Source: Escherichia coli (GTDB taxonomy: Bacteria; Pseudomonadota; Gammaproteobacteria; Enterobacterales; Enterobacteriaceae). Taken from it: 64,000 nucleotides of DNA. Position numbers and translations under genes: made by a program. Shown here one piece after another: positions 1 through 64,000 of this stretch. The DNA lies in NCBI RefSeq assembly GCF_003334355.1, contig NZ_QOWP01000014.1, one strand, 5' to 3'. Under the pieces are notes generated by a model. It had not been told where the DNA came from, did no database searches, and was given only the letters and a program-made list of their open reading frames with translations. How positions within the stretch are numbered: the first letter of the stretch is position 1; the number at the start of each line of letters is the position of its first letter.

Positions 1-11020: not shown

Positions 11021-11368
11021 ATGAAGACGTTTTTCAGAACAGTGTTATTCGGCAGCCTGATGGCCGTCTGCGCAAACAGTTACGCGCTCAGCGAGTCTGA
11101 AGCCGAAGATATGGCCGATTTAACGGCAGTTTTTGTCTTTCTGAAGAACGATTGTGGTTACCAGAACTTACCTAACGGGCAAATTCGTCGCGCACTGGTC
11201 TTTTTCGCTCAGCAAAACCAGTGGGACCTCAGTAATTACGACACCTTCGACATGAAAGCCCTCGGTGAAGACAGCTACCGCGATCTCAGCGGCATTGGCA
11301 TTCCCGTCGCTAAAAAATGCAAAGCCCTGGCCCGCGATTCCTTAAGCCTGCTTGCCTACGTCAAATAA
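11021..11368 (+). CDS. yacC: small secreted protein YacC (function unknown)
   Basis: ORF-track 172 aa trimmed to internal ATG giving MKTFFRTVLFGSLMAVCANSYA (115 aa), matching YacC; divergent from cueO. Confidence 0.85.
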   Translation: MKTFFRTVLFGSLMAVCANSYALSESEAEDMADLTAVFVFLKNDCGYQNLPNGQIRRALVFFAQQNQWDLSNYDTFDMKALGEDSYRDLSGIGIPVAKKCKALARDSLSLLAYVK

Positions 11369-11473
11369 TCCCTGATACCTTTTTGTAGAAATATTGACCG
11401 TGCATCCGCGGTCAATGTTAGCTATTATGTTGCGCCCTTTTTTTACGGGTGTTAACAAAGGAGGTATCAACCC

Positions 11474-12340
11474 ATGGCCGAAAAAAAACAGTGGCATGAA
11501 ACGCTACACGACCAGTTTGGGCAGTACTTTGCGGTAGATAACGTTCTGTATCATGAAAAGACCGATCACCAGGATCTGATCATTTTTGAGAACGCTGCAT
11601 TTGGTCGCGTAATGGCGCTGGATGGCGTAGTACAAACCACCGAGCGCGACGAGTTTATCTATCATGAGATGATGACCCATGTTCCGCTACTGGCCCATGG
11701 TCACGCGAAACATGTGCTGATTATCGGCGGCGGCGACGGTGCCATGCTGCGTGAAGTAACCCGACATAAAAACGTTGAGTCAATCACGATGGTGGAAATC
11801 GATGCGGGTGTCGTATCGTTCTGCCGTCAGTATCTACCCAACCATAACGCCGGTAGCTACGACGATCCGCGCTTTAAGCTGGTGATCGACGATGGCGTCA
11901 ATTTCGTTAATCAAACCAGCCAGACCTTTGATGTCATTATCTCCGACTGCACCGATCCTATCGGTCCCGGCGAAAGCCTTTTCACTTCGGCATTTTATGA
12001 AGGCTGCAAACGTTGCCTGAATCCTGGCGGTATCTTCGTCGCACAAAACGGCGTCTGCTTTTTACAGCAGGAAGAAGCCATCGACAGCCATCGCAAACTC
12101 AGCCATTACTTCAGCGACGTTGGCTTTTATCAGGCGGCGATCCCGACCTATTACGGCGGTATCATGACTTTTGCATGGGCGACAGATAACGACGCCTTAC
12201 GCCATCTCTCAACCGAAATTATTCAGGCGCGTTTTCTCGCCTCTGGCCTGAAATGCCGTTATTACAATCCGGCAATCCATACGGCAGCTTTTGCCTTACC
12301 TCAGTATCTGCAAGACGCACTGGCTTCACAGCCGTCCTAA
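11474..12340 (+). CDS. speE: spermidine synthase
   Basis: ORF-track 288 aa recognised as SpeE; Shine-Dalgarno aaggagg upstream. Confidence 0.97.
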
Positions 12341-12355
12341 GGAGAAGATAAGAAA

Positions 12356-13150
12356 TTGAAAAAACTGAAACTGCATGGCTTTAATAATCTGACCAAAAGT
12401 CTGAGTTTTTGTATTTACGATATCTGCTACGCCAAAACTGCCGAAGAGCGCGACGGTTATATTGCTTATATCGATGAACTCTATAATGCCAACCGTCTGA
12501 CCGAAATCCTGTCAGAAACCTGTTCCATTATCGGGGCTAATATTCTTAACATCGCCCGCCAGGATTACGAACCACAGGGTGCCAGCGTCACTATTCTGGT
12601 GAGTGAAGAACCGGTTGACCCGAAACTCATCGACAAAACAGAACACCCCGGCCCACTGCCAGAAACGGTCGTTGCCCATCTTGATAAAAGTCATATTTGC
12701 GTACATACCTACCCGGAAAGTCATCCTGAAGGCGGTTTATGTACCTTCCGCGCCGATATTGAAGTCTCTACCTGCGGCGTGATTTCTCCGCTGAAGGCGC
12801 TGAATTACCTGATCCACCAGCTTGAGTCCGATATCGTAACCATTGATTATCGCGTGCGCGGTTTTACCCGCGACATTAACGGTATGAAGCACTTTATCGA
12901 CCATGAGATTAATTCGATTCAGAACTTTATGTCTGACGATATGAAGGCGCTGTATGACATGGTGGATGTGAACGTCTATCAGGAAAATATCTTCCATACC
13001 AAGATGTTGCTTAAAGAGTTCGACCTTAAGCACTACATGTTCCACACCAAACCGGAAGACTTAACCGACAGCGAGCGCCAGGAAATTACCGCTGCGCTGT
13101 GGAAAGAAATGCGCGAGATTTATTACGGGCGCAATATGCCAGCTGTTTAA
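12356..13150 (+). CDS. speD: S-adenosylmethionine decarboxylase proenzyme
   Basis: ORF-track 264 aa recognised as SpeD; start codon is TTG at 12356; immediately downstream of speE (operon). Confidence 0.95.
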
Positions 13151-13154
13151 CGGC

Positions 13155-13190
13155 TCTGGCGGAGCTCCCAGGCTCCGCCAGATTTATTTA
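13155..13190 (+). terminator. Rho-independent terminator of speED (11-bp stem followed by tttattta)
   Basis: tctggcggagc / gctccgccaga inverted repeat directly after the speD stop, followed by a T-rich run. Confidence 0.65.
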
Positions 13191-13550
13191 CTTCTGCTGC
13201 ACGAAATTGCGGTAAGCCGCCACGACCTGCAGAAAATCCTCAACGCCGCATAGCGACAGGCTTTCTTCGTCGTAGTAGTTCATCCCCTCTTCCATTTCAT
13301 CGCCAGCGAATTCCAGTTGATTGGCGCGAACCATCACCTCTTCACCGTCCATCCACAGGGTGTATTCATGCCCTGCCCGTTGCCAGGACCGTTCGCTACC
13401 TTTCAGTGCGTGCGCTGCTTGTTCCACTTCATCAAGCAAGGCCAGGTTTTCTTTCACCTCTTCATTAAACCAGTGCCCGACCACTTCATGCCCCATGGAC
13501 ATACGCACCTTTACCACTCCGGTAATATCGCGCAGAAATTCGTAATCCAT
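13188..13550 (-). CDS. yacL: UPF0231 family protein YacL
   Basis: ORF-track 136 aa trimmed to [22 protein letters not shown] (120 aa), matching YacL. Confidence 0.85.
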
Positions 13551-13655
13551 AGTGTGTTCCTCTGCTCCCGGCAATGCACCGAAATCGCATTGCGCCATTG
13601 ATGTAATTATCGCAGCCTTACCGGAGAAAAACAGCGGAACGGCGATGGTTTAGAA

Positions 13656-13691
13656 ATAAAAAAATGCCCGGGAATCTCATTCACCGGGCAT
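13656..13691 (-). terminator. Rho-independent terminator of acnB
   Basis: atgcccgg / ccgggcat 8-bp stem with 12-nt loop; on the minus strand followed by a run of 8-9 U; about 35 bp after the acnB stop. Confidence 0.7.
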
Positions 13692-13725
13692 TGTGTCGTT
13701 TATGCGCAGCGCGTGCGCTGACTTT

Positions 13726-16323
13726 TTAAACCGCAGTCTGGAAAATCACCCCATCGGCTTTCTCGGTGTACTGAGAAAGCTGGTTGAAGTTCAGATAACG
13801 GTAAGTATCAACGGCTGTTTTATCTACCTGCGCCACGTAGGTCTGGTACTCTTCCGGCGTCGGCAGTTTGCCAATCAGCGCCGCAACAGCCGCCAGTTCC
13901 GCAGAAGCCAGGAAGACATTCGCGCCAGTACCCAGACGGTTCGGGAAGTTACGGGTAGAGGTGGAAACCACCGTTGCACCGTCCGCCACACGCGCCTGGT
14001 TACCCATACACAGGGAACAGCCAGGGATCTCGATACGCGCACCACTCTTACCGAAGACGCTGTAGTAGCCTTCTTCGGTCAACTGTGCGGCGTCCATACG
14101 GGTTGGCGGTGCCACCCACAGGCGGGTCGGCAACTGACCTTTATGCGCATCCAGCAGTTTACCCGCAGCACGGAAGTGACCGATGTTGGTCATGCAGGAA
14201 CCGATAAACACTTCGTCGATCTTCTCACCCTGTACCGCAGACAGCGGACGCGCGTCATCCGGGTCGTTCGGAGCACACAGGATTGGCTCTTTAATATCCG
14301 CCAGATCGATGTCGATCACTGCCGCGTATTCCGCATCTGCATCGGCTTCCAGCAGCTCAGGATTCGCCAGCCATTTTTCCATGCCCTGAATACGACGTTC
14401 CAGGGTACGACGATCGCCGTAACCTTCCGCGATCATCCACTTCAGCAGGACGATGTTAGAGTTAAGGTATTCGATGATCGGTTCTTTGTTCAGCTTGATA
14501 GTACAACCAGCGGCAGAACGCTCAGCGGACGCATCGGTAAGCTCAAAGGCCTGCTCAACTTTCAGATCCGGCAGACCTTCAATTTCCAGAATGCGGCCAG
14601 AGAAGATGTTTTTCTTGCCTTTCTTCTCAACGGTCAGCAGACCTTGTTTGATGGCATACAGCGGAATGGCGTGTACCAGATCGCGCAGGGTGATGCCCGG
14701 CTGCATTTTGCCTTTGAAGCGCACCAGAACGGATTCCGGCATATCCAGCGGCATTACGCCTGTTGCGGCTGCAAATGCCACCAGACCAGAACCCGCCGGG
14801 AAAGAGATACCGATCGGGAAACGGGTATGGGAGTCACCTCCGGTACCGACGGTATCCGGCAGCAGCATACGGTTCAGCCAGGAGTGGATTACGCCGTCAC
14901 CCGGACGCAGCGACACACCGCCACGGTTCATAATGAAGTCCGGCAGCGTGTGGTGCGTGTTCACGTCAACCGGCTTCGGATACGCCGCGGTGTGGCAGAA
15001 AGACTGCATCACCAGGTCAGCCGAGAAGCCCAGGCACGCCAGGTCTTTCAGTTCATCACGGGTCATCGGGCCTGTGGTGTCCTGAGAGCCTACAGAAGTC
15101 ATTTTCGGTTCGCAGTACGCGCCCGGACGAATGCCTTTCACGCCACAGGCACGGCCTACCATTTTTTGCGCCAGCGAGAAGCCGCGATCGCTCTCAGCGA
15201 CATCTTTCGCCTGACGGAACACATCACTGTGCGGCAGACCAAGTGCTTCACGCGCTTTGGTGGTCAGGCCACGCCCAATAATCAGCGGAATACGGCCGCC
15301 AGCACGCACTTCATCAATCAGCACGTCGGTTTTCAGTTCGAAGGTCGCCAGCAGTTCGCCGGTTTCGTGGTTACGCACTTCACCTTTGTACGGGTAAACG
15401 TCAATTACGTCGCCCATGTTCAGGTTAGAGACGTCGACTTCGATTGGCAGTGCACCTGCGTCTTCCATTGTGTTAAAGAAGATTGGTGCAATTTTACCGC
15501 CGAGACACAAACCACCGCCGCGTTTGTTCGGCACATGTGGAATATCATCACCCATAAACCACAGTACGGAGTTCGTGGCGGATTTACGCGATGAACCCGT
15601 ACCCACAACGTCACCGACGTACGCCAGCGGGAAACCTTTCTGTTGCAGAGCTTCGATTTGCTTGATCGGACCAACAACACCTGGCTGGTCTGGCTCGATG
15701 CCTTCACGGGCGTTTTTCAGCATCGCCAGCGCGTGCAGTGGGATATCCGGGCGTGACCACGCATCCGGTGCCGGAGAGAGGTCATCGGTGTTGGTTTCGC
15801 CAGTGACTTTGAAGACGGTAACGGTCAGTTTTTCAGCCAGCGCCGGGCGATTCAGGAACCATTCGGCATCCGCCCAGGACTGCATTACCTGCTTCGCATA
15901 TTCGTTGCCTGCTTTCGCTTTCTCTTCTACGTCATAGAAGTTATCGAACATCAGCAGTGTGTGAGAAAGTGCTTTGGCAGCGATCGGTGCCAGTTTGGCA
16001 TCATCCAGCGCGTCGATCAGCGGATGAATGTTGTAACCACCCTGCATGGTGCCCAGCAGTTCGATGGCTTTTTCCGGAGTCAGCAGAGGGGATTTGGCTT
16101 CGCCTTTAGCGATAGCAGCCAGGAAGCCTGCTTTGACATAGGCGGCTTCATCGACGCCTGGGGGAACACGGTTGGTTAACAGATCTAACAGGAATTCTTC
16201 TTCGCCCGCGGGCGGGTTTTTCAGCAGCTCTACAAGTGCGGCCATTTGGTTTGCATCCAGGGGTTTGGGCGCAATCCCCTCAGCGGCACGCTCAGCTACG
16301 TGCTTACGGTATTCTTCTAGCAC
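13726..16323 (-). CDS. acnB: aconitate hydratase B (bifunctional aconitase / 2-methylisocitrate dehydratase)
   Basis: ORF-track 916 aa trimmed to GTG at 16321-16323 giving (M)[15 protein letters not shown] (865 aa), matching AcnB. Confidence 0.95.
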
Positions 16324-16677
16324 GACGGTTCTCCTCGCTCTCATTGTCATAGTGCGGCAGGCGATTCTCTTCACGCTCCTGTGAGACAGCAGTTTGTAGG
16401 GTAAATGCCCAGTACCGCAACGGGCAGAATAGCAGGATTTTGACGAGGTGTTAATCTGTTTACAAAAAAGCAACATAAAAAAGTGGCTGAATCGTTAAGG
16501 ATGGTCTAGAGATTGTTTCCCTCCGTAAAAACTTCGTTAATTCGCATGGTGATAATCACCTTTCTCAACGAATCCCAAGATTAGTCAAAATTTAAACTAC
16601 CGCCTCTTTATACTCAGATTTACAGCACCTGCGGGTGGCAGTTCGCCGACTATTGCGATTTCCTTGAGATCCGAATT

Positions 16678-18531
16678 ATGAAAATGACTTTGCCGTTTAA
16701 ACCCCATGTGCTGGCGCTAATTTGCAGTGCCGGGCTTTGTGCCGCCTCTGCCGGGCTATATATAAAAAGCCGCACAGTGGAAGCGCCTGTGGAACCGCAA
16801 TCGACACAACAGACTGCGCCTGACATCTCCGCAGTTACGCTTCCTGCAACGGTTTCCGTGCCTCCTGTAACACCTGCCGTCGTCAAATCCGCATTCAGCA
16901 CTGCTCAAATAGATCAATGGGTTGCACCTGTCGCGCTATACCCCGACGCCCTACTTTCGCAGGTGCTGATGGCATCAACCTATCCGACAAACGTTGCTCA
17001 AGCAGTGCAATGGTCGCACGATAATCCACTTAAACAAGGCGATGCTGCTATTCAGGCGGTATCTGACCAGCCGTGGGACGCCAGCGTTAAATCACTGGTG
17101 GCCTTTCCACAATTGATGGCATTGATGGGCGAAAACCCGCAATGGGTGCAAAACCTGGGCGATGCTTTTCTGGCGCAGCCGCAGGACGTGATGGACTCGG
17201 TACAGCGATTGCGGCAACTGGCGCAACAAACCGGCTCGCTGAAGTCATCAACCGAACAGAAAGTTATTACCACAACGAAGAAAGCTGTACCGGTAAAACA
17301 GACAGTCACGGCACCCGTCATACCATCCAATACCGTTTTAACTGCCAACCCCGTCATTACAGAGCCGGCAACAACCGTCATTTCCATTGAGCCCGCCAAT
17401 CCTGATGTGGTCTATATTCCCAACTACAACCCAACCGTGGTTTACGGGAACTGGACCAATACTGCGTACCCGCCGGTTTATCTGCCACCACCAGCCGGAG
17501 AACCGTTTGTTGACAGCTTTGTGCGCGGATTCGGCTATAGCATGGGCGTTGCTACCACGTACGCACTATTCAGCAGCATCGACTGGGACGACGACGATCA
17601 TGACCATCATCATCATGACGATGATGATTATCATCACCACGATGGCGGTCATCGTGACGGTAATGGCTGGCAACACAACGGCGACAACATCAATATCGAC
17701 GTCAACAATTTCAACCGTATCACCGGTGAGCATCTTACTGATAAGAATATGGCATGGCGGCACAATCCAAACTACCGTAATGGTGTGCCCTATCATGATC
17801 AGGATATGGCAAAGCGGTTTCATCAAACCGATGTCAACGGCGGAATGAGTGCCACGCAGCTACCTGCTCCAACACGCGACAGCCAGCGTCAGGCGGCAGC
17901 AAGTCAGTTTCAGCAACGAACACACGCCGCCCCCGTCATTACACGAGATACCCAACGTCAGGCAGCGGCACAGCGGTTTAATGAAGCTGAACACTATGGG
18001 AGCTATGACGACTTCCGCGACTTCAGCCGTCGCCAACCACTGATCCAGCAACAAAAGGACGCCGCTCGTCAGCGTTATCAGTCCGCCTCGCCTGAGCAGC
18101 GCCAGGCAGTTCGCGAGAGAATGCAGACTAACCCGCAGCTCCAGCAGCGAAGAGAGGCAGCGCGTGAGCGCATTCAGTCCGCCTCGCCTGAGCAGCGCCA
18201 GGCGGTTCGCGAGAAAATGCAGACTAACCCGCAGAACCAGCAGCGAAGAGACGCAGCGCGTGAGCGTATTCAGTCCGCATCACCAGAGCAGCGCCAGGTG
18301 TTTAAGGAAAAAGTACAGCAGCGCCCACTGAATCAACAGCAACGTGATAACGCCCGCCAGCGTGTTCAATCGGCATCACCTGAACAACGTCAGGTTTTTC
18401 GGGAAAAAGTTCAGGAGAGCCGCCCACAACGTCTAAACGACAGTAACCATACTGTCAGGCTGAATAACGAGCAACGGTCAGCAGTACGCGAACGTCTCTC
18501 TGAGCGCGGAGCAAGGCGACTGGAAAGGTAA
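16678..18531 (+). CDS. yacH: DUF3300-type uncharacterised secreted protein with His/Asp-rich tract and C-terminal tandem repeats
   Basis: ORF-track 617 aa; hydrophobic N-terminal signal-like segment; recognised as E. coli YacH; repeats visible in DNA and protein. Confidence 0.85.
   Translation: MKMTLPFKPHVLALICSAGLCAASAGLYIKSRTVEAPVEPQSTQQTAPDISAVTLPATVSVPPVTPAVVKSAFSTAQIDQWVAPVALYPDALLSQVLMASTYPTNVAQAVQWSHDNPLKQGDAAIQAVSDQPWDASVKSLVAFPQLMALMGENPQWVQNLGDAFLAQPQDVMDSVQRLRQLAQQTGSLKSSTEQKVITTTKKAVPVKQTVTAPVIPSNTVLTANPVITEPATTVISIEPANPDVVYIPNYNPTVVYGNWTNTAYPPVYLPPPAGEPFVDSFVRGFGYSMGVATTYALFSSIDWDDDDHDHHHHDDDDYHHHDGGHRDGNGWQHNGDNINIDVNNFNRITGEHLTDKNMAWRHNPNYRNGVPYHDQDMAKRFHQTDVNGGMSATQLPAPTRDSQRQAAASQFQQRTHAAPVITRDTQRQAAAQRFNEAEHYGSYDDFRDFSRRQPLIQQQKDAARQRYQSASPEQRQAVRERMQTNPQLQQRREAARERIQSASPEQRQAVREKMQTNPQNQQRRDAARERIQSASPEQRQVFKEKVQQRPLNQQQRDNARQRVQSASPEQRQVFREKVQESRPQRLNDSNHTVRLNNEQRSAVRERLSERGARRLER
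17587..17656 (+). other. yacH: His/Asp-rich low-complexity tract in YacH (DDDDHDHHHHDDDDYHHHDGGH)
   Basis: gac/cat codon run read directly; plausible divalent-metal binding segment. Confidence 0.8.
18058..18441 (+). repeat. yacH: Four tandem copies of a 96-bp (32-codon) repeat inside yacH
   Basis: The motif cagtccgcctcgcctgagcagcgccagg recurs at about 18079, 18175 and 18271, with a diverged copy near 18367; encodes repeated ...ARERIQSASPEQRQAVREKMQTNPQ... Confidence 0.85.
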
Positions 18532-18542
18532 ATTACAGACGT

Positions 18543-18573
18543 AAAAAAAGCGGCGTGGTTAGCCGCTTTTTTA
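18543..18573. terminator. Bidirectional terminator between convergent yacH and lpd
   Basis: aaaaaaagcggc-gtggtta-gccgctttttt: GC stem flanked by A-run and T-run, so functional in both orientations. Confidence 0.75.
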
Positions 18574-18601
18574 ATTGCCGGATGTTCCGGCAAACGAAAA
18601 A

Positions 18602-20026
18602 TTACTTCTTCTTCGCTTTCGGGTTCGGCAGGTCGGTAATGCTACCTTCGAACACTTCTGCCGCCAGGCCCACAGACTCGTGCAGAGTCGGGTGCGCGTG
18701 GATGGTCAGTGCGATGTCTTCAGCATCACAACCCATTTCGATTGCCAGACCGATTTCACCCAGCAGCTCACCGCCGTTAGTACCGACAATCGCACCACCG
18801 ATCACACGGTGAGATTCTTTGTCGAAAATCAGCTTGGTCATACCGTCTGCGCAGTCGGAAGCGATAGCACGGCCAGAAGCAGCCCACGGGAAGGTGGCGG
18901 TCTCAAAGCTGATGCCTTTCTCTTTCGCTTCTTTCTCAGTCAGACCTACCCATGCAACTTCTGGTTCGGTATAGGCGATGGACGGGATAACTTTCGGATC
19001 GAAGTAATGTTTTTTACCGGCGATAACTTCAGCGGCAACGTGACCTTCGTGAACACCTTTATGTGCCAGCATTGGCTGACCGACGATATCGCCGATAGCA
19101 AAGATGTGCGGTACGTTGGTACGCAGTTGTTTGTCAACGCGGATGAAACCACGGTCGTCAACTTCCACGCCAGCTTTGCCTGCGTCGAGGTTTTTACCGT
19201 TCGGCACACGACCAATCGCTACCAGCACGGCGTCGTAACGCTGCGGTTCAGCGGGTGCTTTTTTGCCTTCCATCGTCACATAAATGCCGTCTTCTTTCGC
19301 TTCAACGGCGGTAACTTTGGTTTCCAGCATCAGGTTGAATTTCTTGCTGATACGCTTGGTGAAGACTTTAACGATGTCTTTGTCAGCTGCCGGGATAACC
19401 TGGTCGAACATTTCAACCACGTCAATCTGTGAACCCAGCGCGTGGTAAACGGTGCCCATTTCCAGACCGATGATACCGCCACCCATTACCAGCAGGCGTT
19501 CTGGTACTTCTTTCAGTTCCAGCGCGTCAGTGGAGTCCCAGATACGCGGATCTTCATGCGGAATAAACGGCAGTTGAATCGGGCGAGAACCCGCTGCAAT
19601 GATCGCGTTGTCGAAGTTGATCACGGTTTTACCGTTCTCACCTTCAACTTCCAGGGTGTTAGCCCCGGTAAATTTACCCAGACCGTTGACCACTTTGACT
19701 TTGCGGCCTTTCGCCATACCAGCCAGACCACCGGTCAGCTGATTGATCACTTTCTCTTTCCAGGTACGAATCTTGTCGATATCGGTTTTCGGTTCGCCAA
19801 AGACGATACCGTGTTCAGCCAGCGCTTTGGCTTCTTCGATAACTTTTGCTACGTGCAGCAGTGCTTTAGAAGGGATACAGCCGACGTTCAGGCAAACACC
19901 GCCAAGGGTGTTGTAACGTTCTACGATTACGGTTTCCAGACCTAAATCAGCGCAACGGAAGGCAGCGGAGTAACCTGCGGGGCCTGCCCCAAGTACCACG
20001 ACCTGAGTTTTGATTTCAGTACTCAT
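18602..20026 (-). CDS. lpd: dihydrolipoyl dehydrogenase (E3 of PDH/OGDH/GCV complexes)
   Basis: ORF-track 485 aa trimmed to MSTEIKTQVVVLGAGPAGYSAAF (474 aa); FAD motif and redox-active CLNVGC. Confidence 0.97.
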   Translation of the reverse strand: MSTEIKTQVVVLGAGPAGYSAAFRCADLGLETVIVERYNTLGGVCLNVGCIPSKALLHVAKVIEEAKALAEHGIVFGEPKTDIDKIRTWKEKVINQLTGGLAGMAKGRKVKVVNGLGKFTGANTLEVEGENGKTVINFDNAIIAAGSRPIQLPFIPHEDPRIWDSTDALELKEVPERLLVMGGGIIGLEMGTVYHALGSQIDVVEMFDQVIPAADKDIVKVFTKRISKKFNLMLETKVTAVEAKEDGIYVTMEGKKAPAEPQRYDAVLVAIGRVPNGKNLDAGKAGVEVDDRGFIRVDKQLRTNVPHIFAIGDIVGQPMLAHKGVHEGHVAAEVIAGKKHYFDPKVIPSIAYTEPEVAWVGLTEKEAKEKGISFETATFPWAASGRAIASDCADGMTKLIFDKESHRVIGGAIVGTNGGELLGEIGLAIEMGCDAEDIALTIHAHPTLHESVGLAAEVFEGSITDLPNPKAKKK

Positions 20027-20234
20027 CATGACCTCTATATATTTATCTCCGGCGGTCATACCCGTCGTCTTTCAGGCCGCAGCGGCGTTAGCTTCACGCC
20101 CTCACCCCAGTCACTTACTTATGTAAGCTCCTGGGGATTCTGGCGCTTGCTACCTTGCTGCACCCAGAAATCCATAGGGTATGTGAAGTAATACCCTAAC
20201 CACCACCGGGTCGTTCTATCCGTCGGTATTTTAC

Positions 20235-20252
20235 AAAATTGTTAACAATTTT
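20235..20252. promoter_or_regulatory. 18-bp perfect palindrome AAAATTGTTAACAATTTT in the aceF-lpd intergenic (lpd promoter) region
   Basis: Read directly; lies about 210 bp upstream of the lpd start; candidate dimeric regulator site, binding protein not assigned. Confidence 0.4.
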
Positions 20253-20316
20253 TAAACAACAAACGGCAACCGATTTGTCTATTCGCTAATAACCTCAATA
20301 CATTCATGAGATTACC

Positions 20317-20343
20317 AGAAAAAAGCCGGCCGTTGGGCCGGCT
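20317..20343 (-). terminator. Rho-independent terminator after aceF
   Basis: agccggcc-gttg-ggccggct hairpin immediately after the aceF stop; on the minus strand followed by tttttt. Confidence 0.7.
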
Positions 20344-20350
20344 CTTTTAC

Positions 20351-22243
20351 TTACATCACCAGACGGCGAATGTCAGACAGCGTGTTGTTAATGATGGTAA
20401 TGAAACGAGCACCATCAGCACCGTCGATCACGCGGTGGTCGAAGGAGAGAGAAATCGGCAGCATCAGACGCGGCACGAACTCTTTACCATTCCACACCGG
20501 CTCCATCGCGGACTTGGAAACGCCGAGGATAGCCACTTCCGGCGCGTTCACAATCGGCGCGAAGTGGGTAGTACCCAGGCCGCCGATGCTGGAGATGGTG
20601 AAGCAACCGCCCTGCATTTCGCCCGCAGTCAGCTTACCGTCACGCGCTTTCTTAGAAATAGTCATCAGCTCGCGAGACAGCTCGATGATGCCTTTCTTGT
20701 TGACGTCTTTGAATACCGGAACAACCAGACCGTTCGGGGTATCCACCGCCACACCGATGTTGATGTACTTCTTCAGGGTCAGACGCTGACCGTCCTCCGA
20801 CAGCGAACTGTTGAAGCGAGGCATCTGCTCAAGAGCTGCAGCAACGGCTTTCATAATGAAGACAACCGGGGTGATCTTCACATCCAGCTTACGTTTCGCC
20901 GCTTCTTCGTTCTGCTGTTTACGGAACGCTTCCAGCTCGGTGATATCGGTTTTGTCGAAGTGAGTAACATGCGGGATCATCACCCAGTTACGGCTCAGGT
21001 TCGCACCAGAAATTTTCTGGATACGGCCCAGTTCCACTTCTTCGATTTCACCAAACTTGCTGAAGTCCACCTTCGGCCACGGCAGCATGCCTGGGATACC
21101 GCCGCCAGTCGCTGCCGGAGCTGCTTCTGCACGTTTGATAGCTTCTTTCACGTAAGCCTGAACGTCTTCGCGCAGGATACGACCTTTACGGCCAGTGCCC
21201 TTCACTTTCGCAAGGTTAACGCCAAACTCGCGTGCCAGACGGCGGATCAGCGGAGTCGCGTGAACGTAAGCGTCATTTTCAGCAAATTCAGATTTGCCTT
21301 CAGCTTTCGCAGCCGGTGCTGCTGCCGGGGCTTCAGCTTTTGCTGCCGGAGCCGGCGCTGCCGCTTCCTGTTTCGCAGGAGCTGCCGCAGGCGCTGCGCC
21401 TTCAACTTCAAAGATCATAATCAGCGAGCCAGTTTTCACTTTATCGCCAACGTTGACTTTCAGTTCCTTCACGACGCCTGCAAACGGAGCCGGAACTTCC
21501 ATAGAAGCTTTATCGCCTTCTACGGTGATCAGTGACTGTTCAGCGGCAACTTTGTCGCCCACTTTCACCATCACTTCGGTCACTTCAACTTCGTCACCGC
21601 CGATATCCGGAACGTTAACTTCTTTCACGCCAGCCGCTGGTGCAGGGGCCGCTGCCGGAGCTGCTTCCTGTTTAGCGGCCGGAGCTGCCGCGCCTGCTTC
21701 ACCCGCGACTTCGAAGACCATAATCAGCGAGCCGGTAGACACTTTGTCACCCACGTTCACTTTGATCTCTTTCACGGTGCCAGCAAACGGAGCCGGAACT
21801 TCCATAGAAGCCTTGTCGCCTTCTACGGTGATCAGCGACTGTTCAGCTTCAACTTTATCGCCAACTTTCACCAGGATTTCGGTCACTTCAACTTCGTCGC
21901 TGCCGATATCCGGAACGTTAACGTCTTTTGCCGCCGCAGCCGCTGGTGCTGCTGCCGGAGCTGCTTCTTTCTTCTCTTCTGCCTGAGCAGGTGCAGCGTC
22001 TGCTGCACCGTCGGCGGAATCGAAAATCATAATCAGTGCGCCGGTCTGGGTTTTATCGCCAACAGAGACTTTGATCTCTTTAACGATACCCGCCTGCGGA
22101 GACGGAACTTCCATAGAGGCTTTGTCGCCTTCTACGGTGATCAGCGACTGTTCGGCTTCAACTTTGTCGCCCACTTTGACCAGGATCTCGGTGATTTCAA
22201 CTTCATCAGCCCCGATGTCCGGTACTTTGATTTCGATAGCCAT
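20351..22243 (-). CDS. aceF: pyruvate dehydrogenase E2, dihydrolipoamide acetyltransferase (three lipoyl domains)
   Basis: ORF-track 630 aa; three tandem lipoyl domains with Ala/Pro linkers, catalytic C-terminal domain. Confidence 0.97.
21330..22243 (-). repeat. aceF: Three tandem ~300-bp repeats encoding the three lipoyl domains of AceF
   Basis: Near-identical segments recur at ~300-bp spacing (e.g. ggtcacttcaacttcgtc near 21588 and 21879); protein shows three ...VPDIG...[10 protein letters not shown]... domains. Confidence 0.9.
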
Positions 22244-22257
22244 TATTCTTTTACCTC

Positions 22258-24921
22258 TTACGCCAGACGCGGGTTAACTTTATCTGCATCGATGTTGAAT
22301 TTGGCGATTGCGTCAGCAACCACTTTCTTATCGATTTCGCCACGTTTAGCCAGTTCGCCCAGCGCCGCAACCACGACATAAGAAGCATCAACTTCGAAGT
22401 GGTGACGCAGGTTCTCACGGCTGTCGGAACGACCGAAGCCATCAGTACCCAGTACGCGGTAGTCGTCAGCCGGTACGTAAGTACGGACCTGCTCAGCGAA
22501 CAGTTTCATATAGTCGGTAGATGCCACTGCCGGAGCGTCGTTCATCACCTGAGCGATATACGGAACGCGCGGAGTTTCCAGCGGGTGCAGCATGTTCCAG
22601 CGTTCACAATCCTGACCATCACGCGCCAGCTCGGTGAAGGAGGTCACGCTATAAACGTCAGAACCTACGCCGTAATCTTTCGCCAGGATCTCAGCTGCTT
22701 CACGGACGTGACGCAGGATAGAACCGGAGCCGAGCAGCTGAACTTTACCTTTGCTACCTTCAATAGTTTCGAGTTTGTAGATACCTTTACGGATACCTTC
22801 CTCAGCACCTTCCGGCATTGCCGGCATGTGGTAGTTTTCGTTCAGCGTAGTGATGTAGTAGTAAACGTTCTCTTGTTTTTCACCGTACATACGCTCCAGA
22901 CCGTCATGCATGATGACAGCAACTTCGTAAGCGTAAGCCGGGTCGTAAGAGATACAGTTCGGGATAGTCAGCGACTGAATGTGGCTGTGACCATCTTCGT
23001 GCTGCAGACCTTCGCCGTTCAGGGTGGTACGACCGGAAGTACCGCCGATCAGGAAGCCACGCGCTTGCTGGTCGCCAGCCGCCCAGCACAGATCGCCAAT
23101 ACGCTGGAAGCCGAACATCGAGTAATAGATGTAGAACGGGATCATCGGCAGATTGTTGGTGCTGTAAGAGGTCGCCGCTGCCAGCCAGGAACAACCTGCG
23201 CCCAGCTCGTTGATCCCTTCCTGCAGAATCTGACCTTTCTCGTCTTCTTTATAGTAAGCAACCTGCTCGCGGTCCTGCGGGGTGTACTGCTGACCGTTCG
23301 GGCTGTAAATACCAATCTGACGGAACAGACCTTCCATACCGAAAGTACGCGCTTCGTCGGCGATGATCGGTACCAGACGATCTTTGATCGACTTGTTCTT
23401 CAGCATCACGTTCAGAGCACGAACGAAAGCGATAGTGGTAGAGATCTCTTTGCTCTGCTCTTCCAACAGCGCGCCGAAGTCTTGCAGGCTCGGCAGCTCA
23501 AGCTTCTCGGTGAAGTTCGGCTGACGGCTTGGCAGATAACCGTGCAGTTTCTGACGCTGAGCGTGCAGATAGGTATGCTCTTCAGAGCCTTCCGGGAAGG
23601 TGATGTACGGCAGTTTTTCGATATCTGCATCAGACACCGGCACATTGAAACGGTCGCGGATGTGACGCACGCCGTCCATGTTCATTTTCTTAACCTGGTG
23701 CGCGATGTTTTTACCTTCAGCCGCGTCGCCCATGCCGTAACCTTTAATGGTATGAGCAAGGATTACTGTCGCTTTGCCTTTGGTTTCCTGCGCTTTCTTG
23801 AATGCAGCGTAGATTTTCTTCGGATCGTGACCACCACGGTTCAGTGCCCAGATCTGCTCGTCAGTCCAGTCTGCAACCAGTGCTGCGGTTTCAGGATATT
23901 TACCGAAGAAGTGTTCACGAACGTACGCACCATCTTTCGATTTGAAGGTCTGGTAGTCGCCGTCAACGGTTTCGTTCATCAGCTGGATCAGTTTACCGCT
24001 GGTATCTTTACGCAGCAGTTCATCCCAACGGCTACCCCACATCACTTTGATCACGTTCCAGCCAGCACCTTCGAAGATGCCTTCCAGTTCGTTGATGATC
24101 TTGCCGTTACCGGTGACCGGGCCGTCAAGACGCTGCAGGTTACAGTTGATAACGAAGACCAGGTTATCCAGTTTTTCACGGGTAGCGATGGTGATCGCAC
24201 CTTTGGATTCCGGTTCGTCCATTTCACCGTCGCCGAGGAACGCGTAAACGGTCTGTTTAGAGGTATCTTTCAGGCCACGGTGTTCCAGATATTTCAGGAA
24301 TTTAGCCTGGTAAATAGCACCAATCGGCCCCAGACCCATAGATACGGTCGGGAACTGCCAGAATTCCGGCATCAGTTTCGGGTGCGGATAGGAAGAGAGG
24401 CCATTGCCGTGAACTTCCTGACGGAAGTTATCCAGCTGCTCCTGAGTCAGACGACCTTCCAGGAAAGCACGAGCGTACACGCCCGGGGAGATGTGGCCCT
24501 GGAAGTAAACCAGGTCGCCGCCATCCTGCTCGTTGCGTGCACGGAAGAAGTGGTTAAAGCACACATCATAAATGGTTGCGGAAGACTGGAAGGACGCCAT
24601 ATGGCCGCCCAGTTCGAGGTCTTTTTTCGACGCACGCAGCACCGTCATGATGGCGTTCCAGCGGATAGCTGAACGAATACGGCGTTCCAGTTCCAGATTA
24701 CCCGGATACTCCGGTTGTTCTCCAACGGGGATGGTGTTGATGTAGTTGCTGATACCTGTGCCTGCGGCTACGTTTACACCGCCTTTGCGGGCTTCAGCAA
24801 GCAGTTGGTCGATCAGATACTGAGCACGCTCAACACCTTCTTCACGGATGACCGATTCGATCGCCTGGAGCCAGTCGCGAGTTTCGATCGGATCCACGTC
24901 ATTTGGGAAACGTTCTGACAT
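22258..24921 (-). CDS. aceE: pyruvate dehydrogenase E1 component
   Basis: ORF-track 887 aa starting [24 protein letters not shown], recognised as AceE. Confidence 0.97.
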
Positions 24922-25081
24922 GGGTTATTCCTTATCTATCTAATAACGTTGAGTTTTCTGGAACCTGTCCCATTGAACTCTCGCCGGAAAGCTCAATAAG
25001 ACAGGTTCTACGTTTAGTTGCCGCGCTTTTATATGCGCTTGATTTACAACATCTTCTGGATAATTTTTACCAGAAAAATCA

Positions 25082-25846
25082 CTAATTCTTTCGTTGCTCC
25101 AGACGACGCAGAGAACGCTCACGGCGGCTCTCTTCACGACTTCTGTCGAGCAAAATTTCTTCGATAAAGGCCAGATGGCGATGCGATGCTTCGCGCGCTT
25201 CTTCCGGCTTACCGGCCATAATCGCTTCAAATATGCGGGTGCGGTGACTACTCACCAGCGGCAGCATCTCGCGACGCGAATAGAGCAATTCGAAGTTCTG
25301 GCGGACATTCTGGGCCAACATCGGCTCCATACACCTTAGCAGATGAAGCAGAACCACATTGTGGGCCGCTTCAGTGACAGCAATCTGATACTGGAGTACG
25401 GCGTTTGATTCCGCGTCCAGATCGCCAGACTGCTGCGCCAGCTCTATGGCGTGGTGGAGTTCACGGATGCGTTCCTTGTCTTCATCGGTACTACGCAGCG
25501 CGGCGTAATAAGCGGCGATACCTTCCAGGGCGTGTCGTGTTTCGAGCAAGTCATACTGTGACTCAGGATGGTCGGAGAGCAGCTCCACCAGCGGATCGCT
25601 GAAGCTTTGCCATAGGCTGCTCTGGACAAAAGTGCCGCCACCCTGGCGACGAAGCAACAAGCCCTTCGCTTCGAGACGTTGAATCGCCTCACGCAAGGAG
25701 GGACGGGAGACGTCAAACTGTTTTGCCAGTTCGCGTTCCGGTGGGAGTTTTTCGCCCGGGCGGAGAGTGCCTTCGAGGATCAAAAACTCCAGTTGCTGCT
25801 CAATCACATCGGAGAGTTTTGGTTGGCGGATTTTGCTGTAGGCCAT
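25082..25846 (-). CDS. pdhR: GntR-family pyruvate-responsive repressor PdhR
   Basis: ORF-track 265 aa trimmed to [20 protein letters not shown] (254 aa); PdhR-box palindrome upstream. Confidence 0.95.
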
Positions 25847-25877
25847 GAGTTCCTGTCTTAAGCCACTTGCCGAAGTC

Positions 25878-25894
25878 AATTGGTCTTACCAATT
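25878..25894. promoter_or_regulatory. PdhR operator (PdhR box) upstream of pdhR
   Basis: Perfect palindrome AATTGGTcttACCAATT about 35 bp upstream of the pdhR start; matches the known PdhR box. Confidence 0.8.
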
Positions 25895-26274
25895 TCATGT
25901 CTGTGACGCTAAAGTAACAAAGTATTCACCTTATGTCCATACAGGTTTTGATTGAAATCATGAAACTGTGCACATTTTAACAACTTGACATATATAACGT
26001 TTCAAAGTTGTAACTATGCACAAATGTAGACTTTACGTAGGAAAGGAGTTTTTAACGATTATTAAACTATAAAAATCCGAATTGAACCGATTCACTTACC
26101 AATTTTGTGATTTTTAATTCAATTAAAACGAATTTAAATTCATTCTACATATTGAGAGGGATTGAGGCTGAGCTTTACAAACGGTTTCTTTTTAAGCAAC
26201 TCATCTTCAACCATGCATAAAGCGGGTGCATTCGCTGCCGTATACCATTATTCTTGATCTGACGGAAGTCTTTT

Positions 26275-26315
26275 TGTAACAATTCAAACTTCTTTGATGT
26301 AAACAAATTAATACA
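26275..26315 (+). promoter_or_regulatory. Putative TyrR boxes in the aroP promoter region
   Basis: TGTAAAcaaattaATACA (26298-26315) resembles the TyrR box TGTAAA-N6-TTTACA; weaker TGTAAC half-site at 26275; aroP is a known TyrR target. Confidence 0.5.
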
Positions 26316-26385
26316 ACAAACGGAATTGCAAACTTACACACGCATCACTGCGTAGATCAAAAAAACAACCACCGCACGAGGTTTC

Positions 26386-27759
26386 ATGATGGAAGGTCAA
26401 CAGCACGGCGAGCAGCTAAAGCGCGGCCTTAAAAACCGCCATATTCAGCTTATCGCGCTGGGTGGCGCGATAGGGACCGGGTTATTCCTGGGTAGCGCCT
26501 CCGTAATACAGTCCGCAGGGCCAGGGATTATCCTGGGTTACGCCATTGCTGGTTTTATCGCCTTTCTGATCATGCGTCAGCTGGGTGAAATGGTGGTCGA
26601 AGAACCTGTCGCAGGCTCCTTTAGCCACTTTGCTTATAAATACTGGGGCAGTTTTGCCGGTTTCGCCTCTGGCTGGAACTACTGGGTACTGTACGTTTTA
26701 GTTGCCATGGCTGAGCTGACTGCCGTGGGTAAATACATTCAGTTCTGGTATCCGGAAATCCCCACCTGGGTTTCTGCCGCCGTATTCTTTGTGGTGATTA
26801 ACGCCATCAACCTGACCAACGTTAAAGTGTTTGGCGAGATGGAGTTCTGGTTTGCCATTATCAAAGTTATCGCGGTGGTCGCGATGATCATCTTCGGCGG
26901 CTGGCTGCTATTCAGTGGCAACGGCGGCCCGCAGGCGACCGTTAGCAACCTGTGGGATCAGGGTGGTTTCCTGCCGCACGGCTTCACCGGGCTGGTGATG
27001 ATGATGGCGATTATCATGTTCTCGTTCGGTGGTCTGGAACTGGTGGGGATCACCGCAGCAGAAGCTGATAACCCGGAGCAAAGTATCCCGAAAGCGACTA
27101 ACCAGGTTATCTACCGCATCCTGATTTTCTATATTGGTTCGTTAGCCGTTCTGCTCTCACTGATGCCGTGGACCCGCGTTACCGCCGATACCAGTCCGTT
27201 TGTGCTGATCTTCCACGAGTTAGGCGATACCTTTGTGGCGAATGCGCTGAACATCGTGGTACTGACTGCGGCGCTCTCCGTGTACAACAGCTGCGTATAT
27301 TGCAACAGCCGTATGCTGTTTGGTCTGGCACAACAGGGTAATGCGCCAAAAGCGCTGGCGTCTGTCGATAAACGCGGCGTACCGGTTAACACCATTCTGG
27401 TGTCTGCGCTGGTTACAGCATTGTGCGTATTGATTAACTATCTTGCTCCGGAATCCGCATTTGGCCTGTTAATGGCACTGGTGGTATCCGCACTGGTGAT
27501 CAACTGGGCGATGATCAGTCTGGCGCATATGAAGTTCCGTCGCGCCAAGCAGGAACAAGGCGTGGTAACTCGCTTCCCTGCTCTGCTTTATCCGCTGGGT
27601 AACTGGATCTGCCTGCTGTTTATGGCGGCGGTACTGGTGATTATGCTGATGACCCCAGGAATGGCGATTTCGGTATACCTGATCCCGGTATGGCTGATCG
27701 TGTTAGGTATCGGCTATCTGTTTAAAGAGAAAACCGCCAAAGCCGTAAAAGCGCATTAA
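26386..27759 (+). CDS. aroP: aromatic amino acid:H+ symporter (APC family)
   Basis: ORF-track 457 aa starting MMEGQQHGEQLKRGLKNRHIQLIALGGAIGTGLF, recognised as AroP. Confidence 0.95.
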   Translation: MMEGQQHGEQLKRGLKNRHIQLIALGGAIGTGLFLGSASVIQSAGPGIILGYAIAGFIAFLIMRQLGEMVVEEPVAGSFSHFAYKYWGSFAGFASGWNYWVLYVLVAMAELTAVGKYIQFWYPEIPTWVSAAVFFVVINAINLTNVKVFGEMEFWFAIIKVIAVVAMIIFGGWLLFSGNGGPQATVSNLWDQGGFLPHGFTGLVMMMAIIMFSFGGLELVGITAAEADNPEQSIPKATNQVIYRILIFYIGSLAVLLSLMPWTRVTADTSPFVLIFHELGDTFVANALNIVVLTAALSVYNSCVYCNSRMLFGLAQQGNAPKALASVDKRGVPVNTILVSALVTALCVLINYLAPESAFGLLMALVVSALVINWAMISLAHMKFRRAKQEQGVVTRFPALLYPLGNWICLLFMAAVLVIMLMTPGMAISVYLIPVWLIVLGIGYLFKEKTAKAVKAH

Positions 27760-27768
27760 TCTCTCTAC

Positions 27769-27793
27769 GCCCTCACCCGTACAGGGTGAGGGC
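27769..27793. terminator. Shared hairpin between convergent aroP and ampE (10-bp perfect stem)
   Basis: gccctcaccc-gtaca-gggtgagggc, 10 bp after the aroP stop and 9 bp before the ampE stop. Confidence 0.6.
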
Positions 27794-27801
27794 AATAATC
27801 T

Positions 27802-28656
27802 TTACACCAACGCCCCGTAAATCGTCAGTAGTGCAATCACCACCACGACCACGAACGAGGTTTTCTTCGCCATTGAAACCGCTGCCTTCGGCGTCTCCAC
27901 CTTATCGACATGCGGTTCACGCGCCAGAGAGAACTGCGCCAGACGCGTTAACACCTGATTCTGCGAAGTATGGAAATCACCCAGCGAAGCAAACCAGGCC
28001 GGTAACGCTTTCTCACCATGACCGATCAAGGCATATACCACACCCGCAAGACGAACCGGCACCCAATCCAGTACATGAAGCACGGCATCAATGCCGGACT
28101 GTAAACGATGATGCGGCGTCTGATATCGCGCCAGCCAGTATTGCCATGCACGCAAAAACGCATACCCCATCAGCGTAACGGGTCCCCAGGTTCCCCCCAC
28201 AATCAGCCAGAACAGCGGTGCAAGATAAAAACGAAAGTTAATCCACAGCAATGCATCTTGCAGCTCACGCAAATACTCACGTTCGTCGCAGCCTGCCGGG
28301 ACGCCGTGAATCATGGTGAGTTCGCCAGCCATCGTGGCACGGGCATGGCTATCATTACGTGAAGCAGCTGTCAGATAAGCATGATAATGAAGACGAACTT
28401 TACCTGCGCCAATACACAGCAAACCAATCAGCAGCCACACCAGTAGCGTGGGAACGTTGAACAATACTCCCTGCAATGCGCGTAACAGTAAAAAAGTCAC
28501 GCCCATCGCAATAATGGTCATGCCTAACGTGCGCCCGAGAGAAAAATGTTTCACCCGCCGAAAGAACGCTTCAAGACGATGATCAAGCTGCCAGTGCTCG
28601 CCCAACTTAAACAGGCGCTCGAAAATTAACACCAGTAAGGTTGTAAATAGCGTCAT
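27802..28656 (-). CDS. ampE: AmpE inner membrane protein (ampDE operon)
   Basis: ORF-track 297 aa trimmed to [23 protein letters not shown] (284 aa); ATGA start/stop overlap with ampD. Confidence 0.92.
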
Positions 28657-29204
28657 GTTGTCTCCTTGCTGACCAGCACACGAAACCGTGCCCAATCAAA
28701 TGCAGGACCGGGATCGGTTTTCCGATCCGGCGCAATATCACAATGGCCCGTCATGTTTTTAGCGATATCCGGATAGCAATCAATCAGTGCCCGCGTAACC
28801 GCCGCAAGCTGTTGATACTGCGCATCGGTATACGCCAGCGTATCGGTGCCTTCAAGCTCAATCCCAATAGAAAAATCATTGCAGCGTTCGCGCCCCTGAT
28901 ACTGAGAGACTCCCGCATGCCATGCACGTTTATCGAAAGGAACATACTGGACTATTTCACCATCACGGCGAATCAAACAGTGAGCGGAGACGCGCAAATG
29001 GGCGATCTCAGCAAAGAAAGGATGTGCCTGCGGATCAATAGTTCCAGTGAATAATGCGTCGATCCACGGACCGCCAAACTCGCCTGGCGGCAGGCTAATA
29101 TTGTGCACCACCAGCAGGGTGGGTGTTTCGTCATCCGGGCGGCAATCGTAATGTGGTGAGGGAACGCGGCGCGCGCCAACCAGCCACCCCTGTTCTAACA
29201 ACAT
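28653..29204 (-). CDS. ampD: 1,6-anhydro-N-acetylmuramyl-L-alanine amidase
   Basis: ORF-track 183 aa recognised as AmpD. Confidence 0.95.
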
Positions 29205-29231
29205 GCAGGATCTCCTTATATGTGGTGCTAA

Positions 29232-30185
<954 letters not shown>

Positions 30186-30197
30186 TAGTTGACAGAT

Positions 30198-30223
30198 TTA
30201 TCCGCTCCATCGCGGGCGGATAA
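30198..30223 (+). terminator. Hairpin after nadC (ttatccgc ... gcggataa), weak terminator candidate
   Basis: 8-bp inverted repeat 12 bp after the nadC stop; followed by tctcccctt (poor U-tract). Confidence 0.35.
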
Positions 30224-30387
30224 TCTCCCCTTCCCCAACTTTCTTCGTAACGCCTCGCAAATTTCTTGTCTTTCGCTGCAACGAAATAAAAAACCTCGGA
30301 ATCTGCTTTCCCGTTTCGTTTTTTGCCCCTCGCCTGTGCTGATGGCGTTTGCCAAAGTAGCGCCAACCAAATCAAGGAGCGAAACAG

Positions 30388-30828
30388 ATGGACAAGCAAC
30401 GCGGTTTTACACTTATCGAACTGATGGTGGTTATTGGCATCATTGCCATTTTAAGCGCCATTGGTATTCCCGCTTATCAAAACTACCTGCGCAAAGCCGC
30501 ACTCACCGACATGCTACAAACCTTTGTGCCTTACCGTACCGCCGTAGAGTTGTGCGCGCTGGAACATGGTGGATTAGATACCTGCGACGGTGGCAGCAAT
30601 GGCATTCCCTCGCCTACCACCACCCGCTATGTTTCAGCCATGAGTGTGGCAAAGGGCGTGGTGTCGCTGACCGGGCAAGAAAGTCTCAATGGGCTAAGCG
30701 TCGTCATGACACCGGGTTGGGATAACGCAAACGGCGTCACCGGCTGGACGCGCAACTGCAATATTCAAAGTGACAGCGCATTGCAGCAAGCCTGCGAAGA
30801 TGTCTTCCGCTTTGATGACGCCAACTAA
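30388..30828 (+). CDS. ppdD: type IV prepilin PpdD (N-methylation class)
   Basis: ORF-track 146 aa; prepilin leader MDKQRGFTLIELMVVIGIIAILSAIGIP typical of type IV pilins. Confidence 0.93.
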   Translation: MDKQRGFTLIELMVVIGIIAILSAIGIPAYQNYLRKAALTDMLQTFVPYRTAVELCALEHGGLDTCDGGSNGIPSPTTTRYVSAMSVAKGVVSLTGQESLNGLSVVMTPGWDNANGVTGWTRNCNIQSDSALQQACEDVFRFDDAN

Positions 30829-30837
30829 GGAGCGGCA

Positions 30838-32223
30838 ATGAATATTCCACAGCTCACTGCCCTGTGTCTGCGTTATCATGGAGTCTTGCTGGATGCCAGC
30901 GAAGAGGTGGTTCATGTTGCGGTAGTCGATGCACCTTCGCATGAGCTACTGGACGCATTGCATTTCGCTACCACCAAACGTATTGAGATCACCTGCTGGA
31001 CGCGCCAACAAATGGAAGGTCACGCCAGTCGCACACAACAGACATTGCCCGTAGCTGTTCAGGAGAAGCATCAGCCCAAAGCAGAGTTGCTAACTCGAAC
31101 GTTACAATCTGCGCTGGAACAACGCGCGTCTGATATTCATATCGAACCAGCGGACAATGCCTACCGCATCCGCTTGCGTATCGACGGCGTATTGCATCCT
31201 TTACCGGATGTTTCACCGGATGCCGGAGTCGCATTAACCGCCAGATTAAAAGTGCTGGGAAACCTGGATATTGCGGAACATCGCCTGCCGCAGGACGGGC
31301 AATTCACTGTCGAACTGGCAGGAAACGCCGTCTCATTTCGTATTGCGACCTTACCATGTCGGGGTGGTGAAAAGGTGGTATTAAGGTTGTTACAGCAGGT
31401 GGGTCAGGCACTGGATGTCAACACGCTTGGAATGCAGCCGTTACAACTGGCGGACTTTGCTCATGCCTTGCAACAACCACAGGGACTGGTGCTGGTAACT
31501 GGCCCTACCGGCAGCGGCAAAACGGTCACGCTTTATAGTGCCCTGCAAAAGCTGAATACCGCTGACATTAATATTTGTAGCGTCGAAGATCCAGTTGAGA
31601 TCCCCATAGCCGGACTAAACCAGACGCAAATCCATCCGCGTGCCGGACTCACCTTTCAGGGCGTTTTGCGTGCGTTATTGCGCCAGGATCCTGACGTCAT
31701 CATGATCGGAGAGATCCGCGATGGCGAAACAGCAGAGATCGCTATTAAAGCGGCGCAAACTGGTCACCTGGTGTTGTCTACCCTACACACTAATTCCACC
31801 TGCGAAACGCTGGTACGTTTACAGCAAATGGGGGTCGCCCGCTGGATGCTATCATCGGCGCTTACGCTGGTAATAGCCCAGCGTCTGGTACGCAAACTTT
31901 GCCCACATTGTCGCCGGCAGCAAGGGGAGCCCATCCACATTCCAGACAATGTATGGCCATCGCCGCTGCCCCACTGGCAGGCACCCGGTTGTGTACATTG
32001 CTACCACGGTTTTTATGGTCGTACGGCCTTATTTGAAGTTCTGCCCATAACGCCGGTCATTCGTCAGCTTATTTCCGCTAATACCGACGTTGAATCGCTG
32101 GAAACGCACGCACGACAGGCGGGTATGCGTACGCTTTTTGAAAACGGCTGCCTGGCCGTAGAGCAAGGCTTAACCACCTTTGAAGAGTTAATCCGCGTAC
32201 TGGGGATGCCGCATGGCGAGTAA
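30838..32223 (+). CDS. hofB: type IV pilus / T2SS-like assembly ATPase (GspE/PilB family)
   Basis: ORF-track 461 aa; Walker A GPTGSGKT and C-terminal tetracysteine motif; recognised as HofB. Confidence 0.93.
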   Translation: MNIPQLTALCLRYHGVLLDASEEVVHVAVVDAPSHELLDALHFATTKRIEITCWTRQQMEGHASRTQQTLPVAVQEKHQPKAELLTRTLQSALEQRASDIHIEPADNAYRIRLRIDGVLHPLPDVSPDAGVALTARLKVLGNLDIAEHRLPQDGQFTVELAGNAVSFRIATLPCRGGEKVVLRLLQQVGQALDVNTLGMQPLQLADFAHALQQPQGLVLVTGPTGSGKTVTLYSALQKLNTADINICSVEDPVEIPIAGLNQTQIHPRAGLTFQGVLRALLRQDPDVIMIGEIRDGETAEIAIKAAQTGHLVLSTLHTNSTCETLVRLQQMGVARWMLSSALTLVIAQRLVRKLCPHCRRQQGEPIHIPDNVWPSPLPHWQAPGCVHCYHGFYGRTALFEVLPITPVIRQLISANTDVESLETHARQAGMRTLFENGCLAVEQGLTTFEELIRVLGMPHGE

Positions 32224-33415
32224 GCAACTCTGGCGCTGGCATGGCATAACCGGCGACGGCAATGCGCAAGATGGGATGCTATGGGCAGAGAGCCGTACTT
32301 TACTGCTTATGGCACTACAGCAACAGATGGTTACCCCACTAAGCCTGAAGCGAATCGCCATCAATTCTGCGCAGTGGCGAGGAGATAAAAGCGCGGAAGT
32401 CATTCATCAACTGGCGACGCTACTCAAAGCAGGGTTAACGCTTTCTGAAGGGCTGGCTCTGCTGGCGGAACAGCATCCCAGTAAGCAATGGCAAGCGTTG
32501 CTGCAATCGCTGGCGCACGATCTCGAACAGGGCATTGCTTTTTCCAATGCCTTATTACCCTGGTCAGAGGTATTTCCGCCGCTCTATCAGGCGATGATCC
32601 GCACGGGTGAACTGACCGGTAAGCTGGATGAATGCTGCTTTGAACTGGCGCGTCAGCAAAAAGCCCAGCGTCAGTTGACCGACAAAGTGAAATCAGCGTT
32701 ACGTTATCCCATCATCATTTTAGCGATGGCAATCATGGTGGTTGTGGCAATGCTGCATTTTGTTCTGCCGGAGTTTGCCGCTATCTATAAGACCTTCAAC
32801 ACCCCACTACCGGCACTAACGCAGGGGATCATGACGCTGGCAGACTTTAGTGGCGAATGGAGCTGGCTGCTGGTGTTGTTCGGCTTTCTGCTGGCGATAG
32901 CCAATAAGTTGCTGATGCGCCGACCGACCTGGCTTATAGTGCGGCAGAAATTGCTGTTACGCATCCCGATTATGGGTTCACTGATGCGGGGACAAAAACT
33001 CACGCAGATCTTTACGATTCTGGCGCTGACACAAAGTGCAGGCATTATTTTTTTACAGGGCGTAGAGAGCGTCAGAGAAACAATGCGCTGCCCGTACTGG
33101 GTGCAACTTCTGACACAAATCCAGCACGATATCAGTAACGGTCAACCCATCTGGCTGGCGCTAAAAAATACCGGTGAGTTTAGCCCGCTCTGTTTGCAAT
33201 TAGTGAGAACAGGAGAGGCATCCGGCTCTCTGGATCTCATGTTAGACAACCTCGCCCATCATCATCGGGAAAACACAATGGCGCTGGCGGATAACCTCGC
33301 AGCCTTACTGGAACCGGCGTTGCTGATCATAACGGGAGGAATTATTGGTACGCTGGTGGTGGCAATGTATCTGCCAATTTTCCATTTAGGCGATGCGATG
33401 AGTGGGATGGGATAA
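32213..33415 (+). CDS. hofC: type IV pilus / T2SS-like inner membrane platform protein (GspF/PilC family)
   Basis: ORF-track 400 aa recognised as HofC; overlaps hofB by 11 nt. Confidence 0.93.
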   Translation: MASKQLWRWHGITGDGNAQDGMLWAESRTLLLMALQQQMVTPLSLKRIAINSAQWRGDKSAEVIHQLATLLKAGLTLSEGLALLAEQHPSKQWQALLQSLAHDLEQGIAFSNALLPWSEVFPPLYQAMIRTGELTGKLDECCFELARQQKAQRQLTDKVKSALRYPIIILAMAIMVVVAMLHFVLPEFAAIYKTFNTPLPALTQGIMTLADFSGEWSWLLVLFGFLLAIANKLLMRRPTWLIVRQKLLLRIPIMGSLMRGQKLTQIFTILALTQSAGIIFLQGVESVRETMRCPYWVQLLTQIQHDISNGQPIWLALKNTGEFSPLCLQLVRTGEASGSLDLMLDNLAHHHRENTMALADNLAALLEPALLIITGGIIGTLVVAMYLPIFHLGDAMSGMG

Positions 33416-33443
33416 CGCTGGCGTGTTGCTCCACGCCAGCGTT
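33414..33443. terminator. Shared hairpin between convergent hofC and guaC (12-bp stem) overlapping the hofC stop codon
   Basis: aacgctggcgtg-ttgctc-cacgccagcgtt perfect inverted repeat in the 34-bp gap. Confidence 0.6.
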
Positions 33444-33449
33444 GGGAGA

Positions 33450-34493
33450 TTACAGGTTGTTGAAGATGCGGTTTTCTTGTTCCTGCACACGAATAAACGT
33501 GGTGCGCTTGGTCAGCTCTTTCAGGCGTGAAGCCCCAACGTATGTACAAGCTGAACGCAGGCCGCCCAAAATATCTCGCGCGGTATTTTCAACCGGGCCT
33601 CGCAGCGGCAGCTTAACGGTTTTACCTTCTGCTGCGCGATATTCCGCAACGCCGCCAACGTGACGTTTCATCGCAGACTCGGAGCTCATGCCGTAGAACA
33701 GCATAAATTTCTCGCCGTTCTCCTCAACGATGCGACCGCCGCTCTCTTCGTGGCCCGCCAGCATGCCGCCAAGCATGACGAAATCGGCACCGCCGCCAAA
33801 GGCTTTCGCCACATCGCCCGGCGTGGTGCAGCCACCATCGCTGACGATCATTCCGCCCAGACCGTGCGCAGCATCGGCACATTCGATTACCGCAGAAAGT
33901 TGCGGATAACCGACGCCTGTTTTGACGCGAGTTGTACAAACAGAACCTGGGCCAATGCCAACTTTAACGATATCAGCACCGGAGAGGATAAGCTCCTCAC
34001 ACATTTCACCAGTCACTACGTTACCAGCACAAATGGTTTTGGTCGGCCACGCTTCACGCGCTTTCGCAACGAACTGCACGAAGTGTTCGGAATAACCATT
34101 CGCCACGTCAATACAAACGAAGTTTAATGCCGGGTTCAGGTCGAGAATCTGTTTAGTTTTTTCGAAATCCGCATCAGACGTACCGGTAGAAACCATCACA
34201 TGTTTCAGCACATCAGCGGAAGAATTGTTGATAAACGCTTGCCACTCTTCGACAGAATAGTGTTTATGCACAGCAGTCAAAATATCAAAAGAAGCCAGCG
34301 CAGAGGCCATAGAAAATGTGCCTACGGTGTCCATATTTGCGGCGATAATCGGCACGCCGGACCAGCTCTGACCTGAATGTTTGAAGGTGAATTGACGTTC
34401 CAGTTCAACATCGGAACGGCTTTTAAGAGTGGAGCGTTTAGGGCGGATGAGAACGTCTTTAAAACCTAACTTCAGATCTTCTTCAATACGCAT
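33450..34493 (-). CDS. guaC: GMP reductase
   Basis: ORF-track 347 aa starting [35 protein letters not shown], recognised as GuaC. Confidence 0.97.
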
Positions 34494-34717
34494 GTGCGGA
34501 TTCCTGGGGTTAATGGCTATAAGGGTAAGAGCGCAACTCCAGTGACGCTATCATACGCACTAATCAATGCGGCGCAAGACTGCGAAATTGTCTTTTTTTA
34601 CGCTACAATCCCATAAATTTACCTGGTAAATAGTGAGCGAACGTTTCATCAATTTCGCTTTCGTGCACTCATTTTTAACGTTTTGATAATCATGATGAAT
34701 TCCCGGGAATATAAATT

Positions 34718-35338
34718 ATGAGGTATATAGTTGCCTTAACGGGAGGCATTGGCAGTGGCAAGAGTACCGTTGCCAATGCGTTTGCTGATCTCGGAATTAA
34801 CGTCATTGATGCCGATATTATTGCGCGTCAGGTGGTTGAACCAGGTGCACCTGCGCTACATGCCATTGCTGATCACTTTGGCGCTAACATGATTGCTGCT
34901 GATGGAACATTGCAGCGCCGGGCCTTGCGCGAGCGGATCTTCGCCAACCCGGAAGAGAAAAACTGGCTTAACGCCCTGCTGCATCCGCTGATTCAGCAAG
35001 AGACGCAACACCAGATCCAGCAAGCTACTTCCCCCTATGTACTGTGGGTTGTGCCATTGCTGGTAGAAAACTCACTGTATAAAAAAGCGAATCGAGTGCT
35101 GGTGGTGGATGTCAGCCCAGAAACGCAACTTAAGCGCACCATGCAGCGCGATGATGTAACTCGCGAGCATGTCGAACAAATCCTTGCTGCTCAGGCAACG
35201 CGCGAAGCCCGCCTTGCCGTGGCAGATGACGTCATTGATAATAACGGCGCACCGGATGCTATCGCATCGGATGTTGCCCGCCTGCACGCACACTATTTGC
35301 AGCTTGCGTCGCAGTTTGTCTCACAGGAAAAACCGTAA
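34718..35338 (+). CDS. coaE: dephospho-CoA kinase
   Basis: ORF-track 206 aa; P-loop GGIGSGKST; recognised as CoaE. Confidence 0.95.
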
Positions 35339-36081
35339 TGCAGACCCAGGTCCTTTTTGAACATCCACTAAATGAAAAAATGCGTACATGGCTGCGCATT
35401 GAGTTTTTGATTCAGCAACTCACCGTTAATTTACCCATCGTTGACCACGCTGGCGCGCTGCATTTCTTCCATAATGTCAGTGAATTACTGGATGTTTTCG
35501 AGCGCGGCGAAGTCCGCACTGAGCTGTTGAAAGAACTTGACCGGCAGCAACGTAAACTCCAGACCTGGATTGGCGTGCCTGGCGTGGACCAGAGCCGTAT
35601 TGAAGCATTAATTCAGCAGTTAAAAGCGGCGGGGAGCGTATTAATTTCCGCGCCGCGTATCGGGCAATTTCTGCGTGAAGATCGTTTGATTGCTCTGGTG
35701 CGTCAGCGACTGAGCATCCCAGGCGGCTGTTGCAGCTTTGATTTACCTACATTGCACATTTGGCTGCATCTACCCCAGGCGCAGCGCGACAGCCAGGTAG
35801 AAACCTGGATTGCCAGCCTGAACCCGCTCACCCAGGCACTTACCATGGTGCTGGATTTAATTCGCCAGTCGGCCCCCTTCCGTAAACAAACCAGCCTGAA
35901 TGGTTTTTATCAGGATAACGGTGGCGATGCCGACTTGCTGCGCCTGAATCTGTCGCTCGATTCACAGCTTTATCCGCAAATTTCCGGACATAAGAGCCGT
36001 TTTGCCATTCGTTTTATGCCGCTGGACACTGAAAACGGACAGGTACCGGAACGTCTGGATTTCGAACTGGCCTGTTGCTAA
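35338..36081 (+). CDS. zapD: cell division protein ZapD (FtsZ-associated)
   Basis: ORF-track 247 aa recognised as ZapD (YacF); 1-nt overlap with coaE stop. Confidence 0.93.
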
Positions 36082-36090
36082 GGAGTAAAA

Positions 36091-36288
36091 ATGTCAGAAA
36101 CTATTACGGTGAATTGCCCAACCTGCGGGAAAACGGTGGTGTGGGGTGAAATCAGCCCGTTTCGGCCATTTTGCTCCAAACGTTGTCAGCTGATCGACCT
36201 CGGAGAATGGGCTGCTGAAGAAAAACGAATCCCCAGCAGTGGCGATCTTTCCGAAAGCGATGACTGGAGCGAAGAGCCAAAGCAGTGA
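36091..36288 (+). CDS. yacG: DNA gyrase inhibitor YacG (zinc finger)
   Basis: ORF-track 65 aa with CPTCGK...CSKRCQ zinc-binding cysteines; recognised as YacG. Confidence 0.93.
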
Positions 36289-36304
36289 CATTTGTCTGAT
36301 GCCG

Positions 36305-36510
36305 CACGTAGGCCTGATAAGACGCGGGCAGCGTCGCATCAGGCATCTTGTGCAAATGTCGGATGCGGCGTGAACGCCTTATCTGACCTACAAAAACAAA
36401 TTTATCAATGAGTTATAAATCCCTGTAGGCCTGATAAGACGCGCCAGCGTCGCATCAGGCATCGTGTGCGAATGTCAGATGCGGCGAAAACGCCTTATCT
36501 GACATACACA
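36305..36510. repeat. REP cluster (four REP units, two BIME-like pairs) between yacG and mutT, last unit overlapping the mutT 3-prime end
   Basis: Alternating gtaggcctgataagacgcg...gcgtcgcatcaggc and ggatgcggcg(tg/aa)aacgccttatctgac(c/a)taca units read directly from the sequence. Confidence 0.8.
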
Positions 36511-36893
36511 CGCTTAAGCTTCGCAATTACCTGTTCATTGGCTGGCGGAAACTCATCGGCATTAAGACCGACCAGCGACATCCACTCACCGGGTTGCCCT
36601 TCTTTACCCCACGGCTCCCCTTCCCAGCGTTCGACCAGCCAAAACCACAGTGTTATATGCCTGTCCGGGAATTCATATTCCAGTTTTTCAAATAGCGAAA
36701 AATGTTGGGGGGTAATCCCGACTTCTTCCTGAAGTTCACGCACCACCGCCTGTTCCGGCGTTTCACCCATTTCAATTTTACCGCCGGGAAACTCCAGTTT
36801 ATTCGCCATGTGCGCATCTGCTGCGCGACGCGTTATAAAGATTTCATTGTTCTCGTTGCGAATAATACCTACCGCAATTTGCAGCTTTTTCAT
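36495..36893 (-). CDS. mutT: 8-oxo-dGTP diphosphatase (Nudix)
   Basis: ORF-track 132 aa; Nudix box GGKIEMGETPEQAVVRELQEEVG; C-terminus runs into a REP element and ends ...KRVYVR. Confidence 0.93.
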   Translation of the reverse strand: MKKLQIAVGIIRNENNEIFITRRAADAHMANKLEFPGGKIEMGETPEQAVVRELQEEVGITPQHFSLFEKLEYEFPDRHITLWFWLVERWEGEPWGKEGQPGEWMSLVGLNADEFPPANEQVIAKLKRVYVR

Positions 36894-36906
36894 TGTCTTA
36901 AACCTA

Positions 36907-36936
36907 TAAAAAAGGCGCAGAATCCTGCGCCTTTTA
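36907..36936 (-). terminator. Rho-independent terminator after secA (before mutT)
   Basis: aaggcgcag-aatc-ctgcgcctt 9-bp stem; on the minus strand followed by ttttttatagg. Confidence 0.65.
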
Positions 36937-36952
36937 CTTTAACAGTTAGCTT

Positions 36953-39658
36953 TTATTGCAGGCGGCCATGGCACTGCTTGTATTTTTTACCAGAACCGCA
37001 CGGGCAAGGATCGTTACGTCCTACTTTGCGCTCTCCAGTTTGCGCCGCCAGTGCAGCTGCGGCTGCAGAGTCGTCATCCTGATGGCTAAGCTGCTGCATT
37101 TGCGCTAAACGCTCGGCTTCCATACGACGCTGTTGTTCCAGCTCCTCAACCTCTTCAGGCATACGTACCTGGACTTTGCTCAACGTGCTGATAACTTCAT
37201 ATTTTAACGACTCCAGCATCGCTGCAAACATGGAGAACGATTCACGTTTGTATTCCTGCTTCGGATCTTTCTGTGCGTAGCCACGCAGGTGGATACCCTG
37301 ACGCAGATAGTCCATCGCTGCCAGGTGCTCTTTCCACAGGGAGTCAAGCGTTTGCAGCATGACGCCTTTCTCGAAGTGACGCATCATCTCAGCACCAACC
37401 ACTTCTTCTTTACGCTGATACACTTCGATGGACTGCGCCAGAATTCGCTCACGCAGCGTCTCTTCATGCAGTTCTGGTTCTTTATCCAGCCACTCGGCAA
37501 TTGGCAAATCGAGGTCGAAATCGTTCTTCAGACGTTCCTGCAGCCCCGGAATATCCCACATTTCTTCCAGCGACTGTGGTGGAATGTAGGCATCAATGGT
37601 CGCTTTGAACACATCTTCACGAATGCTGTTAATGGTTTCGCTCACATCGCTGACATCCAACAGTTCGTTACGCTGGGAGTAAATGGCGCGACGCTGATCG
37701 TTAGCCACGTCATCATATTCCAGCAGTTGCTTACGAATGTCGAAGTTACGGCTTTCAACTTTACGCTGGGCGTTGGCAATCGCTTTAGTCACCCACGGGT
37801 GTTCAATGGCTTCGCCTGGCTTCATACCCAGTTTACGCATCATGCCGGATACTCGGTCGGAAGCAAAAATACGCATCAGCGCATCTTCCATCGACAGGTA
37901 GAAACGGGAAGAACCAGCATCCCCCTGACGACCAGAACGACCGCGCAACTGGTTATCGATACGACGGGATTCGTGACGCTCGGTACCGATGATATGCAGG
38001 CCACCTGCTTCCAGTACCGCATCGTGACGTACCTGCCAGTCGGCTTTAATTTTTTCAATTTGCTCTGCGGTCGGATTTTCCAGCGCGGCAACTTCTGCCT
38101 GCCAGCTACCACCGAGCACAATATCTGTACCACGACCCGCCATATTGGTCGCGATAGTCACCGCAGCCGGATAACCTGCCTGAGCAACAATCGCCGCTTC
38201 GTTGGCGTGGAATTTGGCGTTCAGGACGTTGTGCTTAATACCGGCTTTGGTCAGTTCGTTTGACACCAGCTCCGATTTTTCGATGGAGATAGTACCCACC
38301 AGCACCGGCTGGCCTTTCGCAGTACGTTCTTTGATATCTTCAATGATCGCCTGAATTTTTTCCGCTTCAGTCATGTAGACCAGGTCCGGCAGATCTTTAC
38401 GAATCATTGGACGGTTGGTCGGAACAACGACGGTATCCAGCTTGTAGATTGAGCTAAATTCGAAAGCTTCGGTATCAGCAGTACCGGTCATCCCCGCCAG
38501 TTTTTCATACAGACGGAAGTAGTTCTGGAAGGTGATCGAAGCCAGCGTTTGGTTTTCGTTCTGGATCTGCACACCTTCTTTCGCTTCCACAGCCTGGTGC
38601 AGACCATCGGACCAGCGACGGCCCTGCATGGTACGACCGGTGTGTTCGTCAACGATGATAACTTCACCATCTTTAACGATGTAGTCGACGTCACGGGTAA
38701 ACAGCGCATGAGCGCGCAGCGCCGCCGTTACGTGGTGCATCAGCATGATGTTGGCCGGAGAGTACAGAGACTCCCCTTCATCCATGATGCCCTCTTTCAC
38801 CAGCAGTTCTTCAATCAGCACCAGACCACGTTCGGTCAGGTTCACCTGGCGAGATTTTTCGTCCACCGAGAAGTGGCCTTCGCCCTGGAAGGTTTCGGAG
38901 TCTTCTTTTTCCTGACGGATCAGGTGCGGAATAATTTTATTCACGCGTTTATACATTTCCGAGCTGTCTTCTGCCGGGCCGGAAATGATCAGCGGTGTAC
39001 GCGCTTCATCGATCAGGATGGAGTCCACTTCGTCCACCAGCGCATAGTGCAGTTTACGCTGTACACGTTCTTCAGGGCTGAACGCCATGTTGTCGCGCAG
39101 GTAGTCAAAGCCGTATTCGTTGTTCGTACCGTAAGTGATGTCAGCTGCGTAAGCTTCGCGCTTTGCCGGTGCTGGCATGCCCGGCAGGTTGATACCGACA
39201 GTCAGGCCAAGGAATTCAAACAGCGGACGGTTGTTTTCGGCGTCACGTTGCGCCAGGTAGTCGTTGACGGTAACTACGTGCACGCCTTTACCGGTTAGTG
39301 CGTTCAGGTAAGCAGGCAGCGTTGCGGTCAGGGTTTTACCTTCACCGGTACGCATTTCGGCGATGCAGCGTTCGTTAAGAACCATACCGCCGAGTAACTG
39401 AACGTCGAAGTGACGCATACCAAAGACGCGCTTACTTGCCTCACGTACCACGGCGAAAGCTTCCGGGATCAGATTTTCCAGCACTTCGCCTTTTTCCAGA
39501 CGTGCACGAAACTCTGCGGTTTTCCCTTTCAGTTCTTCGTCGGAGAGTTTTTCCATCTCCGGTTCCATGGCATTGATGATGTTGACCACTTTGCGCATCC
39601 GGCGCAGGGTGCGATCGTTACGACTACCGAAAACTTTAGTTAATAATTTGATTAGCAT
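36953..39658 (-). CDS. secA: preprotein translocase ATPase SecA
   Basis: ORF-track 901 aa; C-terminal zinc-binding [14 protein letters not shown]; recognised as SecA. Confidence 0.98.
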
Positions 39659-39719
39659 AATAAAATCTCAAACGCCCCGCGTTGCGGAGTTAATAAAATG
39701 AAGTAAAGGTTTATTGTTG

Positions 39720-40400
<681 letters not shown>

Positions 40401-40462
40401 TCACCTGGCCGGAGAGAGTGCCAGATTTGCCAGTCGAATTTTATACGACAGTATAAATGTCG

Positions 40463-41401
<939 letters not shown>

Positions 41402-41480
41402 CTATCCAACCGAAGTGTACTATACATTCGGCGGGCCAGTTTAGCACAAAGAGCCTCGAAACCCAAATTCCAGTCAATTC

Positions 41481-42632
41481 TTAATCAGCTTGCTTACGCA
41501 GGAATGCTGGAATATCCAGATAATCCGGCTCTTTCGCAGTTTGCGGCGCATTGTCATTCACGACTTTAGCAATCGGCTTCTGCTCCTGGGTCAGCGGAGC
41601 CATCCCGTGCTGCTGGTAGCGATCCATCACTGGCTGCTGAACCTGCTTATTGGTCACCAGAGTGATTTCAGGACGTTTGTCCATGCCGATACCTGTCGCA
41701 ACAACAGTTACGCGCAGCTCGTCATTCATATCCGGGTCAAGAGAAGTACCGATAACCACGGTCGCGTTGTCGGAAGCAAATGCACGGATGGTGTTACCTA
41801 CCGTTTCGAACTCATCCAGACGCAGGTCGAAGCCCGCTGTGATGTTAACCAGCACGCCGCGTGCGCCAGACAGGTCGATATCTTCCAGCAGCGGAGAAGA
41901 GATAGCCATTTCAGCAGCTTCTTCCGCACGGTCTTCACCGCTCGCCACGCCAGAACCCATCATTGCGTAGCCCATTTCAGACATTACGGTGCGTACGTCT
42001 GCAAAGTCCACGTTCATCAAACCCGGACGAGTAATCAGTTCAGCGATACCTTGCACAGCGCCTTTCAGTACATCGTTCGCTGCGCCAAACGCATCCAGCA
42101 GGGAGATACCGCGGCCCAGAACTTTCAGCAGTTTGTCGTTCGGGATAGTGATCAGAGAGTCCACATGCTTGGACAGTTCAGTGATCCCCTGCTCCGCGAA
42201 TGCCATACGCTTCTTGCCTTCAAAGTTGAAAGGCTTAGTGACGACAGCAACGGTCAGGATACCCAAATCTTTTGCCACTTCAGCGACGACTGGTGCTGCA
42301 CCTGTACCGGTACCACCACCCATACCCGCAGCAATAAAGACCATGTCTGCACCTTCCAGCGCAGCACGCAATGCATCGCGATCCTCATCAGCCGCATTGC
42401 GGCCAACTTCTGGATTAGCGCCAGCGCCCAGTCCTTTGGTGATACCGCTACCGATTTGAATCGTCTGTCCAACCGCTGTTTTACGCAGCGCTTGTGCATC
42501 GGTATTTACCGCGAAGAATTCAACACCTTCAATGCGCTCACGCACCATGTGTTCAACAGCATTACCGCCGCCGCCGCCGACGCCGATGACTTTAATCACC
42601 GCGTCATTGGTAAGTTCCATTGGTTCAAACAT
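41481..42632 (-). CDS. ftsZ: cell division GTPase FtsZ
   Basis: ORF-track 383 aa; tubulin signature GGGTGTG; recognised as FtsZ. Confidence 0.98.
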
Positions 42633-42692
42633 AGTTTCTCTCCGATTTGTGCCTGTCGCCTGAGGCCGTAATCATCGTCGGCCTCATAAAAA

Positions 42693-43955
42693 TTAAAACT
42701 CTTTTCGCAGCCAACTATTGAGTCGCTTGATCCACGAGCCAACTGATGCTGTAACACGTTTTTCTACTTCAGCTTCACCGTTAAGATGTGACTCTTTCCC
42801 ATAGTGAAGCAATCCCACCGCCGTCGAATAATACGGCTCCTGAGCATAATCCGTTAAACCGGTAATGTTCAGCGGCGCGCCGATACGCACTTGCGTATGA
42901 AACACGCGCTGAGCACAGGCTGCAAGACCTTCGATCTGCGCTGCGCCACCGGTTAATACAATGCCTGCCGCCAGGTGATGTTTAACCCCTTGTTGGCGAA
43001 GCTTTTCCTGCAACTGCAATATCTCTTCGTTGACCAGGTTGAGCAGCTCGGTATAGCGCGGCTCGATCACCTCTGCCAGGGTCTGACGTTGCAGACTCCG
43101 CGGCGGACGACCACCTACGCTCGGCACTTCCACGCTCTCATCTTTTCCAACGATGGAACCCAGCGCACAACCGTGGCGAACTTTAATCGCTTCGGCGTCG
43201 CTTGGCGGCGTGCCAAAGGCGTAAGCGATATCACTGGTCACGACATTGCCAGCATAAGGAATTACCTTAGTGTGGCGCAATGCCCCACCGGTATAAACGG
43301 CGATATCCATTGTACCACCACCGATATCGACGACGCAGACACCCAGTTCACGTTCATCTTCCGTCAATACCGAATAACTTGATGCCAGTCCGGCAAATAT
43401 CAGTTGGTCAACTTTCAGCCCACAACGTTCAACCGCTTTGACGATGTTTTTCGCCATATCGTTGTGACATGTGATCAGGTGCACTTTTGCCTGCATCCGC
43501 ACGCCCGAAAGTCCTACCGGATTCTTGATCCCTTCCTGATAGTCAATCGCATACTCTTGCGGGATCACATGCAGCACACGATGCTCATCGCGCACACGCA
43601 CCGATTTCGCGGTGTGGACGACGTTTTCCACATCTTCTTGCGTTACTTCTTCTTCAGAAATAGGCACCATACCAATTTCATTCTGGCAGCTGATGTGCTT
43701 ACCAGAAAGCGCCAGATATACCGAAGAGATCTGACAATCTGCCATCAATTCTGCCTGGTCAATGGCGCGTTGTACGCACTTGACCACGGATTCGAGGTCG
43801 TTCACCCCGCCTTTATCCATACCACGCGACGGGCAGCTGCCCACGCCAATGATATTGACCATACCGTCGGGCAGAACTTCCCCTACTAAAGCGGCAACCT
43901 TCGCGGTACCAATCTCCAGTCCTACTACCAGTTTTCTGTCCGTCGCCTTGATCAT
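42693..43955 (-). CDS. ftsA: cell division protein FtsA (actin-like ATPase)
   Basis: ORF-track 420 aa starting [27 protein letters not shown], recognised as FtsA. Confidence 0.98.
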
Positions 43956-44782
43956 TGTTGTTCTGCCTGTGCCTGATTTTGTTGCTGAGTAGATTCCTCT
44001 GGCGGCAAGGGCGCCCAGCCTACTGCCGCTCCAGAGTCATAACGCAAATCAACGTAGCTAATCCGTTTGCCATCGGTTTGCGCCTGCTGCTGTAAAACCG
44101 GATAAAGTTCTACAAAGCGAGCCAAACGTTTCATCGTATCGCCCCGGCCAAGATTGAGCTTAATATCGTTATTCAGCGTCAACTGCCAGGAACGCCGCGC
44201 GGTCATCGCCGCTTCCTTCAGAGTAAATCTGTCCTTTGCCAGCATCTGCCCCATTTCGCGATAGCCCTGCAACACTTCATTGGCGCTGCCTTCCGGGCCA
44301 TACAGCATTGGAAGCACCTGCTTGCTGGTGCGTTCTGGCGGCACGCTGAAGGTATTTCCTTCCGCGTCTACCATATGTTGATCATTCCACCGCGCAATCG
44401 GCACATATTCAACCAGATGAATCTTCAATTCATCAGGCCACTGCTTTCTGACGCTCACCTGCTTAATCCACGGCAGGCGTTGTTCTATTTGCGTCTGGAT
44501 GATGTTGACATCCTGGGTCATAAAGGTACCCGGCTCACCCAATGCCAGGATCGACTGCCGGATATCGTCATTACGTGTGTAATGGCGTTCACCGGTCAAC
44601 ACCAGCTTTGAGAGCGGCAGGCGTTGCGCATCTTCCATCCAGCCCAACACGACCCAGCCGCTCACCAACACTGTCGTTAAAACGGTCAGCAGGAAAAGGA
44701 TCCCCGCCAGACGCGTTCCATTATTGCGGCGAGAAGAAACCTCTTCTTCGCTGTTTCGCGTGTTCAGAGCAGCCTGCGACAT
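43952..44782 (-). CDS. ftsQ: cell division protein FtsQ
   Basis: ORF-track 276 aa recognised as FtsQ; 4-nt overlap with ftsA. Confidence 0.95.
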
Positions 44783-44783
44783 A

Positions 44784-47172
<2,389 letters not shown>

Positions 47173-47225
47173 TCTTTACGCCATTAACTTCTTAAATTCA
47201 TACGATGCAAAAGGCATCGCTACAA

Positions 47226-48293
47226 TTACGCCCGGGCAACCCGGCTCACTTCATTTGCCACTCGCTCGGTGGCATCCGGAATGGATGCAGCGCGGGCGCG
47301 TTCTGCCATGGTTAATAAGGTTTCTCGCGACCACCCGGCCAGGGTGTTGGCGACAGCATCCACGCTAAGCTGTGGCTGCTCGATAATTTTGGCTGCGCCC
47401 GCTTTTTCCAGCGGTAGCGCATTCCAGTATTGCTGGCGGTCTTTATGTTGAAACGGCACAAACAACGCCGGTAGTCCTGCCGCGGCGATTTCACTCACCG
47501 TTAACGCACCGGAGCGGCAAACGACGACATCCGCCCACGCATACGCCGCCGCCATATCATCAATAAATTCCGTCACTTTATGCTGCGGTTGCCCCGCTTC
47601 GGCATACGCCTGTTCAACGGATTGTTGCGAACCTTTGCCGCTCTGATGCCAGATAGTGACTGAATCACCCAGTTTCGCAGCAACCTGCGGCATTGTCTGG
47701 TTAAGAATGCGTGCGCCCTGAGAACCACCCACTACCAGCACACGAACCGGACCTTCACGTCCAGCCAAACGTTGCTGCGGCAACGGCAGCGCCAACACAT
47801 CGGTACGCACCGGGTTACCCACTACTTCCGCATTAGGGAAAGCACCTGGAAACGCCTGCATCACTTTGGTGGCAATCTTCGCCAGCCATTTATTGGTTAA
47901 GCCCGCAATACCGTTTTGTTCATGAAGTACAACCGGAATGCCTAACGACCACGCGGCCAGACCACCTGGACCTGACACGTAGCCTCCCATACCGAGCACC
48001 ACGTCAGGTTTGTACGCTTTCATAATCGCCCGCGCCTGACGCCAGGCGTTGAAGATACGCAGCGGGGCAGCTATCAGTGCTTTTATACCTTTTCCACGCA
48101 GACCAGAGATACGAATGAAATCAATTTCGATGCCATGTTTTGGCACTAAGTCCGCTTCCATACGGTCGGCAGTCCCCAGCCAGCGAACTTGCCAACCCTG
48201 AGCCATTAGATGGTGCGCAACCGCCAGTCCCGGGAATACATGTCCACCGGTTCCGCCTGCCATCACCATTAATCGCTTTCCTTGACCACTCAT
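47226..48293 (-). CDS. murG: undecaprenyldiphospho-muramoylpentapeptide beta-N-acetylglucosaminyltransferase
   Basis: ORF-track 355 aa recognised as MurG. Confidence 0.97.
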
Positions 48294-49534
48294 CGTGAAC
48301 CTCGTACAAACGCCTGCGCTTTCTCCAGACGCGTTTCATAATCAATACGCAACAGCATCATGATGGCTGTCGACATAATCAGTAAGCTCGAACCACCGTA
48401 ACTGATCAGCGGCAATGTCAGACCTTTGGTCGGTAACATCCCCGCCGCCGCGCCTACGTTAACCAGCGCCTGGAAGCTAAACCAGATGCCAATAGAACAG
48501 GCGAGAAAACCGGAAAAACGGTGGTCAATTTCTAATGCTTTACGGCCAATCGACATCGCGCGAAAAGCGACGAAGAATACCATTAAAAGTGCCAGCACCA
48601 CACCGACATACCCCAGTTCTTCGCCGATAATGGCGAAAATAAAGTCAGTGTGCGCTTCCGGCAGATACTCCAGTTTTTGTACCGAGTTACCTAAACCTTG
48701 CCCCCAAAGTTCGCCGCGACCAAACGCCATCAGCGATTGCGTTAACTGATAGCCGCTGCCAAAGGGATCTTCCCACGGGTTCCAGAATGCGGTAACACGG
48801 CGGATACGGTACGGTTCGGCGAGTATCAGCAACACAACCGCTGAAATGCCCATACCGATAATGGCAATGAACTGCCACAATTTCGCTCCCGCCAGGAACA
48901 ACATCGCCAGCGTAGTCACAAACAACACCACCACCGTACCAAGGTCTGGCTGTGCCAGCAGTAACACTGCCAACACCAGAATCACGCCCATCGGTTTCAG
49001 GAAGCCGCGCAGGTTATTACGTACTTCGTCGCCTTTACGCACCAGATAGTTGGCGATATAGCAAAACAGCGACAGTTTTGTCAGCTCCGCAGGCTGGATA
49101 CGCAGCAAACCGAGATCGATCCAACGCGATGCCCCTTTAACCGAGCTACCCACTACCAGGACGATCATCAGCAGGATGATAGATCCGAGCAGCATCGTGG
49201 CACTGTAGCGTTGCCAGAACTCCATCGGCAGACGCAGCGTAATGATCGCCAGAATAAACGCCAAAATCAGATAGACACCATCACGCTTCGCGAAGAAGAA
49301 CGGATCGTTGGTTAAGCGTTGCCCTATGGGCATTGACGCCGAGGTCACCATGATAAAGCCAATCGCCGCGAGGCCGAAGGTCAGCCACAGTAAGGTGCGA
49401 TCGTACATGATCAGGCTGTCGGTATCTTTTTCCCGCGAGCCCATCACCCAGCCCTTTAGCGCCGTGGAGATCCAGACCAGGATACTGAATCCTGGCAGGC
49501 GCGGCATTTTCAGGCGAGGGAGAGATAAACGCAT
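48290..49534 (-). CDS. ftsW: peptidoglycan glycosyltransferase FtsW (SEDS family)
   Basis: ORF-track 415 aa starting at TTG; trimmed by one codon to the ATG (414 aa, [15 protein letters not shown]); start overlaps the murD stop (TGATG). Confidence 0.94.
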
Positions 49535-50850
49535 CAACCTAACTCCTTCGCCAGACGGGCAAACTCATTGCCTCGTTGTTCAAAGTTCTTGAACTGATCA
49601 AGGCTGGCACAGGCTGGGGAGAGCAGAACCATATCGCCCGGCTGAACACGCGGAGCCAGCAAGCGCATCGCCTGTTCCATAGTTTCGGTTTGTTCTGCCA
49701 CTTCCGGGCGTAGCGCCGCCAGCTGCGCGCCGTCACGACCGAAACAATACAGACGTACGTTATCGCCATTCAGGTAACGCGCCAGTGGGCTAAAGTCCGC
49801 CGATTTACCATCGCCACCCAGCAACAAATGCAGTGTGCCGTCTACGTGCAGGCCATTCAGCGCCGCTTCCGTACTGCCGACGTTGGTCGCTTTCGAATCG
49901 TTAATCCAACGTACGCCGTTATGCTCCAGCACAACTTCAAAGCGATGCGGCAGACCAGTGAATGTGGTTAACGCTTTCAGGCTGCTGGCACGCGGTAACC
50001 CTGCAGCATCTGCCAGCGCCAGCGCCGCCAGCGCATTGGTGTAGTTATGCTGCCCGGAAAGTTTCATCTCTTTCACATTCAGCACTTTCTCGCCTTTAAC
50101 CCGCAGCCAGGTTTCGCCCTGCTGATGATTCAGGTGATAGTCACCCATGTTGACGCCAAAGCTGACGCAGCGTTCATCCGCACCGCGAATCGGCATTGTT
50201 AAGGCATCATCAGCATTAACCACGCAAACTTTCGCGTTTTCGTAAATGCGCAGTTTTGCTGCACGATACTGTTGTAAACCAAACGGATAGCGATCCATAT
50301 GATCTTCAGTCACGTTCAGAATGGTCGCTGCTACCGCCTGTAAGCTGGAGGTGGTTTCCAGCTGGAAGCTCGACAGTTCCAGCACGTACAGTTCACACTC
50401 ATCATCCAGTAGCATCAACGCAGGCAGGCCAATATTGCCACCCACACCAACGTTAACCCCCGCCGCTTTCGCCATTTCACCCACTAGCGTGGTGACCGTG
50501 CTTTTGCCGTTAGAACCGGTAATCGCCACAATCGGTGCTTGTGCTTCGCGACAGAACAGCTCGATATCGCCAACGATTTCGATTCCGGCATCAGCGGCAG
50601 CGCTTAAGGATGGATGCGCCAGTGCAATACCGGGACTGGCGACAATCAGATCTGCCGCCATCAGCCATTCATCATTCAGACTGCCCGTGTGGCGTTCTAC
50701 GGCTTCGGGTAATTTATCCAGGCCTGGCGGTGTCATACGCGTATCCATAACGCGCGGCGTCACACCGCGAGCGAGGAAAAAGTCCACGCAGGAAAGCCCG
50801 GTGAGGCCCAGGCCGATAATGACGACATTTTTACCCTGATAATCAGCCAT
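49534..50850 (-). CDS. murD: UDP-N-acetylmuramoylalanine--D-glutamate ligase
   Basis: ORF-track 438 aa recognised as MurD. Confidence 0.97.
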
Positions 50851-50852
50851 GA

Positions 50853-51935
50853 TTAACGTACCTTCAGCGTTGCCAGACCAATCAGAACCAGCATCAGCGA
50901 AATAATCCAGAAACGCACAATGACGCGCGGTTCCGGCCAGCCTTTCAGTTCATAGTGGTGATGAATCGGTGCCATGCGGAAAATACGTTGTCCGCGCAGT
51001 TTAAAGGAGCCGACCTGCAGGATGACAGAAAGTGTTTCTACCACGAACACGCCCCCCATAATCACCAGCAGGAATTCCTGACGTAGCAGTACGGCGATAA
51101 TGCCTAACGCACCACCTAACGCCAGCGAACCTACATCGCCCATAAAGACCTGCGCCGGATAGGTGTTAAACCACAGGAAGCCCAGTCCTGCCCCGACTAT
51201 CGCGGTACAGACAATAACCAGTTCCCCGGCGTGTCGCAGATACGGTATATGCAAGTAGCTGGCAAAGTTCATATTGCCGGTCGCCCACGCCACCAGCGCA
51301 AAACCACCGGCGACAAATACGGTCGGCATAATTGCCAGGCCGTCGAGACCATCGGTCAGGTTTACCGCGTTGCCAGTACCCACAATGACGAAGTAAGCCA
51401 GCAGAATGTAGAACAGCCCCAGCTGCGGCATCACATCTTTAAAGAATGGGACCACCAGCTGCGTTGCGGGCGTGTCTTTGCCGGCAAGGTACAGGGCGAA
51501 GGCGACACCCAGCGCAATGACCGACATCCAGAAATACTTCCAACGAGCGATCAACCCTTTGGTGTCTTTACGCACCACTTTGCGATAATCATCAACAAAG
51601 CCAATAACACCGTAACCTACCAGCACCACCAACACGCACCAGACGTACGGATTGGACGGGTAAGCCCACAGCAGTACGGAGATCACAATCGCCGTCAGGA
51701 TCATAATCCCGCCCATGGTCGGCGTACCGCGCTTGCTGAAGTGTGATTCAGGACCGTCGTTACGCACCACCTGACCAAAGGAAAGTTTTTGCAAATGAGC
51801 AATCATACGCGGGCCCATCCACAATGAGATGAACAGCGCGGTCAGCAGGCTGACGATGGCGCGAAACGTCAGATAGGAAAAGACGTTAAAGCCGGAATAA
51901 TATTTGACCAAATGTTCGGCCAGCCAAACTAACAT
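50853..51935 (-). CDS. mraY: phospho-N-acetylmuramoyl-pentapeptide transferase
   Basis: ORF-track 360 aa, polytopic membrane protein, recognised as MraY. Confidence 0.97.
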
Positions 51936-53287
51936 GTCCCATTCTCCTGTAAAGCGCGTACTACCTCTTCCATGGCGGCACTACGTGAACCCTTAACTAA
52001 AATCGTAATTACCTGTTGCTCAGCAATCAGTGATTTAAGACGCGTAATTAACGCAGTTTTATCAGCAAAATGTTCGCCAACGCCGCTGGCGGTGCTGATA
52101 GCATGGCTTTGTTTACCCACGCTTAACACGCGGTCAATACCAGCAGCTTTTGCCGCCTCGCCCACCTGTACATGGCAGGCTTCGCTTTCAGCGCCCAGTT
52201 CCGCCATATCGCCCACCACCAGCACGCGGTAGCCCGGCATTTCAGCCAGTACCTGGACTGCTGCAGTCATTGAACCGACATTGGCGTTGTAGGAGTCGTC
52301 GAGCAGCAACTGGTTTTCTGCCAGTTGGATGGGGAACAGACGGCCTGGAACAGCTTTCAGATTTGCCAGCCCCGCTTTGATAGCATCAAGCGTTGCGCCC
52401 ACGGACATGGAGAGCGCAGCGGCTGCCAGCGCATTCGCAATATTGTGACGCCCCGGCAACGGCAGCAGAACATCGACGCTACCGGTTGGGGTTTGTAGGG
52501 TAAATTCCGTACCGTGCGAGGTCACATGGATATTGGTGGCGGTGAAATCGCTGTTGGCGGCATTGGGTGAGAAACGCCACACTTTGCGTGAGCCAATTAC
52601 GCTCTGCCAGTTCAGCCAGTCGTTGTTGTCGGCGTTCATAATGGCGATACCGTTTTCCGGCAGGCCGCTAAAGATTTCACCTTTCGCTTTCGCGACACCC
52701 GCAAGCGAGCCAAAACCTTCCAGATGCGCCGCTGCCAGGTTGTTGACCAGCGCAGCTTCCGGGCGAGTCAGACTCACAGTCCAGGCTATTTCGCCCTGAT
52801 GGTTCGCGCCAAGTTCAATAACTGCGTAATCGTATTCCGGCGTTAAGCGCAACAGCGTCATCGGTACACCGATGTCGTTGTTGAGATTGCCTGCCGTATA
52901 AAGCGTGTTGCCGCACTGGCTTAAAATCGCCGCCGTCATCTCTTTAACGGAGGTTTTGCCGGAGGACCCCGTCAGAGCAACCACGCGCGCCGGAACTTGC
53001 TGGCGAACCCATGCAGCCAGTTCACCAAACGCCAGACGCGTATCCTTGACGATTAACTGCGGCAGGTCGATGTCCAGCGGACGGCTAACCAGTAGTGCGC
53101 CTGCGCCGCCAGCTTTCGCCTGGTCGGCAAAATCGTGGGCATCAAAACGTTCGCCTTTCAGGGCAACAAACAGGCAGCCCGGCGTCAGTTTTCGGGTATC
53201 AGTGGTTACAGCATCAAGGGTGATATCTGCACCTTGCAGTTCACCGTTGAGAATGTCGGTAAGTTGGCTAAGGGTTACGCTAATCAT
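51929..53287 (-). CDS. murF: UDP-N-acetylmuramoyl-tripeptide--D-alanyl-D-alanine ligase
   Basis: ORF-track 452 aa recognised as MurF. Confidence 0.97.
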
Positions 53288-54771
53288 GCAATCACCCCCA
53301 GCAGACGCGCCACCGTGACGCGATCGGAGTAGTCCAGACGCTGATTGCCAACAATCTGGTAATCTTCATGGCCTTTGCCCGCGACCAGTACCACATCATT
53401 CTCTTTAGCCTGCATAACGGCGCAAGTCACCGCTTCAGCACGGCCTTCCATCACTTTGGCATGTCCGGCATCTAACATTCCCGCCAGAATATCGTTGATG
53501 ATGGCACGCGGTTCTTCGGTACGCGGGTTATCGTCCGTCACCACCGCCACGTCAGCAAACTCTTCGGCAATTGCGCCCATCAGTGGACGCTTACCTTTAT
53601 CGCGATCGCCACCACAGCCAAAGACACACCACAGCTTGCCCGCACAGTGCAGACGCGCCGCCTGTAAGGCTTTTTCCAGTGCATCCGGCGTATGCGCGTA
53701 ATCCACCACCACCGTCGGTTTGCCTGGCGCAGTGAACACTTCCATACGTCCGCAAACCGGTTGCAGACGCGCGGCGGTTTTCAGCAGATCAGCCAGTGGA
53801 TAGCCGAGTGCCAACAGTGTCGCCAGCGCGAGCAGCAGGTTGCTGACGTTAAAAGCGCCCATCAGATGGCTTTCAATTTCGCCATCGCCCCAACTTGAGC
53901 TAAAGCGAATCGTCGCACCGCTGTCGTGATAGTTCACTTCGGTCGCTTTCAACCAGCGTCCGTGACAGTTCGGATTAATATGATCTTCCATTGATACCGC
54001 AACCGCGTCCGGCAGTTTTGCCAGCCAGCGGCGGCCCACTTCATCGTCGGCGTTAATAATCGCCTGACCGCAATGATGCTCAGAATAAAGCAGCCATTTC
54101 GCGGCTTCGTAGTGTTCCATATCACCATGATAATCAAGGTGATCGCGGCTTAAGTTGGTAAAGACCGACGCCGCAAATTTCAATGCCGCCACACGGTGCT
54201 GTACCAGCCCGTGGGAGGAAACTTCCATTGCGCAAAACGTCGCGCCCTGATCCACCAGCCCCGCCAGCTCATGCTGAACATCGACTGCCGAACCGGTTGT
54301 ATTTTCTGTCGGGATCACTTTCCCCAGCAGGCCGTTACCAACGGTGCCCATTACCGCGCTGGTTTCGCCAAGCAGTTGGCTCCACTGCGCCAACAGCTGG
54401 GTAGTCGTGGTTTTGCCGTTGGTGCCCGTTACGCCCACGAGACGTAAATTGTCAGAGGGTTCATGGTAAAAGCGGCCCGCCAGTGCAGATAAACGCTCGT
54501 TGAGCTGGCTGAGATAGATGACCGGTACGCCGTGCATTTCACGGATTTCACCATCGGTCGCCTCATCTTTCGCCTCTGCAATAATGGCAGCCACACCTTG
54601 CGCTATCGCCTGCGGGATATATCGACGCCCGTCCGCCTGATGACCTACTACAGCTACAAAGAGATCGCCCGCCGCAGCCACACGGCTGTCGAGTGTCATC
54701 TCTCGCAGTGCTCGCGAAGGTGCGTCTGGCACCCACGGAGCAAGAAGGTCGCGCAAATTACGATCTGCCAC
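53284..54771 (-). CDS. murE: UDP-N-acetylmuramoyl-L-alanyl-D-glutamate--2,6-diaminopimelate ligase
   Basis: ORF-track 495 aa recognised as MurE. Confidence 0.97.
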
Positions 54772-56524
54772 CTGTCCCCTCGCCTTGATTAATCACAAAT
54801 TCATTTTTATCGCCCGTTGTCAGCGCATCCGGCTCGATGTTCATGGTACGCAATACGCCGCCCATGATGGCACCAAAGACCGGCGCGGAAACGGCGCCGC
54901 CGTAGTATTTACCCGCCTGCGGATCGTTGATAACAACAACCAGCGCGAAGCGCGGCTGACTCGCAGGCGCAACGCCTGCGGTATAAGCAATATATTTATT
55001 GATGTAGCGACCGTCCGGCCCGACCTTTTTCGCGGTACCGGTTTTAATGGCGATACGATAGCCTTTAATCGCCGCCTTCACGCCGCCGCCGCCTGGTAGC
55101 GCCACGCTTTCCATCATATGCACCACAGTGCGGACAATGGATTCCGGGAAGACACGTTCACCGGGAACCGGGGGGTCAACTTTGGTAATCGACAGTGGGC
55201 GATAAATGCCGTAGCTGCCGATAGTTGCGTAGACTCGCGCTAACTGTAACGGTGTTACCATTAGCCCGTAGCCGAAAGAGAAGGTGGCCCTCTCTATGTC
55301 AGACCACCGTTGTTTTTGAGGATATAAGCCACTGCGTTCTCCGACCAACCCCAAATTGGTCGCTTTTCCCAGTCCAAAACGTGAGTAAGTATCTACTAAC
55401 GCTGAGGACGGCATCGCTAACGCCAGCTTGGAAACACCGACGTTACTCGACTTCTGTAATACCCCGGTCAGGGTTAATTCGCTGTAGCGTGCCACGTCTT
55501 TGATTTCGTGGCCGTTAATTCGATAAGGAATGGTATTGAGTACCGAGTTTTCCCGCACCACGCCACGTTGCAACGCGGTCATTACCACCATCGGTTTAAC
55601 CGTTGAGCCCGGTTCAAACACGTCGGTGATGGTACGGTTACGCATCGCCTCTTTCGGCGTGCCGCTCAGATTGTTAGGGTTGTATGACGGGCTGTTAGCC
55701 ATCGCCAGCACTTCACCGGTGTTGACATCCACCAGCACGGCGCTACCAGATTCAGCCTTGTTAAAGGCCACCGCGTTGTTCAGTTCGCGATAAACCAGCG
55801 CCTGCAGGCGTTCATCAATACTCAGCGCCAGGTTGTGCGCTGCCTGGCTGTCAGTAGAAGAAATATCTTCAATTACGCGACCATAGCGGTCTTTACGCAC
55901 AATGCGCTCACCCGGCTGCCCGGTAAGCCATTTATCGAAACTCTTCTCAACGCCCTCAATCCCTTGACTATCGACGTTAGTAAAGCCGATGAGGTGAGCA
56001 GTCACTTCGCCGGACGGATAGTAACGGCGAGACTCTTCACGCAGATGAATCCCCGGCAGTTTCAGTTTTTTGATGTAGTCCGCCATGTCAGGGTTCACCT
56101 GACGCGCCAGATAAATAAAGCGCCCTTTCGGGTTGGCGTTAATGCGGGCTGAAAGCTGATCCAGCGGAATATTGAGCGCGTTAGCCAGCGCCTTCCAGCG
56201 GTCACCGACGCTGATACCGCCAGCGTCATGCACTTCTTTCGGGTCAGCCCAAATCGCTTTTACCGGCACGCTCACCGCTAACGGGCGACCAGAACGGTCA
56301 GTAATCATGCCGCGGGAGGTGGAAACTTGCTGAACGCGAAGAGAACGCATGTCGCCCTCTTTCACCAGCATATCCGGGGAGATAACTTGTAACCACGCTA
56401 CGCGTCCGAGCAGAAAAGCCAGCGCCAGGAGAATACAGCCGCATAACAACGCAAAACGCCAACTGATAAAGTTGGCATGTTCTTCCTGACGTTTTGGTTT
56501 CTGCGTTTTCGCCGCTGCTTTCAT
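54758..56524 (-). CDS. ftsI: peptidoglycan D,D-transpeptidase FtsI (PBP3)
   Basis: ORF-track 588 aa recognised as FtsI; transpeptidase motifs STVK, SSN, KTG present. Confidence 0.97.
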
Positions 56525-56539
56525 GCGTCGCGTTTATCC

Positions 56540-56905
56540 TTATTTTTGCACTACGATATTTTCTTGTGACGGATCAACATGCTGCATTTGCAGCTTTTCC
56601 GTGGCGATCCTTTCCACCCGGCTATGGTCGCCGAGCGCATTCTCTTCAAGGATCAGGTTGCGCCATTCAATGTCTAAAGCATCTCGCTCCAGCACCAGTT
56701 GTTCGCGCTGAGCGGTCAGTAAACGGGTATGGTGCGCCGTGGTTACCACAGTCACCGCCGTCAAAATAATGCAAATGAACAGGCAGAGTGGCAGCTTCCC
56801 AAATCGCAAAAGATCGTCACCGATAACACCAGGCAATGCATGGCGCTCGTGGCTTCCCATCGATCCTTTAACTTTGCTTAGAGCTTCTGTCACTCTGCTG
56901 ATCAT
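56540..56905 (-). CDS. ftsL: cell division protein FtsL
   Basis: ORF-track 121 aa recognised as FtsL. Confidence 0.93.
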
Positions 56906-57843
56906 GCATTCGTCCTCTCTGCAATACGCAGAACTGAACTACGGGCACGAGGGTTCTCAGCCACCTCTTCTTCGCCCGGCATTAACTTGCCTAGTGCTCG
57001 CAGCTGACGGCCACCCAGTTTTTTGAGCTGCTCTTCAGTCATCGGTAACCCTGCCGGAACTTGCGGACCGCGGCTGTTTTCACGCATAAAACGTTTCACA
57101 ATACGGTCTTCCAGCGAGTGGAAGCTGATGATCGAAAGCCGCCCACCCGGGGCCAGCACGTTGAGCGAGCTTTTTAGCGCCTGCTCTATCTCCTCCAGTT
57201 CACTGTTTACCCAAATGCGCACCGCCTGGAAGGTACGGGTCGCGGGATGTTTAAACTTATCTTTCACCGGCGTTGCAGCAGCCACGACTTCCGCCAGTTC
57301 TTTGGTGCGGGTCATCGGCTGTTCGCGGTTACGCTCGACAATGGCGCGGGCAATGCGTTTGGCAAAACGCTCTTCACCATAGGTTTTCAATACCCAGGCG
57401 ATATCGGCTTCTTCTGCGGTTTGTAGCCATTCAGCGGCTGACTGCCCACGGGTTGGGTCCATACGCATGTCCAGCGGACCATCGCGCATAAAGGAAAAGC
57501 CGCGCTCAGCATCATCAAGTTGCGGTGAAGAGACGCCAAGATCGAGGAGAATGCCGTCGATCTTGCCGATAAGATCGCGCTCGGCAACGTATTCGCCCAG
57601 CGCGGAAAAAGGTCCGTGGATGATGGAGAAGCGCGGATCATCAATAGTCTTCGCAACGGCGATAGCCTGCGGGTCGCGATCGATCGCCAGCAAACGCCCC
57701 TCTTCGCCAAGCTGCGAGAGGATCAGACGTGAGTGACCACCGCGACCAAAAGTCCCATCAATGTAGATGCCATCAGGACGGATATTGAGGCCATTAACGG
57801 CTTCATCCAACAGCACCGTAGTATGTTTATAGTTTTCCATCAT
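56902..57843 (-). CDS. rsmH: 16S rRNA m4C1402 methyltransferase RsmH (MraW)
   Basis: ORF-track 356 aa trimmed to [19 protein letters not shown] (313 aa), matching RsmH. Confidence 0.95.
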
Positions 57844-57844
57844 T

Positions 57845-58303
57845 TTATAGAGACAAGTCCTGCAGTCGCTCCGATAAGTCTCCGGTAGCCAACTGCTCTG
57901 CGTCGATATCTTCCTTGACCTGTTGATGCCAGGTTGTTTCATCCCACAGCTCAAACTTGTTGAACTGTCCAACCAGCATCACTTCTTTTGTCAGCCCGGC
58001 ATGTTGCCGCAGTACTGGCGCGATTAACAATCGACCTGCGCCATCCATCTGACATTCGCTGGCATGACCTAACAGTAGGCGCTGCACACGGCGCTCAACC
58101 GGGTTCATGCTCGACAGACGCGATAATTTTTGCTCGATAATTTCCCATTCAGGCAGGGGGTAAAGCAGCAGGCACGGGTGATAAATGTCAATGGTGCAAA
58201 CCATTTGACCGGCAGCGTTCTCAAGCAGCTGTTCCCGATAACGGGTAGGCACTGATAAGCGCCCTTTGCTGTCGAGATTGACTAACGTTGCTCCCCGGAA
58301 CAT
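57845..58303 (-). CDS. mraZ: transcriptional regulator MraZ
   Basis: ORF-track 164 aa trimmed to [26 protein letters not shown] (152 aa), matching MraZ; first gene of the dcw cluster. Confidence 0.95.
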
Positions 58304-58322
58304 GCCAGCCTCACCCCTTATT

Positions 58323-58347
58323 CCCACTTTGCCCCACAATTTCCCAC
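58323..58347 (-). promoter_or_regulatory. MraZ operator: three GTGGG direct repeats at 10-bp spacing
   Basis: Plus strand cccac at 58323, 58333 and 58343 (GTGGG on the coding strand), between the promoter and the mraZ start; matches the described TGGGN direct repeats. Confidence 0.65.
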
Positions 58348-58354
58348 TGAAAGG

Positions 58355-58384
58355 AGTTTACGGAGCTGAGGAAAAGCTTGTCAA
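58355..58384 (-). promoter_or_regulatory. Pmra promoter of the dcw cluster (-35 TTGACA, -10 TAAACT/GTAAAC)
   Basis: Minus-strand reading gives TTGACA at 58379-58384 and an extended -10 at 58355-58360 with 17-18 bp spacer, about 50 bp upstream of mraZ. Confidence 0.6.
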
Positions 58385-58859
58385 GCCAGTCACAAGGCAT
58401 ACCGAGGTAAAAAACCCGATGTTTACGGCTAATATCAGCGTTGTTTATTTTACGTCCAACGTGCGAAGCAAATTAACGTTATGAATAGCTGTAAGAAAAA
58501 ATCCCTCATCGTCATCACTGTTTTAAAATGACTCACTATTTTCCACAGCAAATATAAAGTGTCAGTTTGCGACGCGAGCGGCATTTTAGGACATATCTTC
58601 CCCGGTTAACAGTCCTTGTTACGTCTGTGTGGCGCTTGATGCCAGCGGGTTTGCGCAAAAGCAAAGAAAAGTGTTTGTTAAATCGGCAATTCATCGCCGC
58701 ATGTAACAAAATAATGCAAAAACGCGCTGTCGATATCACTTAATTATTGTGAATTTCAGCTGGTGAGTTAATTAACGGGCGGGTTTAAAAGCATTTATCA
58801 ATAATAGTCAGGAATAGTCTTATTTACTTTAAGCATATTGATGTCCAGTCCCGTACTCT

Positions 58860-58898
58860 ACGCGCCAGAGGGAAATTCACCTGGCGCGTATTTTTGTT
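58860..58898 (+). terminator. Plus-strand-oriented intrinsic-terminator-like hairpin in the cra-mraZ gap (no annotated plus-strand gene upstream)
   Basis: acgcgccag-agggaaattcac-ctggcgcgt followed on the plus strand by atttttgtt; in the cra orientation there is no U-tract after the stem. Confidence 0.45.
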
Positions 58899-58904
58899 CG
58901 CGGC

Positions 58905-59909
58905 TTAGCTACGGCTGAGCACGCCGCGGCGATAGAGATTACGTTTAATGCGCGTTAAACCAGGTTTTGGCTTACGCGGTTCGTCCAGGCTTGCCAGGAC
59001 AATCTCCAGCACACGCTCTGCGACATCGCGGTGACGTTGAGCCACTGCCAGCACCGGACACTGTAAGAAGTCGAGCAGTTCGTTATCGCCAAAGGTGGCA
59101 ATTGCCAGGTCAGAAGGCAGTTTGCCGTCGCGACGCAGCGTGACATCCATCACTCCTTGCAACAACGCAAACGACGTTGTGAACAGCGCCTGCGGCATCG
59201 GATGCATTTCCAGCCATTTTTCGAATAACTGGGCAGCCGCCTCCCGCTCATAGCTGTTGGCATACAGGAAATGCACTTCGCGCGGATCATCTTTCCAGGC
59301 AGTACGGAAACCTTGTTCACGCAGGAAGCTGACAGAAAGCTCCGGTAGCGCACCAAGATAAAGCACCGTCTCGGCGGGAAACTTACGTAACTCTTCCGCC
59401 AGCATTTCGGCATCATCCTGATCGGCACCAACCACGCTGGTGAAGTGTTCACGATCGAGGGCGCGGTCCAGCGCGACAATCGGGAACGGGTCGTTAGCCC
59501 AGCGTTGATAAAAAGGATGCTCAGGAGGCAACGACGTCGAAACAATAATGGCATCAACCTGACGCTGTAAAAGGTGCTCAATGCACCGCATTTCGTTGTC
59601 TGGCTGATCTTCTGAGCAGGCAATCAGCAGTTGATAACCCCGTTGCCGCGCCTGGCGTTCAAGATAGTTAGCGATGCGGGTATAGCTGGTGTTCTCCAGA
59701 TCGGGGATCACAAGACCAATAGAACGTGTGCGTCCAGCACGAAGCCCAGCTGCCACGGCGTTCGGGTGGTAATTGTGCTCACGCACCACAGCCATGACTT
59801 TTTCAACGGTTTTGTCGCTCACACGGTATTGCTTCGCTTTGCCGTTAATAACATAGCTTGCAGTGGTCCGCGACACTCCCGCCAGCCGAGCGATTTCATC
59901 CAGTTTCAC
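58905..59909 (-). CDS. cra: catabolite repressor/activator Cra (FruR), LacI family
   Basis: ORF-track 334 aa; GTG start codon at 59907-59909; N-terminal HTH; recognised as Cra. Confidence 0.95.
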
Positions 59910-60088
59910 AATTGCCCCTTGCGTAAAATGTAAAAACCATAGCCATTGTACTGGTATGGGTTAAATTCATTAACATCTAAGCGCAGAAAATTAACTGCGG
60001 CAACTGCTTTTATTCCAGGTTCCCACTGATTTCGCAAAAAAAGCCCAACGTGACATGTTGGGCTGTAAATTGCGCATTGAGATCATTC

Positions 60089-60580
60089 TCAACGCATTAT
60101 TTTATCGCCGCGCGAAAGTCCGACCACACCAGAGCGAGCAACCTCCACAATTTTCGCCACATCGCGAATCGATGCTAAAAATGCATCAAGCTTACCGCTG
60201 GTGCCTGCTAATTGAACGGTATAAAGCGAGGGTGTGACATCGATAATTTGCCCACGGAATATTTCCGTATTACGTTTCACTTCGTCACGCCCGTAACCGC
60301 TGGCCTGAATTTTCACCAGCATGATTTCCCGCTCAACATGCGCGCCCTGCCCCAACTCACTCACGCGCAAGACATCGACCAGCTTGTGTAATTGCTTTTC
60401 GATCTGCTCAAGTACTTTTTCATCGCCCACGGTCTGGATGGTCATACGCGATAATGTCGGATCGTCGGTTGGCGCAACGGTCAGGCTTTCAATGTTGTAG
60501 CCACGCTGGGAAAAAAGGCCAATCACGCGGGATAACGCGCCTGATTCATTTTCGAGTAAGACTGATAATATCCGGCGCAT
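60089..60580 (-). CDS. ilvH: acetolactate synthase III small (regulatory) subunit
   Basis: ORF-track 173 aa trimmed to [23 protein letters not shown] (163 aa), matching IlvH. Confidence 0.95.
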
Positions 60581-60582
60581 AA

Positions 60583-62307
60583 TCAGGTTCTCTCCGTTTT
60601 GCTTAACCACATTTCATCCATTCCGCCCCCGCGAATCTGCATCGGGTAGACGTGCTCGCTGCCATCGACGGTAACATCAACAAACACCAGGCGATTATTG
60701 CGCACCTGTTCCAGCGCCTCGCTAAGTTTGCTTTCCAGCTCATGCGGATGAGAAATCTGGATCCCGACATGCCCATAGGCTTCCGCCAGACGGACGAAAT
60801 CGGGTAGCGATTGCATATAAGATTGTGAATGACGGCCGGAATAGATCATGTCTTGCCACTGCTTCACCATCCCCAGATAGCGGTTATTGAGATTCACCAC
60901 CAGTACGGGCAACTCGTATTGCAACGCGGTAGACAGTTCCTGGATGTTCATCTGAATACTGCCGTCGCCAGTGACGCAAACCACGGTTTCTTCTGGCAAC
61001 GCCATTTTGACGCCCAGTGCCGCAGGTAAACCAAAACCCATCGTGCCGAGGCCACCGGAATTGATCCAGCGACGCGGTTTGTCGAATGGATAATAAAGTG
61101 CAGCAAACATCTGGTGCTGCCCGACATCGGACGTCACGTAAGCGTCTCCCTTCGTCAACCGCCAAAGAGTCTCGATCACCGCCTGCGGTTTAATCTTTTC
61201 ACTGTGAGTGTCATATTTCAGGCACTGACGAGCGCGCCACTGTTCAATTTGCTGCCACCAGTCGCGGATCTCATCCAGCGGTTGATGGGCGGATTCTTGC
61301 GACAAGAGTTCAAGCATTTGTTCGAGGACCTGGCGAGCATCCCCCACAATCGGGATATCCGCAGTCACGGTTTTAGAAATGGAAGTAGGATCAATATCGA
61401 TATGCAGAACAGTGGCATTTGGGCAGTACTTTGCCAGATTGTTCGTCGTTCGGTCATCAAATCGTACCCCGACGGCGAAAATCACATCCGCGTTATGCAT
61501 CGTCATATTGGCTTCGTAGGTACCGTGCATTCCCAGCATGCCCAGTGCCTGACGATGCGTTGCCGGAAACGCCCCCAGCCCCATCAATGAGCAAACAACG
61601 GGCAGATTCAACGCCTCCACCGTTTCTTTCAACTGCTGATGGCAGCCCGCCGTGATTGCCCCACCGCCTACGTAGACAACCGGTTTTTTTGCCGCTACCA
61701 GCGTTTGCAGAGCACGCTTAATTTGCCCTTTATGTCCGGTAGTAGTGGGATTGTAAGAACGCATACTGACCGACTCCGGCCAGACATAGGGTAATTTGTT
61801 CGCCGGATTAAGAATATCTTTCGGTAAATCAACGACTACTGGTCCTGGGCGACCACTTGCCGCCAGCCAGAAAGCCTTTTTCAGCACCTGCGGAATGTCT
61901 TCCGTTTGCTTAACCAGAAAACTGTGTTTAACCACCGGTCGCGAAATCCCCACCATGTCGCACTCCTGAAAGGCATCGTAACCTATCAACGAGGTCGCTA
62001 CCTGCCCGGAAAGGACAACTAATGGAATGGAATCCATATAAGCGGTGGCGATGCCAGTAATCGCATTGGTCGCCCCTGGACCCGACGTTACCAGCACGAC
62101 GCCGACTTCCCCGGTCGCGCGCGCCAGGCCATCGGCCATATGCACCGCCGCCTGCTCATGACGAACTAATACATGATCAATACCACCCACGGTATGCAAT
62201 GCATCATAAATATCAAGGACTGCGCCTCCGGGATAACCGAATACTTGTTTAACGCCCTGATCGATAAGCGATCGGACGACCATCTCGGCTCCAGACAACA
62301 TCTCCAT
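60583..62307 (-). CDS. ilvI: acetolactate synthase III large (catalytic) subunit
   Basis: ORF-track 604 aa trimmed to [28 protein letters not shown] (574 aa), matching IlvI. Confidence 0.95.
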
Positions 62308-62624
62308 GGCCTGCCTCACTGTTTGACGGAAAAAATGTGTAAAACACATTAACCGTCCGATCTTGCTTAAGCAATTGGCAGCCAGAGACATAAACACGGG
62401 GTAATAAGAATAAACAGGAGGAAAGGTGAAAAGAAACGATAAAATCCTCCATTACAGAGGATTAAATTGATAATAAATCGGCTGAATCCCACAACTTACA
62501 GCAATTTCTCTATTTTTTTAATTAATCCTAAAATAGAGAGCCCACACATTCAGAATAAAATTCTACATTCAATAAAAAATGCAGAATAAACCAGACATTC
62601 ATGTCTGACCTATTCTGCAATCAG
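62308..62624 (-). promoter_or_regulatory. ilvIH promoter / upstream AT-rich region (Lrp-regulated)
   Basis: 317-bp AT-rich leuO-ilvI intergenic region; ilvIH is a known Lrp-activated operon; individual sites not resolved by eye. Confidence 0.45.
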
Positions 62625-63569
62625 TTAGCGTTTGCAAATTGAGACTAATTGCTCTTCCATCCACTGATGGCCTTTATCGCGCCCGGCAGCTTCATGCCAG
62701 GAGAGATAACAGGTTCTGCTGTTTTGTTTTAACGGCAGCGGTAATACCTGTAATTCTAAGGATTCAGCGAACTCTTCAGCCAGCCAACGCGGCGCAATAG
62801 CGACCAAATGCGTTTGCGACACCACGCTAAGTACGCTCATCATTGCCATGCCCTGATACGCGATACTGGCTTGCTTATCTACCGTGTCATACCAAGGTTG
62901 ACTAAATGACGCGAAACGATCGAGCGAAACCGCCGCATGTTGTTCGTTATAAACATCATGTTTCAGTAACGGGCCCTTAATTGTTGGATGATTTTTGCTG
63001 GCTACCAGCACCATTTCATCTTTAAATAATGGTACGCTGGTAAATTCAGGACGATGGAAGTCTTCATAACTAATCACAAACTCCGTTTCCTGATAACGCA
63101 GCTGATGTTCAGTGTTCTGATTTAATGAAGACTTGAACATAACATGTATATTTGGCGCAATCTGCTCAATGTGATTATAAATCTGCGAGGTCAGAATGCT
63201 GTCTAACGGGCTGCAAACACAAAGATGAAATACACGTTCACTGCTCGCGGGTTCAAAACCTGAACCAGGCAATTCATTTTGTACTAGTTGCAATGCCTGA
63301 CGAACTGAACCAAAAAGTTGAAATGCGCGAGCAGTCGGTTGAATACCACGGCCATAACGAACAAAAAGCTCGTCATTAAACATCACCTTCAGGCGTGCAA
63401 CAGCGTTACTGACCGCAGGTTGCGACATTCCCAGAACATGAGCGGCACGAGTAATGTTTTGCTCCTGCATCACGGCATCGAAAACGGTTAATAAGTTGAG
63501 ATCGACCATGCGTAGCTGTGGCTTGCTTAACTCCGCCGTCTCTGGATGATCTGTTTGTACCTCTGGCAT
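62625..63569 (-). CDS. leuO: LysR-family transcriptional regulator LeuO
   Basis: ORF-track 342 aa trimmed to [33 protein letters not shown] (314 aa), matching LeuO. Confidence 0.93.
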
Positions 63570-64000
63570 ACTTAACTCCACTGTCACACTTAACTCCCTT
63601 TCCCTTATTGGAATGCAGAGAAATAATCCTCGAGAATATGATTTATCATGCATATAAAATAAGAAAAAGGAAAATGAGTAAAATTAGGAAAACATAAAGA
63701 TACGGGTTCTGATAAAAACAGAATCCATTGCCGTGGAATGAGTCATTTACCACAGCATAATAATCCATAATGTTTTTGTTGCGAAAACAATCTAATCATA
63801 ACTACCGCGAATACTCAATCATCTACAAAATGGATTAAATGTGCTTATTTAATAATTAATTTATATATTTAATGCATTAATTCTTAACATTAATTGATCA
63901 ATAATATTCACCAAATCAATATCAAAAAAAATCGCAAAACATATAATTCAATACAAATCATCAGGATAGGTTTTGCAACGCGTGCATTTTGTCCCCTTTT
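63570..64000. promoter_or_regulatory. AT-rich leuO upstream regulatory region (probable H-NS-bound promoter region)
   Basis: Very AT-rich sequence with short A/T-tract repeats upstream of leuO; leuO is a known H-NS-silenced gene. Confidence 0.45.

Follow-up and report, generated by a model that had tools for sequence, protein, structure and literature searches.

Among the described systems that resemble the one considered here are the stress proteins CpxP, Spy, and ZraP, of which ZraP joins LTXXQ-type helices with metal binding and has an activity that zinc makes metal-dependent, and ZnuA, with its His-rich loop. Closer by family are the DUF3300 and DUF2950 proteins, which have been noted in rhizobia as co-localized, secreted, and nodule-induced (PMC4653623). 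The Escherichia coli protein YacH resembles the DUF3300–DUF2950 module in its core residues, export signal, basic tail, and acnB–lpd site but differs in that Escherichia is without DUF2950, the C-terminal motif of YacH is degenerate, its His/Asp loop is long, and it carries 32-residue repeats. Like CpxP, Spy, and ZraP, YacH is probably exported, is reported to be Cpx-linked, is predicted to form helical hairpins, and has an (S/T)-P-E-Q-R-Q helix-start motif; unlike them, it is four times larger, has an unrelated conserved core, and contains tandem 32-residue units instead of a single cradle. With ZnuA it shares a disordered, acidic, His-rich stretch in an exported (for YacH, predicted) protein, but it lacks the solute-binding fold, and we found no literature linking yacH to metals or a metal regulon. 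Absent from the literature we searched were the partner-less E. coli version, the reading of the tract as an expanded His-bearing turn, and the natural length alleles; partner loss, expanded turn, and length alleles suggest concrete experiments on DUF3300 function, with a practical impact that is modest before a phenotype is in hand.

In the window (the whole 64,000-nucleotide stretch of E. coli DNA that was analyzed), the ORF under study is E. coli yacH, which begins with ATG, encodes 617 amino acids plus a stop, and bears the RefSeq label "yacH: DUF3300 domain-containing protein." Its coordinates and those of its parts are given in Table 1. An earlier note on this DNA had described a 617-aa ORF divergent from acnB and convergent with lpd, and we found the same coordinates and strands: acnB (13726..16476, minus strand) lies upstream and divergent, and lpdA (18602..20059, minus strand) lies downstream and convergent. 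The yacH segment is 100% identical to that of strain PSS-12 and 97.9% identical to that of K-12. All 5,426 complete E. coli genomes carry this core gene, at a coverage of at least 80% in 5,369 of them, and it is already known as a gene, although one without a studied function.

Table 1. Features of the yacH locus, with positions numbered from the first letter of the window.
Feature	Position	Strand	Basis or remark
acnB–yacH divergent intergenic region (yacH promoter region)	16477..16677	.	between the two ORFs
yacH coding sequence, 617 aa + stop	16678..18531	+	dN/dS 0.07–0.19 vs other Escherichia alleles
Putative N-terminal export signal, aa 1–25: n-region with K2 and K8, hydrophobic core, ASA followed by G	16678..16752	+	hydropathy
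Pro/Thr/Val-rich disordered linker, aa 26–74	16753..16899	+	pLDDT about 53
All-helical DUF3300 core, aa 75–184	16900..17229	+	pLDDT >94; dN/dS 0.01–0.06
Second variable Thr/Val/Pro linker, aa 185–231	17230..17370	+	allele comparison
Aromatic/Pro-rich beta region and Gly-rich segment to invariant Trp303, aa 232–303	17371..17586	+	dN/dS 0.02–0.08
His/Asp tract DDDDHDHHHHDDDDYHHHDGGH, aa 304–325	17587..17652	+	translation; disordered in both AF2 models
Conserved segment NINIDVNNFNRI ... WRHNPNYRNGVPYHD, aa 337–374	17686..17799	+	family consensus VNINVNRxN ... WxHxPxHRxGVPYRD
Two imperfect copies TRD(S/T)QRQAAA.(Q/R)F, aa 399–434	17872..17979	+	translation
Four tandem 96-nt (32-aa) repeats, consensus PQxQQQRDAARQRIQSASPEQRQAFREKMQxN	18037..18420	+	in register
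Degenerate extra half-unit NNEQRSAVRERLSE, aa 596–609	18463..18504	+	translation; conserved across Escherichia alleles
Bidirectional intrinsic terminator common to yacH and lpdA: A7, GCGGC, loop, GCCGC, T6	18543..18572	.	folding

The sole Pfam match of YacH, PF11737 (DUF3300), covers residues 75 to 333 and model positions 2 to 227 of 227 (E = 2.9e-78, 262.9 bits). No NCBIfam model matched, and searches by sequence, family profile, and fold found no relative in the PDB, in agreement with the earlier statement that the function is unassigned; those PDB sequence and profile matches that the core, the C-terminal region, and the family profile did yield were driven by composition only. With 9,537 representatives at 50% identity (E up to 1e-3), or about 9,500 clusters, DUF3300 is among the larger protein families without a solved structure or a characterized member, and E. 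coli is the easiest organism in which to study it genetically. An alignment of 100 sequences gave as invariant A83, A86, L87, D90, W133, G161, Q176, R179, A182, and L188, and as near-invariant within the beta region Y246, P248, Y250, P252, Y256, G257, W259, P266, G290, and W303; YacH of the window keeps every one of these columns. The core motifs are APxALYPD, TYP, WD.SV, LGDAF, Q..R, Y.P.YNP..VYG.W, and the Trp before the NINVN segment. AF2 confidence was low over about a third of the protein, while residues 361 to 380 reached a pLDDT of 93 to 94. Most of the invariants are A, L, P, G, W, or Y, the only polar ones being D90, Q176, and R179, and the core contains no conserved catalytic-type residues. 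We infer from the sequence that the core may be a binding or scaffold module rather than an enzyme.

Across the family, a DUF2950 gene lies directly downstream of the DUF3300 gene in 70 of the 72 informative loci, often with a 4-nt overlap, so that the two make up a tight operon in nearly all other bacteria examined, a module found in Proteobacteria; Citrobacter, Kluyvera, and Enterobacter carry the DUF3300–DUF2950 pair at the same acnB–lpd site; no other conserved neighbors of the pair were found. For Escherichia, tblastn found no DUF2950 in the window, in eight further E. coli loci, or in E. albertii, blastn (distant sensitivity) found no match in the 5,426 E. coli genomes, and a search of the yacH–lpd spacer for a DUF2950 remnant was likewise negative. 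The Escherichia lineage has lost its DUF2950 partner, yet it keeps yacH under purifying selection. DUF2950 itself (PF11453) gave only faint NTF2-like hints as to its fold. The earlier reader had overlooked this family context. One broader proposal, which we regard as doubtful, is that DUF3300, with DUF2950, makes up an undescribed, widespread periplasmic two-protein system whose fold is without a solved relative, and of which YacH would be a partner-free form that has converted the conserved His-bearing turn into a length-tunable, cation-binding poly-His/Asp loop and has gained CpxP/Spy-like helical repeats; if true, YacH allele length would set the buffering capacity of the envelope for cations or cationic peptides.

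Export of YacH is suggested by its N terminus, where residues 11 to 29 are the only strongly hydrophobic segment (Kyte–Doolittle 2.04) and residues 9 to 24 form a helix in the AF2 model. By a crude n/h/c rule, signal-peptide-like N termini are present in 89 of 100 DUF3300 members and, by a crude rule again, in 22 of 24 DUF2950 proteins. The residues of the putative cleavage site are ASA in YacH of the window and AST in K-12. An export signal is therefore likely present, as the earlier note had also judged from the hydrophobic, signal-like N terminus, and the destination that the sequence supports is the periplasm, with YacH either cleaved or anchored in the inner membrane. The note's word "secreted" exceeds the evidence. 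Pfam, the AF2 model, and hydropathy disclosed no beta-barrel, autotransporter, lipobox, or sorting signal. Two other topologies were considered and rejected: a lipoprotein, as no lipobox fits and Cys16 is preceded by A-L-I, and a second transmembrane segment at the Gly-rich residues 283 to 302, which would leave the basic tail in the cytoplasm, because hydropathy there is below 0.9.

The Pro/Thr/Val-rich stretches reported previously are evident in the translation as two linkers. The first is longer than that of most relatives (motif offset 82 versus a median of 50) and is the least constrained part of YacH (dN/dS 0.2–0.67). The second exists in two deeply diverged allelic forms within E. coli, and its dS of about 1.0, against 0.03 to 0.12 in the adjoining segments, indicates a recombination mosaic.

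Directly after the invariant Trp303 lies the His/Asp tract, whose existence and start the earlier note had right; its end had been placed four bases too far downstream, at 17656. The 33-residue loop that follows Trp303 contains 10 His and 12 Asp and has a net charge of −10; the median loop length in DUF3300 is 3 residues, and His is enriched 9-fold at this position across the family. The tract is an expansion of this 3-residue, His-enriched turn found across DUF3300. It was present in all Enterobacterales orthologues examined, the loop from tract to NIN motif being roughly 15 to 45 residues long, and its dN/dS was 0.03 to 0.16 in the three comparisons with estimable dS. Because of the family-wide His enrichment at the loop and the purifying selection on the tract, binding of divalent metal is plausible; the tract could also be a tolerated low-complexity insertion, conserved through GAT/CAT mutational bias and not through function. 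In the PDB, the tract matched only the His-rich regions of ZnuA and CbiX, at E values of 3 to 7, which are composition-driven and not significant.

Our best explanation of the protein as a whole, which we favor tentatively and somewhat short of an even chance, is that YacH is a periplasm-facing DUF3300 accessory factor in envelope cation/stress homeostasis. YacH would be exported through Sec by its N-terminal signal and would continue in a flexible Pro/Thr/Val stalk; its conserved part, the helical domain plus the aromatic/Pro-rich beta region, would act as the binding or scaffold module. The disordered His/Asp loop, at a site where much of the DUF3300 family has a His, may chelate divalent metal cations or titrate with pH, while the basic Q/R-rich arm of helical hairpins would contact anionic envelope components, and loop and arm together would provide the accessory role. 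The most probable function of YacH would be that of a non-enzymatic envelope protein that binds cations.

An accessory role of this kind fits the published responses of the gene, which the earlier reader had overlooked. CpxR is reported to regulate yacH, and a yacH deletion mutant survived protamine better (PMC9600279); yacH expression is lower in a rob mutant (PMC7537768), its promoter is induced by ampicillin (PMC8865558), and a cathelicidin peptide induces the gene (PMC6737244). A single study underlies the protamine phenotype, and the greater resistance of the deletion has several possible explanations. Literature searches under b0117 and STM0157 returned nothing further. The spacer between acnB and yacH holds a sigma-28 holoenzyme SELEX peak (PMC5493296) and a single CpxR-like box, GTAAA-N6-GTTAA, at 16525–16540; at least one such match arose in 39 of 100 shuffles, so the box by itself is not above chance as evidence.

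The four 96-bp repeat units that had been placed at 18058–18441 are the array of Table 1 read in another phase. The copies are 66 to 83% identical to copy one, TRF scoring only the two most alike units (18078–18298, 92% match), and they are far beyond chance, being in register, frame-keeping, and conserved across Escherichia. In the AF2 model, the 32-residue units are helical hairpins (pLDDT 70–90), and the two imperfect copies upstream of them are helices at residues 400 to 414 and 423 to 437; the region of these two copies bears a 45-aa duplication in the 662-aa allele P0002. Residues 461 to 617 have a net charge of +16, and a tail of that charge inside the periplasm is unusual. The 32-residue repeats are specific to Escherichia, other enterobacterial orthologues carrying (I/T)TPEQRQQ repeats, and the family's C-terminal motif N.F.G...RG..S is degenerate or lost in Escherichia YacH.

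These repeats raise the alternative that YacH is a ZraP/CpxP/Spy-like stress protein, its SPEQRQ hairpins acting as an ATP-independent chaperone or signaling modulator to which the tract would lend metal dependence. The reported CpxR regulation (PMC9600279), the predicted helical hairpins, and the (I/T)TPEQRQQ repeats of the other orthologues would all be in keeping with it, and in hhalign the profile of the 32-aa unit aligned to the LTXXQ motif of CpxP, SLTEHQRQQMRDLMQQ (pairwise P 0.0038), and to that of Spy, ILTPEQKKQF (P 0.025). The hhalign probabilities were 8.7% for CpxP, 1.9% for Spy, and 0.1% for ZraP; Pfam gave no LTXXQ (PF07813) match to YacH at E up to 10, no PDB sequence matched, and no sequence, profile, or fold comparison was significant. 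The likeness is confined to the level of the motif, and we therefore rejected membership in the CpxP/Spy/ZraP family and regard the alternative as a whole as unlikely.

Repeat and tract lengths both vary among E. coli strains, as the earlier note had predicted for repeat copy number. In evenly spaced samples of the 5,426 genomes, about half had four repeats and most others three, the three-copy allele being an exact 96-nt deletion between units; a five-copy allele, P0001, also exists. Tract length differed in about one-sixth of the genomes so sampled, by −39, −6, +6, or +24 nt, with slippage at GAT/CAT/GAC repeats. The length changes are due to replication slippage in the tract and to unequal recombination in the repeats. 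All sequenced E. coli tract and repeat indels were in frame (multiples of 3), and the one sampled E. coli genome annotated as frameshifted had a 1-nt deletion outside both. We accordingly rejected a phase-variable simple-sequence contingency locus. In one Salmonella isolate, the orthologue is cut short by the loss of 8 nt from the tract (PMC10048834).

Polymorphism of this sort could mean that YacH is a variable protein exposed to the surface, to phage, or to immunity, with its length and linker variants kept by diversifying selection. The 3-, 4-, and 5-repeat alleles and several tract lengths do segregate in E. coli, the two diverged linker alleles and the mosaic dS point to recombination, the whole locus is at least 99% identical to the window allele in only 4 of the 5,426 genomes, and some papers label YacH "extracellular" or "outer membrane." Those labels are predictions, however, as is surface exposure itself, and YacH lacks the surface-targeting features sought above as well as any on/off tract of the frameshift type. 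Units that are only 66 to 83% identical imply that recombination between repeats is slow, which also counts against this reading. Moreover, nearly all estimable segments, linkers included, have a dN/dS well under 1, the exceptions being only comparisons with a single substitution and a dS of zero; in the repeats dN/dS is 0.10 to 0.16, except against K-12, where there are only three substitutions. Diversifying selection at the surface is, in our estimation, improbable.

We give similarly little credence to the proposal that the His/Asp loop is a pH switch and not a metal site, in which titration of His near pH 6 would open or close a contact between loop and arm. A loop of −10 and an arm of +16 do occur in one chain, His is enriched at the turn across DUF3300, and the loop is expanded in the enteric lineage, whose members pass through steep pH gradients. 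The proposal is entirely inferential, though; the CpxR study assayed acid stress and reported no acid phenotype for the yacH deletion (PMC9600279), and AF2 secondary structure and pLDDT show a disordered loop with no sign of contact with the arm.

That Escherichia yacH is a functionless remnant left by DUF2950 loss and slowly decaying through indels, as the lost partner, the lost or degenerate C-terminal motif, a weak RBS, the one frameshifted genome, and growth of deletion mutants at least equal to wild type might be taken to mean, is scarcely credible. The selection data already contradict it (dN/dS 0.01–0.06 in the core and about 0.1–0.2 overall, at divergences up to dS >0.8), and it is further opposed by the presence of the gene in every genome and by tract and repeat indels that all keep the frame. 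The gene is under purifying selection, not decaying, and its natural variants, with 3, 4, or 5 repeats and tracts of several lengths, can be used for assigning a function to YacH, for which the accessory role in envelope homeostasis is our preferred reading.

Downstream, yacH and lpdA are separated by a 70-nt spacer that holds their common terminator, with a folding energy of −18.4 kcal/mol (z −2.9) that was equaled in none of 200 shuffles. It is absent from the listing of a consensus terminator scan, and the yacH flanks gave no Rfam match at the gathering threshold. In B2 strains the yacH–lpd spacer is lengthened by a REP/BIME insertion, and in one strain it contains IS621.

The open reading frame that the earlier note had placed between acnB and lpdA proved to be real, and what was observed of YacH there is confirmed: the His/Asp tract and the tandem repeats are both present, although the tract end was four bases off and the repeats lie in another phase (TRF scoring was restricted to the two most alike 96-nt units). 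The yacH segment was matched in 5,426 of 5,426 complete Escherichia coli genomes (megablast), with the annotation 'yacH: DUF3300 domain-containing protein'; the window segment is identical to that of strain PSS-12 and shares 97.9% identity with K-12. The tract-containing segment had no match in 9 of the 5,426 genomes, which could be partial yacH deletions, and the few yacH matches in plasmid-labelled records of this set (3-7 places) could be chromosomal fragments. The spacer equivalent to window 18532-18601 varies: it measures 241 nt rather than 70 nt in the B2-type strains N66 and AHB29 (L005:2337-2577 and L006:2361-2601), owing to an insertion with REP/BIME-like palindromes GCCCGATGCGCAAGCTTATCGGGCCTACA and GTAGGTCGGATAAGGCGTTTACGCCGCATCCGGCA, and in the wastewater isolate WW2 (L008:3911-4891) it holds an IS110-like IS621 transposase gene.

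Features of the yacH locus and of the YacH protein, in window nucleotides and YacH residues
Feature	Position (nt)	Residues (aa)	Strand	Remark
acnB	13726..16476		-	upstream of yacH, divergent
yacH ORF	16678..18531		+	617 aa
His/Asp tract DDDDHDHHHHDDDDYHHHDGGH	17587-17652	304-325	+	translation
Four in-register 96-nt repeats	18037-18420		+	copies 66-83% identical to copy 1
Hairpin with flanking A and T runs	18543-18572			bidirectional terminator common to yacH and lpdA
lpdA	18602..20059		-	downstream of yacH, convergent
N-terminal helix				AlphaFold2 model
Disordered Pro/Thr/Val stalk		25-73		AlphaFold2 model
All-helical domain		75-184		AlphaFold2 model, very confident (pLDDT >94)
Aromatic/Pro-rich region containing beta		194-300		AlphaFold2 model
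Disordered His/Asp loop				AlphaFold2 model
Confident segment		361-380		AlphaFold2 model
Helical hairpins over repeats		453-547		AlphaFold2 model

The sole Pfam domain of YacH is DUF3300 (PF11737, aa 75-333, E 2.9e-78), and NCBIfam holds no model for the protein. Searched exhaustively with HMMER, 1.84 billion cluster representatives yielded 9,537 relatives at E <=1e-3 (6,585 at E <=1e-10), and DUF3300 is therefore a very large family. The gene and the family are already catalogued; our analysis adds the loss of a partner, the origin of the tract, and a census of alleles. Export, previously suggested from the N terminus, held up as a prediction: aa 11-29 form the sole hydrophobic segment, and signal-peptide-like N termini are shared by nearly all full-length DUF3300 members (89 of 100 under a crude n/h/c rule). 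Because the putative cleavage site reads ASA|G in the window allele, AST in K-12, and other small-x-small triplets in other enterics, signal cleavage is plausible, the alternative being an uncleaved anchor. AlphaFold2 modeling from a 100-sequence alignment gave a mean pLDDT of 72.9, and a domain-only model reached a pTM of 0.75. Invariant positions in the family hold A, L, P, G, W, or Y with few exceptions; D90, Q176, and R179 are the only polar ones, and no set of His, Cys, Glu, or Lys is conserved. Such a pattern points to binding or scaffolding and away from catalysis.

The family context, absent from the earlier note, revealed a partner. Scanning DUF3300 neighborhoods with one genome per species yielded 80 loci, 72 with sufficient downstream DNA, and in 70 of these 72 a DUF2950 gene lies 3' of DUF3300 on the same strand, typically with a 4-nt overlap or a 2-23 nt gap; the PF11453 assignment was confirmed in 24 of 24 tested. 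Two metagenomic look-ups showed the same order, earlier work on rhizobia had already remarked on the pairing (PMC4653623), and the pair has no further conserved neighbors. Genomes of soil Betaproteobacteria (Variovorax, Cupriavidus, Caballeronia, Achromobacter, and Paraburkholderia) each have two or three distinct operons of the pair (among loci L030-L094, e.g., L037/L038, L043/L046/L055, L068/L075, and L078/L080), which indicates repeated duplication of the module in this group. The site that yacH occupies in E. coli, between acnB and lpd, is exactly where the pair lies in Citrobacter, Kluyvera, Pseudocitrobacter, Phytobacter, Enterobacter, and 'Escherichia sp. ESNIH1'. At this site, tblastn found no DUF2950 gene or remnant in E. 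coli or E. albertii, and distant-mode blastn with the Citrobacter gene, whose reach is only ~65-70% identity, found no match in the 5,426 E. coli genomes, so that a strongly diverged copy might still lie elsewhere. The C terminus of most DUF3300 members carries the motif N.F.G ... RG..S ... RR, which is degenerate in E. albertii and almost absent from E. coli; this would be expected had the motif served the lost partner, a tentative reading drawn from one loss event. The E. albertii yacH-lpdA spacer (L016:7798-8543) is ~750 nt long where other genera hold DUF2950; it contains no DUF2950 remnant and, on the minus strand, an apparent small ORF with a signal-peptide-like start. A metagenomic, enterobacterial-like YacH homologue (P0127, L099:1019-2410, 463 aa) also has no DUF2950 downstream and may represent an independent loss in another lineage; it has no His/Asp tract of >=10 residues and carries a different tandem repeat, TQRQAAMTQLQQ.TNAPAPAAGQ, in two copies.

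The tract occupies a loop between the invariant Trp303 and a conserved NINVN, with a median of 3 residues across the 100-sequence alignment. This loop is 14% His, compared with 1.5% in the protein remainder, and at least one His occurs in 45 of 100 members. In all Enterobacterales orthologues examined, the turn has grown into a His/Asp loop, ~15-45 residues long, that keeps its composition but not its sequence. This enrichment and kept composition give the strongest support, of an indirect kind, for a putative functional His site, either metal-binding or pH-titrating; a literature search found no paper connecting yacH with metals, and the only PDB matches to the tract, His-rich loops of ZnuA and CbiX, had non-significant E-values. 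The Q/R-rich C-terminal tail is general in Enterobacteriaceae and its repeats are lineage-specific, with units of 17-18 residues in Pseudocitrobacter, Cedecea, Kluyvera, and Enterobacter and of 32 residues in Escherichia, the latter being two half-units of the 17-18-residue type. Net charge is +16 for the tail and -10 for the tract region.

The predicted copy-number variation was borne out, since neither element is invariant in length across the sampled E. coli genomes. Among eight alleles that we fetched and aligned, three have 3 repeats rather than 4, one tract is 13 residues shorter, one is 2 and another 8 residues longer, and one allele is annotated as frameshifted, having lost 1 nt from its first linker and none from either tract. 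In the protein database, one allele of 648 aa carries 5 repeats, and others contain 45-aa and 17-aa duplications. We then sampled genomes evenly across the entire hit ranking (n=60 for each region). The repeat region had the window length in 32 of 60 and was 96-98 nt shorter in 20; the remaining 8 alignments were broken, 6 of them in the pattern expected for B2-type alleles, which were 3-repeat when sequenced. Tract length was unchanged in ~50 of 60; one of the others was shorter by 6 nt and two by 39 nt, five, ST131-like strains among them, were longer by 6 nt, and Nissle 1917 was longer by 24 nt. These changes are slippage products at the DNA level: +6 duplicates CATGAC, +24 duplicates a 24-nt unit, and -39 falls between CATC microhomologies. 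In the 3-repeat allele, precisely 96 nt are deleted between neighboring units, and in a Salmonella isolate an 8-nt GATCATCA deletion in the tract truncates the protein (PMC10048834).

Published data on yacH all point to the envelope without defining a function. The gene is reported to be CpxR-regulated, its mRNA drops with protamine and cecropin A, and its deletion improves protamine survival (PMC9600279). A rob mutant under butanol showed yacH expression reduced by 4 log2 units (PMC7537768), ampicillin induces the promoter (PMC8865558), and a cathelicidin peptide mildly induces yacH in UTI89 (PMC6737244); deletion raised recombinant GFP yield (PMC7376861), and sigma-28 SELEX gave a peak in the spacer between yacH and acnB (PMC5493296). 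The anatomy of YacH is secure, and the earlier interpretation is partly supported, with export and copy-number variation holding and metal binding remaining putative. We propose that YacH is a DUF3300 envelope protein, exported and non-enzymatic and orphaned from the DUF3300-DUF2950 module. Its expanded His/Asp loop would probably bind cations, and its basic helical arm would probably touch anionic components of the envelope; the functional part of this proposal is tentative and falls somewhat short of an even chance. A ZraP-like mode of action is a minority hypothesis. The YacH 'SASPEQRQ' motif resembles the LTXXQ motif of CpxP, Spy, and ZraP, and in hhalign the repeat-unit profile singled out precisely the LTXXQ motifs of CpxP (8.7% probability) and Spy (1.9%) over 16 residues. 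Nothing aligned with ZraP, Pfam gave no LTXXQ match even at E 10, and neither phmmer nor the family profile matched CpxP, Spy, or ZraP in the PDB; we rejected LTXXQ membership and retain a motif-level likeness only.

That yacH is a decaying remnant was ruled out by low dN/dS. Nei-Gojobori comparisons of the window allele with six other Escherichia alleles gave 0.07-0.19 for the whole gene, 0.01-0.06 for the helical core, 0.02-0.08 for the aromatic/Pro-rich region (0.15 against K-12), and 0.03-0.16 for the tract in the three comparisons where dS was estimable. The repeats gave 0.10-0.16, with a value of 0.58 against K-12 resting on three substitutions only, and the two linkers 0.2-0.67. Judged by these low ratios, yacH is maintained by selection. 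Within E. coli, dS rises to ~1.0 in the second linker and is 0.34-0.37 for the segment after it (together window 17230-17586, aa 185-303), compared with 0.03-0.13 in the parts of yacH that flank this stretch, and the linker occurs in two clearly distinct allele forms. This uneven dS, together with the two linker forms, indicates that yacH is probably a recombination mosaic of two seemingly ancient allele classes.

Follow-up and report, generated by a model that had tools for sequence, protein, structure and literature searches.

The palindrome of the lpd promoter in Escherichia coli is very probably the middle of the known ArcA-P operator

Analysis of the region between aceF and lpd in a 64,000-bp stretch of Escherichia coli DNA (contig NZ_QOWP01000014.1; the whole stretch is called the window here, and all positions refer to it) led to the conclusion, held with high confidence, that an 18-bp perfect palindrome located there is the central part of the known operator of phosphorylated ArcA (ArcA-P), which overlaps the sigma-70 promoter of lpd. 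The site, the protein and the physiological role are already known, having been published in 1998 and 2013, and are not new. The evidence obtained in the present analysis consists of the identity in sequence with the published site, the score against the matrix, the geometry and overlap of the promoter, and the evolutionary pattern; in vivo occupancy by ArcA, the cited in vitro binding of ArcA-P, the arcA-dependent change in expression and the transcription start site were taken from the literature. An earlier note on this DNA had stated that the binding protein could not be assigned from sequence alone. That statement is incomplete, since the protein was already known to be phosphorylated ArcA from the supplement to Park et al. 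(2013) and from Cunningham et al. (1998), the latter as cited in the former. The palindrome and the genes that frame it are located as follows:

18602-20026, minus strand: lpd (lpdA), 474 amino acids, the gene controlled by the promoter that holds the palindrome (RefSeq and orthologue alignments)
20235-20252, no strand: the 18-bp perfect palindrome AAAATTGTTAACAATTTT (from the sequence; its promoter position from the start site and the promoter scan)
20324-20343, minus strand: terminator hairpin of aceF, AGCCGGCCCAACGGCCGGCT, with a run of T after it on this strand (the scan had placed the hairpin on the plus strand)
20351-22243, minus strand: aceF
22258-24921, minus strand: aceE

The palindrome is an exact 18-mer of even length, with 9-bp arms and no spacer between them. 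It is situated in the 324-bp spacer between aceF and lpd, downstream of the hairpin that terminates aceF and approximately 210-225 bp upstream of the lpd ATG, and both the inverted repeat and its placement were thus correctly described in the earlier note; the minus-strand orientation of the genes went unremarked there, which is immaterial for a palindrome. Positions 20000 to 20380 (381 bp) were matched in all 5,426 complete E. coli genomes, with flanking genes annotated as aceF and lpdA, and the terminator hairpin is conserved in Salmonella, Klebsiella and Raoultella. The start of lpd at 20026 follows RefSeq and the orthologue alignments; the mechanical list of open reading frames gave 18602-20059 on the minus strand, using an upstream ATG at 20059 and predicting 485 amino acids.

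Within the window the sequence is single-copy, even when up to three mismatches were allowed, and it is the sole perfect palindrome of 18 bp. As a bare statistical event it is nevertheless weak and not unusual: among 300 dinucleotide-preserving shuffles of the window, 25% contained at least one 18-bp perfect palindrome (mean 0.27), and improbability alone was therefore rejected as evidence. The significance of the palindrome lies in its location and in the published binding data. Two perfect palindromes of 16 bp occur elsewhere (CCAAAGTTAACTTTGG at 40054-40069 and AGCAGAAATTTCTGCT at 45297-45312), and the total of three with arms of at least 8 bp is within expectation when compared to the shuffle mean of 1.15.

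Alignment with the lpdA site of Park et al. (2013, PLoS Genet 9:e1003839; PMC3798270, Table S4) showed that all 33 bases of 20227-20259 on the minus strand are identical to the published ArcA site, with the palindrome occupying bases 8 to 25 of the 33-mer. The two are the same object, sharing sequence, gene context and promoter position with no difference between them, and what the earlier note had singled out is the self-complementary 18-bp centre of the 33-bp site. The elements of the operator and of the promoter are the following:

20227-20259, minus strand: ArcA-P operator of the lpd promoter, TTGTTTAAAAATTGTTAACAATTTTGTAAAATA (K-12 127679-127711; -38 to -6)
20250-20259, minus strand: direct repeat 1, TTGTTTAAAA (published 9.4 bits; half-site here 6.8 bits; overlaps the -35 hexamer)
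20239-20248, minus strand: direct repeat 2, TTGTTAACAA (published 11.7 bits; self-complementary; core of the palindrome)
20227-20236, minus strand: direct repeat 3, TTGTAAAATA (published 10.7 bits; half-site here 8.6 bits; overlaps the -10 hexamer)
20251-20256, minus strand: -35 hexamer of lpd, TTTAAA (consensus scan and aligned orthologues)
20228-20233, minus strand: -10 hexamer of lpd, TAAAAT (consensus scan)
20221, minus strand: transcription start site of lpd, a G, 195 nt upstream of the ATG (literature)

The published box has 21 bits, and its repeats form the array TTGTTTA-N4-TTGTTAA-N5-TTGTAAA, with centre-to-centre distances of 11 bp between repeats 1 and 2 and 12 bp between repeats 2 and 3. 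The palindrome is made up of the A-rich tail of repeat 1, the whole of repeat 2 and the T-run that opens repeat 3. ArcA recognises direct repeats of TGTTA arranged in tandem at a spacing of 11-12 bp, and not an inverted repeat; an ArcA box is made up of two or more direct repeats similar to (A/T)TGTTAA whose centres are 11 bp apart. The same study reported ArcA ChIP-seq peaks at K-12 positions 127646 and 127683 (Table S1) with modest enrichment at lpdA (3.4 and 3.8), and a 6.1-fold higher expression of lpdA in an arcA mutant under anaerobiosis, the change in sigma-70 occupancy being entered as '-' (PMC3798270). Earlier binding of ArcA-P to lpd DNA is credited there to Cunningham et al. (1998, FEMS Microbiol Lett 169:403).

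The motif comparison that the earlier note had proposed pointed in the same direction for ArcA, and gave no match for PdhR, FNR or MlrA in the searches described below. A position weight matrix derived from 114 published ArcA boxes, lpdA not among them, was run over the window on both strands. The box at 20242-20259 on the minus strand scored 22.3 bits and ranked first among 127,966 placements, exceeding every training site (maximum 22.2 bits). The sense half-sites scored 6.8, 10.5 and 8.6 bits, compared to a training median of 7.4, and the antisense array (4.5, 10.5 and 3.7 bits) was clearly weaker than this sense array. The antisense boxes at the site also reached 19.9 and 16.3 bits, and these high scores on the opposite strand are explained by the self-complementary core, the half-site TTGTTAA of repeat 2 scoring 10.5 bits on either strand.

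A consensus scan of the aceF-lpd spacer found one sigma-70-type promoter on the lpd strand, TTTAAA-17-TAAAAT at 20256 to 20228 (minus). The start site reported 195 nt upstream of the ATG (PMC2759082) corresponds to 20221, and the position of -38 to -6 listed for the ArcA site in Table S6 of Park et al. (2013; PMC3798270) leads to the same base. Taken together, the promoter scan and the published start site place the ArcA site over the core promoter: the three repeats cover -38 to -6 and overlap the sigma-70 recognition elements, and the palindrome itself spans -31 to -14, which takes in the final two bases of the -35 hexamer and almost all of the spacer.

In the mechanism proposed here, a reduced quinone pool under micro-aerobic or anaerobic conditions would be sensed by ArcB, which would phosphorylate ArcA, and ArcA-P would bind the three tandem repeats, which extend over both hexamers (-35 and -10) and the spacer between them. 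Sigma-70 RNA polymerase would be excluded in this way, and the independent lpd transcript would be repressed under oxygen limitation, in step with the genes of 2-oxoglutarate dehydrogenase. Repression by polymerase occlusion was concluded for repressed operons by Park et al. (2013) from the positions of the sites and reduced sigma-70 occupancy. The dyad would be a by-product of this arrangement, as the optimal middle repeat is its own reverse complement and the A-run closing repeat 1 would merely happen to mirror the T-run opening repeat 3.

A comparable arrangement is found in the ArcA operator of icdA P1 (Park and Kiley, 2014, mBio 5:e01684-14), which likewise has three tandem repeats overlapping the core promoter. 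At both promoters the third repeat, placed beside or over the -10 element, has a share in the repression, which is attributed to polymerase occlusion. The two sites differ in the information content of their repeats (9.4, 11.7 and 10.7 bits in lpd against 11.2, 4.9 and 3.0 bits in icdA) and in position, the lpd repeats lying on the coding strand from -38 to -6 and the icdA site at -12 to +21; compared with icdA, the lpd site also has a 12-bp spacing between repeats 2 and 3 and is palindromic.

Conservation was analysed in the lpd locus of 80 Enterobacterales species, 79 of which had a usable upstream region, and all 79 promoters aligned without gaps around TTAAC. The bases invariant in all of them were -34T, -24T, -23T, -22A, -21A, -20C, -16T, -14T, -13G, -12T, -11A and -7T, which map to the tail of repeat 2 (TTAAC), to repeat 3 (TGTA) and to T-A-n-n-n-T, the pattern that a -10 hexamer should show. 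Within the -10 element, T-12, A-11 and T-7 did not vary in the 79 species and positions -10 to -8 were variable, which is the usual pattern of such an element. The -35 hexamer reads TTTCAA in most Enterobacteriaceae and TTTGCA in the promoters of the Erwinia/Yersinia type. The palindrome itself occurs in three states:

19 of 79 promoters: perfect over 20 bp, CAAAATTGTTAACAATTTTG (most Enterobacteriaceae genera sampled)
5 of 79 promoters: perfect over 18 bp (E. coli, E. albertii, Kluyvera)
55 of 79 promoters: broken

Arms of at least 9 bp were therefore present in only 24 of the 79 promoters. The shorter form in E. coli, E. albertii and Kluyvera results from a C-to-A change in the -35 hexamer, which shortens the palindrome from 20 to 18 bp (the position orthologous to 20234-20253). 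Substitutions in a single arm break the dyad in Kosakonia, Phytobacter, Pectobacterium, Buttiauxella, Rahnella and others, and a TTTGCA-type -35 region has taken the place of the entire left arm in Erwinia, Pantoea, Serratia and Yersinia. Across the ten symmetric pairs in 79 promoters, 235 cells were non-complementary, compared to one compensated change (in Edwardsiella), and hence a dyad symmetry maintained by compensated changes in the arms was not seen in this set. The right arm and the -10 region were much better conserved than the left arm, identity to E. coli being 93% in the right arm, compared to 79% in the left. Repeat 1 was conserved only in promoters of the Enterobacteriaceae type (mean 5.8 bits against -3.9 bits in the others).

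This pattern of breaks is, as read from the aligned promoters, the opposite of what would be expected for a symmetric operator. The broken state in 55 promoters, the excess of uncompensated changes and the better conservation of the right arm together point to selection on the repeats and the promoter elements, and not on the symmetry, and we infer that the symmetry as such is without function. The proposal that the palindrome is a candidate operator for a dimeric regulator of lpd consequently stands in one half: it does lie within the operator of a repressor in the lpd promoter, but ArcA reads direct repeats and the 79 promoters show no selection for the dyad itself. As the right-hand core stays conserved in promoters of the Erwinia/Yersinia type, where repeat 1 is weak or lost, part of the constraint on that core may reflect promoter function rather than ArcA.

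The origin of the symmetry was examined with three-repeat sites drawn from the ArcA column frequencies. An 18-bp perfect palindrome appeared in 5.8e-4 and a 20-bp one in 1.5e-4 of the simulated sites, and approximately 0.07 such palindromic sites would be expected across 128 published ArcA boxes. At so low a simulated frequency the symmetry does not follow automatically from the composition of ArcA sites, and it is a moderately lucky extra. In the 19 species with the 20-bp palindrome the non-palindromic flanks were equally conserved, and for this reason the occurrence of the longer palindrome does not separate a dyad reading from a repeat reading. That the dyad symmetry is itself functional, either through a second symmetric regulator sharing the lpd spacer with ArcA or through loading of ArcA-P in either orientation on the self-complementary core, where the antisense boxes score 19.9 and 16.3 bits, is given only a slim chance.

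One form of this idea, in which the 18-20-bp dyad would serve not only ArcA but also a separate regulator that binds as a symmetric dimer (GntR/PdhR-like, MerR/MlrA-like or LacI-like) in the promoter spacer, was weighed in detail and is considered very improbable. It would account for a palindrome rarer than ArcA-site composition predicts and for the perfect 20-bp form in 19 of 79 species, but it fits poorly with the uncompensated breaks and with the complete replacement of the left arm in the Erwinia/Yersinia-type promoters. Among GntR-family regulators, PdhR was compared, its box at the pdhR promoter (AATTGGTnnnACCAATT) being likewise an A/T-rich dyad that opens with AATTG and belongs to the same operon. 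The PdhR box is, in contrast, an odd-length dyad with a GGT/ACC core around a 3-nt centre, and the lpd palindrome has neither this core nor this centre. The search for AATTGGTNNNACCAATT gave no match at the lpd promoter within three mismatches, the only match near the pdhR-aceEF-lpd genes being the exact one at 25878-25894, which agrees with the earlier observation that the palindrome resembles the PdhR box without matching it. PdhR has been reported not to bind the lpd promoter (PMC10572922), and genomic SELEX for PdhR gave the pdhR promoter as the only site in the pdhR-aceEF-lpd operon.

A MerR-type regulator would be favoured by the location of the palindrome in the promoter spacer, where such regulators bind, and by its outer eight bases on each side (AAAATTGT and ACAATTTT), which are identical to the outer ones of the MlrA box as published, AAAATTGTACA(12N)TGTACAATTTT. 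However, the half-sites of the lpd palindrome are 2 nt apart and those of the MlrA box 18 nt, the complete 33-bp MlrA box had no match anywhere in the window within three mismatches, and the best promoter spacer is 17 bp long, compared to the 19-20 bp typical of MerR-type promoters. MlrA is moreover reported to bind far upstream of csgD and not in a promoter spacer. The FNR site TTGAT-N4-ATCAA had no match in 20200-20290 within two mismatches, and in FNR ChIP-seq the pdhR promoter is the only entry from the pdhR-aceEF-lpd operon. The searches for the PdhR, MlrA and FNR motifs at the lpd promoter were all negative, and the three were rejected on these searches.

Exact copies of the 18-mer in metagenome contigs gave no hint of a regulon either. 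Of 80 such loci, 39 were in contigs of enterobacterial G+C content and 41 in contigs of low G+C content, and every one of the 39 enterobacterial copies was an lpd promoter. The 41 low-G+C loci had unrelated flanks and several lay in eukaryote-like DNA; on these grounds they were rejected as further operators and taken as chance occurrences. In the loci L082, L089, L103, L105, L123, L138, L146 and L151 (G+C 0.30-0.37) the 18-mer lies inside a 26-bp palindrome, GTTGAAAATTGTTAACAATTTTCAAC, and in L105 it falls within a reading frame whose product, judged by eye, resembles a Pif1/Helitron-type helicase. This family of contigs is probably eukaryotic repeat DNA unrelated to lpd. A full-text search of the literature matched TTGTTAACAATT in synthetic translation templates only, which are irrelevant here.

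A use of repeats 1 and 2 by another response regulator of the OmpR/PhoB family that recognises similar direct repeats, above all PhoP, appears extremely unlikely. The PhoP box is a (T/G)GTTTA-N5-(T/G)GTTTA direct repeat, and TGTTTAAAAATTGTTAA at 20242-20258 (minus) fits this pattern with one mismatch, two such matches being present in 64 kb where 0.67 were expected. Yet at least two matches also arose in 17% of shuffles, and the match follows from the similarity of ArcA and PhoP half-sites. Repeat 1 is moreover TGTTTC in most Enterobacteriaceae, which introduces a second mismatch, and the literature search found no report of PhoP control of lpd and no evidence from binding or expression.

A role as nucleic-acid structure, whether as a cruciform in the DNA or as a hairpin in the RNA of pdhR-aceEF-lpd read-through transcripts, is scarcely credible. 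The inverted repeat is perfect and read-through mRNA from the pdh promoter includes it, but the predicted RNA fold reached only -5.9 kcal/mol (z-score -0.59) and 55 of 200 shuffles folded at least as well. All pairs of the stem are A-U or G-U save one G-C pair, the orthologues lack compensatory changes, and Rfam gave no hit above the gathering score.

Further features were observed on both sides of the ArcA-P operator. Downstream, the first approximately 20 nt of the lpd leader (20202-20221, minus strand), GGATAGAACG(A/T)CCCGGTGG, are nearly invariant across promoters of the Enterobacteriaceae type, and the leader motif CCCGGTG recurs in those of the Erwinia/Yersinia type; this conserved start could form a small 5' stem-loop or another binding site. 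The 5' untranslated region of lpd also contains a repeat of the ERIC/IRU type at approximately 20058-20202 (minus strand), where the two standard ERIC primer sequences matched at 20121-20142 (plus) with two mismatches and at 20099-20120 (minus) with one. The repeat varies by strain: 3,433 of the 5,426 E. coli genomes covered at least 80% of the 381-bp query, and among the remaining genomes the matches listed covered 61% of it, in two pieces. In E. coli 2013C-3264 the aceF-lpd spacer is 207 bp long, compared to 324 bp here, and short and long classes of spacer occur in other genera too, at the same position as the ERIC-type repeat.

At the other end of the operon, four regulatory motifs cluster at the pdhR promoter region (25878-25894, 25914-25931, 25948-25961 and 26052-26069). 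They comprise the exact PdhR box AATTGGTCTTACCAATT, an FNR-like site TTGATTGAAATCAT with one mismatch, the published ArcA box TAGTTTAATAATCGTTAA and a further ArcA-like box of 14.1 bits that is absent from the 115 boxes read from Table S3 on which the matrix was based. This cluster fits the two ArcA regions and the one FNR peak reported for pdhR.

The useful outcome of this analysis is a negative one, as the question of which protein binds the palindrome had already been answered, and it carries little weight as a discovery. It indicates, nevertheless, that a tandem-repeat response regulator whose optimal half-site, TTGTTAAC, is self-complementary can give rise to a perfect palindrome, and that at the lpd promoter it is misleading to take a palindrome as the mark of a symmetric dimer. 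In most Enterobacteriaceae the palindrome is 20 bp long, and the ancient conserved unit of this promoter is the right half together with the -10 element, not the dyad.

Follow-up and report, generated by a model that had tools for sequence, protein, structure and literature searches.

In the rpsO–pnp and rnc leaders and in metY–nusA–infB, a long stem located in the 5' leader or between two cistrons is cleaved by RNase III; this strips the downstream message of its 5' structure and hastens its decay, and the end so generated may be mistaken for an internal promoter. Leaders of the rpsO–pnp and rnc type have internal loops and bulges. The stem in the pdhR–aceE spacer differs from them in being an uninterrupted 22-bp helix closed by a tetraloop, and we know of no autoregulatory loop for it. 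The comparison with these systems was drawn by Gordon et al. (2017; mBio, PMC5371410), in whose study the strongest new RNase III-dependent site of E. coli K-12 was found in the pdhR–aceE spacer at position 122961, with 13,954 reads in an rnc mutant as compared with 2–9 in the wild-type, and was confirmed by in vitro cleavage and 5' RACE. In the same study, the half-life of aceEF was approximately 3 min in the wild-type and 5 min in the rnc mutant, elevated pyruvate dehydrogenase (PDH) activity of the mutant was confined to early stationary phase, and the 5' end of the RNase III product was the same as the aceE start mapped earlier (Gordon et al., 2017, PMC5371410). This earlier end, a G residue 48 nt before the aceE ATG, had been assigned to a promoter named aceEP1-P2 (Olvera et al., 2009). 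It has further been reported that the sRNA GlnZ represses aceE by pairing at C-99, as supported by the compensatory mutation C-99G (Miyakoshi et al., 2022), and RNase III cleavage or rnc dependence at the spacer has been described in two further studies (Miyakoshi et al., 2022; Walling et al., 2022). A related case is the sdhB–sucA spacer of an analogous 2-oxoacid dehydrogenase operon, which, in the account of Cunningham & Guest (1998) as relayed by Miyakoshi et al. (2022), has a long stem-loop before the E1 gene that is cleaved by RNase III and is a GlnZ target. However, the effect of the rnc14 allele is opposite in the two operons, with SucA going down and AceE going up, and the GlnZ site follows the cuts in sucA but precedes those in aceE (Miyakoshi et al., 2022).

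The element described here and its function have already been published and are not new; the RNase III site of Gordon et al. (2017, PMC5371410) in K-12 is the same element and nothing differs. The evidence for cleavage comes from published experiments in E. coli K-12, while structure, strand, conservation and covariation were computed here. Our own contribution consists of covariation data from the whole order, a strand test which places the Rfam tp2 model antisense, comparative evidence against an internal promoter and the description of loop insertions.

Structure of the pdhR–aceE spacer

The window, by which we mean the whole 64,000-nt stretch of DNA analysed, is derived from E. coli; a 301-bp query around the site found a match in 5424 of the 5426 complete E. 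coli genomes, where pdhR and aceE are annotated at the matching position. The upstream cistron pdhR (25082–25846) and the downstream cistron aceE (22258–24921) are both encoded on the minus strand, and therefore the minus strand is the transcribed strand of the 160-bp spacer between them (24922–25081), which is identical to the spacer of K-12 MG1655. It had been noted in the preliminary description that gaacctgtc (24961–24969) and gacaggttc (25000–25008) are exact reverse complements located 30 nt apart inside this gap, and this is correct. The 30 nt had been taken for a loop; however, they are for the most part paired, and the actual form consists of two 22-nt arms and a 4-nt loop. We assign this 48-nt element (24961–25008, minus strand) as an RNase III hairpin of the pdhR–aceE mRNA spacer on the basis of its fold, its covariation and the published RNase III site; its 5' arm is located at 25008–24987, a CGGC loop at 24986–24983 and the 3' arm at 24982–24961. 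The 9-bp repeat is real and forms the base of this larger hairpin, but taken alone it is a common feature, since 31 perfect 9-bp inverted repeats with a spacer of 3–40 nt were counted in the whole window as compared with about 12 in random sequence.

On the minus strand, the stem is formed by 22 uninterrupted pairs, 18 of which are Watson–Crick and four G·U. At the DNA level a repeat finder reports 22-nt arms with 82% complementarity and a 4-nt spacing, and the four mismatches become G·U pairs on the minus strand, whereas the same positions are C·A mismatches on the plus strand. Folded in isolation, the minus-strand hairpin has a predicted free energy of −32.7 kcal/mol (z −9.8, with none of the shuffles folding as well), while the plus strand reaches −20.4 kcal/mol and is thus weaker by about 12 kcal/mol; the fold of the whole spacer has a z value of −5.9. 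Among the uninterrupted hairpins on both strands of the window, none is as long as the 22-pair stem, and the longest stems in ten random windows had 11–16 pairs. About two helical turns of double-stranded RNA make a substrate for RNase III, and with 22 consecutive pairs the hairpin provides the mostly uninterrupted duplex of at least 20 bp that is expected for a site of this type. The distance between the hairpin and the aceE ATG is 39 nt in this E. coli strain and 34–42 nt (mode 39) in all species examined; this conserved leader segment (24922–24960, minus strand), which would remain after cleavage, contains the Shine–Dalgarno sequence AAGGA at 24929–24933. Immediately 5' of the hairpin lies a conserved single-stranded box, GCGGCAACUAAAC (25012–25024, minus strand), within which the GlnZ pairing site C-99 corresponds to window position 25020.

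A second, small hairpin had been proposed to follow the pdhR stop codon. It does exist directly past the stop codon, although about 10 nt away from the approximate position 25044–25067 given for it, with ttctgg at 25054–25059 and ccagaa at 25070–25075. This 8-bp hairpin, UUUUCUGG/CCAGAAGA (25052–25077, minus strand), is weak (−8.1 kcal/mol, z −2.6) and was found in 38 of 75 spacers; on the sense strand it shows U·G pairs, and a few UA pairs are replaced by CG. It is missing from Klebsiella, Enterobacter and Lelliottia, and Raoultella spacers also do not have it. We speculate that it might serve as a 3' barrier for the pdhR fragment once its 3' structure has been lost. In the minimum free energy fold of the E. 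coli spacer, a 12-nt long-range complementarity (11 of 12 positions) between 25070–25081 and 24950–24961 on the minus strand brackets the whole spacer. We treat this pairing as incidental, because its upstream arm is absent from species without the small hairpin, and it was not predicted in the folds of relatives that were examined. The motif TTCTGGA is present as a direct repeat at 24956 and 25054.

Conservation and covariation across Enterobacterales

The comparison set was built from the 80 closest PdhR loci (one genome per species), from which 75 pdhR–aceE spacers were extracted, and ten further genera were added via exact-protein look-ups, giving a total of 85 spacers, all of them from Enterobacterales; Vibrio, Aeromonas and Pasteurellaceae lie beyond this set. 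By pattern, the hairpin was detected in 74 of the 75 Enterobacteriaceae/Serratia spacers and in nine of the ten further genera, namely Erwinia, Edwardsiella, Dickeya, Photorhabdus, Providencia, Limnobaculum, Ewingella, Sodalis and Brenneria. None of the spacers from Enterobacteriaceae and Serratia is devoid of the hairpin, and Pantoea is the only one among the 85 without it. The 103-nt spacer of Pantoea (locus L084) retains only a degenerate 5-bp remnant (CCTGT...ACAGG) of the hairpin and gave no match to Rfam tp2; this lineage has lost the element, which is therefore dispensable in at least one lineage. Of the 75 spacers, 44 have a hairpin of exactly 48 nt. Counted from the base, the uninterrupted pairing comprises exactly 22 pairs in half of the 84 hairpin-bearing spacers (42) and at least 12 in all 84.

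The proposal made in the preliminary description that covariation be examined across enterobacteria gave a positive answer. Among the 37 distinct 48-mers of Enterobacteriaceae, 98.5% of the cells are paired, as compared with 37–49% when the partner is slid by 1–3 columns; both sides have changed in seven of the 22 pairs, and the observed covariation score was reached by no shuffle. In Enterobacteriaceae, covariation is confined to the upper eight pairs, the basal 14 being invariant, whereas order-wide the basal pairs covary too (pairs 3, 7, 10, 12 and 13). Using RNAalifold on 22 Enterobacterales representatives, ten of the 22 pairs were found to be compensatory, and the main helix was the only conserved leader structure predicted. 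The invariance of the basal 14 bp in Enterobacteriaceae could conceivably reflect sequence-specific recognition there by a factor other than RNase III.

Strand, cleavage and rival explanations

A·C on one strand of DNA is G·U on the other, and the two strands can therefore be told apart by the kind of non-Watson–Crick pair that is tolerated. Read on the mRNA-sense strand, the stem contains 108 G·U cells and seven A·C cells (34 versus seven in the variable upper stem), and the order-wide set shows the same bias of G·U over A·C. This asymmetry indicates that the pairing has been selected in the pdhR–aceE transcript and not in an antisense RNA. Taken together, the covariation and the 108:7 ratio show that selection maintains a structure of the transcribed strand which, as judged from the sequence comparison, acts in the pdhR–aceEF–lpd transcript.

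We consider it very probable that the repeat is the base of a 22-bp RNA hairpin in the pdhR–aceEF–lpd read-through mRNA that is cut by RNase III, 39 nt before the aceE start. End mapping in the gap, which had been proposed as a further check, is available from the literature: K-12 position 122961, the peak of the RNase III-dependent RNA-seq signal, maps to window position 24977 (hairpin nt 32), and the mapped 5' end at G-48 to 24969 (hairpin nt 40), and both of these reported positions (24969–24977, minus strand) are located inside the 3' arm. RNase III makes staggered cuts that leave 2-nt 3' overhangs. The enzyme would cut both arms, at hairpin nt 39|40 and 11|12, where the cut in the 5' arm is deduced from the mapped nt 40 and the overhang rule, and G-48, located 9 bp above the stem base, would become the new 5' end; in this scheme the staggered cuts would be separated by two base pairs, namely the conserved tandem U10·G39/U11·G38. 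Cleavage is expected to part the pdhR segment of the mRNA from the aceEF–lpd segment, so that the pdhR fragment would lose its 3' structure, while the aceE message would keep a 48-nt unstructured leader, presumably with a 5' monophosphate as expected from the usual chemistry of RNase III. A monophosphorylated, unstructured leader fits with the faster decay of aceE. The cleaved message would decay faster (approximately 3 versus 5 min), probably owing to the loss of 5' structure, and the expression of pyruvate dehydrogenase would be lowered, and GlnZ, which pairs just 5' of the hairpin, increases its cleavage by RNase III. The earlier suggestion that structure in the pdhR–aceE read-through transcript modulates aceE expression or processing is supported by the longer half-life of aceEF and the higher levels of AceE and PDH in rnc mutants. 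According to the literature, the hairpin acts at a node that is central to carbon metabolism and sets the survival of the pyruvate dehydrogenase mRNA relative to that of its repressor gene, and its region is the point of action of the nitrogen-responsive sRNA GlnZ.

Two other readings assign the element to known annotations. The candidate sRNA tp2 reportedly goes back to Rivas and colleagues in 2001, and its Rfam model RF02030 matches the window at 24924–25037 on the plus strand, i.e. antisense to pdhR–aceE, over its full length (model positions 1–114) with 103.4 bits at a gathering score of 50, as compared with 29.5 bits on the minus strand; the central helix of the model is the hairpin. The match is on the same antisense strand in 12 of 14 other loci, and several screens include tp2 among the sRNAs, all of which would be in agreement with an independent sRNA gene for which the hairpin is the sRNA's own structure. 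However, the G·U pairs of the mRNA-sense strand (108 versus seven) would be C·A mismatches in an antisense tp2 RNA, the fold of which is 12 kcal/mol weaker, and the high antisense score stems largely from the conserved aceE leader sequence included in the model. A scan of 24700–26400 showed no promoter-like site on either strand and no terminator after the hairpin, and tp2 is without annotation in the current MG1655 RefSeq entry NC_000913.3. In addition, the phenotype of a tp2 deletion is a polar effect on aceEF that was not complemented in trans in a 2022 screen, overexpression of tp2 has been published to give no phenotype, and the short transcripts of the region that have been seen were detected with aceE 5' UTR probes (Walling et al., 2022), which also counts against tp2. 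The G·U pattern and the published cleavage favour the sense strand, and we regard an independent antisense sRNA as very unlikely. Our literature search, which did not extend to the original tp2 paper, found no account of how the strand of tp2 was assigned. According to the second of these readings, transcription genuinely starts at the −48 end, and the palindrome mainly serves either as a DNA operator or as the seat of an internal aceE promoter (aceEp). This end has been mapped twice and was called a promoter with weak sigma-70/sigma-38 elements (Olvera et al., 2009), and the promoter elements were judged plausible by Gordon et al. (2017, PMC5371410). However, the RNase III product shares this 5' end (Gordon et al., 2017, PMC5371410), and aceEP1-P2 is one of the few starts in the study of Olvera et al. 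(2009) without confirmation by a second method. A consensus scan returned no promoter-like site in 24700–26400. The −10-like hexamer of aceEp sits in the covarying part of the stem, and 22 of the 37 distinct hairpins have no −10-like hexamer (A2 + T6) usable for a start at nt 40, while the pairing is kept in all of them. A DNA operator, on the other hand, does not need 48 nt of continuous complementarity, compensatory changes or strand-specific G·U pairs, and a search for the PdhR operator AATTGGTnnnACCAATT gave a sole good match at 25878–25894, upstream of pdhR, and none in the hairpin. A promoter or operator as the main role of the palindrome is in our view unlikely, and a true internal promoter is disfavoured as its conserved function.

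It is highly improbable that the hairpin is a transcription terminator or attenuator that cuts read-through from pdhR into aceE. While it is a strong hairpin between two cistrons, and a possible terminator at the end of pdhR has been mentioned in the older literature, no U-tract follows the stem on either strand, and the sense strand runs on CAGAAAACUCAACG; a scan of 24700–26400 found no intrinsic terminator at either of the two hairpins, the post-stem sequence being CAGAAAACUC. The operon has moreover been published to be transcribed as one long mRNA, and aceEF levels drop on replacement of the spacer. It is scarcely credible that the hairpin belongs to a dispersed palindromic repeat family (REP, ERIC or similar) and has no locus-specific role: an ERIC-like repeat is indeed found inside the hairpin loop in about 15 species, but the hairpin itself is single-copy in 5423 E. 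coli genomes (median and maximum of one per genome) and always at the same distance from aceE. With the RNase III hairpin as the preferred reading, we give an even chance to the more far-reaching proposal that tp2 (RF02030) and aceEp (the −48 end) are both by-products of this one hairpin, which would be the sole unit under selection in Enterobacterales and be cut on both sides of the conserved tandem U·G. For annotation, the comparative results argue that the strand of the Rfam tp2 family is incorrect and that the internal aceE promoter of the textbooks might be a site of processing.

Loop insertions and other features of the window

The hairpin occurs order-wide and can accommodate a repeat of 120 nt in its loop. 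In about 15 of the 75 species (loci L015, L031, L032, L045, L046, L051, L052, L057, L067–L069, L071–L073 and L078), an insert of approximately 120 nt (73 nt in L067) is present at the same point of the apical loop and in one orientation, and the hairpin thus reaches a length of about 170 nt, with its 22 basal pairs intact. The insert is a dispersed repeat found in a median of eight places per E. coli genome, and its centre matches what we take to be the ERIC primer sequences at 13–18 of 22 positions. Hairpins of 51–70 nt are found in L039–L043, L048, L049, L075 and Klebsiella pneumoniae (L064); the extra part in K. pneumoniae (TTGGTTGTTC...GAAGAACGAAG) resembles both ends of the ERIC-like insert with the middle deleted, which suggests, as far as can be judged from sequence resemblance, repeated gain and partial loss at this loop. 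In the 599-nt spacer of Intestinirhabdus alba (L019), the hairpin loop contains a different insert of approximately 183 nt, and the hairpin is preceded by approximately 270 nt of additional sequence; neither of the two matched the ERIC motifs. In Brenneria (L091), an element that looks ERIC-like, as judged by eye from its central motif ...CTCCAGGAACTTACATGAATAAGCGGCTGGGGGAACGAGG..., is located upstream of the hairpin, at approximately 10–135 of the spacer, and not inside it.

Variation was also seen at the end of pdhR. In the Klebsiella and Raoultella loci L064 and L068–L074 the pdhR frame extends 15 nt beyond the E. coli end point (locus position 3280 versus 3265), and in L064, L070, L073 and L074 the best tblastn segment covers query residues 1–234 only, the C-terminus of PdhR being different.

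Elsewhere in the window, an 18-pair hairpin at 62580–62619 on the minus strand is followed by AUUUUUUAUU and lies 5 nt past the stop codon of the open reading frame 62625–63653; from its sequence it looks like an ordinary intrinsic terminator. Uninterrupted hairpins of 15 pairs at 17611–17644 (minus strand) and of 14 pairs at 13753–13784 (plus strand) are within the range of the random windows. Other Rfam matches above the gathering score, all on the minus strand, are PssrA at 42624–42713 (105 bits), STnc40 at 36908–36977 (85 bits) and two copies of naRNA4 at 36311–36388 and 36428–36504 (71 and 79 bits, respectively).

Follow-up and report, generated by a model that had tools for sequence, protein, structure and literature searches.

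Transcription of pdhR in Escherichia coli K-12 starts at an A located 58 nt upstream of the ATG (Olvera 2009). The PdhR box at this promoter was the top and strongest gSELEX peak, matching the consensus at 14 of 14 positions, and PdhR binding and its release by pyruvate have been published for a K-12 sequence identical to the one analyzed here (Anzai 2020). FNR was placed at -50.5 by ChIP-seq (peak 121,981-121,987, site 121,977; Myers 2013), and aroP/pdhR was also found by FNR ChIP-chip. A distal ArcA site is given with a score of 15.1 bits at K-12 121,868-121,888 and ChIP-seq peaks at 121,923-121,950 (Park 2013, supplements), and Cra is described as binding and repressing pdhR-aceEF-lpd in the account of Kim 2018. 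The divergently oriented aroP gene has promoters P1 and P2, with P2 21 bp downstream of P1 and P1 overlapping a third, opposing promoter, P3 (Rihtar 2020). As related by the same authors citing Wang et al. 1997-98, P3 transcribes toward pdhR and does so without a product in usp-negative strains (PMC7142922). TyrR binding at aroP is documented in that paper, and its deletion series puts a weak TyrR box on the aroP side of a strong one (PMC7142922). Published sigma-70 ChIP-seq has two peaks only, at K-12 121,650 and 122,035, and gSELEX papers place PlaR and SdiA somewhere in the aroP/pdhR spacer. The PAIusp island is always found in this spacer, where the divergent aroP promoter P3 drives its transcription (Rihtar et al. 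2020, PMC7142922).

Extent and conservation of the spacer

The window (the whole 64-kb stretch of E. coli DNA that was analyzed) reads in reverse orientation relative to K-12, with aceE and pdhR on the minus strand and aroP on the plus strand. The aroP/pdhR spacer occupies 25847-26385 (539 bp), between the pdhR start codon at 25844-25846 (minus strand) and the aroP ATG at 26386; its K-12 counterpart is 540 bp long and holds no RefSeq annotation. The sequence was 100% identical to that of strain PSS-12 and differed from K-12 at 3 places (one T fewer at 26048/49, A/G at 26161 and T/C at 26241), none of which falls within a mapped site. GC content was 34.7% compared to 52.0% for the whole window, with a 350-bp minimum of 31.1% at 25872-26221, and the spacer was the second most AT-rich spot of the window, behind 63.6-64.0 kb. 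The most AT-rich stretch, 63452-63990 (21% GC over 180 bp), lies upstream of leuO in K-12. By the K-12 annotation of the same stretch, the aroP-pdhR spacer (540 bp) was the second largest complete intergenic gap, following cra-mraZ (601 bp) and preceding yacH-acnB (354 bp). No ORF of at least 60 aa lay wholly in the spacer, the largest being 44 aa (26207-26341, minus strand); a listed 265-aa ORF was pdhR mechanically extended to an upstream TTG at 25879. A preliminary description made from the sequence, which had called the region a 539-bp AT-rich divergent pdhR/aroP control region, was exact in its coordinates, and its gene identities, its size rank behind cra-mraZ only and its statement that no ORF of 60 aa or more occurs were all borne out.

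A scan for PdhR relatives returned 80 species loci from Enterobacteriaceae and Serratia. aroP stood head-to-head with pdhR at a distance of 524-653 bp in 78/80 of these, Serratia included, and mostly at 531-541 bp; because the same spacer length recurs in 78/80 species loci, the empty state of ~540 bp was taken to be ancestral. Spacers of 640-653 bp resulted from extra blocks in the aroP 5' leader, found in Klebsiella, Raoultella and some Citrobacter. The block was ~110 bp long in Klebsiella and Raoultella, near window 26349-26350, and 20-60 bp were added in the leader of some Citrobacter (loci with leader blocks: L036, L068, L073 and L077). Sequences from 36 genera (the window and 35 others) were then aligned, and positions were called conserved when shared by at least 85% of sequences. 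By this measure 249/539 positions were conserved, comprising 139/190 on the pdhR side, 42/179 in the centre and 68/170 on the aroP side. Third-codon positions of pdhR, 57% of which were identical to the window across genera, served as a yardstick.

Promoters and operators on the two flanks

The published pdhR start site maps to window 25904. The pdhR 5' UTR and ribosome-binding region occupies 25847-25903 on the minus strand (58 nt counting the start base 25904), and 25849-25894 was mostly conserved in at least 85% of the 36 genera. The core promoter was placed at 25904-25939 (minus strand), with a -10 hexamer TACTTT at 25911-16 and a -35 hexamer TGGACA at 25934-39, both hexamers being the present reading of the promoter sequence in Olvera 2009; the sigma-70 ChIP-seq peak at K-12 122,035 corresponds to ~window 25903 and to this promoter. 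Just downstream of the start site, at ~+10 to +26 of the transcript, lies the PdhR operator AATTGGTCTTACCAATT (25878-25894), a perfect palindrome. The PdhR palindrome AATTGGTnnnACCAATT was matched at 17/17 positions there, and this was the sole match with 0-1 mismatches in the 64 kb, in agreement with the perfect PdhR box adjoining pdhR that had been described previously; one other match was found, with 2 mismatches (0.23 expected at ≤2 mismatches). The box was conserved in most of the 35 other genera, a few of them differing in its 3-nt spacer or at a single position.

Sites for FNR and ArcA were located at their published positions. The proximal ArcA site AGGTGAATACTTTGTTACTTT ('pdhR2' in the Park 2013 supplements) lies at 25911-25931 on the minus strand (-27 to -7) and overlaps the core promoter. 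The FNR site ATGATTTCAATCAA (minus strand; 25948-25961, centred at -50.5 of pdhR) matched TTGAT-N4-ATCAA at 9/10 positions, was identical to the published site and was conserved in at least 85% of genera. The distal ArcA site TAGTTTAATAATCGTTAAAAA is at 26049-26069 on the minus strand (-167 to -146; Park 2013) and consists of two direct repeats 11 bp apart. Both published ArcA sequences were identical in the window, with GTTAA-type direct repeats at the 11-bp distance, and TTAAC and AAAC of the distal site were kept across genera. In one CFT073 assembly (NZ_CP158446.1, L002) an IS3-family element, located upstream of pdhR at 142 bp from its ATG, separated the core promoter and FNR site from the distal ArcA and Cra sites; window 25981-25988 aligned on both sides of this element.

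A palindrome of the Cra (FruR) type, TGAACCGATTCA, was found at 26083-26094 (~-179 to -190 of pdhR), 14 bases beyond the distal ArcA site. It matched the Cra core palindrome TGAAnCGnTTCA and fitted the Cra ChIP-exo motif ctgaAtCGaTtcag (both from Kim 2018), and it was the sole match to TGAANCGNTTCA in the 64 kb (0.07 expected). The palindrome was conserved in at least 85% of the 36 genera, was lost only in Serratia, and was kept in usp+ E. coli. Judged by sequence, 26083-26094 is a probable Cra operator, equivalent to K-12 121,843-121,854.

On the aroP side, the divergent promoter P3 occupies 26236-26272 on the minus strand (-10 TGGTAT at 26242-47, -35 AAGACT at 26267-72, start near 26235), and its -10 was conserved across genera. 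P1 and P2 lie at approximately 26250-26315 on the plus strand, and the sigma-70 ChIP-seq peak at K-12 121,650 corresponds to ~window 26287. The strong TyrR box TGTAAACAAATTAATACA (26298-26315) has 2 mismatches to TGTAAA-N6-TTTACA and retains G-N14-C. Matches to the TyrR pattern were not above chance in the window (13 at ≤3 mismatches versus 22 expected), and since the pattern alone does not distinguish the site, its assignment was based on conservation across genera and on the literature; on those grounds the TyrR-box-like sequences that had been noted near aroP hold. The sequence CGGAATTGCAAACTTACA (26321-26338), which retains G-N14-C and 8/12 consensus positions, is a probable weak TyrR box. 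It is 23 bp centre-to-centre from the strong box, and its ACGGAATT and CTTACA were conserved. The aroP 5' leader with the ribosome-binding site follows at 26339-26385 (plus strand), in which ACCAC.CACGAGGTTTCA was conserved, and leads to the ATG at 26386.

The AT-rich middle and its exchange with PAIusp

The preliminary description had set aside about 350 bp of very AT-rich DNA between the two flanks as carrying no assigned feature. The AT-richness was confirmed (31.1% at the minimum), and the lack of features was contradicted by the distal ArcA site at 26049-26069 and by P3 transcription into the middle, both of which are published. The suggestion that further regulator sites or a transcript might be found there was correct in substance (FNR, two ArcA sites, Cra control, P3), although these were already published rather than open. 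For the converse case, in which only the two known promoters would be active and no other binding would map to the region, sigma-70 ChIP-seq agrees with the first part (two known clusters only), and other binding events do map there.

Within and beside this middle, three conserved elements were delimited. The distal pdhR upstream region, 25962-26036 (-58 to -132), contains the conserved blocks GCACATTTTAACAAC, TTTCAAA, TGCACAAA and TTTAC. Block C, CTTTACAAACGGTTTCTTTTTAA (consensus TTTACAAATGGTTTCTTTTTT), lies at 26173-26195, ~+40 to +62 of the P3 transcript. Block D, GCATAAAGCGGGTGCATTC, lies at 26215-26233, immediately downstream of the P3 start, and includes 17 consecutive positions that at least 85% of genera share. 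Mean identity to the 35 genera was 86% for block D, 84% for -1 to -127 and 78% for block C, and blocks C, D and 25962-26036 were conserved as strongly as the known sites. In the stretch 26096-26172 (77 bp, 27% GC) mean identity to the 35 genera was 42%, and because this is below the 57% of pdhR third-codon positions, the stretch was regarded as an effectively unconstrained AT-rich spacer; in usp+ genomes PAIusp lies in or adjoining it. A direct repeat, TGAAACTGTGCACA (25961-25974) and TGTAACTATGCACA (26009-26022), was observed with its copies 48 bp apart and its GCACA cores conserved across genera. A perfect 12-bp palindrome, GAATTTAAATTC, was seen at 26130-26141 in the unconstrained spacer; it belongs to a 21-bp-spaced repeat (GATTTTTAATTCA / GAATTTAAATTCA) and was poorly conserved outside Escherichia. 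A candidate CRP site at TGTGCACATTTTAACA (25967-82) was rejected as unsupported, its TGT half varying across genera. The assignment of a PlaR box was likewise rejected, the motif giving 24 matches versus 17.8 expected at ≤2 mismatches.

The occupancy of the spacer was surveyed in 5426 complete E. coli genomes, 5424 of which matched it. The match extended over at least 80% of the length in 4364 genomes. The remaining genomes, including CFT073 and other B2-type strains, matched only the pdhR-proximal 142-190 bp and carried a ~4.1-kb block between pdhR and aroP. Encoded in it are an Hcp-toxin fusion of 593 aa, which is annotated as tssD, and three immunity genes accompanied by orphan toxin fragments. 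This block is the published PAIusp island (usp, imu1-3). In usp+ strain KC-Dl-1 (L005), 4077 bp replace window 26037-26215. That segment (179 bp, 30% GC) was present in 4365 genomes and usp in 1059, which sum to 5424, all of the matching genomes; island and empty-site segment were therefore mutually exclusive, with ~1 genome in 5 being usp+. The window analyzed here carries the empty allele. This dimorphism is the most distinctive property of the region and was absent from the preliminary description. A mobile or repeated origin of the centre was rejected, the segment being found in one place per genome in the 4365 genomes, and leftover usp or imu coding sequence in the spacer was likewise rejected after tblastn (best E-value 0.82).

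The boundaries of the exchange were compared in KC-Dl-1. Its pdhR-side flank carries ArcA-type repeats, a Cra box and a block-C-like sequence, in the same order and at matching offsets, with the block-C-like sequence at L005 1854-1875 and the imu repeat modules starting directly after it. On the aroP side a second block-C-like sequence is found at 5748-68, followed by block D at its normal distance. The Cra box alone links the centre of the window to the usp+ left flank (p = 0.02); the match of block C to the right flank was not significant on its own and serves as a positional lead only. An att-like direct repeat flanking PAIusp was rejected, the flanks, with their two block-C-like copies, being no more alike than shuffles (536/2000 scored as high, p ~0.27). 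The immunity region (L005:1875-3932) was observed to be a three-fold tandem array of ~690-bp modules. The modules are 63-93% alike and consist of an orphan toxin C-terminal fragment and an imu gene; a sequence of the TTTACCTGTTTTTTAAG type, similar to block C of the spacer, comes after every one of them.

The pdhR side of usp- and usp+ genomes was 98-100% identical right up to 26036. On the aroP side, 26216-26364 (P3, P1/P2 and the TyrR boxes) and L005:5790-5940 were 68-76% identical, with identity returning to ≥96% inside aroP, and for this reason two very different aroP promoter haplotypes were recognized, tied to the presence of the island. This suggests that the island allele came in with a diverged aroP-side flank or has been maintained with one for a long time. 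A second insertion was found in Superficieibacter sp. 1612_C1 (L060), which, when compared to S. electus (L059), has a usp homologue inserted without imu genes. The insertion replaces the ArcA block through the start of block C, with its aroP-side end abutting block C; the Cra box is deleted, and 11 nt of the block D core are repeated at the left junction as CATAAAGCAGG. An Hcp toxin was inserted here independently, at the position used by PAIusp but with another left boundary. From the boundaries in KC-Dl-1 and Superficieibacter it therefore follows that the island lies within the unconstrained spacer downstream of P3 or directly next to it.

Proposed workings, alternatives and comparison with known systems

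The spacer very probably serves aroP on one side and the pdhR-aceEF-lpd operon on the other as their ancestral control region, here in its island-free form, and would work as follows. By its identity to the K-12 sequence and the published data, pdhR would be transcribed from a sigma-70/sigma-38 promoter starting at 25904, and PdhR bound to the +10 to +26 operator would shut this promoter off unless pyruvate is present. Under anaerobic conditions pdhR would be repressed by FNR, bound at -50.5, and by ArcA, which has one site at -27 to -7 and a distal one at -167 to -146; Cra may act from the conserved palindrome at ~-180 to -190. In the published account aroP is driven by P1 and P2. TyrR with aromatic amino acids, bound to the strong and weak boxes, would direct polymerase to the opposing P3 and thereby block P1, as the mechanism is summarized for K-12. 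P3 transcripts would enter the AT-rich DNA of the middle, with no product in this strain. The middle itself consists of the distal pdhR sites and blocks C and D flanking the 77-bp unconstrained spacer. This spacer probably tolerates insertions and lies downstream of P3, which may be the reason that PAIusp is found there in ~20% of E. coli and is expressed from P3.

This account is incomplete, as blocks C, D and -58 to -132 are conserved but unexplained. They could be operators of further regulators (PlaR, SdiA or a factor so far unconnected with aroP or pdhR), which would add to the main explanation; the suggestion is a tentative one and somewhat doubtful. Their conservation at 86% (D), 78% (C) and 84% (-1 to -127) compared to 57% at third-codon positions speaks for it, as do the direct repeat with a conserved GCACA core and the gSELEX matches of PlaR and SdiA in aroP/pdhR. 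These gSELEX results are in vitro and without coordinates, the PlaR consensus was not enriched (24 versus 17.8), and part of the conservation could be due to what UP elements or promoter geometry demand at P1 and P3. The wider proposal that blocks C, D and -58 to -132 are operators of a regulator so far unassigned to aroP or pdhR and that block C is in addition a preferred recombination point for Hcp-toxin modules is unlikely. An unannotated small RNA or small protein in the middle, with P3 or some hidden promoter driving it, is very improbable. The idea draws on P3 being a genuine promoter with a K-12 transcript that has no known product, on the cross-genus conservation of blocks D and C, which make up the first ~60 nt of this transcript, and on a 24-aa ATG ORF (26140-26214, minus strand) just downstream of P3. 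Against a small RNA, Rfam gave no match over 25000-27000 at E-values up to 1, the P3 RNA folded no better than shuffles (z = -0.86), the consensus structure over 36 genera amounted to -0.4 to -0.5 kcal/mol, essentially nil, the only conserved hairpins coincided with palindromic protein sites, and a consensus scan for terminator-like sites returned 0. Against a small protein, ORFs of the centre were intact in only 0-3/35 genera, and the two ORFs intact in 26-29 genera begin at TTG within near-invariant DNA upstream of the pdhR start. The sigma-70 ChIP-seq, with its two peaks only, counts against a hidden promoter for either product. A consensus promoter scan returned 0 promoters and was uninformative, the real promoters here being non-consensus; the result shows only that these promoters depart from the consensus.

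It is extremely improbable that the AT-rich middle is not native regulatory DNA but H-NS-silenced sequence, either of foreign origin or remaining from a lost PAIusp. The segment exchanged for PAIusp (26037-26215) is only 30% GC, E. coli genomes vary unusually in the centre (454 of them show 80-95% identity), and H-NS represses P3-driven usp in usp+ strains (Rihtar 2020, PMC7142922), all of which would suit such an origin. The same length and the same conserved blocks in the same order were nevertheless found in 78/80 species loci, which marks the segment as ancestral; it resembled none of the island proteins (tblastn, best E-value 0.82) and was single-copy in every genome carrying the centre. 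For the neighbouring FNR site, no H-NS, Fis or IHF enrichment is listed, and the FNR peak was present with and without hns/stpA (Myers 2013).

The promoters, the operators and the island site are all already published, everything essential about the spacer is known, and the analysis carries little weight as a discovery. The comparison adds three small points. The spacer is ancestral and tightly constrained, with 249/539 positions conserved across 36 genera; its supposedly empty AT-rich part contains the published distal ArcA site and a Cra-type box; and the PAIusp exchange is narrowed to one freely varying stretch downstream of P3, which helps explain the constant landing place of the island and its expression from P3. 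Two conserved blocks with no known factor are also flagged.

Relative to the pdhR-aceEF-lpd promoter and operator of K-12 (Quail and Guest 1994-95), the promoter, PdhR box, FNR site and both ArcA sites were identical in the window; the difference from the K-12 pdhR region is one T fewer in the T-run adjoining the distal ArcA site (26048/49), which leaves the site intact. Relative to the K-12 aroP system of P1, P2, P3 and TyrR (Wang, Yang, Lawley and Pittard 1997-98, as cited in PMC7142922), the P3 hexamers and the strong box were identical here, the sole difference being T/C at 26241, adjoining the P3 -10. As far as that system is described there, its logic is shared, TyrR recruiting polymerase to P3 and thereby turning P1 off. 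The PAIusp locus (Rihtar, Zgur Bertok and Podlesek 2020) has the same position between aroP and pdhR, with P3 upstream of the insertion; the window differs from it in carrying the empty allele, the exchanged segment is pinned to 26037-26215 in the present comparison, and the usp+ allele keeps the ArcA and Cra sites. Divergent spacers of the acs-nrfA type (Federowicz et al. 2014, PMC3974632) similarly have a single spacer bound by FNR and ArcA, with a proposed coupling of the two divergent units. aroP-pdhR itself is one of the two worked examples in that study, and there is no difference of substance between it and the locus described here.

Follow-up and report, generated by a model that had tools for sequence, protein, structure and literature searches.

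Does a compact hairpin placed between two convergent genes end both transcripts, and by what means where no U-tract follows it? The aroP/ampE junction of Escherichia coli raises this question, as do several other gene pairs in the same 64,000-nucleotide stretch of DNA, the whole of which was analyzed here (the window). An initial annotation had assigned single hairpins to the can/hpt, yacH/lpd, aroP/ampE, and hofC/guaC gaps and regarded them as shared. The window corresponds to about 84-148 kb of K-12 MG1655, read as the reverse complement, and a 2-kb probe taken from it has a match in 5425 of 5426 complete E. coli genomes. For a window position w, the K-12 coordinate is 147938 - w until the pdhR/aroP spacer and 147937 - w past it. 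The record of the near-identical E. coli strain PSS-12, which keeps register with the window between bases 159 and 40000 and differs from it there by 9 SNPs, served as the source of annotation. The can/hpt, speD/yacL, aroP/ampE, and hofC/guaC gaps have the same sequence in K-12, and the sole difference in the yacH/lpd gap, at position 18535, lies outside the hairpins.

We combined the sequence with published K-12 Term-seq and DirectRNA-seq data obtained with and without bicyclomycin (Adams et al. 2021, eLife, PMC7815308), in which the bicyclomycin comparison was grown in LB and the Term-seq sheets cover LB 0.4 and M63. The hairpins, their covarying conservation, and the C-richness of the RNA downstream, together with the mapped 3' ends and the response of can, guaC, and ampE read-through to bicyclomycin, are read from the sequence or from these published data. 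Rho-region positions are approximate because the scores derive from 800-nt comparison windows (Adams et al. 2021, PMC7815308). The 3' ends of ampE, hofC, yacH, yacL, and lpd are absent from the Term-seq lists of that study, and the TERMITe supplements make no mention of these genes. For comparison across species, an AroP genome scan provided 80 Enterobacterales loci with flanks of up to 10 kb, in which gene ends were placed by tblastn and ORF extension. This set covers aroP/ampE, hofC/guaC, and lpd; can/hpt and speD/yacL fall outside the 10-kb flanks.

Each gap was folded on both strands and compared with 200 dinucleotide shuffles. Five gaps, speD/yacL included, contain GC-rich stem-loops with stems of 5-12 bp and loops of 3-7 nt. 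Their folds give z scores of -4.5 to -6.9 (can/hpt, -5.3 and -4.5 on the two strands; aroP/ampE, -6.9 on the + strand and -5.3 on the - strand; hofC/guaC, -5.5 and -6.4), and the aroP/ampE hairpin has an energy of about -22 to -23.5 kcal/mol. Chance palindromes were rejected as an explanation, as 0 of 200 shuffles folded as well on either strand. An Rfam search returned no family match at any hairpin site.

The sequence, the gene annotation, and the folds place the four hairpins where the initial annotation had put them, apart from the end it gave for the yacH/lpd element, 18573, which is one base over. Its range of gap lengths, 34-70 bp, is correct (can/hpt, 40; yacH/lpd, 70; aroP/ampE, 42; hofC/guaC, 34), as is its statement that the hofC/guaC hairpin overlaps the hofC stop: the stem begins inside the TAA at 33413-33415 and overlaps it by 2 nt, or by 3 if a U-G pair is counted. 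The claim of one hairpin per gap fails at yacH/lpd, where a second hairpin lies on the lpd-proximal side. The list of convergent pairs was also incomplete, in that it omitted speD/yacL, and panD/yadE, gcd/cueO, and yacG/mutT are convergent as well.

Table 1. Hairpins, mRNA 3' ends, and Rho regions at convergent gene pairs in the window. Mean reads are from Adams et al. 2021 (PMC7815308).
Feature	Window position (strand)	K-12 position (strand)	Sequence or structure	Details
panD 3'-end hairpin	1636-1658 (+)			inside convergent yadE coding region; gap 3 bp
panD mRNA 3' end	1663/2 (+)	146275/6 (-)	5 nt past stem	mean reads 125,366 (LB 0.4); 68,010 (M63)
can and hpt gene ends	5930; 5971			
can/hpt hairpin	5939-5961		TGCCGGATG-CAACA-CATCCGGCA	9 bp stem, 5 nt loop
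can mRNA 3' end	5965/4 (+)	141973/4 (-)	4 nt past stem	mean reads 281,346 (LB 0.4)
hpt mRNA 3' end	5935 (-)	142003 (+)	4 nt past stem	mean reads 1,247 (LB 0.4)
Rho region, can read-through	6068 (+)	141870 (-)		score 8.7, p 1.9e-50; approximate
speD/yacL hairpin	13155-13182		12 bp stem	gap 37 bp; U-tract on speD side only, 6/8
speD mRNA 3' end	13187/6 (+)	134751/2 (-)	4-5 nt past stem	mean reads 45,215 (LB 0.4); 36,172 (M63)
yacH and lpd gene ends	18531; 18602			
yacH/lpd terminator	18543-18572		A7 (18543-18549), GCGGC, GTGGTTA, GCCGC, T6 (18567-18572)	
Second yacH/lpd hairpin	18576-18594		TTGCCGGA-TGT-TCCGGCAA	lpd-proximal, no U-tract
Rho region past lpd terminator	18539 (-)	129399 (+)		score 2.5, p 2.7e-6
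aroP and ampE gene ends	27759 (+); 27802 (-)			
aroP/ampE hairpin	27769-27793		GCCCTCACCC-GTACA-GGGTGAGGGC	10 bp stem, 5 nt loop
aroP mRNA 3' end	27797 (+)	120140 (-)	4 nt past stem, …GGGUGAGGGCAAUA	mean reads 69,988 (M63 sheet only)
Rho region, antisense to aroP	27340 (-)	120597 (+)		score 4.0, p 3e-7; approximate
hofC and guaC gene ends	33415; 33450			
hofC/guaC hairpin	33414-33443		AACGCTGGCGTG-TTGCTC-CACGCCAGCGTT	12 bp stem, 6 nt loop
guaC mRNA 3' end	33411 (-)	114526 (+)	3 nt past stem	mean reads 753 (M63)
Rho region, guaC hairpin	33407 (-)	114530 (+)		score 4.8, p 5.6e-12

We defined a U-tract as at least 5 U per 8 nt, starting 0-2 nt from the stem, and counted it after removing non-GC terminal pairs from the stem bases. 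A consensus terminator scan probably misses the lpd terminator because its A and T runs are absorbed into the stem. By the U count, whether a hairpin is a canonical intrinsic terminator depends on the transcript that is read: the lpd, yacH, and speD transcripts carry a U-tract, and those of can, ampE, hofC, and guaC do not. The counts are 2-3 U in 8 nt for can, 1 for ampE, 2 for hofC, and 2-3 for guaC. Two tails are borderline, namely the weak AAUAAUCUUU of aroP (5/8 U) and the run UGGCAUUUUUAUUU of hpt, which is offset by 5 nt from the stem (4-5/8 U).

The yacH/lpd element is a canonical bidirectional intrinsic terminator, with a 5-bp GC stem, a 7-nt loop, and U-tracts of 7/8 on the lpd side and 6/8 on the yacH side. 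It is the only element with U-tracts on both strands, in agreement with the earlier observation that A and T runs flank both sides of this hairpin alone. The other gaps differ from a canonical bidirectional terminator in that A or T runs are missing on at least one side; this much of the initial annotation was borne out, although at hofC/guaC both sides, and not one, are without a U-tract. The lpd terminator leaks into a Rho-dependent backstop, seen as a bicyclomycin-sensitive region past the hairpin. The lpd 3' end is absent from the curated Term-seq lists, so the terminator has no direct 3'-end confirmation there (PMC7815308). An lpd-strand hairpin with a U-tract is present in 48 of 53 Enterobacterales taxa, 27 of which have U-tracts on both strands. 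It is kept whatever gene comes next, yacH being rarely present, and its sequence turns over. The second, lpd-proximal hairpin is degenerate in E. coli lineage L004.

For U-less transcripts, the bicyclomycin data place Rho-termination regions at the hairpin or beyond it. The can read-through is halted in a region antisense to hpt, about 107 nt beyond the can hairpin, and the guaC Rho region peaks 4 nt further than the guaC 3' end. On the other strand of the aroP/ampE gap, ampDE read-through is halted antisense to aroP, 462 nt beyond the ampE stop. Past the hpt hairpin, on the strand antisense to can, no Rho region is listed (Adams et al. 2021, PMC7815308). Nor is one listed antisense to ampE, downstream of aroP, in an assay performed in LB, whereas the aroP end was detected in M63 only. 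Strongly C-rich, G-poor RNA follows the hairpin for exactly the three abundant U-less 3' ends. In the 100 nt past the hairpin, C minus G is +15 for can, +15 for aroP, and +18 for guaC (top 2.8%, 2.8%, and 1.0% of all 100-nt windows on both strands), whereas hpt (-13), ampE (-1), and hofC (-8) give negative values.

The initial annotation had proposed Term-seq with and without bicyclomycin as a check. That experiment is already published, with Rho regions reported for can and guaC and for read-through from ampE and lpd (PMC7815308). Its data, obtained on identical K-12 sequence, agree with the suggestion that U-less sides imply dependence on Rho for one partner. The alternative offered alongside it, structure-only termination, finds no support. 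Shared use of a hairpin is documented at can/hpt alone, with a mapped 3' end for each gene; at aroP/ampE and hofC/guaC the end of a single partner is seen.

Taken together, these hairpins are probably ordinary mRNA 3'-end stem-loops of two kinds: a two-way terminator at yacH/lpd and, at can, aroP, and guaC, U-less stems that protect transcripts terminated by Rho. The convergent gaps are so short that transcription from either side must cross the palindromic DNA. RNA polymerase would run past the can, aroP, or guaC hairpin and transcribe the partner gene in antisense, where Rho would load on untranslated, C-rich, G-poor RNA just downstream and release the transcript within roughly 100-500 nt. 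Exonucleases acting 3' to 5' would then trim the transcript back until blocked by the stem, so that the stable mRNA end would lie 3-4 nt past it. In the opposite direction, ampE transcripts would read through the complement of the aroP hairpin and be halted by Rho inside antisense aroP. Transcripts of hpt would stop at the same hairpin as those of can, and the offset U-run may contribute. Expression of hofC is not detectable.

This scheme follows a described class of Rho-dependent transcripts, whose sharply defined 3' ends closely follow stable stem-loops that have no U-rich tail (Dar & Sorek 2018, NAR, PMC6061677). In that class, the stem-loops shield the RNA against PNPase and RNase II, and rut sites come directly after them (Dar & Sorek 2018, PMC6061677). 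The can and guaC ends share with it the U-less stem, the precise end, the sensitivity to bicyclomycin, and the C-rich downstream RNA, and aroP matches in its U-less stem (with a weak tail), precise end, and C-rich downstream RNA (PMC6061677). Nothing essential differs. Rho loading here would take place on the antisense strand of the convergent gene, and the palindrome faces the partner's transcript too. By analogy with Dar & Sorek (2018), the Rho-side hairpin is most likely not a terminator but the point at which exonucleases halt, which would set the stable 3' end. We infer exonuclease trimming at the can, aroP, and guaC sites, as well as the Rho dependence of aroP and the mode of termination at hpt. 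For aroP the scheme predicts Rho termination downstream, within antisense ampE.

We next consider to which gene each hairpin belongs. Conservation is of a kind specific to the gene: lpd keeps its U-tract, guaC and hofC keep a hairpin with a U-tract for neither, and the aroP hairpin is kept without ampE. In E. coli the aroP/ampE junction occurs once per genome, and 5424 of 5426 genomes have it. Within the 80-locus scan, however, aroP faces ampE directly only in Escherichia and scattered other genera; in most Enterobacteriaceae and in Pantoea, about 2.5 kb separate the two genes, with coding sequences for a GPH-family symporter and a GH43 hydrolase that share the strand of aroP. Among taxa in which aroP has no adjacent ampE, a hairpin of -12 kcal/mol or lower follows aroP in 57 of 60, with a U-tract in 24 of 60. 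A homologous hairpin with compensatory changes was found in 17 Enterobacteriaceae, with arms such as CCCTCACCC, CCCTCTCCC, CCCCCACC, and CCCCTTCC, each paired to its complement. In the alignment of this stem, 7 of 10 pairs show double changes and 92.3% of cells are paired, and 0 of 500 shuffles reach the observed covariation score or percentage paired.

Because the aroP hairpin is kept where 2.5 kb separates aroP from ampE, it is aroP's own 3' element. In taxa with the insert, ampE has its own REPs or terminators, and in other genera with aroP-ampE adjacency, the gap contains unrelated hairpins, often with A and T runs. Judging from this distribution, ampE probably came to face the aroP hairpin in Escherichia after loss of the insert.

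Where the hofC/guaC gap is at most 45 nt (41 taxa), it holds a hairpin of -12 kcal/mol or lower in 37, and in 36 of the 41 neither strand has a U-tract. The stems vary widely between taxa (GCTGGCG, CAGGCGCAG, ACGGGTGCA, GATGACGCAGC, GGGGCGC). MAFFT with RNAalifold on all 42 hofC/guaC gaps yields only 5 pairs because distant stems are misaligned; covariation was assessed on a 20-sequence Enterobacteriaceae alignment with explicit structure and by alignment-free folding of each species. In that alignment, both members have changed in 7 of 12 pairs and pairing is kept in 89.9% of cells, values of covariation score and percentage paired that 0 of 500 shuffles reach, and shifting the partner by 1-3 columns lowers pairing to 18-45%. 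E. coli lineage L004 carries a C-G to U-A swap in this stem. In species in which the two genes lie apart, a hairpin stays with guaC in one locus (L038) and with hofC in two others (L060 and L068).

This hairpin, kept in more than 35 species of Enterobacteriaceae and Erwiniaceae with extensive turnover of its stem, could be more than the protective stem-loop of guaC, namely a shared, factor-independent two-way barrier under dual selection, which we regard as doubtful. If so, it would serve as a pause or collision site and as the 3'-end protector of both mRNAs. On that view, the loss of 2.5 kb in Escherichia would turn aroP/ampE into a natural experiment on how a new convergent neighbor takes over the hairpin of one gene.

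The main rival explanation for the whole set is bidirectional termination driven by collision, in which the hairpin pauses polymerase from either side, head-on collision follows, and trailing polymerases dislodge the collided ones, which would yield overlapping 3' ends with no need for Rho or a U-tract. Two reports define a collision class for exactly such an arrangement in E. coli, require the stem-loop, and describe many terminators of convergent pairs as Rho independent (Ju et al. 2019; Wang et al. 2022, bioRxiv 10.1101/2022.10.23.513370). The gaps studied here resemble the SEnd-seq class of Ju et al. (2019) and that of Wang et al. (2022) in their short length, their single stem-loop of non-intrinsic appearance, and, at can/hpt, their overlapping ends. 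Both can/hpt 3' ends are mapped and flank the hairpin with a 31-nt overlap centered on it, which fits collision, as does the lack of U-tracts on both strands of hofC/guaC in most of the species compared. Unlike the class outlined in those reports, however, can and guaC read-through depends on bicyclomycin (scores of 8.7 and 4.8), and two of the pairs show the 3' end of one partner only. Collision requires both genes to be transcribed, yet no hofC or ampE 3' end was detected at the hairpins. The ppdD-hofBC operon is silent in laboratory K-12. Further, the aroP hairpin is kept in taxa in which the next gene is co-directional, so that a convergent partner is not needed. We therefore consider collision an unlikely explanation for these hairpins as a group, in comparison with Rho termination followed by protection of the end.

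Direct release of polymerase at the hairpins, by GC stems acting with NusA, NusG, and imperfect tails such as those of aroP and hpt, appears improbable. The terminator-like calls of the consensus scan, at 27769-27793 (+ strand only) and 5961-5939(-), favor such weak intrinsic termination, and the lack of a listed Rho region for either hpt or aroP counts toward it. The precise 3' ends just past the stems also fit; the same 3-5 nt from stem to end is found at the U-tract terminator of speD, however, and the distance therefore does not discriminate between mechanisms. Against this reading, the number of U past the stem never exceeds 3 in 8 nt for can, guaC, ampE, or hofC, and the hpt 3' end, at …GGCAUGGC, lies upstream of the hpt U-run. 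The rise in read-through at can and guaC under bicyclomycin and the C-rich, rut-like RNA past the can, aroP, and guaC hairpins also count against it.

REP elements offer another comparison. REP and BIME sequences have been described as 3'-UTR stabilizers and partial Rho-dependent terminators (bioRxiv 10.64898/2026.03.23.713779), and like them, the hairpins considered here are extragenic palindromes, of the sort concentrated between convergent and tandem genes, that would combine a block to decay with attenuation of read-through (10.64898/2026.03.23.713779). The can/hpt and lpd-proximal hairpins share with REP only an arm of 8-12 nt (GCCGGATG), and unlike REP, a dispersed palindrome of about 35 nt, the four hairpins are single, short, and locus specific. 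The aroP hairpin was also tried as a dispersed repeat and rejected, since GGGTGAGGGC matches 5 times where 3.4 matches are expected, and each genome has one copy of the junction. An origin or role at the level of DNA, as mobile REP-like remnants or as protein-binding or cruciform sites whose position at gene ends is incidental, is highly improbable: GCCGGATG, which forms the 5' arm of REP, is found in the window 10 times where 3.1 are expected, and two other convergent gaps, gcd/cueO and yacG/mutT, hold full REP arrays in about 200 bp each, but the REP-derived Rfam model naRNA4 matches only at 36311-36504, the aroP arm is not dispersed, RNA 3' ends map exactly at the stems, and covariation keeps the pairing while the sequence changes, although strictly this last point also fits a DNA cruciform.

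With probable protection of Rho-terminated ends at can, aroP, and guaC beside a two-way terminator at yacH/lpd, these hairpins are real and functional and belong to a class already known (Dar & Sorek 2018; Ju et al. 2019). Published tables likewise give the 3' ends and Rho regions of these very loci (PMC7815308). Convergent E. coli genes have hundreds of bidirectional or overlapping terminators between them, with 306 in one sequence-based study. What this analysis adds is small: ownership of the aroP hairpin is asymmetric, the U-less hofC/guaC hairpin is deeply conserved, and aroP is predicted to be terminated by Rho.

The relevance of these results beyond correct annotation is small. A single 30-kb stretch displays known E. 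coli modes of ending convergent transcripts side by side, as a two-way terminator, as U-less hairpins with Rho, and as REP arrays. The presence of a hairpin between convergent genes does not justify annotating it as a shared terminator, as its ownership can be asymmetric, and the true point of termination can fall hundreds of nucleotides inside the neighboring gene.

Of the canonical terminators in the window, the best is the hairpin at positions 18543-18572, in the gap between yacH and lpd. The built-in terminator scan of the window did not call it, likely because its A7 run pairs with its T6 run, so that both are scored as part of the stem and no T-rich tail is left. The Term-seq lists of Adams et al. 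2021 (PMC7815308) for K-12 contain no 3' end for lpd (window 18543-18605, K-12 129336-129395), and a Rho region just past the terminator is the sole report of the lpd end in that study (PMC7815308). The 3' end is missing from these lists despite a canonical terminator and high lpd expression; a technical bias against U-rich ends can only be guessed at as the cause. The first 120 nt of the lpd 3' flank in L004, the locus from the GTDB E. coli representative, differ from those of the window. There, lpd is followed by a hairpin (AAGAAGCGGC…GCCGCTTC) without a T-run, and then by another hairpin and a REP element. Hence E. coli is not fixed for the canonical lpd terminator.

A second, lpd-proximal hairpin in the same gap (18576-18594) shares GCCGGATG with the 5' arm of the gcd/cueO REP (9139-9150), and the can/hpt hairpin (5939-5961) carries the version CATGCCGGATGC. 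The window contains 10 copies of GCCGGATG versus 3.1 expected. The two short hairpins may descend from REPs, or they may converge on the same stem. REP/BIME arrays (dispersed extragenic palindromes) fill the two wide convergent gaps of the window, gcd/cueO and yacG/mutT. The Rfam matches to tp2, STnc40, and PssrA bear no relation to the convergent-gap hairpins.

REP/BIME arrays and Rfam matches in the window
Feature	Window position	Strand	Location	Basis
REP/BIME array	9104-9304		fills gcd/cueO gap	
REP/BIME array	36289-36494		fills yacG/mutT gap	
naRNA4	36311-36388 and 36428-36504	-		Rfam match
tp2	24924-25037	+	aceE-pdhR interval	Rfam gathering score
STnc40	36908-36977	-	secA/mutT region	Rfam gathering score
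PssrA	42624-42713	-	inside ftsZ/ftsA region	Rfam gathering score

Only 3 bp separate panD from yadE. The panD hairpin, GCGGCTGG-TTACTCA-CCAGCCGC, sits within the yadE coding region (window 1636-1663, including the 3' end); Term-seq places the panD 3' end past it, at 1663, with a Rho region farther into antisense yadE at K-12 145798 (Adams et al., PMC7815308).

At another convergent junction, the hofC/guaC gap of an Enterobacter cancerogenus contig (L068, guaC 3' flank) is filled by a (GATGGCT)n tandem repeat.

In most Enterobacteriaceae and Pantoea, about 2.5 kb separates aroP from ampE (e.g., L017:2770-5364; most loci from L006 to L065 of the AroP scan). Genes in this insert, on the aroP strand, code for a symporter of the GPH family (MelB/YicJ-like) and a GH43 glycoside hydrolase. 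Among taxa carrying it, loci L006-L030 have a conserved motif, TGTTACCTGCCTCACACTTTCC, 3' of the aroP hairpin and about 35 to 60 nt past the aroP stop (e.g., L007:11410-11432), which may be a promoter or operator of the downstream symporter gene. The motif is not present in the window. Escherichia (the window, L004, and L005) lacks the insert, and the convergent aroP/ampE junction is therefore probably a derived state in this genus.

Follow-up and report, generated by a model that had tools for sequence, protein, structure and literature searches.

The ppdD, hofB and hofC genes and their products

The window, i.e. the whole 64-kb stretch of DNA that was analysed, consists of K-12-like E. coli DNA and carries the following three genes between nadC and guaC:

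30388-30828, plus strand: ppdD, major type IVa prepilin (146 aa; 6-aa leader and 140-aa mature protein)
30838-32223, plus strand: hofB, hexameric assembly ATPase of the PilB/GspE family (461 aa)
32213-33415, plus strand: hofC, inner-membrane platform protein of the PilC/GspF family (400 aa)

Upstream, nadC ends at position 30185 and downstream, guaC, which is encoded on the minus strand, ends at 33450. The coordinates of the three genes match those of b0108, b0107 and b0106 in the MG1655 RefSeq annotation base for base, and over the three genes we found a single base difference, which gives Ile at residue 279 of HofC. The open reading frames contain neither frameshifts nor internal stops. The last 11 nt of hofB are shared with the start of hofC (32213-32223, ATGGCGAGTAA) and this arrangement suggests that translation of the two genes may be coupled. 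Thus, the overlap reported in the initial annotation was found at these positions, its gene identities were confirmed by the NCBIfam equivalogs given below and by the match to MG1655, and its placement of the genes between nadC and guaC agrees with the ORF map and the MG1655 comparison. Elsewhere in the window, a block of mismatches to MG1655 (25938-26150) turned out to be merely a 1-nt indel within a T-run.

The N-terminus of PpdD (MDKQRG|FTLIELMVVIGIIAILSAIGIPAY, beginning MDKQRG|FTLIELMVV) has the properties of a type IVa prepilin: the basic 6-aa leader closes with Gly-1, and the mature part starts with Phe+1, has Glu+5 and includes a hydrophobic alpha1-N segment. The protein scored 269 bits against the NCBIfam equivalog PRK10574 (cut-off 138) and 35.9 bits against the GFxxxE domain model TIGR02532 (cut-off 16.3). 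When we compared mature PpdD with the subunit of the EHEC pilus (PDB 6GV9/6GMS), 139 of the 140 residues were the same and T121A was the sole difference. PpdD involves four Cys residues (56, 66, 124, 136), and these residues together with the 6GV9 match are what is expected of a pilin that polymerises and has a globular head with disulfide-bonded C-terminal Cys. PpdD would be made as prepilin, its leader would be cut after Gly6 and Phe+1 would be N-methylated by GspO/PppA, which is encoded elsewhere.

HofB matched the Pfam T2SSE family (PF00437) over model positions 2-370 of 370 (E = 1.3e-146), and in its N-terminal domain Pfam detected only a partial MshEN. The sequence hallmarks of the PilB/GspE secretion ATPases are all present: Walker A (GPTGSGKT, 222), Asp box (VEDPVE, 249), Walker B (VIMIGEIRD, 287), His box (GHLVLSTLH, 309) and a tetracysteine Zn motif (CPHC, 355 and CVHC, 385). 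Among proteins of solved structure, HofB is closest to PilB (5ZFR/5TSG, E about 1e-105) and to EpsE (1P9R). HofB scored 823 bits against the equivalog PRK10436 (cut-off 617) but remained under the cut-offs of the canonical equivalogs for PilB (TIGR02538, 485.8 vs 675.65) and GspE (TIGR02533, 457.6 vs 630.25). Therefore, it belongs to a separate enterobacterial clade, and judged by its motifs and family scores HofB is predicted to work like PilB while forming this distinct clade under PRK10436. HofC contains two T2SSF domains (64-186, E = 4e-30; 269-388, E = 1e-23) and three hydrophobic stretches (YPIIILAMAIMVVVAMLHFVL, WSWLLVLFGFLLAIA, LLEPALLIITGGIIGTLVVAMYLPIF), which is the pattern of two repeats and three transmembrane segments typical of PilC/GspF proteins. 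It scored 658 bits against the equivalog PRK10573 (cut-off 401) and matched M. xanthus PilC (3JC8) with E = 3e-44. Residue 279, which is Ile here, is Thr, Ala, Pro or Ser in all other sequences examined, and the exact 57-mer of this Thr279Ile allele was present in 28 of 5426 complete E. coli genomes, so that the allele is rare.

The three genes might be regarded as part of a type II secretion system with PpdD as pseudopilin rather than a true pilin. The PGAP/RefSeq name of HofB (type II secretion system protein GspE) points in this direction, its match to EpsE (1P9R) is almost as good as that to PilB, and a heterologous type II secretion system can assemble PpdD (Sauvonnet 2000, cited in PMC2649431). 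However, the filament built from PpdD is a true type IVa pilus whose structure was solved by cryo-EM/NMR (6GV9), and PpdD reached just 29 bits with the GspG model (cut-off 88.85). Among the non-specific families, PilB gave the highest score for HofB (486 bits, compared with 458 bits for GspE), with both scores below the cut-off. Genes for GspC, GspL, GspM and GspD are not adjacent, and the partners that PpdD requires in reconstitution are the PilMNOPQ-like hofMNOPQ products (bioRxiv 10.1101/856302). Taken together, these data make an assignment to type II secretion highly improbable.

Regulatory elements around the operon

The spacer between nadC and ppdD and the region between the convergent genes hofC and guaC contain the following elements:

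30241-30262, plus strand: CRP-S-type CRP site TTCTTCGTAACGCCTCGCAAAT; 16-bp core 30244-30259, centre 136.5 nt upstream of the ppdD ATG
30263-30387, plus strand: promoter-proximal region and leader of ppdD, with conserved blocks in alignments
30276-30281, plus strand: conserved block CTGCAA (cross-species leader alignment)
about 30319-30334, plus strand: conserved block TTTTTTGCCCCTCGCC (cross-species leader alignment)
about 30349-30364, plus strand: conserved block TTGCCAAAGTAGCGCC (cross-species leader alignment)
30374-30379, plus strand: Shine-Dalgarno sequence AAGGAG upstream of ppdD
33413-33444, no strand assigned: perfect palindromic hairpin between hofC and guaC; 12-nt arms 33414-33425 and 33432-33443, 100% complementary

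The initial annotation had proposed a search for a CRP-S site upstream of ppdD, and this search was positive. As CRP-S site we considered a 22-bp CRP-type site with C6 and G17 and the core TGCGA-N6-TCGCA. TTCTTCGTAACGCCTCGCAAAT carries C6 and G17, its right half-site is perfect and its left one has two mismatches; in the nadC-ppdD spacer it is the sole match to the core with no more than two mismatches. The site is identical in four diverse E. coli strains, and the probe of the published CRP EMSA (30174-30304 of the window) covers it. Of 22 Enterobacterales species, 16 have a matching site between -138 and -154 (shuffles: mean 0.17, maximum 2), and the half-site cores T.CG and CGC form invariant columns in an alignment with 51% identity otherwise. 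The 16-mer pattern by itself (two mismatches allowed) was not enriched across the window (33 found vs 45 expected) and thus, the weight of the site comes from its positional conservation across species only and not from the rarity of the 16-mer. The putative placement at 30241-30262 rests on the boundaries of the EMSA probe and on this phylogenetic footprint.

Previous experiments showed that the ppdD promoter is induced 90-fold by Sxy, that this induction is lost in crp and cyaA backgrounds, and that a fragment of the promoter gives a weak specific band-shift with CRP (PMC1635313). The poor expression of the module in laboratory E. coli, which the initial annotation had mentioned, agrees with the literature (PMC1635313, PMC3330819). 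When we scanned 30000-33700 for sigma-70 consensus promoters, none was found (2.9 expected), which fits an activator-dependent promoter. A weak ppdD promoter would need CRP-cAMP at the non-canonical CRP-S site and Sxy/TfoX as co-activator, and the operon would be silent in laboratory cultures because Sxy is scarce there.

The leader blocks CTGCAA, TTTTTTGCCCCTCGCC and TTGCCAAAGTAGCGCC are kept between genera that show saturation at synonymous sites. Consensus folding of 15 orthologous leaders with RNAalifold yielded no consensus pairs, and an Rfam scan of 29900-34800 (E up to 1) gave no match. A single-sequence fold of the E. coli leader, in which 30312-30324 pairs with the Shine-Dalgarno region, was marginal (z = -2.1) and lacked covariation support, and a sigma-54 reading of the CTGCAA block, which was done by eye, failed since a GG is missing at the -24 spacing; both candidates were rejected. 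It is conceivable but rather unlikely that the blocks are binding sites for a second regulator or an element of leader-level control. If this was true, it could account for the failure to find a natural condition that induces the operon. At the other end, the hairpin between hofC and guaC folds as RNA into a 13-bp stem (-24.4 kcal/mol, z = -4.4) and has a T-run on neither side. Both transcripts probably have their 3' ends at this hairpin.

Conservation, selection and related systems

The locus was found in 5424 of 5426 complete E. coli genomes, and in O157:H7, APEC and two other lineages the operon is intact and its genes have the same lengths. The order ppdD-hofB-hofC is conserved across more than 20 Enterobacterales genera and the genes were intact in every ortholog examined. 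Relative to E. albertii we obtained dN/dS values of 0.04-0.08 (ppdD 0.042, hofB 0.076, hofC 0.061), which are in the same range as those of the flanking housekeeping genes (0.011-0.077). The operon is intact and under purifying selection.

These data bear on the possibility that the operon is a decaying relic, which lacks a function in nature and whose reading frames are open by chance or because of recent ancestry. The operon is silent when E. coli is cultured in the laboratory, no PpdD was made by any of 72 ECOR strains, and DNA uptake could barely be detected once sxy was induced (PMC3330819). The lack of a sigma-70 consensus promoter in 30000-33700 and the observation that HofB and HofC diverge between genera faster than their neighbours also fit with decay. 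However, purifying selection effectively refutes this explanation, and we consider it extremely unlikely: neither the near-universal presence in E. coli nor the integrity of the genes in more than 20 genera is expected of a relic, the catalytic motifs are all kept, the regulatory CRP-S site is conserved, and the genes build pili once expressed (bioRxiv 10.1101/856302, PMC2649431). The view that the machinery is not decayed, which had been put forward in the initial annotation, is thus upheld by the lack of frameshifts, by the intact conserved motifs and by the published Sxy-induced expression.

The ppdD-hofB-hofC operon of E. coli K-12 (b0108-b0106) and hcpABC of EHEC (haemorrhagic coli pilus) represent the same locus with identical gene boundaries, and the rare Thr279Ile exchange in HofC is the only difference between our sequence and that of K-12 over the three genes. 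The pilA-pilB-pilC core of P. aeruginosa and M. xanthus serves the same functions through its major pilin, the extension ATPase PilB and the platform PilC, and shares the domain families (GFxxxE prepilin, T2SSE, two T2SSF). Unlike this core, HofB falls under the PilB equivalog cut-off and pilD is not adjacent here. With 461 aa, HofB is also shorter at its N-terminus, by about 100-120 aa, than PilB of the P. aeruginosa/M. xanthus type (566-588 aa), and its MshEN is partial. pilA-pilB-pilC is regulated by sigma-54/PilSR, whereas the ppdD operon is controlled by CRP-S/Sxy instead. In H. influenzae pilABCD, the orthologous genes for pilin, ATPase and platform follow a Sxy-requiring CRP-S site in the same order (PMC1635313). 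However, the H. influenzae operon includes the peptidase gene pilD and this organism is naturally transformable, whereas E. coli takes up only traces of DNA in a process that depends on Sxy and lambda Red recombinase (PMC3330819).

Pilus assembly and biological role

We identify the locus with near certainty as the ppdD-hofB-hofC operon on the E. coli chromosome (hcpABC of EHEC), which forms the central part of the enterobacterial type IVa pilus/competence machinery. HofB would act as PilB/GspE-type hexameric ATPase that is docked on polytopic HofC and supplies the energy for pulling pilin out of the inner membrane and for polymerising it. The resulting filament would exit via the HofQ secretin, and assembly would need HofMNOP and the minor pilins PpdA, PpdB, YgdB and PpdC, which are encoded at other loci. 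Reconstitution of the PpdD pilus requires twelve further genes (hofB, hofC, hofMNOPQ, ppdA, ppdB, ygdB, ppdC, gspO; bioRxiv 10.1101/856302). Ten of them, including that for the prepilin peptidase, are absent from the window, and a search of the whole 64-kb window for prepilin and T2SSE ATPase motifs retrieved only ppdD and hofB. The description of the module as a complete minimal set therefore holds for the presence of prepilin, ATPase and platform but not for sufficiency.

Expression experiments carried out by others are in line with a pilus. EHEC forms HCP pili, and PpdD was found on the surface of K-12 after expression of hcpABC (PMC2649431). Induction of sxy led to processed 15-kDa PpdD on western blots and to hofQ-dependent DNA uptake, with hofQ and not ppdD, hofB or hofC being the gene tested (PMC3330819). 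The link of the module to DNA uptake, which had been made in the initial annotation, agrees with this literature (PMC1635313, PMC3330819), with the uptake assay addressing hofQ. Its second link, to the use of DNA as a nutrient, is contested, since according to a 2018 review three laboratories failed to reproduce this phenotype (PMC6135910). We infer that the operon responds to a natural inducing signal and that its main natural role could be DNA uptake or adhesion.

The operon, the structure of its pilin, its regulation by Sxy/CRP-S and the reconstitution of the pilus are all published and thus already known. As a discovery the locus carries little weight; it is an operon that is strongly conserved in E. 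coli although it is silent in the laboratory.

Gene organization and protein identity

The ORFs and the 11-nt overlap reported in the initial annotation were borne out, and the type IV pilus core operon (hcpABC in EHEC) is laid out as follows:

nadC, ending at 30185, upstream flank of ppdD
ppdD, 30388-30828, + strand, ORF of 146 aa
hofB, 30838-32223, + strand, ORF of 461 aa
hofC, 32213-33415, + strand, ORF of 400 aa
hofB/hofC overlap, 32213-32223, + strand, 11 nt, ATGGCGAGTAA
guaC, ending at 33450, convergent to hofC

Strong Shine-Dalgarno sequences precede ppdD (AAGGAG) and hofB (TAAGGAG), and a weaker one (GGGGA) is found for hofC, the translation of which is probably coupled to that of hofB. 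The 34-nt gap between hofC and the convergent guaC is filled by a perfect 12/13-bp palindrome (33413-33444, AACGCTGGCGTG N6 CACGCCAGCGTT; RNA fold -24.4 kcal/mol, z = -4.4), which was rejected as canonical intrinsic terminator because a T-run is absent on both strands. An 8-bp inverted repeat (TTATCCGC N10 GCGGATAA, 30198-30223) located 13 nt past the nadC stop codon is probably a nadC 3' hairpin; in Citrobacter, this position carries longer REP-like GCCGGATAAGGCG repeats.

Window positions 25937-37937 are the reverse complement of 110000-122000 in E. coli K-12 MG1655, from which they differ by about 50 substitutions and a single 1-nt indel, and b0108, b0107 and b0106 are exact counterparts of the three ORFs. 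The segment 30100-33500 was found in 5424 of the 5426 complete E. coli genomes (coverage at least 80%), almost always as single copy, and strain AR_0369 is 100% identical over it. About 25 substitutions are packed into 160 bp of aroP (27375-27534), nearly all at distances divisible by three, which fits third-codon positions; the surrounding kilobases show isolated differences only. This cluster resembles a short tract acquired by recombination from a diverged donor.

The sole operon difference from MG1655 is T for C at 33048, which places Ile at HofC residue 279. Thr occupies this position in MG1655, in E. albertii and in three of the other four E. coli examined (the fourth has Ser), and it is Thr, Ala or Pro in each of the 24 Enterobacterales orthologs compared. 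The residue falls in the second T2SSF repeat, within its conserved AG(I/L)x motif, and the exact 57-mer with T at 33048 occurs in only 28 of 5426 complete genomes. The exchange could be neutral or mildly hypomorphic.

All three proteins score above the curated cut-offs of their NCBIfam equivalogs (PRK10574, PRK10436 and PRK10573 for PpdD, HofB and HofC). PpdD begins with a class III signal peptide (MDKQRG|FTLIE) and has four cysteines, and its mature form matches the EHEC type IV pilus subunit (PDB 6GV9, 6GMS) at 139 of 140 residues, T121A (precursor numbering) being the lone mismatch. HofB is a T2SSE ATPase over its full length (PF00437, E = 1.3e-146), and its N-domain is a partial MshEN; the protein contains Walker A at residue 222 (GPTGSGKT), the Asp box at 249 (VEDPVE), Walker B at 287 (VIMIGEIRD), the His box at 309 (GHLVLSTLH) and a tetracysteine motif (CPHC/CVHC). 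Its closest solved structures are PilB (5ZFR, 5TSG) and EpsE (1P9R). Against the canonical models for PilB and for GspE, its scores stay under the trusted cut-offs. HofC contains both T2SSF repeats and is closest to M. xanthus PilC (3JC8).

In every genome listed, HofB bears the RefSeq/PGAP name 'type II secretion system protein GspE', which could mislead automated readers. This label is a naming convention and no evidence of a type II secretion role. That the module belongs to type II secretion is excluded on three grounds: the structure of the PpdD pilus is solved, PpdD scores poorly against GspG (29 bits vs. a cut-off of 88.85), and no other Gsp genes lie close by.

Regulatory region of ppdD

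A search upstream of ppdD for a CRP-S site, as suggested in the initial annotation, yielded a single candidate. The nadC-ppdD spacer holds only one match to TGCGA-N6-TCGCA at up to two mismatches (30244-30259), and it forms the core of the following element:

CRP-S-type site, 30241-30262, 22-mer TTCTTCGTAACGCCTCGCAAAT, C6 and G17 present

These two bases set CRP-S apart from canonical CRP sites. Taken alone, the match is not rarer than chance in the window, but it gains weight because its position is conserved across species. Exactly one such spacer match was found in 16 of 22 Enterobacterales species, always 138-154 nt 5' of the ppdD ATG, and shuffled spacers gave a mean of 0.17 and a maximum of 2 species, a comparison that provides no strict probability since the species are related. 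The half-site cores are the invariant columns in an alignment with 51% identity elsewhere, the 6-nt stretch between them varies freely, and the Serratia spacer carries a perfect TGCGA-N6-TCGCA.

The site is enclosed by a 131-bp ppdD fragment (window 30174-30304), which CRP shifts weakly but specifically (Cameron and Redfield, PMC1635313). Sxy induces ppdD 90-fold with complete dependence on CRP and cAMP (PMC1635313). We found no sigma-70 consensus promoter in 30000-33700, which fits an activator-dependent ppdD promoter.

In the ppdD leader (30263-30387), the blocks CTGCAA, TTTTTTGCCCCTCGCC and TTGCCAAAGTAGCGCC are kept across genera with saturated synonymous sites (leaders of orthologous loci L002-L017). 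RNAalifold returned no consensus structure for the orthologous leaders; in the minimum-energy fold of the E. coli leader alone, 30312-30324 is paired to the Shine-Dalgarno region (marginal z = -2.1).

Function, completeness and selection

Following sxy induction, processed PpdD was detected, and very low-level transformation occurred when lambda Red provided recombination functions; a hofQ mutation abolished this sxy-induced transformation (PMC3330819). In EHEC, PpdD is built into haemorrhagic coli pili, and K-12 expressing hcpABC carries PpdD at the cell surface (both summarised in PMC2649431). The initial interpretation of the module is supported, except on two points. The three genes are the core and not a complete machine, since a six-frame motif scan of the 64-kb window detected no further prepilin or secretion ATPase, and the proposed link to DNA as a nutrient is contested, as this phenotype was not reproducible in three laboratories (2018 review, PMC6135910).

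The order ampD-nadC-ppdD-hofB-hofC-guaC-coaE is kept in Escherichia albertii, Citrobacter, Enterobacter, Pseudocitrobacter, Leclercia, Kluyvera and one Klebsiella sp., and a slightly varied order recurs in Brenneria, Dickeya, Serratia, Erwinia, Pantoea, Tatumella, Yersinia and Edwardsiella. The aligned regions of the orthologs contain no internal stops. Four divergent E. coli (O157:H7, APEC, a Brazilian and a bloodstream isolate) share identical gene lengths and the same overlap, with no pseudogene flags. Against E. albertii, for which synonymous sites are unsaturated, dN/dS was 0.042 (ppdD), 0.076 (hofB) and 0.061 (hofC), compared with 0.011-0.077 for five flanking housekeeping genes. Taken together, the neighbour-like dN/dS, kept synteny, lack of stops and intactness in four lineages indicate that the module is under ordinary purifying selection, although it is silent in the laboratory. 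This selection signal and the conservation exclude a decaying relic, in line with the earlier view that the machinery is not decayed.

When loci L002-L025, from other Enterobacterales, were compared with window 30388-33415, identity within Enterobacteriaceae was 78-92% for PpdD, 64-77% for HofB and 55-70% for HofC; the neighbouring guaC stays at 91-94%. Between genera, the assembly proteins HofB and HofC are thus much less conserved than the pilin, the reverse of what surface-exposed major pilins usually show.

Apart from minor loose ends (the rare HofC allele, the unexplained conserved leader blocks and a pilin conserved above its assembly proteins between genera), ppdD-hofB-hofC is already known at textbook level for E. 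coli.

Follow-up and report, generated by a model that had tools for sequence, protein, structure and literature searches.

In the window, the 64,000-nucleotide stretch of Escherichia coli DNA analysed here, the convergent genes yacG and mutT leave a gap of 206 nt between their stop codons, and this gap is occupied by a REP cluster made up of two BIME units. The features of the locus are as follows.

36091..36288 (stop codon 36286-88), plus strand: yacG, convergent with mutT (ORF list; RefSeq annotation of an identical segment)
36308-36345, plus strand: Y REP of the yacG-proximal BIME unit, which spans 36308..36391 (repeat and pattern location)
36357-36391, minus strand: Z2 REP of the same unit, with intact GTAG (repeat and pattern location; Rfam naRNA4, 71.4 bits)
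36392-36424, no strand assigned: 33-nt linker between the BIME units, with an IHF-consensus match inside
36425-36461, plus strand: Y REP with intact GTAG, partner of the Z2 REP in the mutT-proximal unit (repeat, pattern and Rfam)
36473-36507, minus strand: mutT-proximal Z2-type REP of 35 nt, sense sequence GTATGTCAGATAAGGCGTTTTCGCCGCATCTGACA (pattern, direct repeat and naRNA4 hairpin 1)
36495..36893, minus strand: mutT CDS for 8-oxo-dGTP diphosphatase, 132 codons plus stop (ORF list, NF008044, match to PDB 1mut)

The translated tail of the window gene reads ...NEQVIAKLKRVYVR. The protein scored 244.2 bits against the NCBIfam equivalog model NF008044 (cut-off 148), which places it in that family over residues 1-129, and 230.1 bits against TIGR00586 (cut-off 97.9) over residues 1-128; neither of these MutT family models reaches residues 130-132. 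The translation contains the Nudix box GX5EX7REUXEEXGU as G38-KIEMG-E44-TPEQAVV-R52 E53 L54 Q E56 E57 V G59 I60. The alignment to K-12 MutT (P08337; PDB 1MUT and 3A6S) runs over the whole of residues 1-129 with 126 of 129 identities, and the window protein differs by D114E, P121Q and L129V and by the added Y130-V131-R132. These last three residues are outside every solved MutT structure in the PDB. A CDS identical to the window gene is annotated in strain 214-4 as WP_000736008.1. The 8-oxo-dGTP hydrolysis and antimutator role of the 132-residue variant is assigned by its likeness to the characterised 129-residue enzyme. The substitutions D114E and P121Q (window 36534-36551) flank N119 and occur in no other sampled allele or outgroup.

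A REP is defined as an imperfect palindrome of 30-40 nt with a mismatch bubble and a highly conserved GTAG 5' of the palindrome foot (PMC3333891). Five REP-consensus matches were found in the 64-kb window against 0.42 expected by chance, and the 621-nt segment used as a query had a median of 13 matching places per genome, as a repeat with many copies would, with four units in the cluster itself. On the mutT sense strand, naRNA4 (Rfam RF02564, gathering score 59.5) matches 36428-36504 with 78.7 bits and 36311-36388 with 71.4 bits, both over the full model (positions 1-77 of 77), which identifies both units as Z2-linker-Y BIMEs. The mutT-proximal REP is 91% identical to the neighbouring copy at 36329-36392 and forms the typical palindrome with a stem, the AA/GC bubble, a second stem and a loop. 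Its head, at 36504-36507, reads GTAT. GTAG is kept in the other three REPs of the cluster, in the homologous K-12 REP and in three of five outgroups, the other two having TTAA; the mutT-proximal unit is a mutated REP copy rather than a canonical one.

The linker between the units contains a predicted IHF site, an exact pattern match of the consensus WATCAANNNNTTR to TATCAATGAGTTA at 36403-36415, and IHF sites in BIME L linkers have been described (PMC3333891). A scan of the REP cluster for intrinsic terminators found none; thus any termination there would be of REP or Rho type. Strains differ in how many BIME units they carry here: O157, HS and A32 have a single one, K-12 and the window have two, and 1504D004 has three. 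In E. coli PT62 (NZ_CP090448.1), the IS110-like element IS621 is inserted about 210 nt downstream of mutT, directly after the GTAG of the second Z2 REP of the same cluster (TTTTTGTAG|ATACTG...); this strain also has a rare CTG TAT mutT tail (KRLYVG). On the other side of the gene, the Salmonella sRNA family STnc40 of Rfam gives a full-length match on the minus strand at 36908-36977 (84.7 bits, gathering score 45), which spans the secA stop codon and the secA-mutT intergenic hairpin.

Two in-frame stop codons in the mutT-proximal REP

The end of the reading frame maps onto the REP as listed below, all on the minus strand and from the codon map unless stated otherwise.

36510-12: R128
36507-09: V129 (GTG)
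36509: linked substitution, sense G (GTG, V129) where K-12 has C (CTG, L129) (alignment, linkage census)
36504-06: Y130 (TAT)
36504: stop-loss site, sense T (TAT), as against G or A (TAG/TAA) in K-12 and every outgroup Escherichia (alignment, tails)
36501-03: V131 (GTC)
36498-500: R132 (AGA)
36498..36506: the three added codons Y130-V131-R132 (TAT GTC AGA), in the 5' arm of the REP stem
36495-97: the used stop codon TAA (codon map; Rfam alignment, model positions 8-10; fold)

The K-12 gene is a 390-nt CDS (WP_000736007.1) whose 129-residue product ends in KLKRL, and its 3' end reads AAA CGT CTG TAG, as against AAG CGT GTG TAT GTC AGA TAA in the window. The change at 36504 converts the REP head from GTAG to GTAT. 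Since the K-12 TAG stop is itself the TAG of the conserved GTAG head, both alleles terminate within the REP. A Z2 REP with this head carries two stop codons in the same frame, nine bases apart (G-TAG-GTC-RGA-TAA), so that loss of the first shifts termination exactly three codons downstream. In the window, the REP holds the third base of codon 129 as well as codons 130-132 with the stop that follows them. According to the Rfam alignment, the UAA belongs to the conserved GAUAAGG, its U forming the last pair of the outer stem and its AA the conserved internal bubble.

The first-pass annotation had described a mutT frame ending in IAKLKRVYVR, with its last codons and TAA inside the first REP, and had taken the K-12 protein to be three codons shorter and to end in KLKRL. 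The translation of ORF 36495..36893, the REP at 36473-36507, WP_000736007.1 together with all 23 E. coli MutT entries in the PDB (129 residues each), and the nucleotide alignment bear out this description. Its conclusion that the strain is not MG1655 agrees with a comparison of the 621-nt segment, which is 98.4% identical to K-12 with 10 differences and 100% identical to strain 214-4, an independent complete genome; only 36 records are at least 99% identical to it. A single substitution had been proposed as the cause. TAG>TAT alone does abolish the stop, but the two alleles differ by two linked substitutions. The idea that a REP supplies coding sequence to mutT holds as well and can be refined, in that the K-12 stop is REP sequence too.

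Direct reading of 20 E. coli sequences showed how closely the two sites are associated. All 129-residue alleles read CTG TAG, while in the 132-residue alleles codon 129 is GTG or GTA and codon 130 is TAT or TAC, two CTG TAT cases apart. All 132-residue alleles in this set stop at codon 133, either with TAA or, where the REP carries a 1-nt deletion (GGATAGG instead of GGATAAGG), with TAG, the stop thus being retained across the deletion.

Taken together, we consider that the window carries a natural 132-codon stop-loss allele of mutT that ends in the REP, and we assign this reading a probability of roughly 0.88. On this reading, a Z2-type REP lies flush with the 3' end of mutT in Escherichia and its GTAG supplies the stop, G being the third base of codon 129 and TAG codon 130, as in K-12. 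A G>T change has produced GTAT, so that the ribosome reads three codons of the REP stem (Tyr-Val-Arg/Gly) before terminating at a built-in back-up stop, the TAA of the conserved GATAAGG. The stop loss travels with L129V, caused by C>G five bases upstream, as an old and frequent haplotype, present in about 37% of complete genomes and presumably moved between backgrounds by homologous recombination. The window strain combines a K-12-like mutT body with the stop-loss tail, plus D114E and P121Q. Judged by sequence, the extension is probably near-neutral for the enzyme, because residues 130-132 lie beyond the family models and structures and enterobacterial tails are variable.

A predicted hairpin across the termination site

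In the mutT transcript, the REP stem is predicted to be prolonged by pairing between the end of the coding sequence and the linker. The elements of this fold are listed here.

36463..36512, minus strand: predicted extended hairpin, the REP stem plus nine extra pairs
36477, minus strand: sense U in the 3' arm where K-12 has C, pairing with the A at 36500, with which the R132 codon AGA begins (alignment, folds)

The nine extra pairs join coding CGUGUGUAU (36504-36512) to AU[UC]GCACACG of the linker (36463-36473). Both allele-defining substitutions turn mismatches, G-A and C-C, into predicted pairs. The calculated energy of the window fold is -30.6 kcal/mol (z -5.96) versus -17.0 kcal/mol (z -1.2) for the K-12 equivalent, and that of O157 (132 residues) is -28.0 kcal/mol versus -22.0 kcal/mol for HS (129 residues). 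At the stem pair 36477/36500, K-12 has an A-C mismatch (GTCAGA/TCCGAC), O157 a G-C pair and the window an A-U pair (GTCAGA/TCTGAC), so in the folds the C>U change at 36477 looks like a compensatory one. Because codon 132 starts with the 5' partner of the pair, this position also sets whether the C-terminal residue is Arg or Gly. A stronger hairpin was considered as a general property of the 132-residue form and rejected, as it holds only in matched pairs; over 25 sequences, the ranges of the two classes overlap (-13.9 to -22.0 kcal/mol for 129 residues, -17.2 to -30.6 kcal/mol for 132 residues).

If the extension has any effect, we infer that it would act through the modelled REP hairpin covering the termination site. 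An alternative is that the allele is adaptive, having been selected because the substitutions remove two mismatches and so make the hairpin over the termination site longer. MutT dosage would then change through an effect on ribosome stalling with tmRNA tagging, on protection of the mRNA 3' end or on termination. The much stronger fold predicted for the 132-residue allele in matched backgrounds, the further compensatory C>U in the 3' arm of the window and the great rarity of intermediates are consistent with such selection. REPs no more than 15 nt from a stop codon reportedly cause ribosomes to stall and reduce translation (Liang, Rudd & Deutscher 2015, as relayed in PMC12306157). By the distance given in that relayed account, mutT is an extreme case, with the stop inside the REP in both alleles, and by distance alone its REP may be likened to the translation-regulating REPs of those authors. 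A different route to selection would be that GTAG>GTAT shields the REP from the REP-associated transposase. GTAG is required for binding and cleavage by TnpA-REP (PMC3333891), a requirement derived from mutants of the whole GTAG (GTAG>ACGA and others) rather than from GTAT. Of the GTAG and stem mismatch that TnpA-REP needs, the mutT-proximal REP retains the bubble and has GTAT as its head, and by analogy it is probably no longer a substrate of this transposase (RAYT).

Several observations speak against selection. Two sites 5 bp apart would stay linked without it, and with two substitutions only, both could quite readily have created pairs by chance. Other 132-residue alleles fold weakly, at -17.2 to -21.5 kcal/mol, and overlap the 129-residue range. 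REPs between convergent genes have been proposed to act as bidirectional terminators and stabilisers, and their effects depend on context, with no general effect on half-life (Harris et al. 2026). We regard an adaptive origin of the allele as unlikely.

Polarity, linkage and frequency of the stop-loss allele

Outgroups were taken from a scan of species-representative genomes. All five other Escherichia (E. albertii, E. sp. E1V33, MOD1-EC7003, E. whittamii and SCPM-O-B-8794) encode 129 residues, and in each of them codon 130 is TAG or TAA and is followed directly by REP sequence of the form gtcRgataaRg. Because five outgroup species stop at codon 130, this stop is ancestral for the genus and the 132-residue form a derived stop-loss; on these comparisons, "extension" is the correct polarity. 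Salmonella has no REP at the mutT 3' end, and its MutT tail is different. Across Enterobacteriaceae, MutT comprises 129-135 residues, and past ...PVIxKL its sequence is poorly conserved.

In other genera, mutT has independently come to take its stop from a palindromic repeat, and REPs are used there in the same two ways as in E. coli. In C. amalonaticus S646 the gene ends ...caggccggaTAAggc within a REP, a Citrobacter MAG uses a REP in ending with ctgTAGgccggataagg, and in many Enterobacter species the TAG consists of the first bases of a different palindromic unit (TAGgcctgctaagcgaagcgccagcaggc). The scan also returned a MutT 79% identical to that of E. coli on a 424-nt low-coverage contig (QXHL01000193.1) labelled Alicyclobacillaceae bacterium I2511, which is probably enterobacterial contamination of a Firmicutes assembly.

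The reverse polarity would make the 132-residue form ancestral, with a derived nonsense truncation (TAT>TAG) in K-12 and phylogroup A/B1. It would fit the presence of the longer form in the most divergent sampled E. coli alleles (92.9-95.8% identity to the window), and the extension codons show the pattern of old coding sequence, with synonymous variants (TAT/TAC, GTG/GTA) and a stop kept across the 1-nt REP deletion. Against this stand the codon-130 stop of all five non-coli Escherichia, the identity of that stop with the GTAG head by which E. coli REPs are canonically defined (PMC3333891), and the GTAG retained in the neighbouring REP copy of the cluster; moreover, both linked substitutions would have had to revert. 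A truncation in the K-12 lineage is therefore very unlikely as an account of the two forms. Within E. coli proper, the ancestral state could nonetheless have been 132 residues or polymorphic, as the longer form is present in ABU 83972, O6:K2:H1 and O157:H7. We take ABU 83972 and O6:K2:H1 to belong to phylogroup B2 and O157:H7 to phylogroup E, lineages presumably placed basally in E. coli, as is usual.

In a gene tree of codons 1-128, the 129- and 132-residue states are interspersed; O157 (132 residues), for example, groups with HS (129 residues). Recombination was read from mosaic patterns in about 400 nt. The window gene is identical to K-12 over nt 1-342, and the differences are confined to nt 343-390, with five differing sites, and the intergenic region, which suggests that this part is a short imported or locally diverged tract. 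EM10-18-28 (129 residues) combines a D-like body with a K-12-like tail and intergenic region and is, to judge from this mosaic, visibly a recombinant. One and the same protein body can be found with either tail, a pattern suggesting that recombination has shuffled them: the HS body is found with KRVYVG on at least 1000 contigs and with KRL as RefSeq WP_000736013.1 in four sampled genomes, and the O157 body with either of these tails on at least 1000 contigs each. Intermediates that differ by a single step are rare, with 7 contigs for the HS body and KRV, 1 contig for the K-12 body and KRLYVR, and 27 contigs for the PT62-type KRLYVG. Linkage of the two substitutions is thus very strong but not absolute. 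The simplest reading of these sequences would be one old two-substitution haplotype spread by homologous recombination, with occasional recurrent single mutations.

A quasi-palindrome template switch that copies the opposite arm could in principle create the double substitution repeatedly, in a single event each time, which would account for its presence on several mutT backgrounds. Both changes raise complementarity to the 3' flank of the REP, and gene bodies of K-12-like, HS-like and D-like type all show the pair. In a templated tract spanning both sites, however, the non-complementary positions in between would have been corrected as well and the 2-nt bulge copied, and the observed GTGTAT is not the predicted complement of the 3' flank. 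With these mismatches and the bulge left uncopied, and with recombination sufficing as seen in EM10-18-28, a template switch was rejected as the main explanation and is highly improbable.

To return to the stop-loss haplotype, its frequency was determined in 5,426 complete E. coli genomes by megablast with 30-nt queries and an exact word of 28 nt. Each 30-mer match contains an exact 26-nt core that includes codon 130, with at most one place per genome and query; the 30-mers define codon 130 only, and the stop at codon 133 was checked in 13 TAT/TAC sequences. The counts were as follows.

TAG state (K-12-type stop): 1817 + 1377 + 75 = 3269 genomes, 60.2%
TAT/TAC state: 564 + 937 + 144 + 136 + 207 = 1988 genomes
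CTG TAT: 3 genomes
Stop-loss combined: 1991 genomes, 36.7%
Left unassigned by the 30-mer census: 166 genomes, 3.1%

GTG TAG was found in 0 of the 5,426 genomes in this 30-mer census. The VYVR tail of the window (TAT GTC AGA TAA GGCGTTTTC) occurs in 64 genomes (1.2%), including 214-4 and many O145:H28. The first-pass annotation had allowed that K-12 and most strains might carry the 132-residue protein and had asked whether the extended allele is common. With 60.2% of complete genomes in the 129-residue state, the former does not apply; the extended class is common at about 37%, and its VYVR tail is rare among complete genomes. In a collection of 15 billion proteins, the exact window protein is present on at least 1000 contigs, as is the K-12 protein. 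One K-12-type and two HS-type mutT 30-mer matches came from records labelled as plasmids; these may be F-prime-like elements, or the label of the replicon may be wrong. That the extension results from faulty sequencing, assembly or annotation of the window can be given practically no credence and was ruled out, as we found nothing in support of this, whereas the independent complete genome 214-4 carries the identical 621-nt segment, 64 complete genomes share the tail and about 2,000 the TAT state, the exact protein recurs on those contigs, and PGAP annotates mutT genes of 399 nt.

Relation to known REP-encoded stops and significance

[quoted passage not shown] 2013, PMC3733652). The mutT locus resembles these cases in that the GTAG head provides the stop in K-12 and the outgroups and the REP encodes the last three residues in the window. 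It differs from them in that a single locus of one species shows the two states side by side as a high-frequency polymorphism, and in that the fallback to a second in-frame stop in the same REP (TAG...TAA, 9 nt) is explicit. A literature search on mutT combined with REP and stop codon found no paper on the mutT case.

The cluster also shares with BIME/naRNA4 elements (RF02564; PMC3333891; Qian et al. 2015, PMC4550694) the palindromes with AA/GC bubbles, the alternating orientation and the number of one to three units, whereas its mutT-proximal Z2 REP has GTAT and is partly translated. naRNA4 itself stems from REP325, another locus, and an HU-binding processed RNA has been shown only for REP325; the role of naRNA4 with HU in the nucleoid is disputed (Harris et al. 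2026).

The 132-residue MutT is already known in the sense that PGAP routinely annotates it (WP_000736008.1 and others) and that it is contained in UniRef. The mutT stop-loss is a real observation, correctly read, and an ordinary one. Its value is that of a clean example of a REP that lies flush with a gene and supplies its stop, in which two in-frame stop codons probably make loss of the first one harmless. It can also serve as a strain marker, with K-12-type tails in 60% and stop-loss tails in 37% of complete genomes and VYVR in about 1%. In addition, the textbook 129-residue MutT of structural work is not the form present in a large fraction of natural isolates, the 132-residue form being carried by sampled genomes of the O157:H7, O145:H28 and ABU 83972/O6:K2:H1 types.

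Beyond this, the allele is of interest only if it alters MutT dosage or activity, and otherwise matters little. On the predicted folds, the stop-loss haplotype might be regulatory, with a REP frozen with respect to its transposase, a termination site deep in a stronger hairpin and lineage-specific MutT levels; we hold this to be very doubtful indeed. If it were true, different MutT levels would lead to different baseline rates of A:T>C:G mutation between E. coli lineages.

Follow-up and report, generated by a model that had tools for sequence, protein, structure and literature searches.

A U-less stem-loop past the cra stop codon probably forms the 3' end of the cra mRNA in Escherichia coli

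The cra-mraZ gap and its contents

The stretch of DNA analyzed here (the window, 64 kb in full) is E. coli K-12-like and corresponds to the reverse complement of MG1655 around 89 kb. It is 99.9-100% identical to E. coli chromosomes, and positions convert as K-12 = 147937 − window. In this region, cra (fruR) and mraZ lie one after the other on the minus strand (Table 1). An earlier note on this DNA had put the gap between the two genes at about 600 bp; it measures 601 bp, and its length is kept across the family, ranging from 557 to 733 bp in 75 Enterobacteriaceae. The same note had described the gap as free of assigned content. This is correct for the RefSeq annotation, which holds no feature in the cra-mraZ gap, and incorrect for the literature, which places four same-sense Cappable-seq transcription start sites (TSSs), a CRP SELEX target, and PdhR ChIP binding here. 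A comparison of positions 57800-59400 with Rfam at permissive thresholds returned no relevant RNA family, and literature searches with the hairpin or conserved-block sequences found no paper.

Table 1. Positions of the genes and RNA features discussed in the text (window coordinates; K-12 positions in parentheses)
Feature	Position	Strand	Basis or remark
cra (fruR) coding sequence	58905-59909	−	ORF list and RefSeq annotation of identical DNA
cra stop codon, TAA	58907-58905	−	
mraZ	57845-58303	−	Same direction as cra, with cra upstream
cra-mraZ gap	58304-58904		601 bp
Probable 3' stem-loop of cra mRNA	58859-58890 (89047-89078)	−	Folding, sequence, RNAalifold, covariation, wobble asymmetry
TTTTTGTT T-tract	58891-58898	+	In cra-sense RNA, an A-tract 5' of the stem-loop
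Mapped 3' end of cra primary transcripts	58855 (89082)	−	SMRT-Cappable-seq, Rich_TTS sheet
Candidate Rho-utilisation region	58740-58817	−	C 23%, G 9%, C/G 2.57 (composition scan); downstream of the hairpin in cra sense

Close to the cra end of the gap, the plus strand carries, in order, TACGCGCCAG (58859-58868), a 12-nt loop (58869-58880), CTGGCGCGTA (58881-58890), and TTTTTGTT (58891-58898), with 6 bases between TTTTTGTT and the cra stop codon. The stem is GC-rich and comprises 10 Watson-Crick base pairs, or 11 with a G·U pair in the cra sense, closing a loop of 10-12 nt. The segment 58850-58904 folds at -23.3 kcal/mol on the plus strand (z = -3.30; 0/200 shuffles equally stable) and at -21.8 kcal/mol on the minus strand (z = -2.73; 3/200 shuffles equally stable). 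The hairpin is non-random and real. In the plus orientation it has a dG of -19.5 and a tail score of -5.07, against -1.66 in the cra sense, where the sequence past the stem reads GAGUACGGG and holds no U-tract (GAGUACGGGACUGGA). When both strands of the window were scanned for hairpins with T-tails, the plus-strand site ranked 5th of 70, beside evident real terminators; the same scan found no second sense-strand hairpin with a T-tail in the cra-mraZ gap. The built-in terminator scan missed the hairpin because it allowed loops of only up to 8 nt. Two descriptive points of the earlier note are borne out by these results. Namely, a terminator-like hairpin with a T-tail is present on the plus strand (a 10-bp stem, TTTTTGTT on that strand only, and the rank given above), and the element is not a classic cra terminator, there being no sense-strand U-tract after the stem.

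Downstream of the hairpin in the direction of cra, Cappable-seq, as tabulated for the K-12 forward strand, places same-sense starts at K-12 89143, 89237, 89360, and 89590, the last of which is Pmra (Ettwiller 2016). Three of these four starts coincide with promoter-like hexamers scored independently, and the EDL933 TSS table contains only the canonical cra and mraZ starts. The mraZ leaders predicted from the gap starts would measure about 490, 400, 270, and 44 nt. The start at 89143 (window 58794, minus strand) has a -10 TATTAT at 58801-58806 and lies ~60 nt past the cra hairpin. As for regulators, genomic SELEX lists mraZ as a new CRP target (PMC3105977), and PdhR binding upstream of mraZ has been reported by ChIP. 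A putative CRP-like site, TGTGACTGGCTTGACA (58379-58394, minus strand), overlaps the Pmra -35.

Three blocks of the gap are 86-98% identical across the family and bear neither a coding signature nor a conserved RNA fold. The block at 58548-58598 (minus strand, K-12 89339-89389) is near-invariant (94-98% identical across 75 Enterobacteriaceae), single-copy, and unannotated, and 5376 of 5424 E. coli genomes have it at >=99% identity. It holds a -10 TAAAAT (58588-58583), the TSS at 89360 (window 58577), and then ~30 invariant transcribed bases, as well as a plus-strand -10-like TAAAGT at 58555-58560. A second block, TTCTTACAGCTATTCATAACGTTAATTTGC (58468-58497, minus strand), is 93-98% identical across the family, has a conserved T-run ahead of it, and looks like a candidate protein-binding site. 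We know of no good fit, judged by eye, between the conserved blocks and the consensus sequences for σ54, σ28, σE, Cra, PurR, ArcA, CRP, Fur, or PdhR. A conserved segment at 58668-58717 (minus strand; identity 0.69-0.86) contains the inverted repeat TTGTTA (58709-58704)/TAACAA (58680-58675) and the TSS at 89237 (window 58700). RNAalifold found no conserved structure on either strand of the 58580-58395 leader in 55 sequences. Overall, the conserved blocks and extra promoters upstream of mraZ are more intriguing than the hairpin.

Small open reading frames in the gap do not behave as genes. The 34-codon plus-strand ATG ORF mentioned in the earlier note exists, at 58639-58743, and is intact in 2/76 loci, so that we reject it as a small protein. 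We likewise reject a 26-aa plus-strand ORF over the hairpin (intact in 2/76 loci) and a 44-aa minus-strand ORF spanning the conserved blocks (intact in 1/76 loci). The gap ORFs often carry indels whose length is not divisible by three, and the variation within their conserved parts is non-synonymous. On the other side of cra, upstream of the gene, RefSeq genomes carry an annotated 28-aa "fruR/shl operon leader peptide," at 59991-60077 on the minus strand. Inside this ORF lies a strong hairpin followed by T7 (AGCCCAACATGTCACGTTGGGCT-TTTTTTT), with its tail near 60042 (minus strand). This hairpin is the probable terminator of ilvIH and lies upstream of the mapped cra TSS (87968, window 59969).

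Strand sense and conservation of the hairpin

We examined base pairing in an alignment of ten Escherichia and Citrobacter homologues, from which RNAalifold independently recovers the same helix. The share of paired cells is 89% in the cra sense and 78% in the antisense, and it drops to 33-53% if the pairing partners are slid. Three pairs (7 cells) have changed on both sides, and 3 of 500 shuffles show as much covariation. In cra-sense RNA, each of the 12 wobble cells is a G·U pair that would be an A·C mismatch in the opposite-strand RNA, with 0 in the reverse arrangement. In E. albertii and four Citrobacter, this leaves the antisense helix with runs of 5-6 bp. Since G·U pairs are meaningless in duplex DNA and every wobble falls in the cra sense, this pattern argues for selection on the cra-sense RNA; its restriction to one strand speaks against a palindrome acting as DNA and also against a hairpin in antisense RNA. 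The orientation of G·U pairs can thus reveal which strand's RNA a palindrome serves.

To place the hairpin within the family, the cra locus was taken from 80 Enterobacteriaceae species, 75 of which have both cra and mraZ, giving 76 loci with the window. A hairpin lies 3-66 nt past the cra stop codon in 75/75 of the other loci, often with an unrelated sequence. The hairpin is followed by a cra-sense U-tract in 29/76 loci (window included) and is a U-less stem-loop in the remaining 47/76. In Atlantibacter, Kosakonia, Phytobacter, Cedecea, and others, AAAGGCAGC-loop-GCTGCCTTTTTT is a textbook cra terminator; the U-less form occurs in Escherichia, Salmonella, Klebsiella, Kluyvera, and some Citrobacter. 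As the cra hairpin carries a U-tract in other Enterobacteriaceae, the Escherichia form represents one state of an evolutionarily switching terminator. Along the first ~100 nt past the cra stop codon in loci L003-L081, U-tract terminators alternate with U-less stem-loops, and this set of cra 3' hairpins may offer a clean natural series in which to study how intrinsic and Rho-dependent termination replace each other.

Two other origins for the E. coli element were considered and discarded. An in situ inversion of an ancestral terminator is ruled out because the 3' arm CTGGCGC, in E. coli (T)CTGGCGCG, has a homologue in Citrobacter that points the same way. A REP or other repeat is also ruled out, because the median number of places holding the sequence is 1 per genome (5,424 E. 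coli genomes). One natural disruption of the region was encountered: in E. coli 23CRST031 (L087, 750-1446), an IS1 sits precisely at the base of the hairpin that is distal to cra, at about window position 58858. The stem-loop is intact there, and the remaining cra 3' region is replaced.

The T-tract that faces away from cra has a narrower distribution. It reads TTTTT in K-12, BL21, and O157, TTTT in Escherichia sp. MOD1, and xTTTTT in E. albertii and E. whittamii. Its tail score falls from -5.07 in K-12 to -3.5 in E. albertii and E. whittamii, and in B2 E. coli the tract is degraded to ACTTTT (-2.62). Citrobacter and Salmonella lack the tract while keeping the hairpin. An antisense-facing T-tract is found in 11/76 loci in all and in 7/72 non-Escherichia loci. 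As judged from these sequences, the T-tract is a feature of the Escherichia lineage that gives the hairpin the look of an intrinsic terminator facing away from cra.

Transcript ends and competing explanations

Full-length transcript data place an RNA end at the hairpin. In the rich-medium SMRT-Cappable-seq data of Yan 2018 (PMC6131387, Supplementary Data 1), a forward-strand transcript runs from TSS 87968 to the transcription termination site (TTS) 89082 and covers b0080 (cra); the TTS is flagged "novelTTS." Coordinates checked on the MG1655 sequence put it 4 nt beyond the stem in the cra direction. Among the reads starting at TSS 87968 (n = 94), 20 stop at the TTS, 24 stop within the next 50 bp, and 6 pass through (PMC6131387), so that the diffuse ends downstream are about as many as those at the peak. 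A cra-mraZ-rsmH-ftsL read-through variant is present in the same data set (PMC6131387). The cra 3' end is called in the rich-medium sheet and absent from the M9 sheet (PMC6131387). Between 89,020 and 89,299, Term-seq under three conditions (Adams 2021) has no called 3' end on either strand, so that the cra 3' end comes from one data set and one condition, rich medium. The bicyclomycin table of the same study has no + strand entry between 79,798 and 107,527. As cra is weakly expressed, its low expression may be the cause of the Term-seq silence.

Taken together, we consider it probable that the hairpin is the U-less 3'-terminal stem-loop of the cra (fruR) mRNA, associated with non-canonical termination. 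Transcription from the cra promoter would run past the stop codon and through the stem-loop, and the stable RNA would end 4 nt later. Polymerase would be released slightly downstream, probably by Rho acting on untranslated, C-rich, and G-poor RNA, possibly with the help of weak hairpin-induced release. PNPase and RNase II, both 3'-5' exonucleases, may then trim the tail back to the hairpin, which would from there on protect the cra mRNA, and a minority of polymerases would continue into mraZ. We infer the involvement of Rho from the lack of a U-tract, the scatter of ends over 50 bp, the C/G of 2.57 downstream, and the higher C/G of U-less loci generally (2.12, versus 1.76 where a U-tract is present; p = 0.009 without correction for phylogeny), all of which match the class of Dar & Sorek 2018 discussed below. 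The earlier note was right to list a Rho-assisted or structural element among its possibilities. Besides the Term-seq silence, two observations weigh on the other side. The reverse-facing T-tract is kept in all Escherichia examined though neighboring bases differ, which the cra-sense model leaves unexplained. Likewise, an A-tract precedes the cra hairpin, which is unusual for Rho-dependent termini.

The earlier note had favored an orphan plus-strand intrinsic terminator, at which a gap transcript running towards cra would be stopped by the hairpin and UUUUUGUU. The sequence requirements of such an element are present in canonical form (a 10-bp GC-rich stem, dG -19.5, tail -5.07, rank 5/70), its T4-5 run is kept in E. 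coli, E. albertii, E. whittamii, and two other Escherichia with differing flanks, and the plus-strand TAAAGT in the conserved block could serve as a -10. Yet we consider this explanation very unlikely. No opposite-strand 3' end is called at 8902x-8909x by Term-seq or at 890xx on the reverse strand by SMRT-Cappable-seq; the best plus-strand promoter score is 8.1, a level at which ~0.65 sites per strand are expected by chance for DNA of this length, and the built-in scan finds none; the helix is not kept in the plus-strand RNA of E. albertii and Citrobacter; the T-tract is degraded in B2 E. coli and absent outside Escherichia (Citrobacter and Salmonella) though the hairpin is kept; and the plus-strand ORFs are intact in 2/76 loci only, with no RNA family found by Rfam. 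The unannotated plus-strand transcript thus has no called 3' end in either data set, and chance-level promoters, unconserved small ORFs, and G·U pairs confined to the cra sense also speak against the orphan terminator. Moreover, with TTS 89082 located 4 nt beyond the stem, the full-length primary cra transcripts stop at the hairpin, the very outcome that the earlier note had set beforehand against its own interpretation. A related proposal, which we rate as unlikely, is that the element has two uses in Escherichia, ending and stabilizing the cra mRNA and also stopping spurious or regulatory antisense transcription before it reaches cra. This would accommodate the mapped sense 3' end together with the canonical-quality reverse orientation in K-12-like strains, the retention of the A/T-tract across Escherichia, and the several promoter-like sites of the AT-rich gap. 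It meets the same counterevidence as the orphan terminator, in that no antisense transcript or 3' end is documented by Term-seq or SMRT-Cappable-seq, and the tract is weakened in B2 strains and E. albertii. In addition, chance and shared ancestry can explain the T-tract, since an antisense-facing tract occurs sporadically, in 7/72 non-Escherichia loci. In a more specific version, which strikes us as quite unlikely, Escherichia would have co-opted the cra stem-loop as the reverse terminator of a ~330-nt antisense RNA started from a promoter in the 58548-58598 block, face-to-face with the sense TSS at 58577. If true, such a terminator would keep antisense transcription out of cra and link the mraZ promoters upstream with a partner on the antisense strand. 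Altogether, a reverse terminator function is possible but unsupported, and its probability is low even with dual use included, because the T-tract is weakened in B2 and sporadic elsewhere and the plus-strand promoters are weak.

Two further explanations set the T-tract aside. The hairpin could be a regulated, attenuator-like read-through point that sets the flow from the cra promoter into mraZ and the dcw cluster. The cra-mraZ-rsmH-ftsL variant with its 6 read-through reads points in this direction, as does the 3' end being called in rich medium and not in the M9 sheet. We regard it as highly improbable, given that no anti-terminator pairing and no conserved RNA structure beyond the single helix were found, that the difference between media may just reflect read depth, and that mraZ is served by a strong promoter of its own and by three more TSSs upstream. 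Finally, the perfect 10-bp inverted repeat, with arms 12 bp apart that could suit a dimeric binding protein, might act at the DNA level, as a protein site or cruciform, or be a chance repeat without an RNA role. This is extremely improbable: pairing is kept through G·U on one strand only, which has no meaning in duplex DNA, compensatory changes are present, hairpins of unrelated sequence occupy the same post-cra position in other genera, and an RNA 3' end maps 4 nt after the hairpin. As for chance, the stability is matched by only 0-3/200 shuffles.

A cra mRNA stem-loop gives an ordinary account of what looks like a wrong-way terminator and leaves the cra-mraZ spacer with one candidate hidden gene or sRNA fewer. 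The result matters little on its own and has some value as an example.

Comparison with known systems

REP elements, which stabilize mRNA 3' ends, resemble the cra hairpin in being extragenic palindromes past a stop codon that can stall 3'-5' exonucleases; unlike them, the cra hairpin is single-copy and has no REP consensus. Bidirectional intrinsic terminators, reportedly described by Ju, Li, and Liu in 2019, are said to carry an A-tract and a U-tract on opposite sides of the hairpin and to lie between convergent units. The cra hairpin is similar in that its neighboring A-tract becomes a U-tract when the other strand is read, but it has one tract only, and its flanking genes are co-directional. 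A canonical (L-shaped) Rho-independent terminator is approached on the plus strand, where a GC-rich 10-bp stem is followed by UUUUUGUU, and in the cra sense in other genera. In E. coli, however, the U-tract lies on the side that does not serve cra, the 12-nt loop is large, the plus-strand helix is not kept, and there is no known transcript for which the tract fits. Judged as a canonical intrinsic terminator of cra, the element has an RNA 3' end after the hairpin and lacks the U-tract; judged as one of the plus strand, it has the stem and U-rich tract and lacks a helix kept in the plus-strand RNA of its relatives.

The closest parallel is with the protective 3' stem-loops of Rho-dependent transcripts (PMC6061677; hypothesis of Peters et al. 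2012). Dar & Sorek 2018 (PMC6061677) described a class of U-less, stable stem-loops at Rho-dependent transcript ends, with C in excess over G downstream, and noted easy evolutionary switching via the U content after the stem; A-tracts are not usual before such termini (PMC6061677). The cra element differs from this class in the A-tract that precedes it and in having no Term-seq call (Adams 2021), and for cra the roles of Rho and of trimming are inferred. It agrees with the class in its terminator-grade stem without a U-tract, located directly upstream of a 3' end that follows 4 nt on, and in the excess of C over G downstream (58817-58740). Moreover, relatives differ mainly in the U content after the stem, as predicted. 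The presence of a canonical hairpin in some orthologues of one gene and of a U-less hairpin in others fits the proposal that terminators switch by the gain or loss of U.
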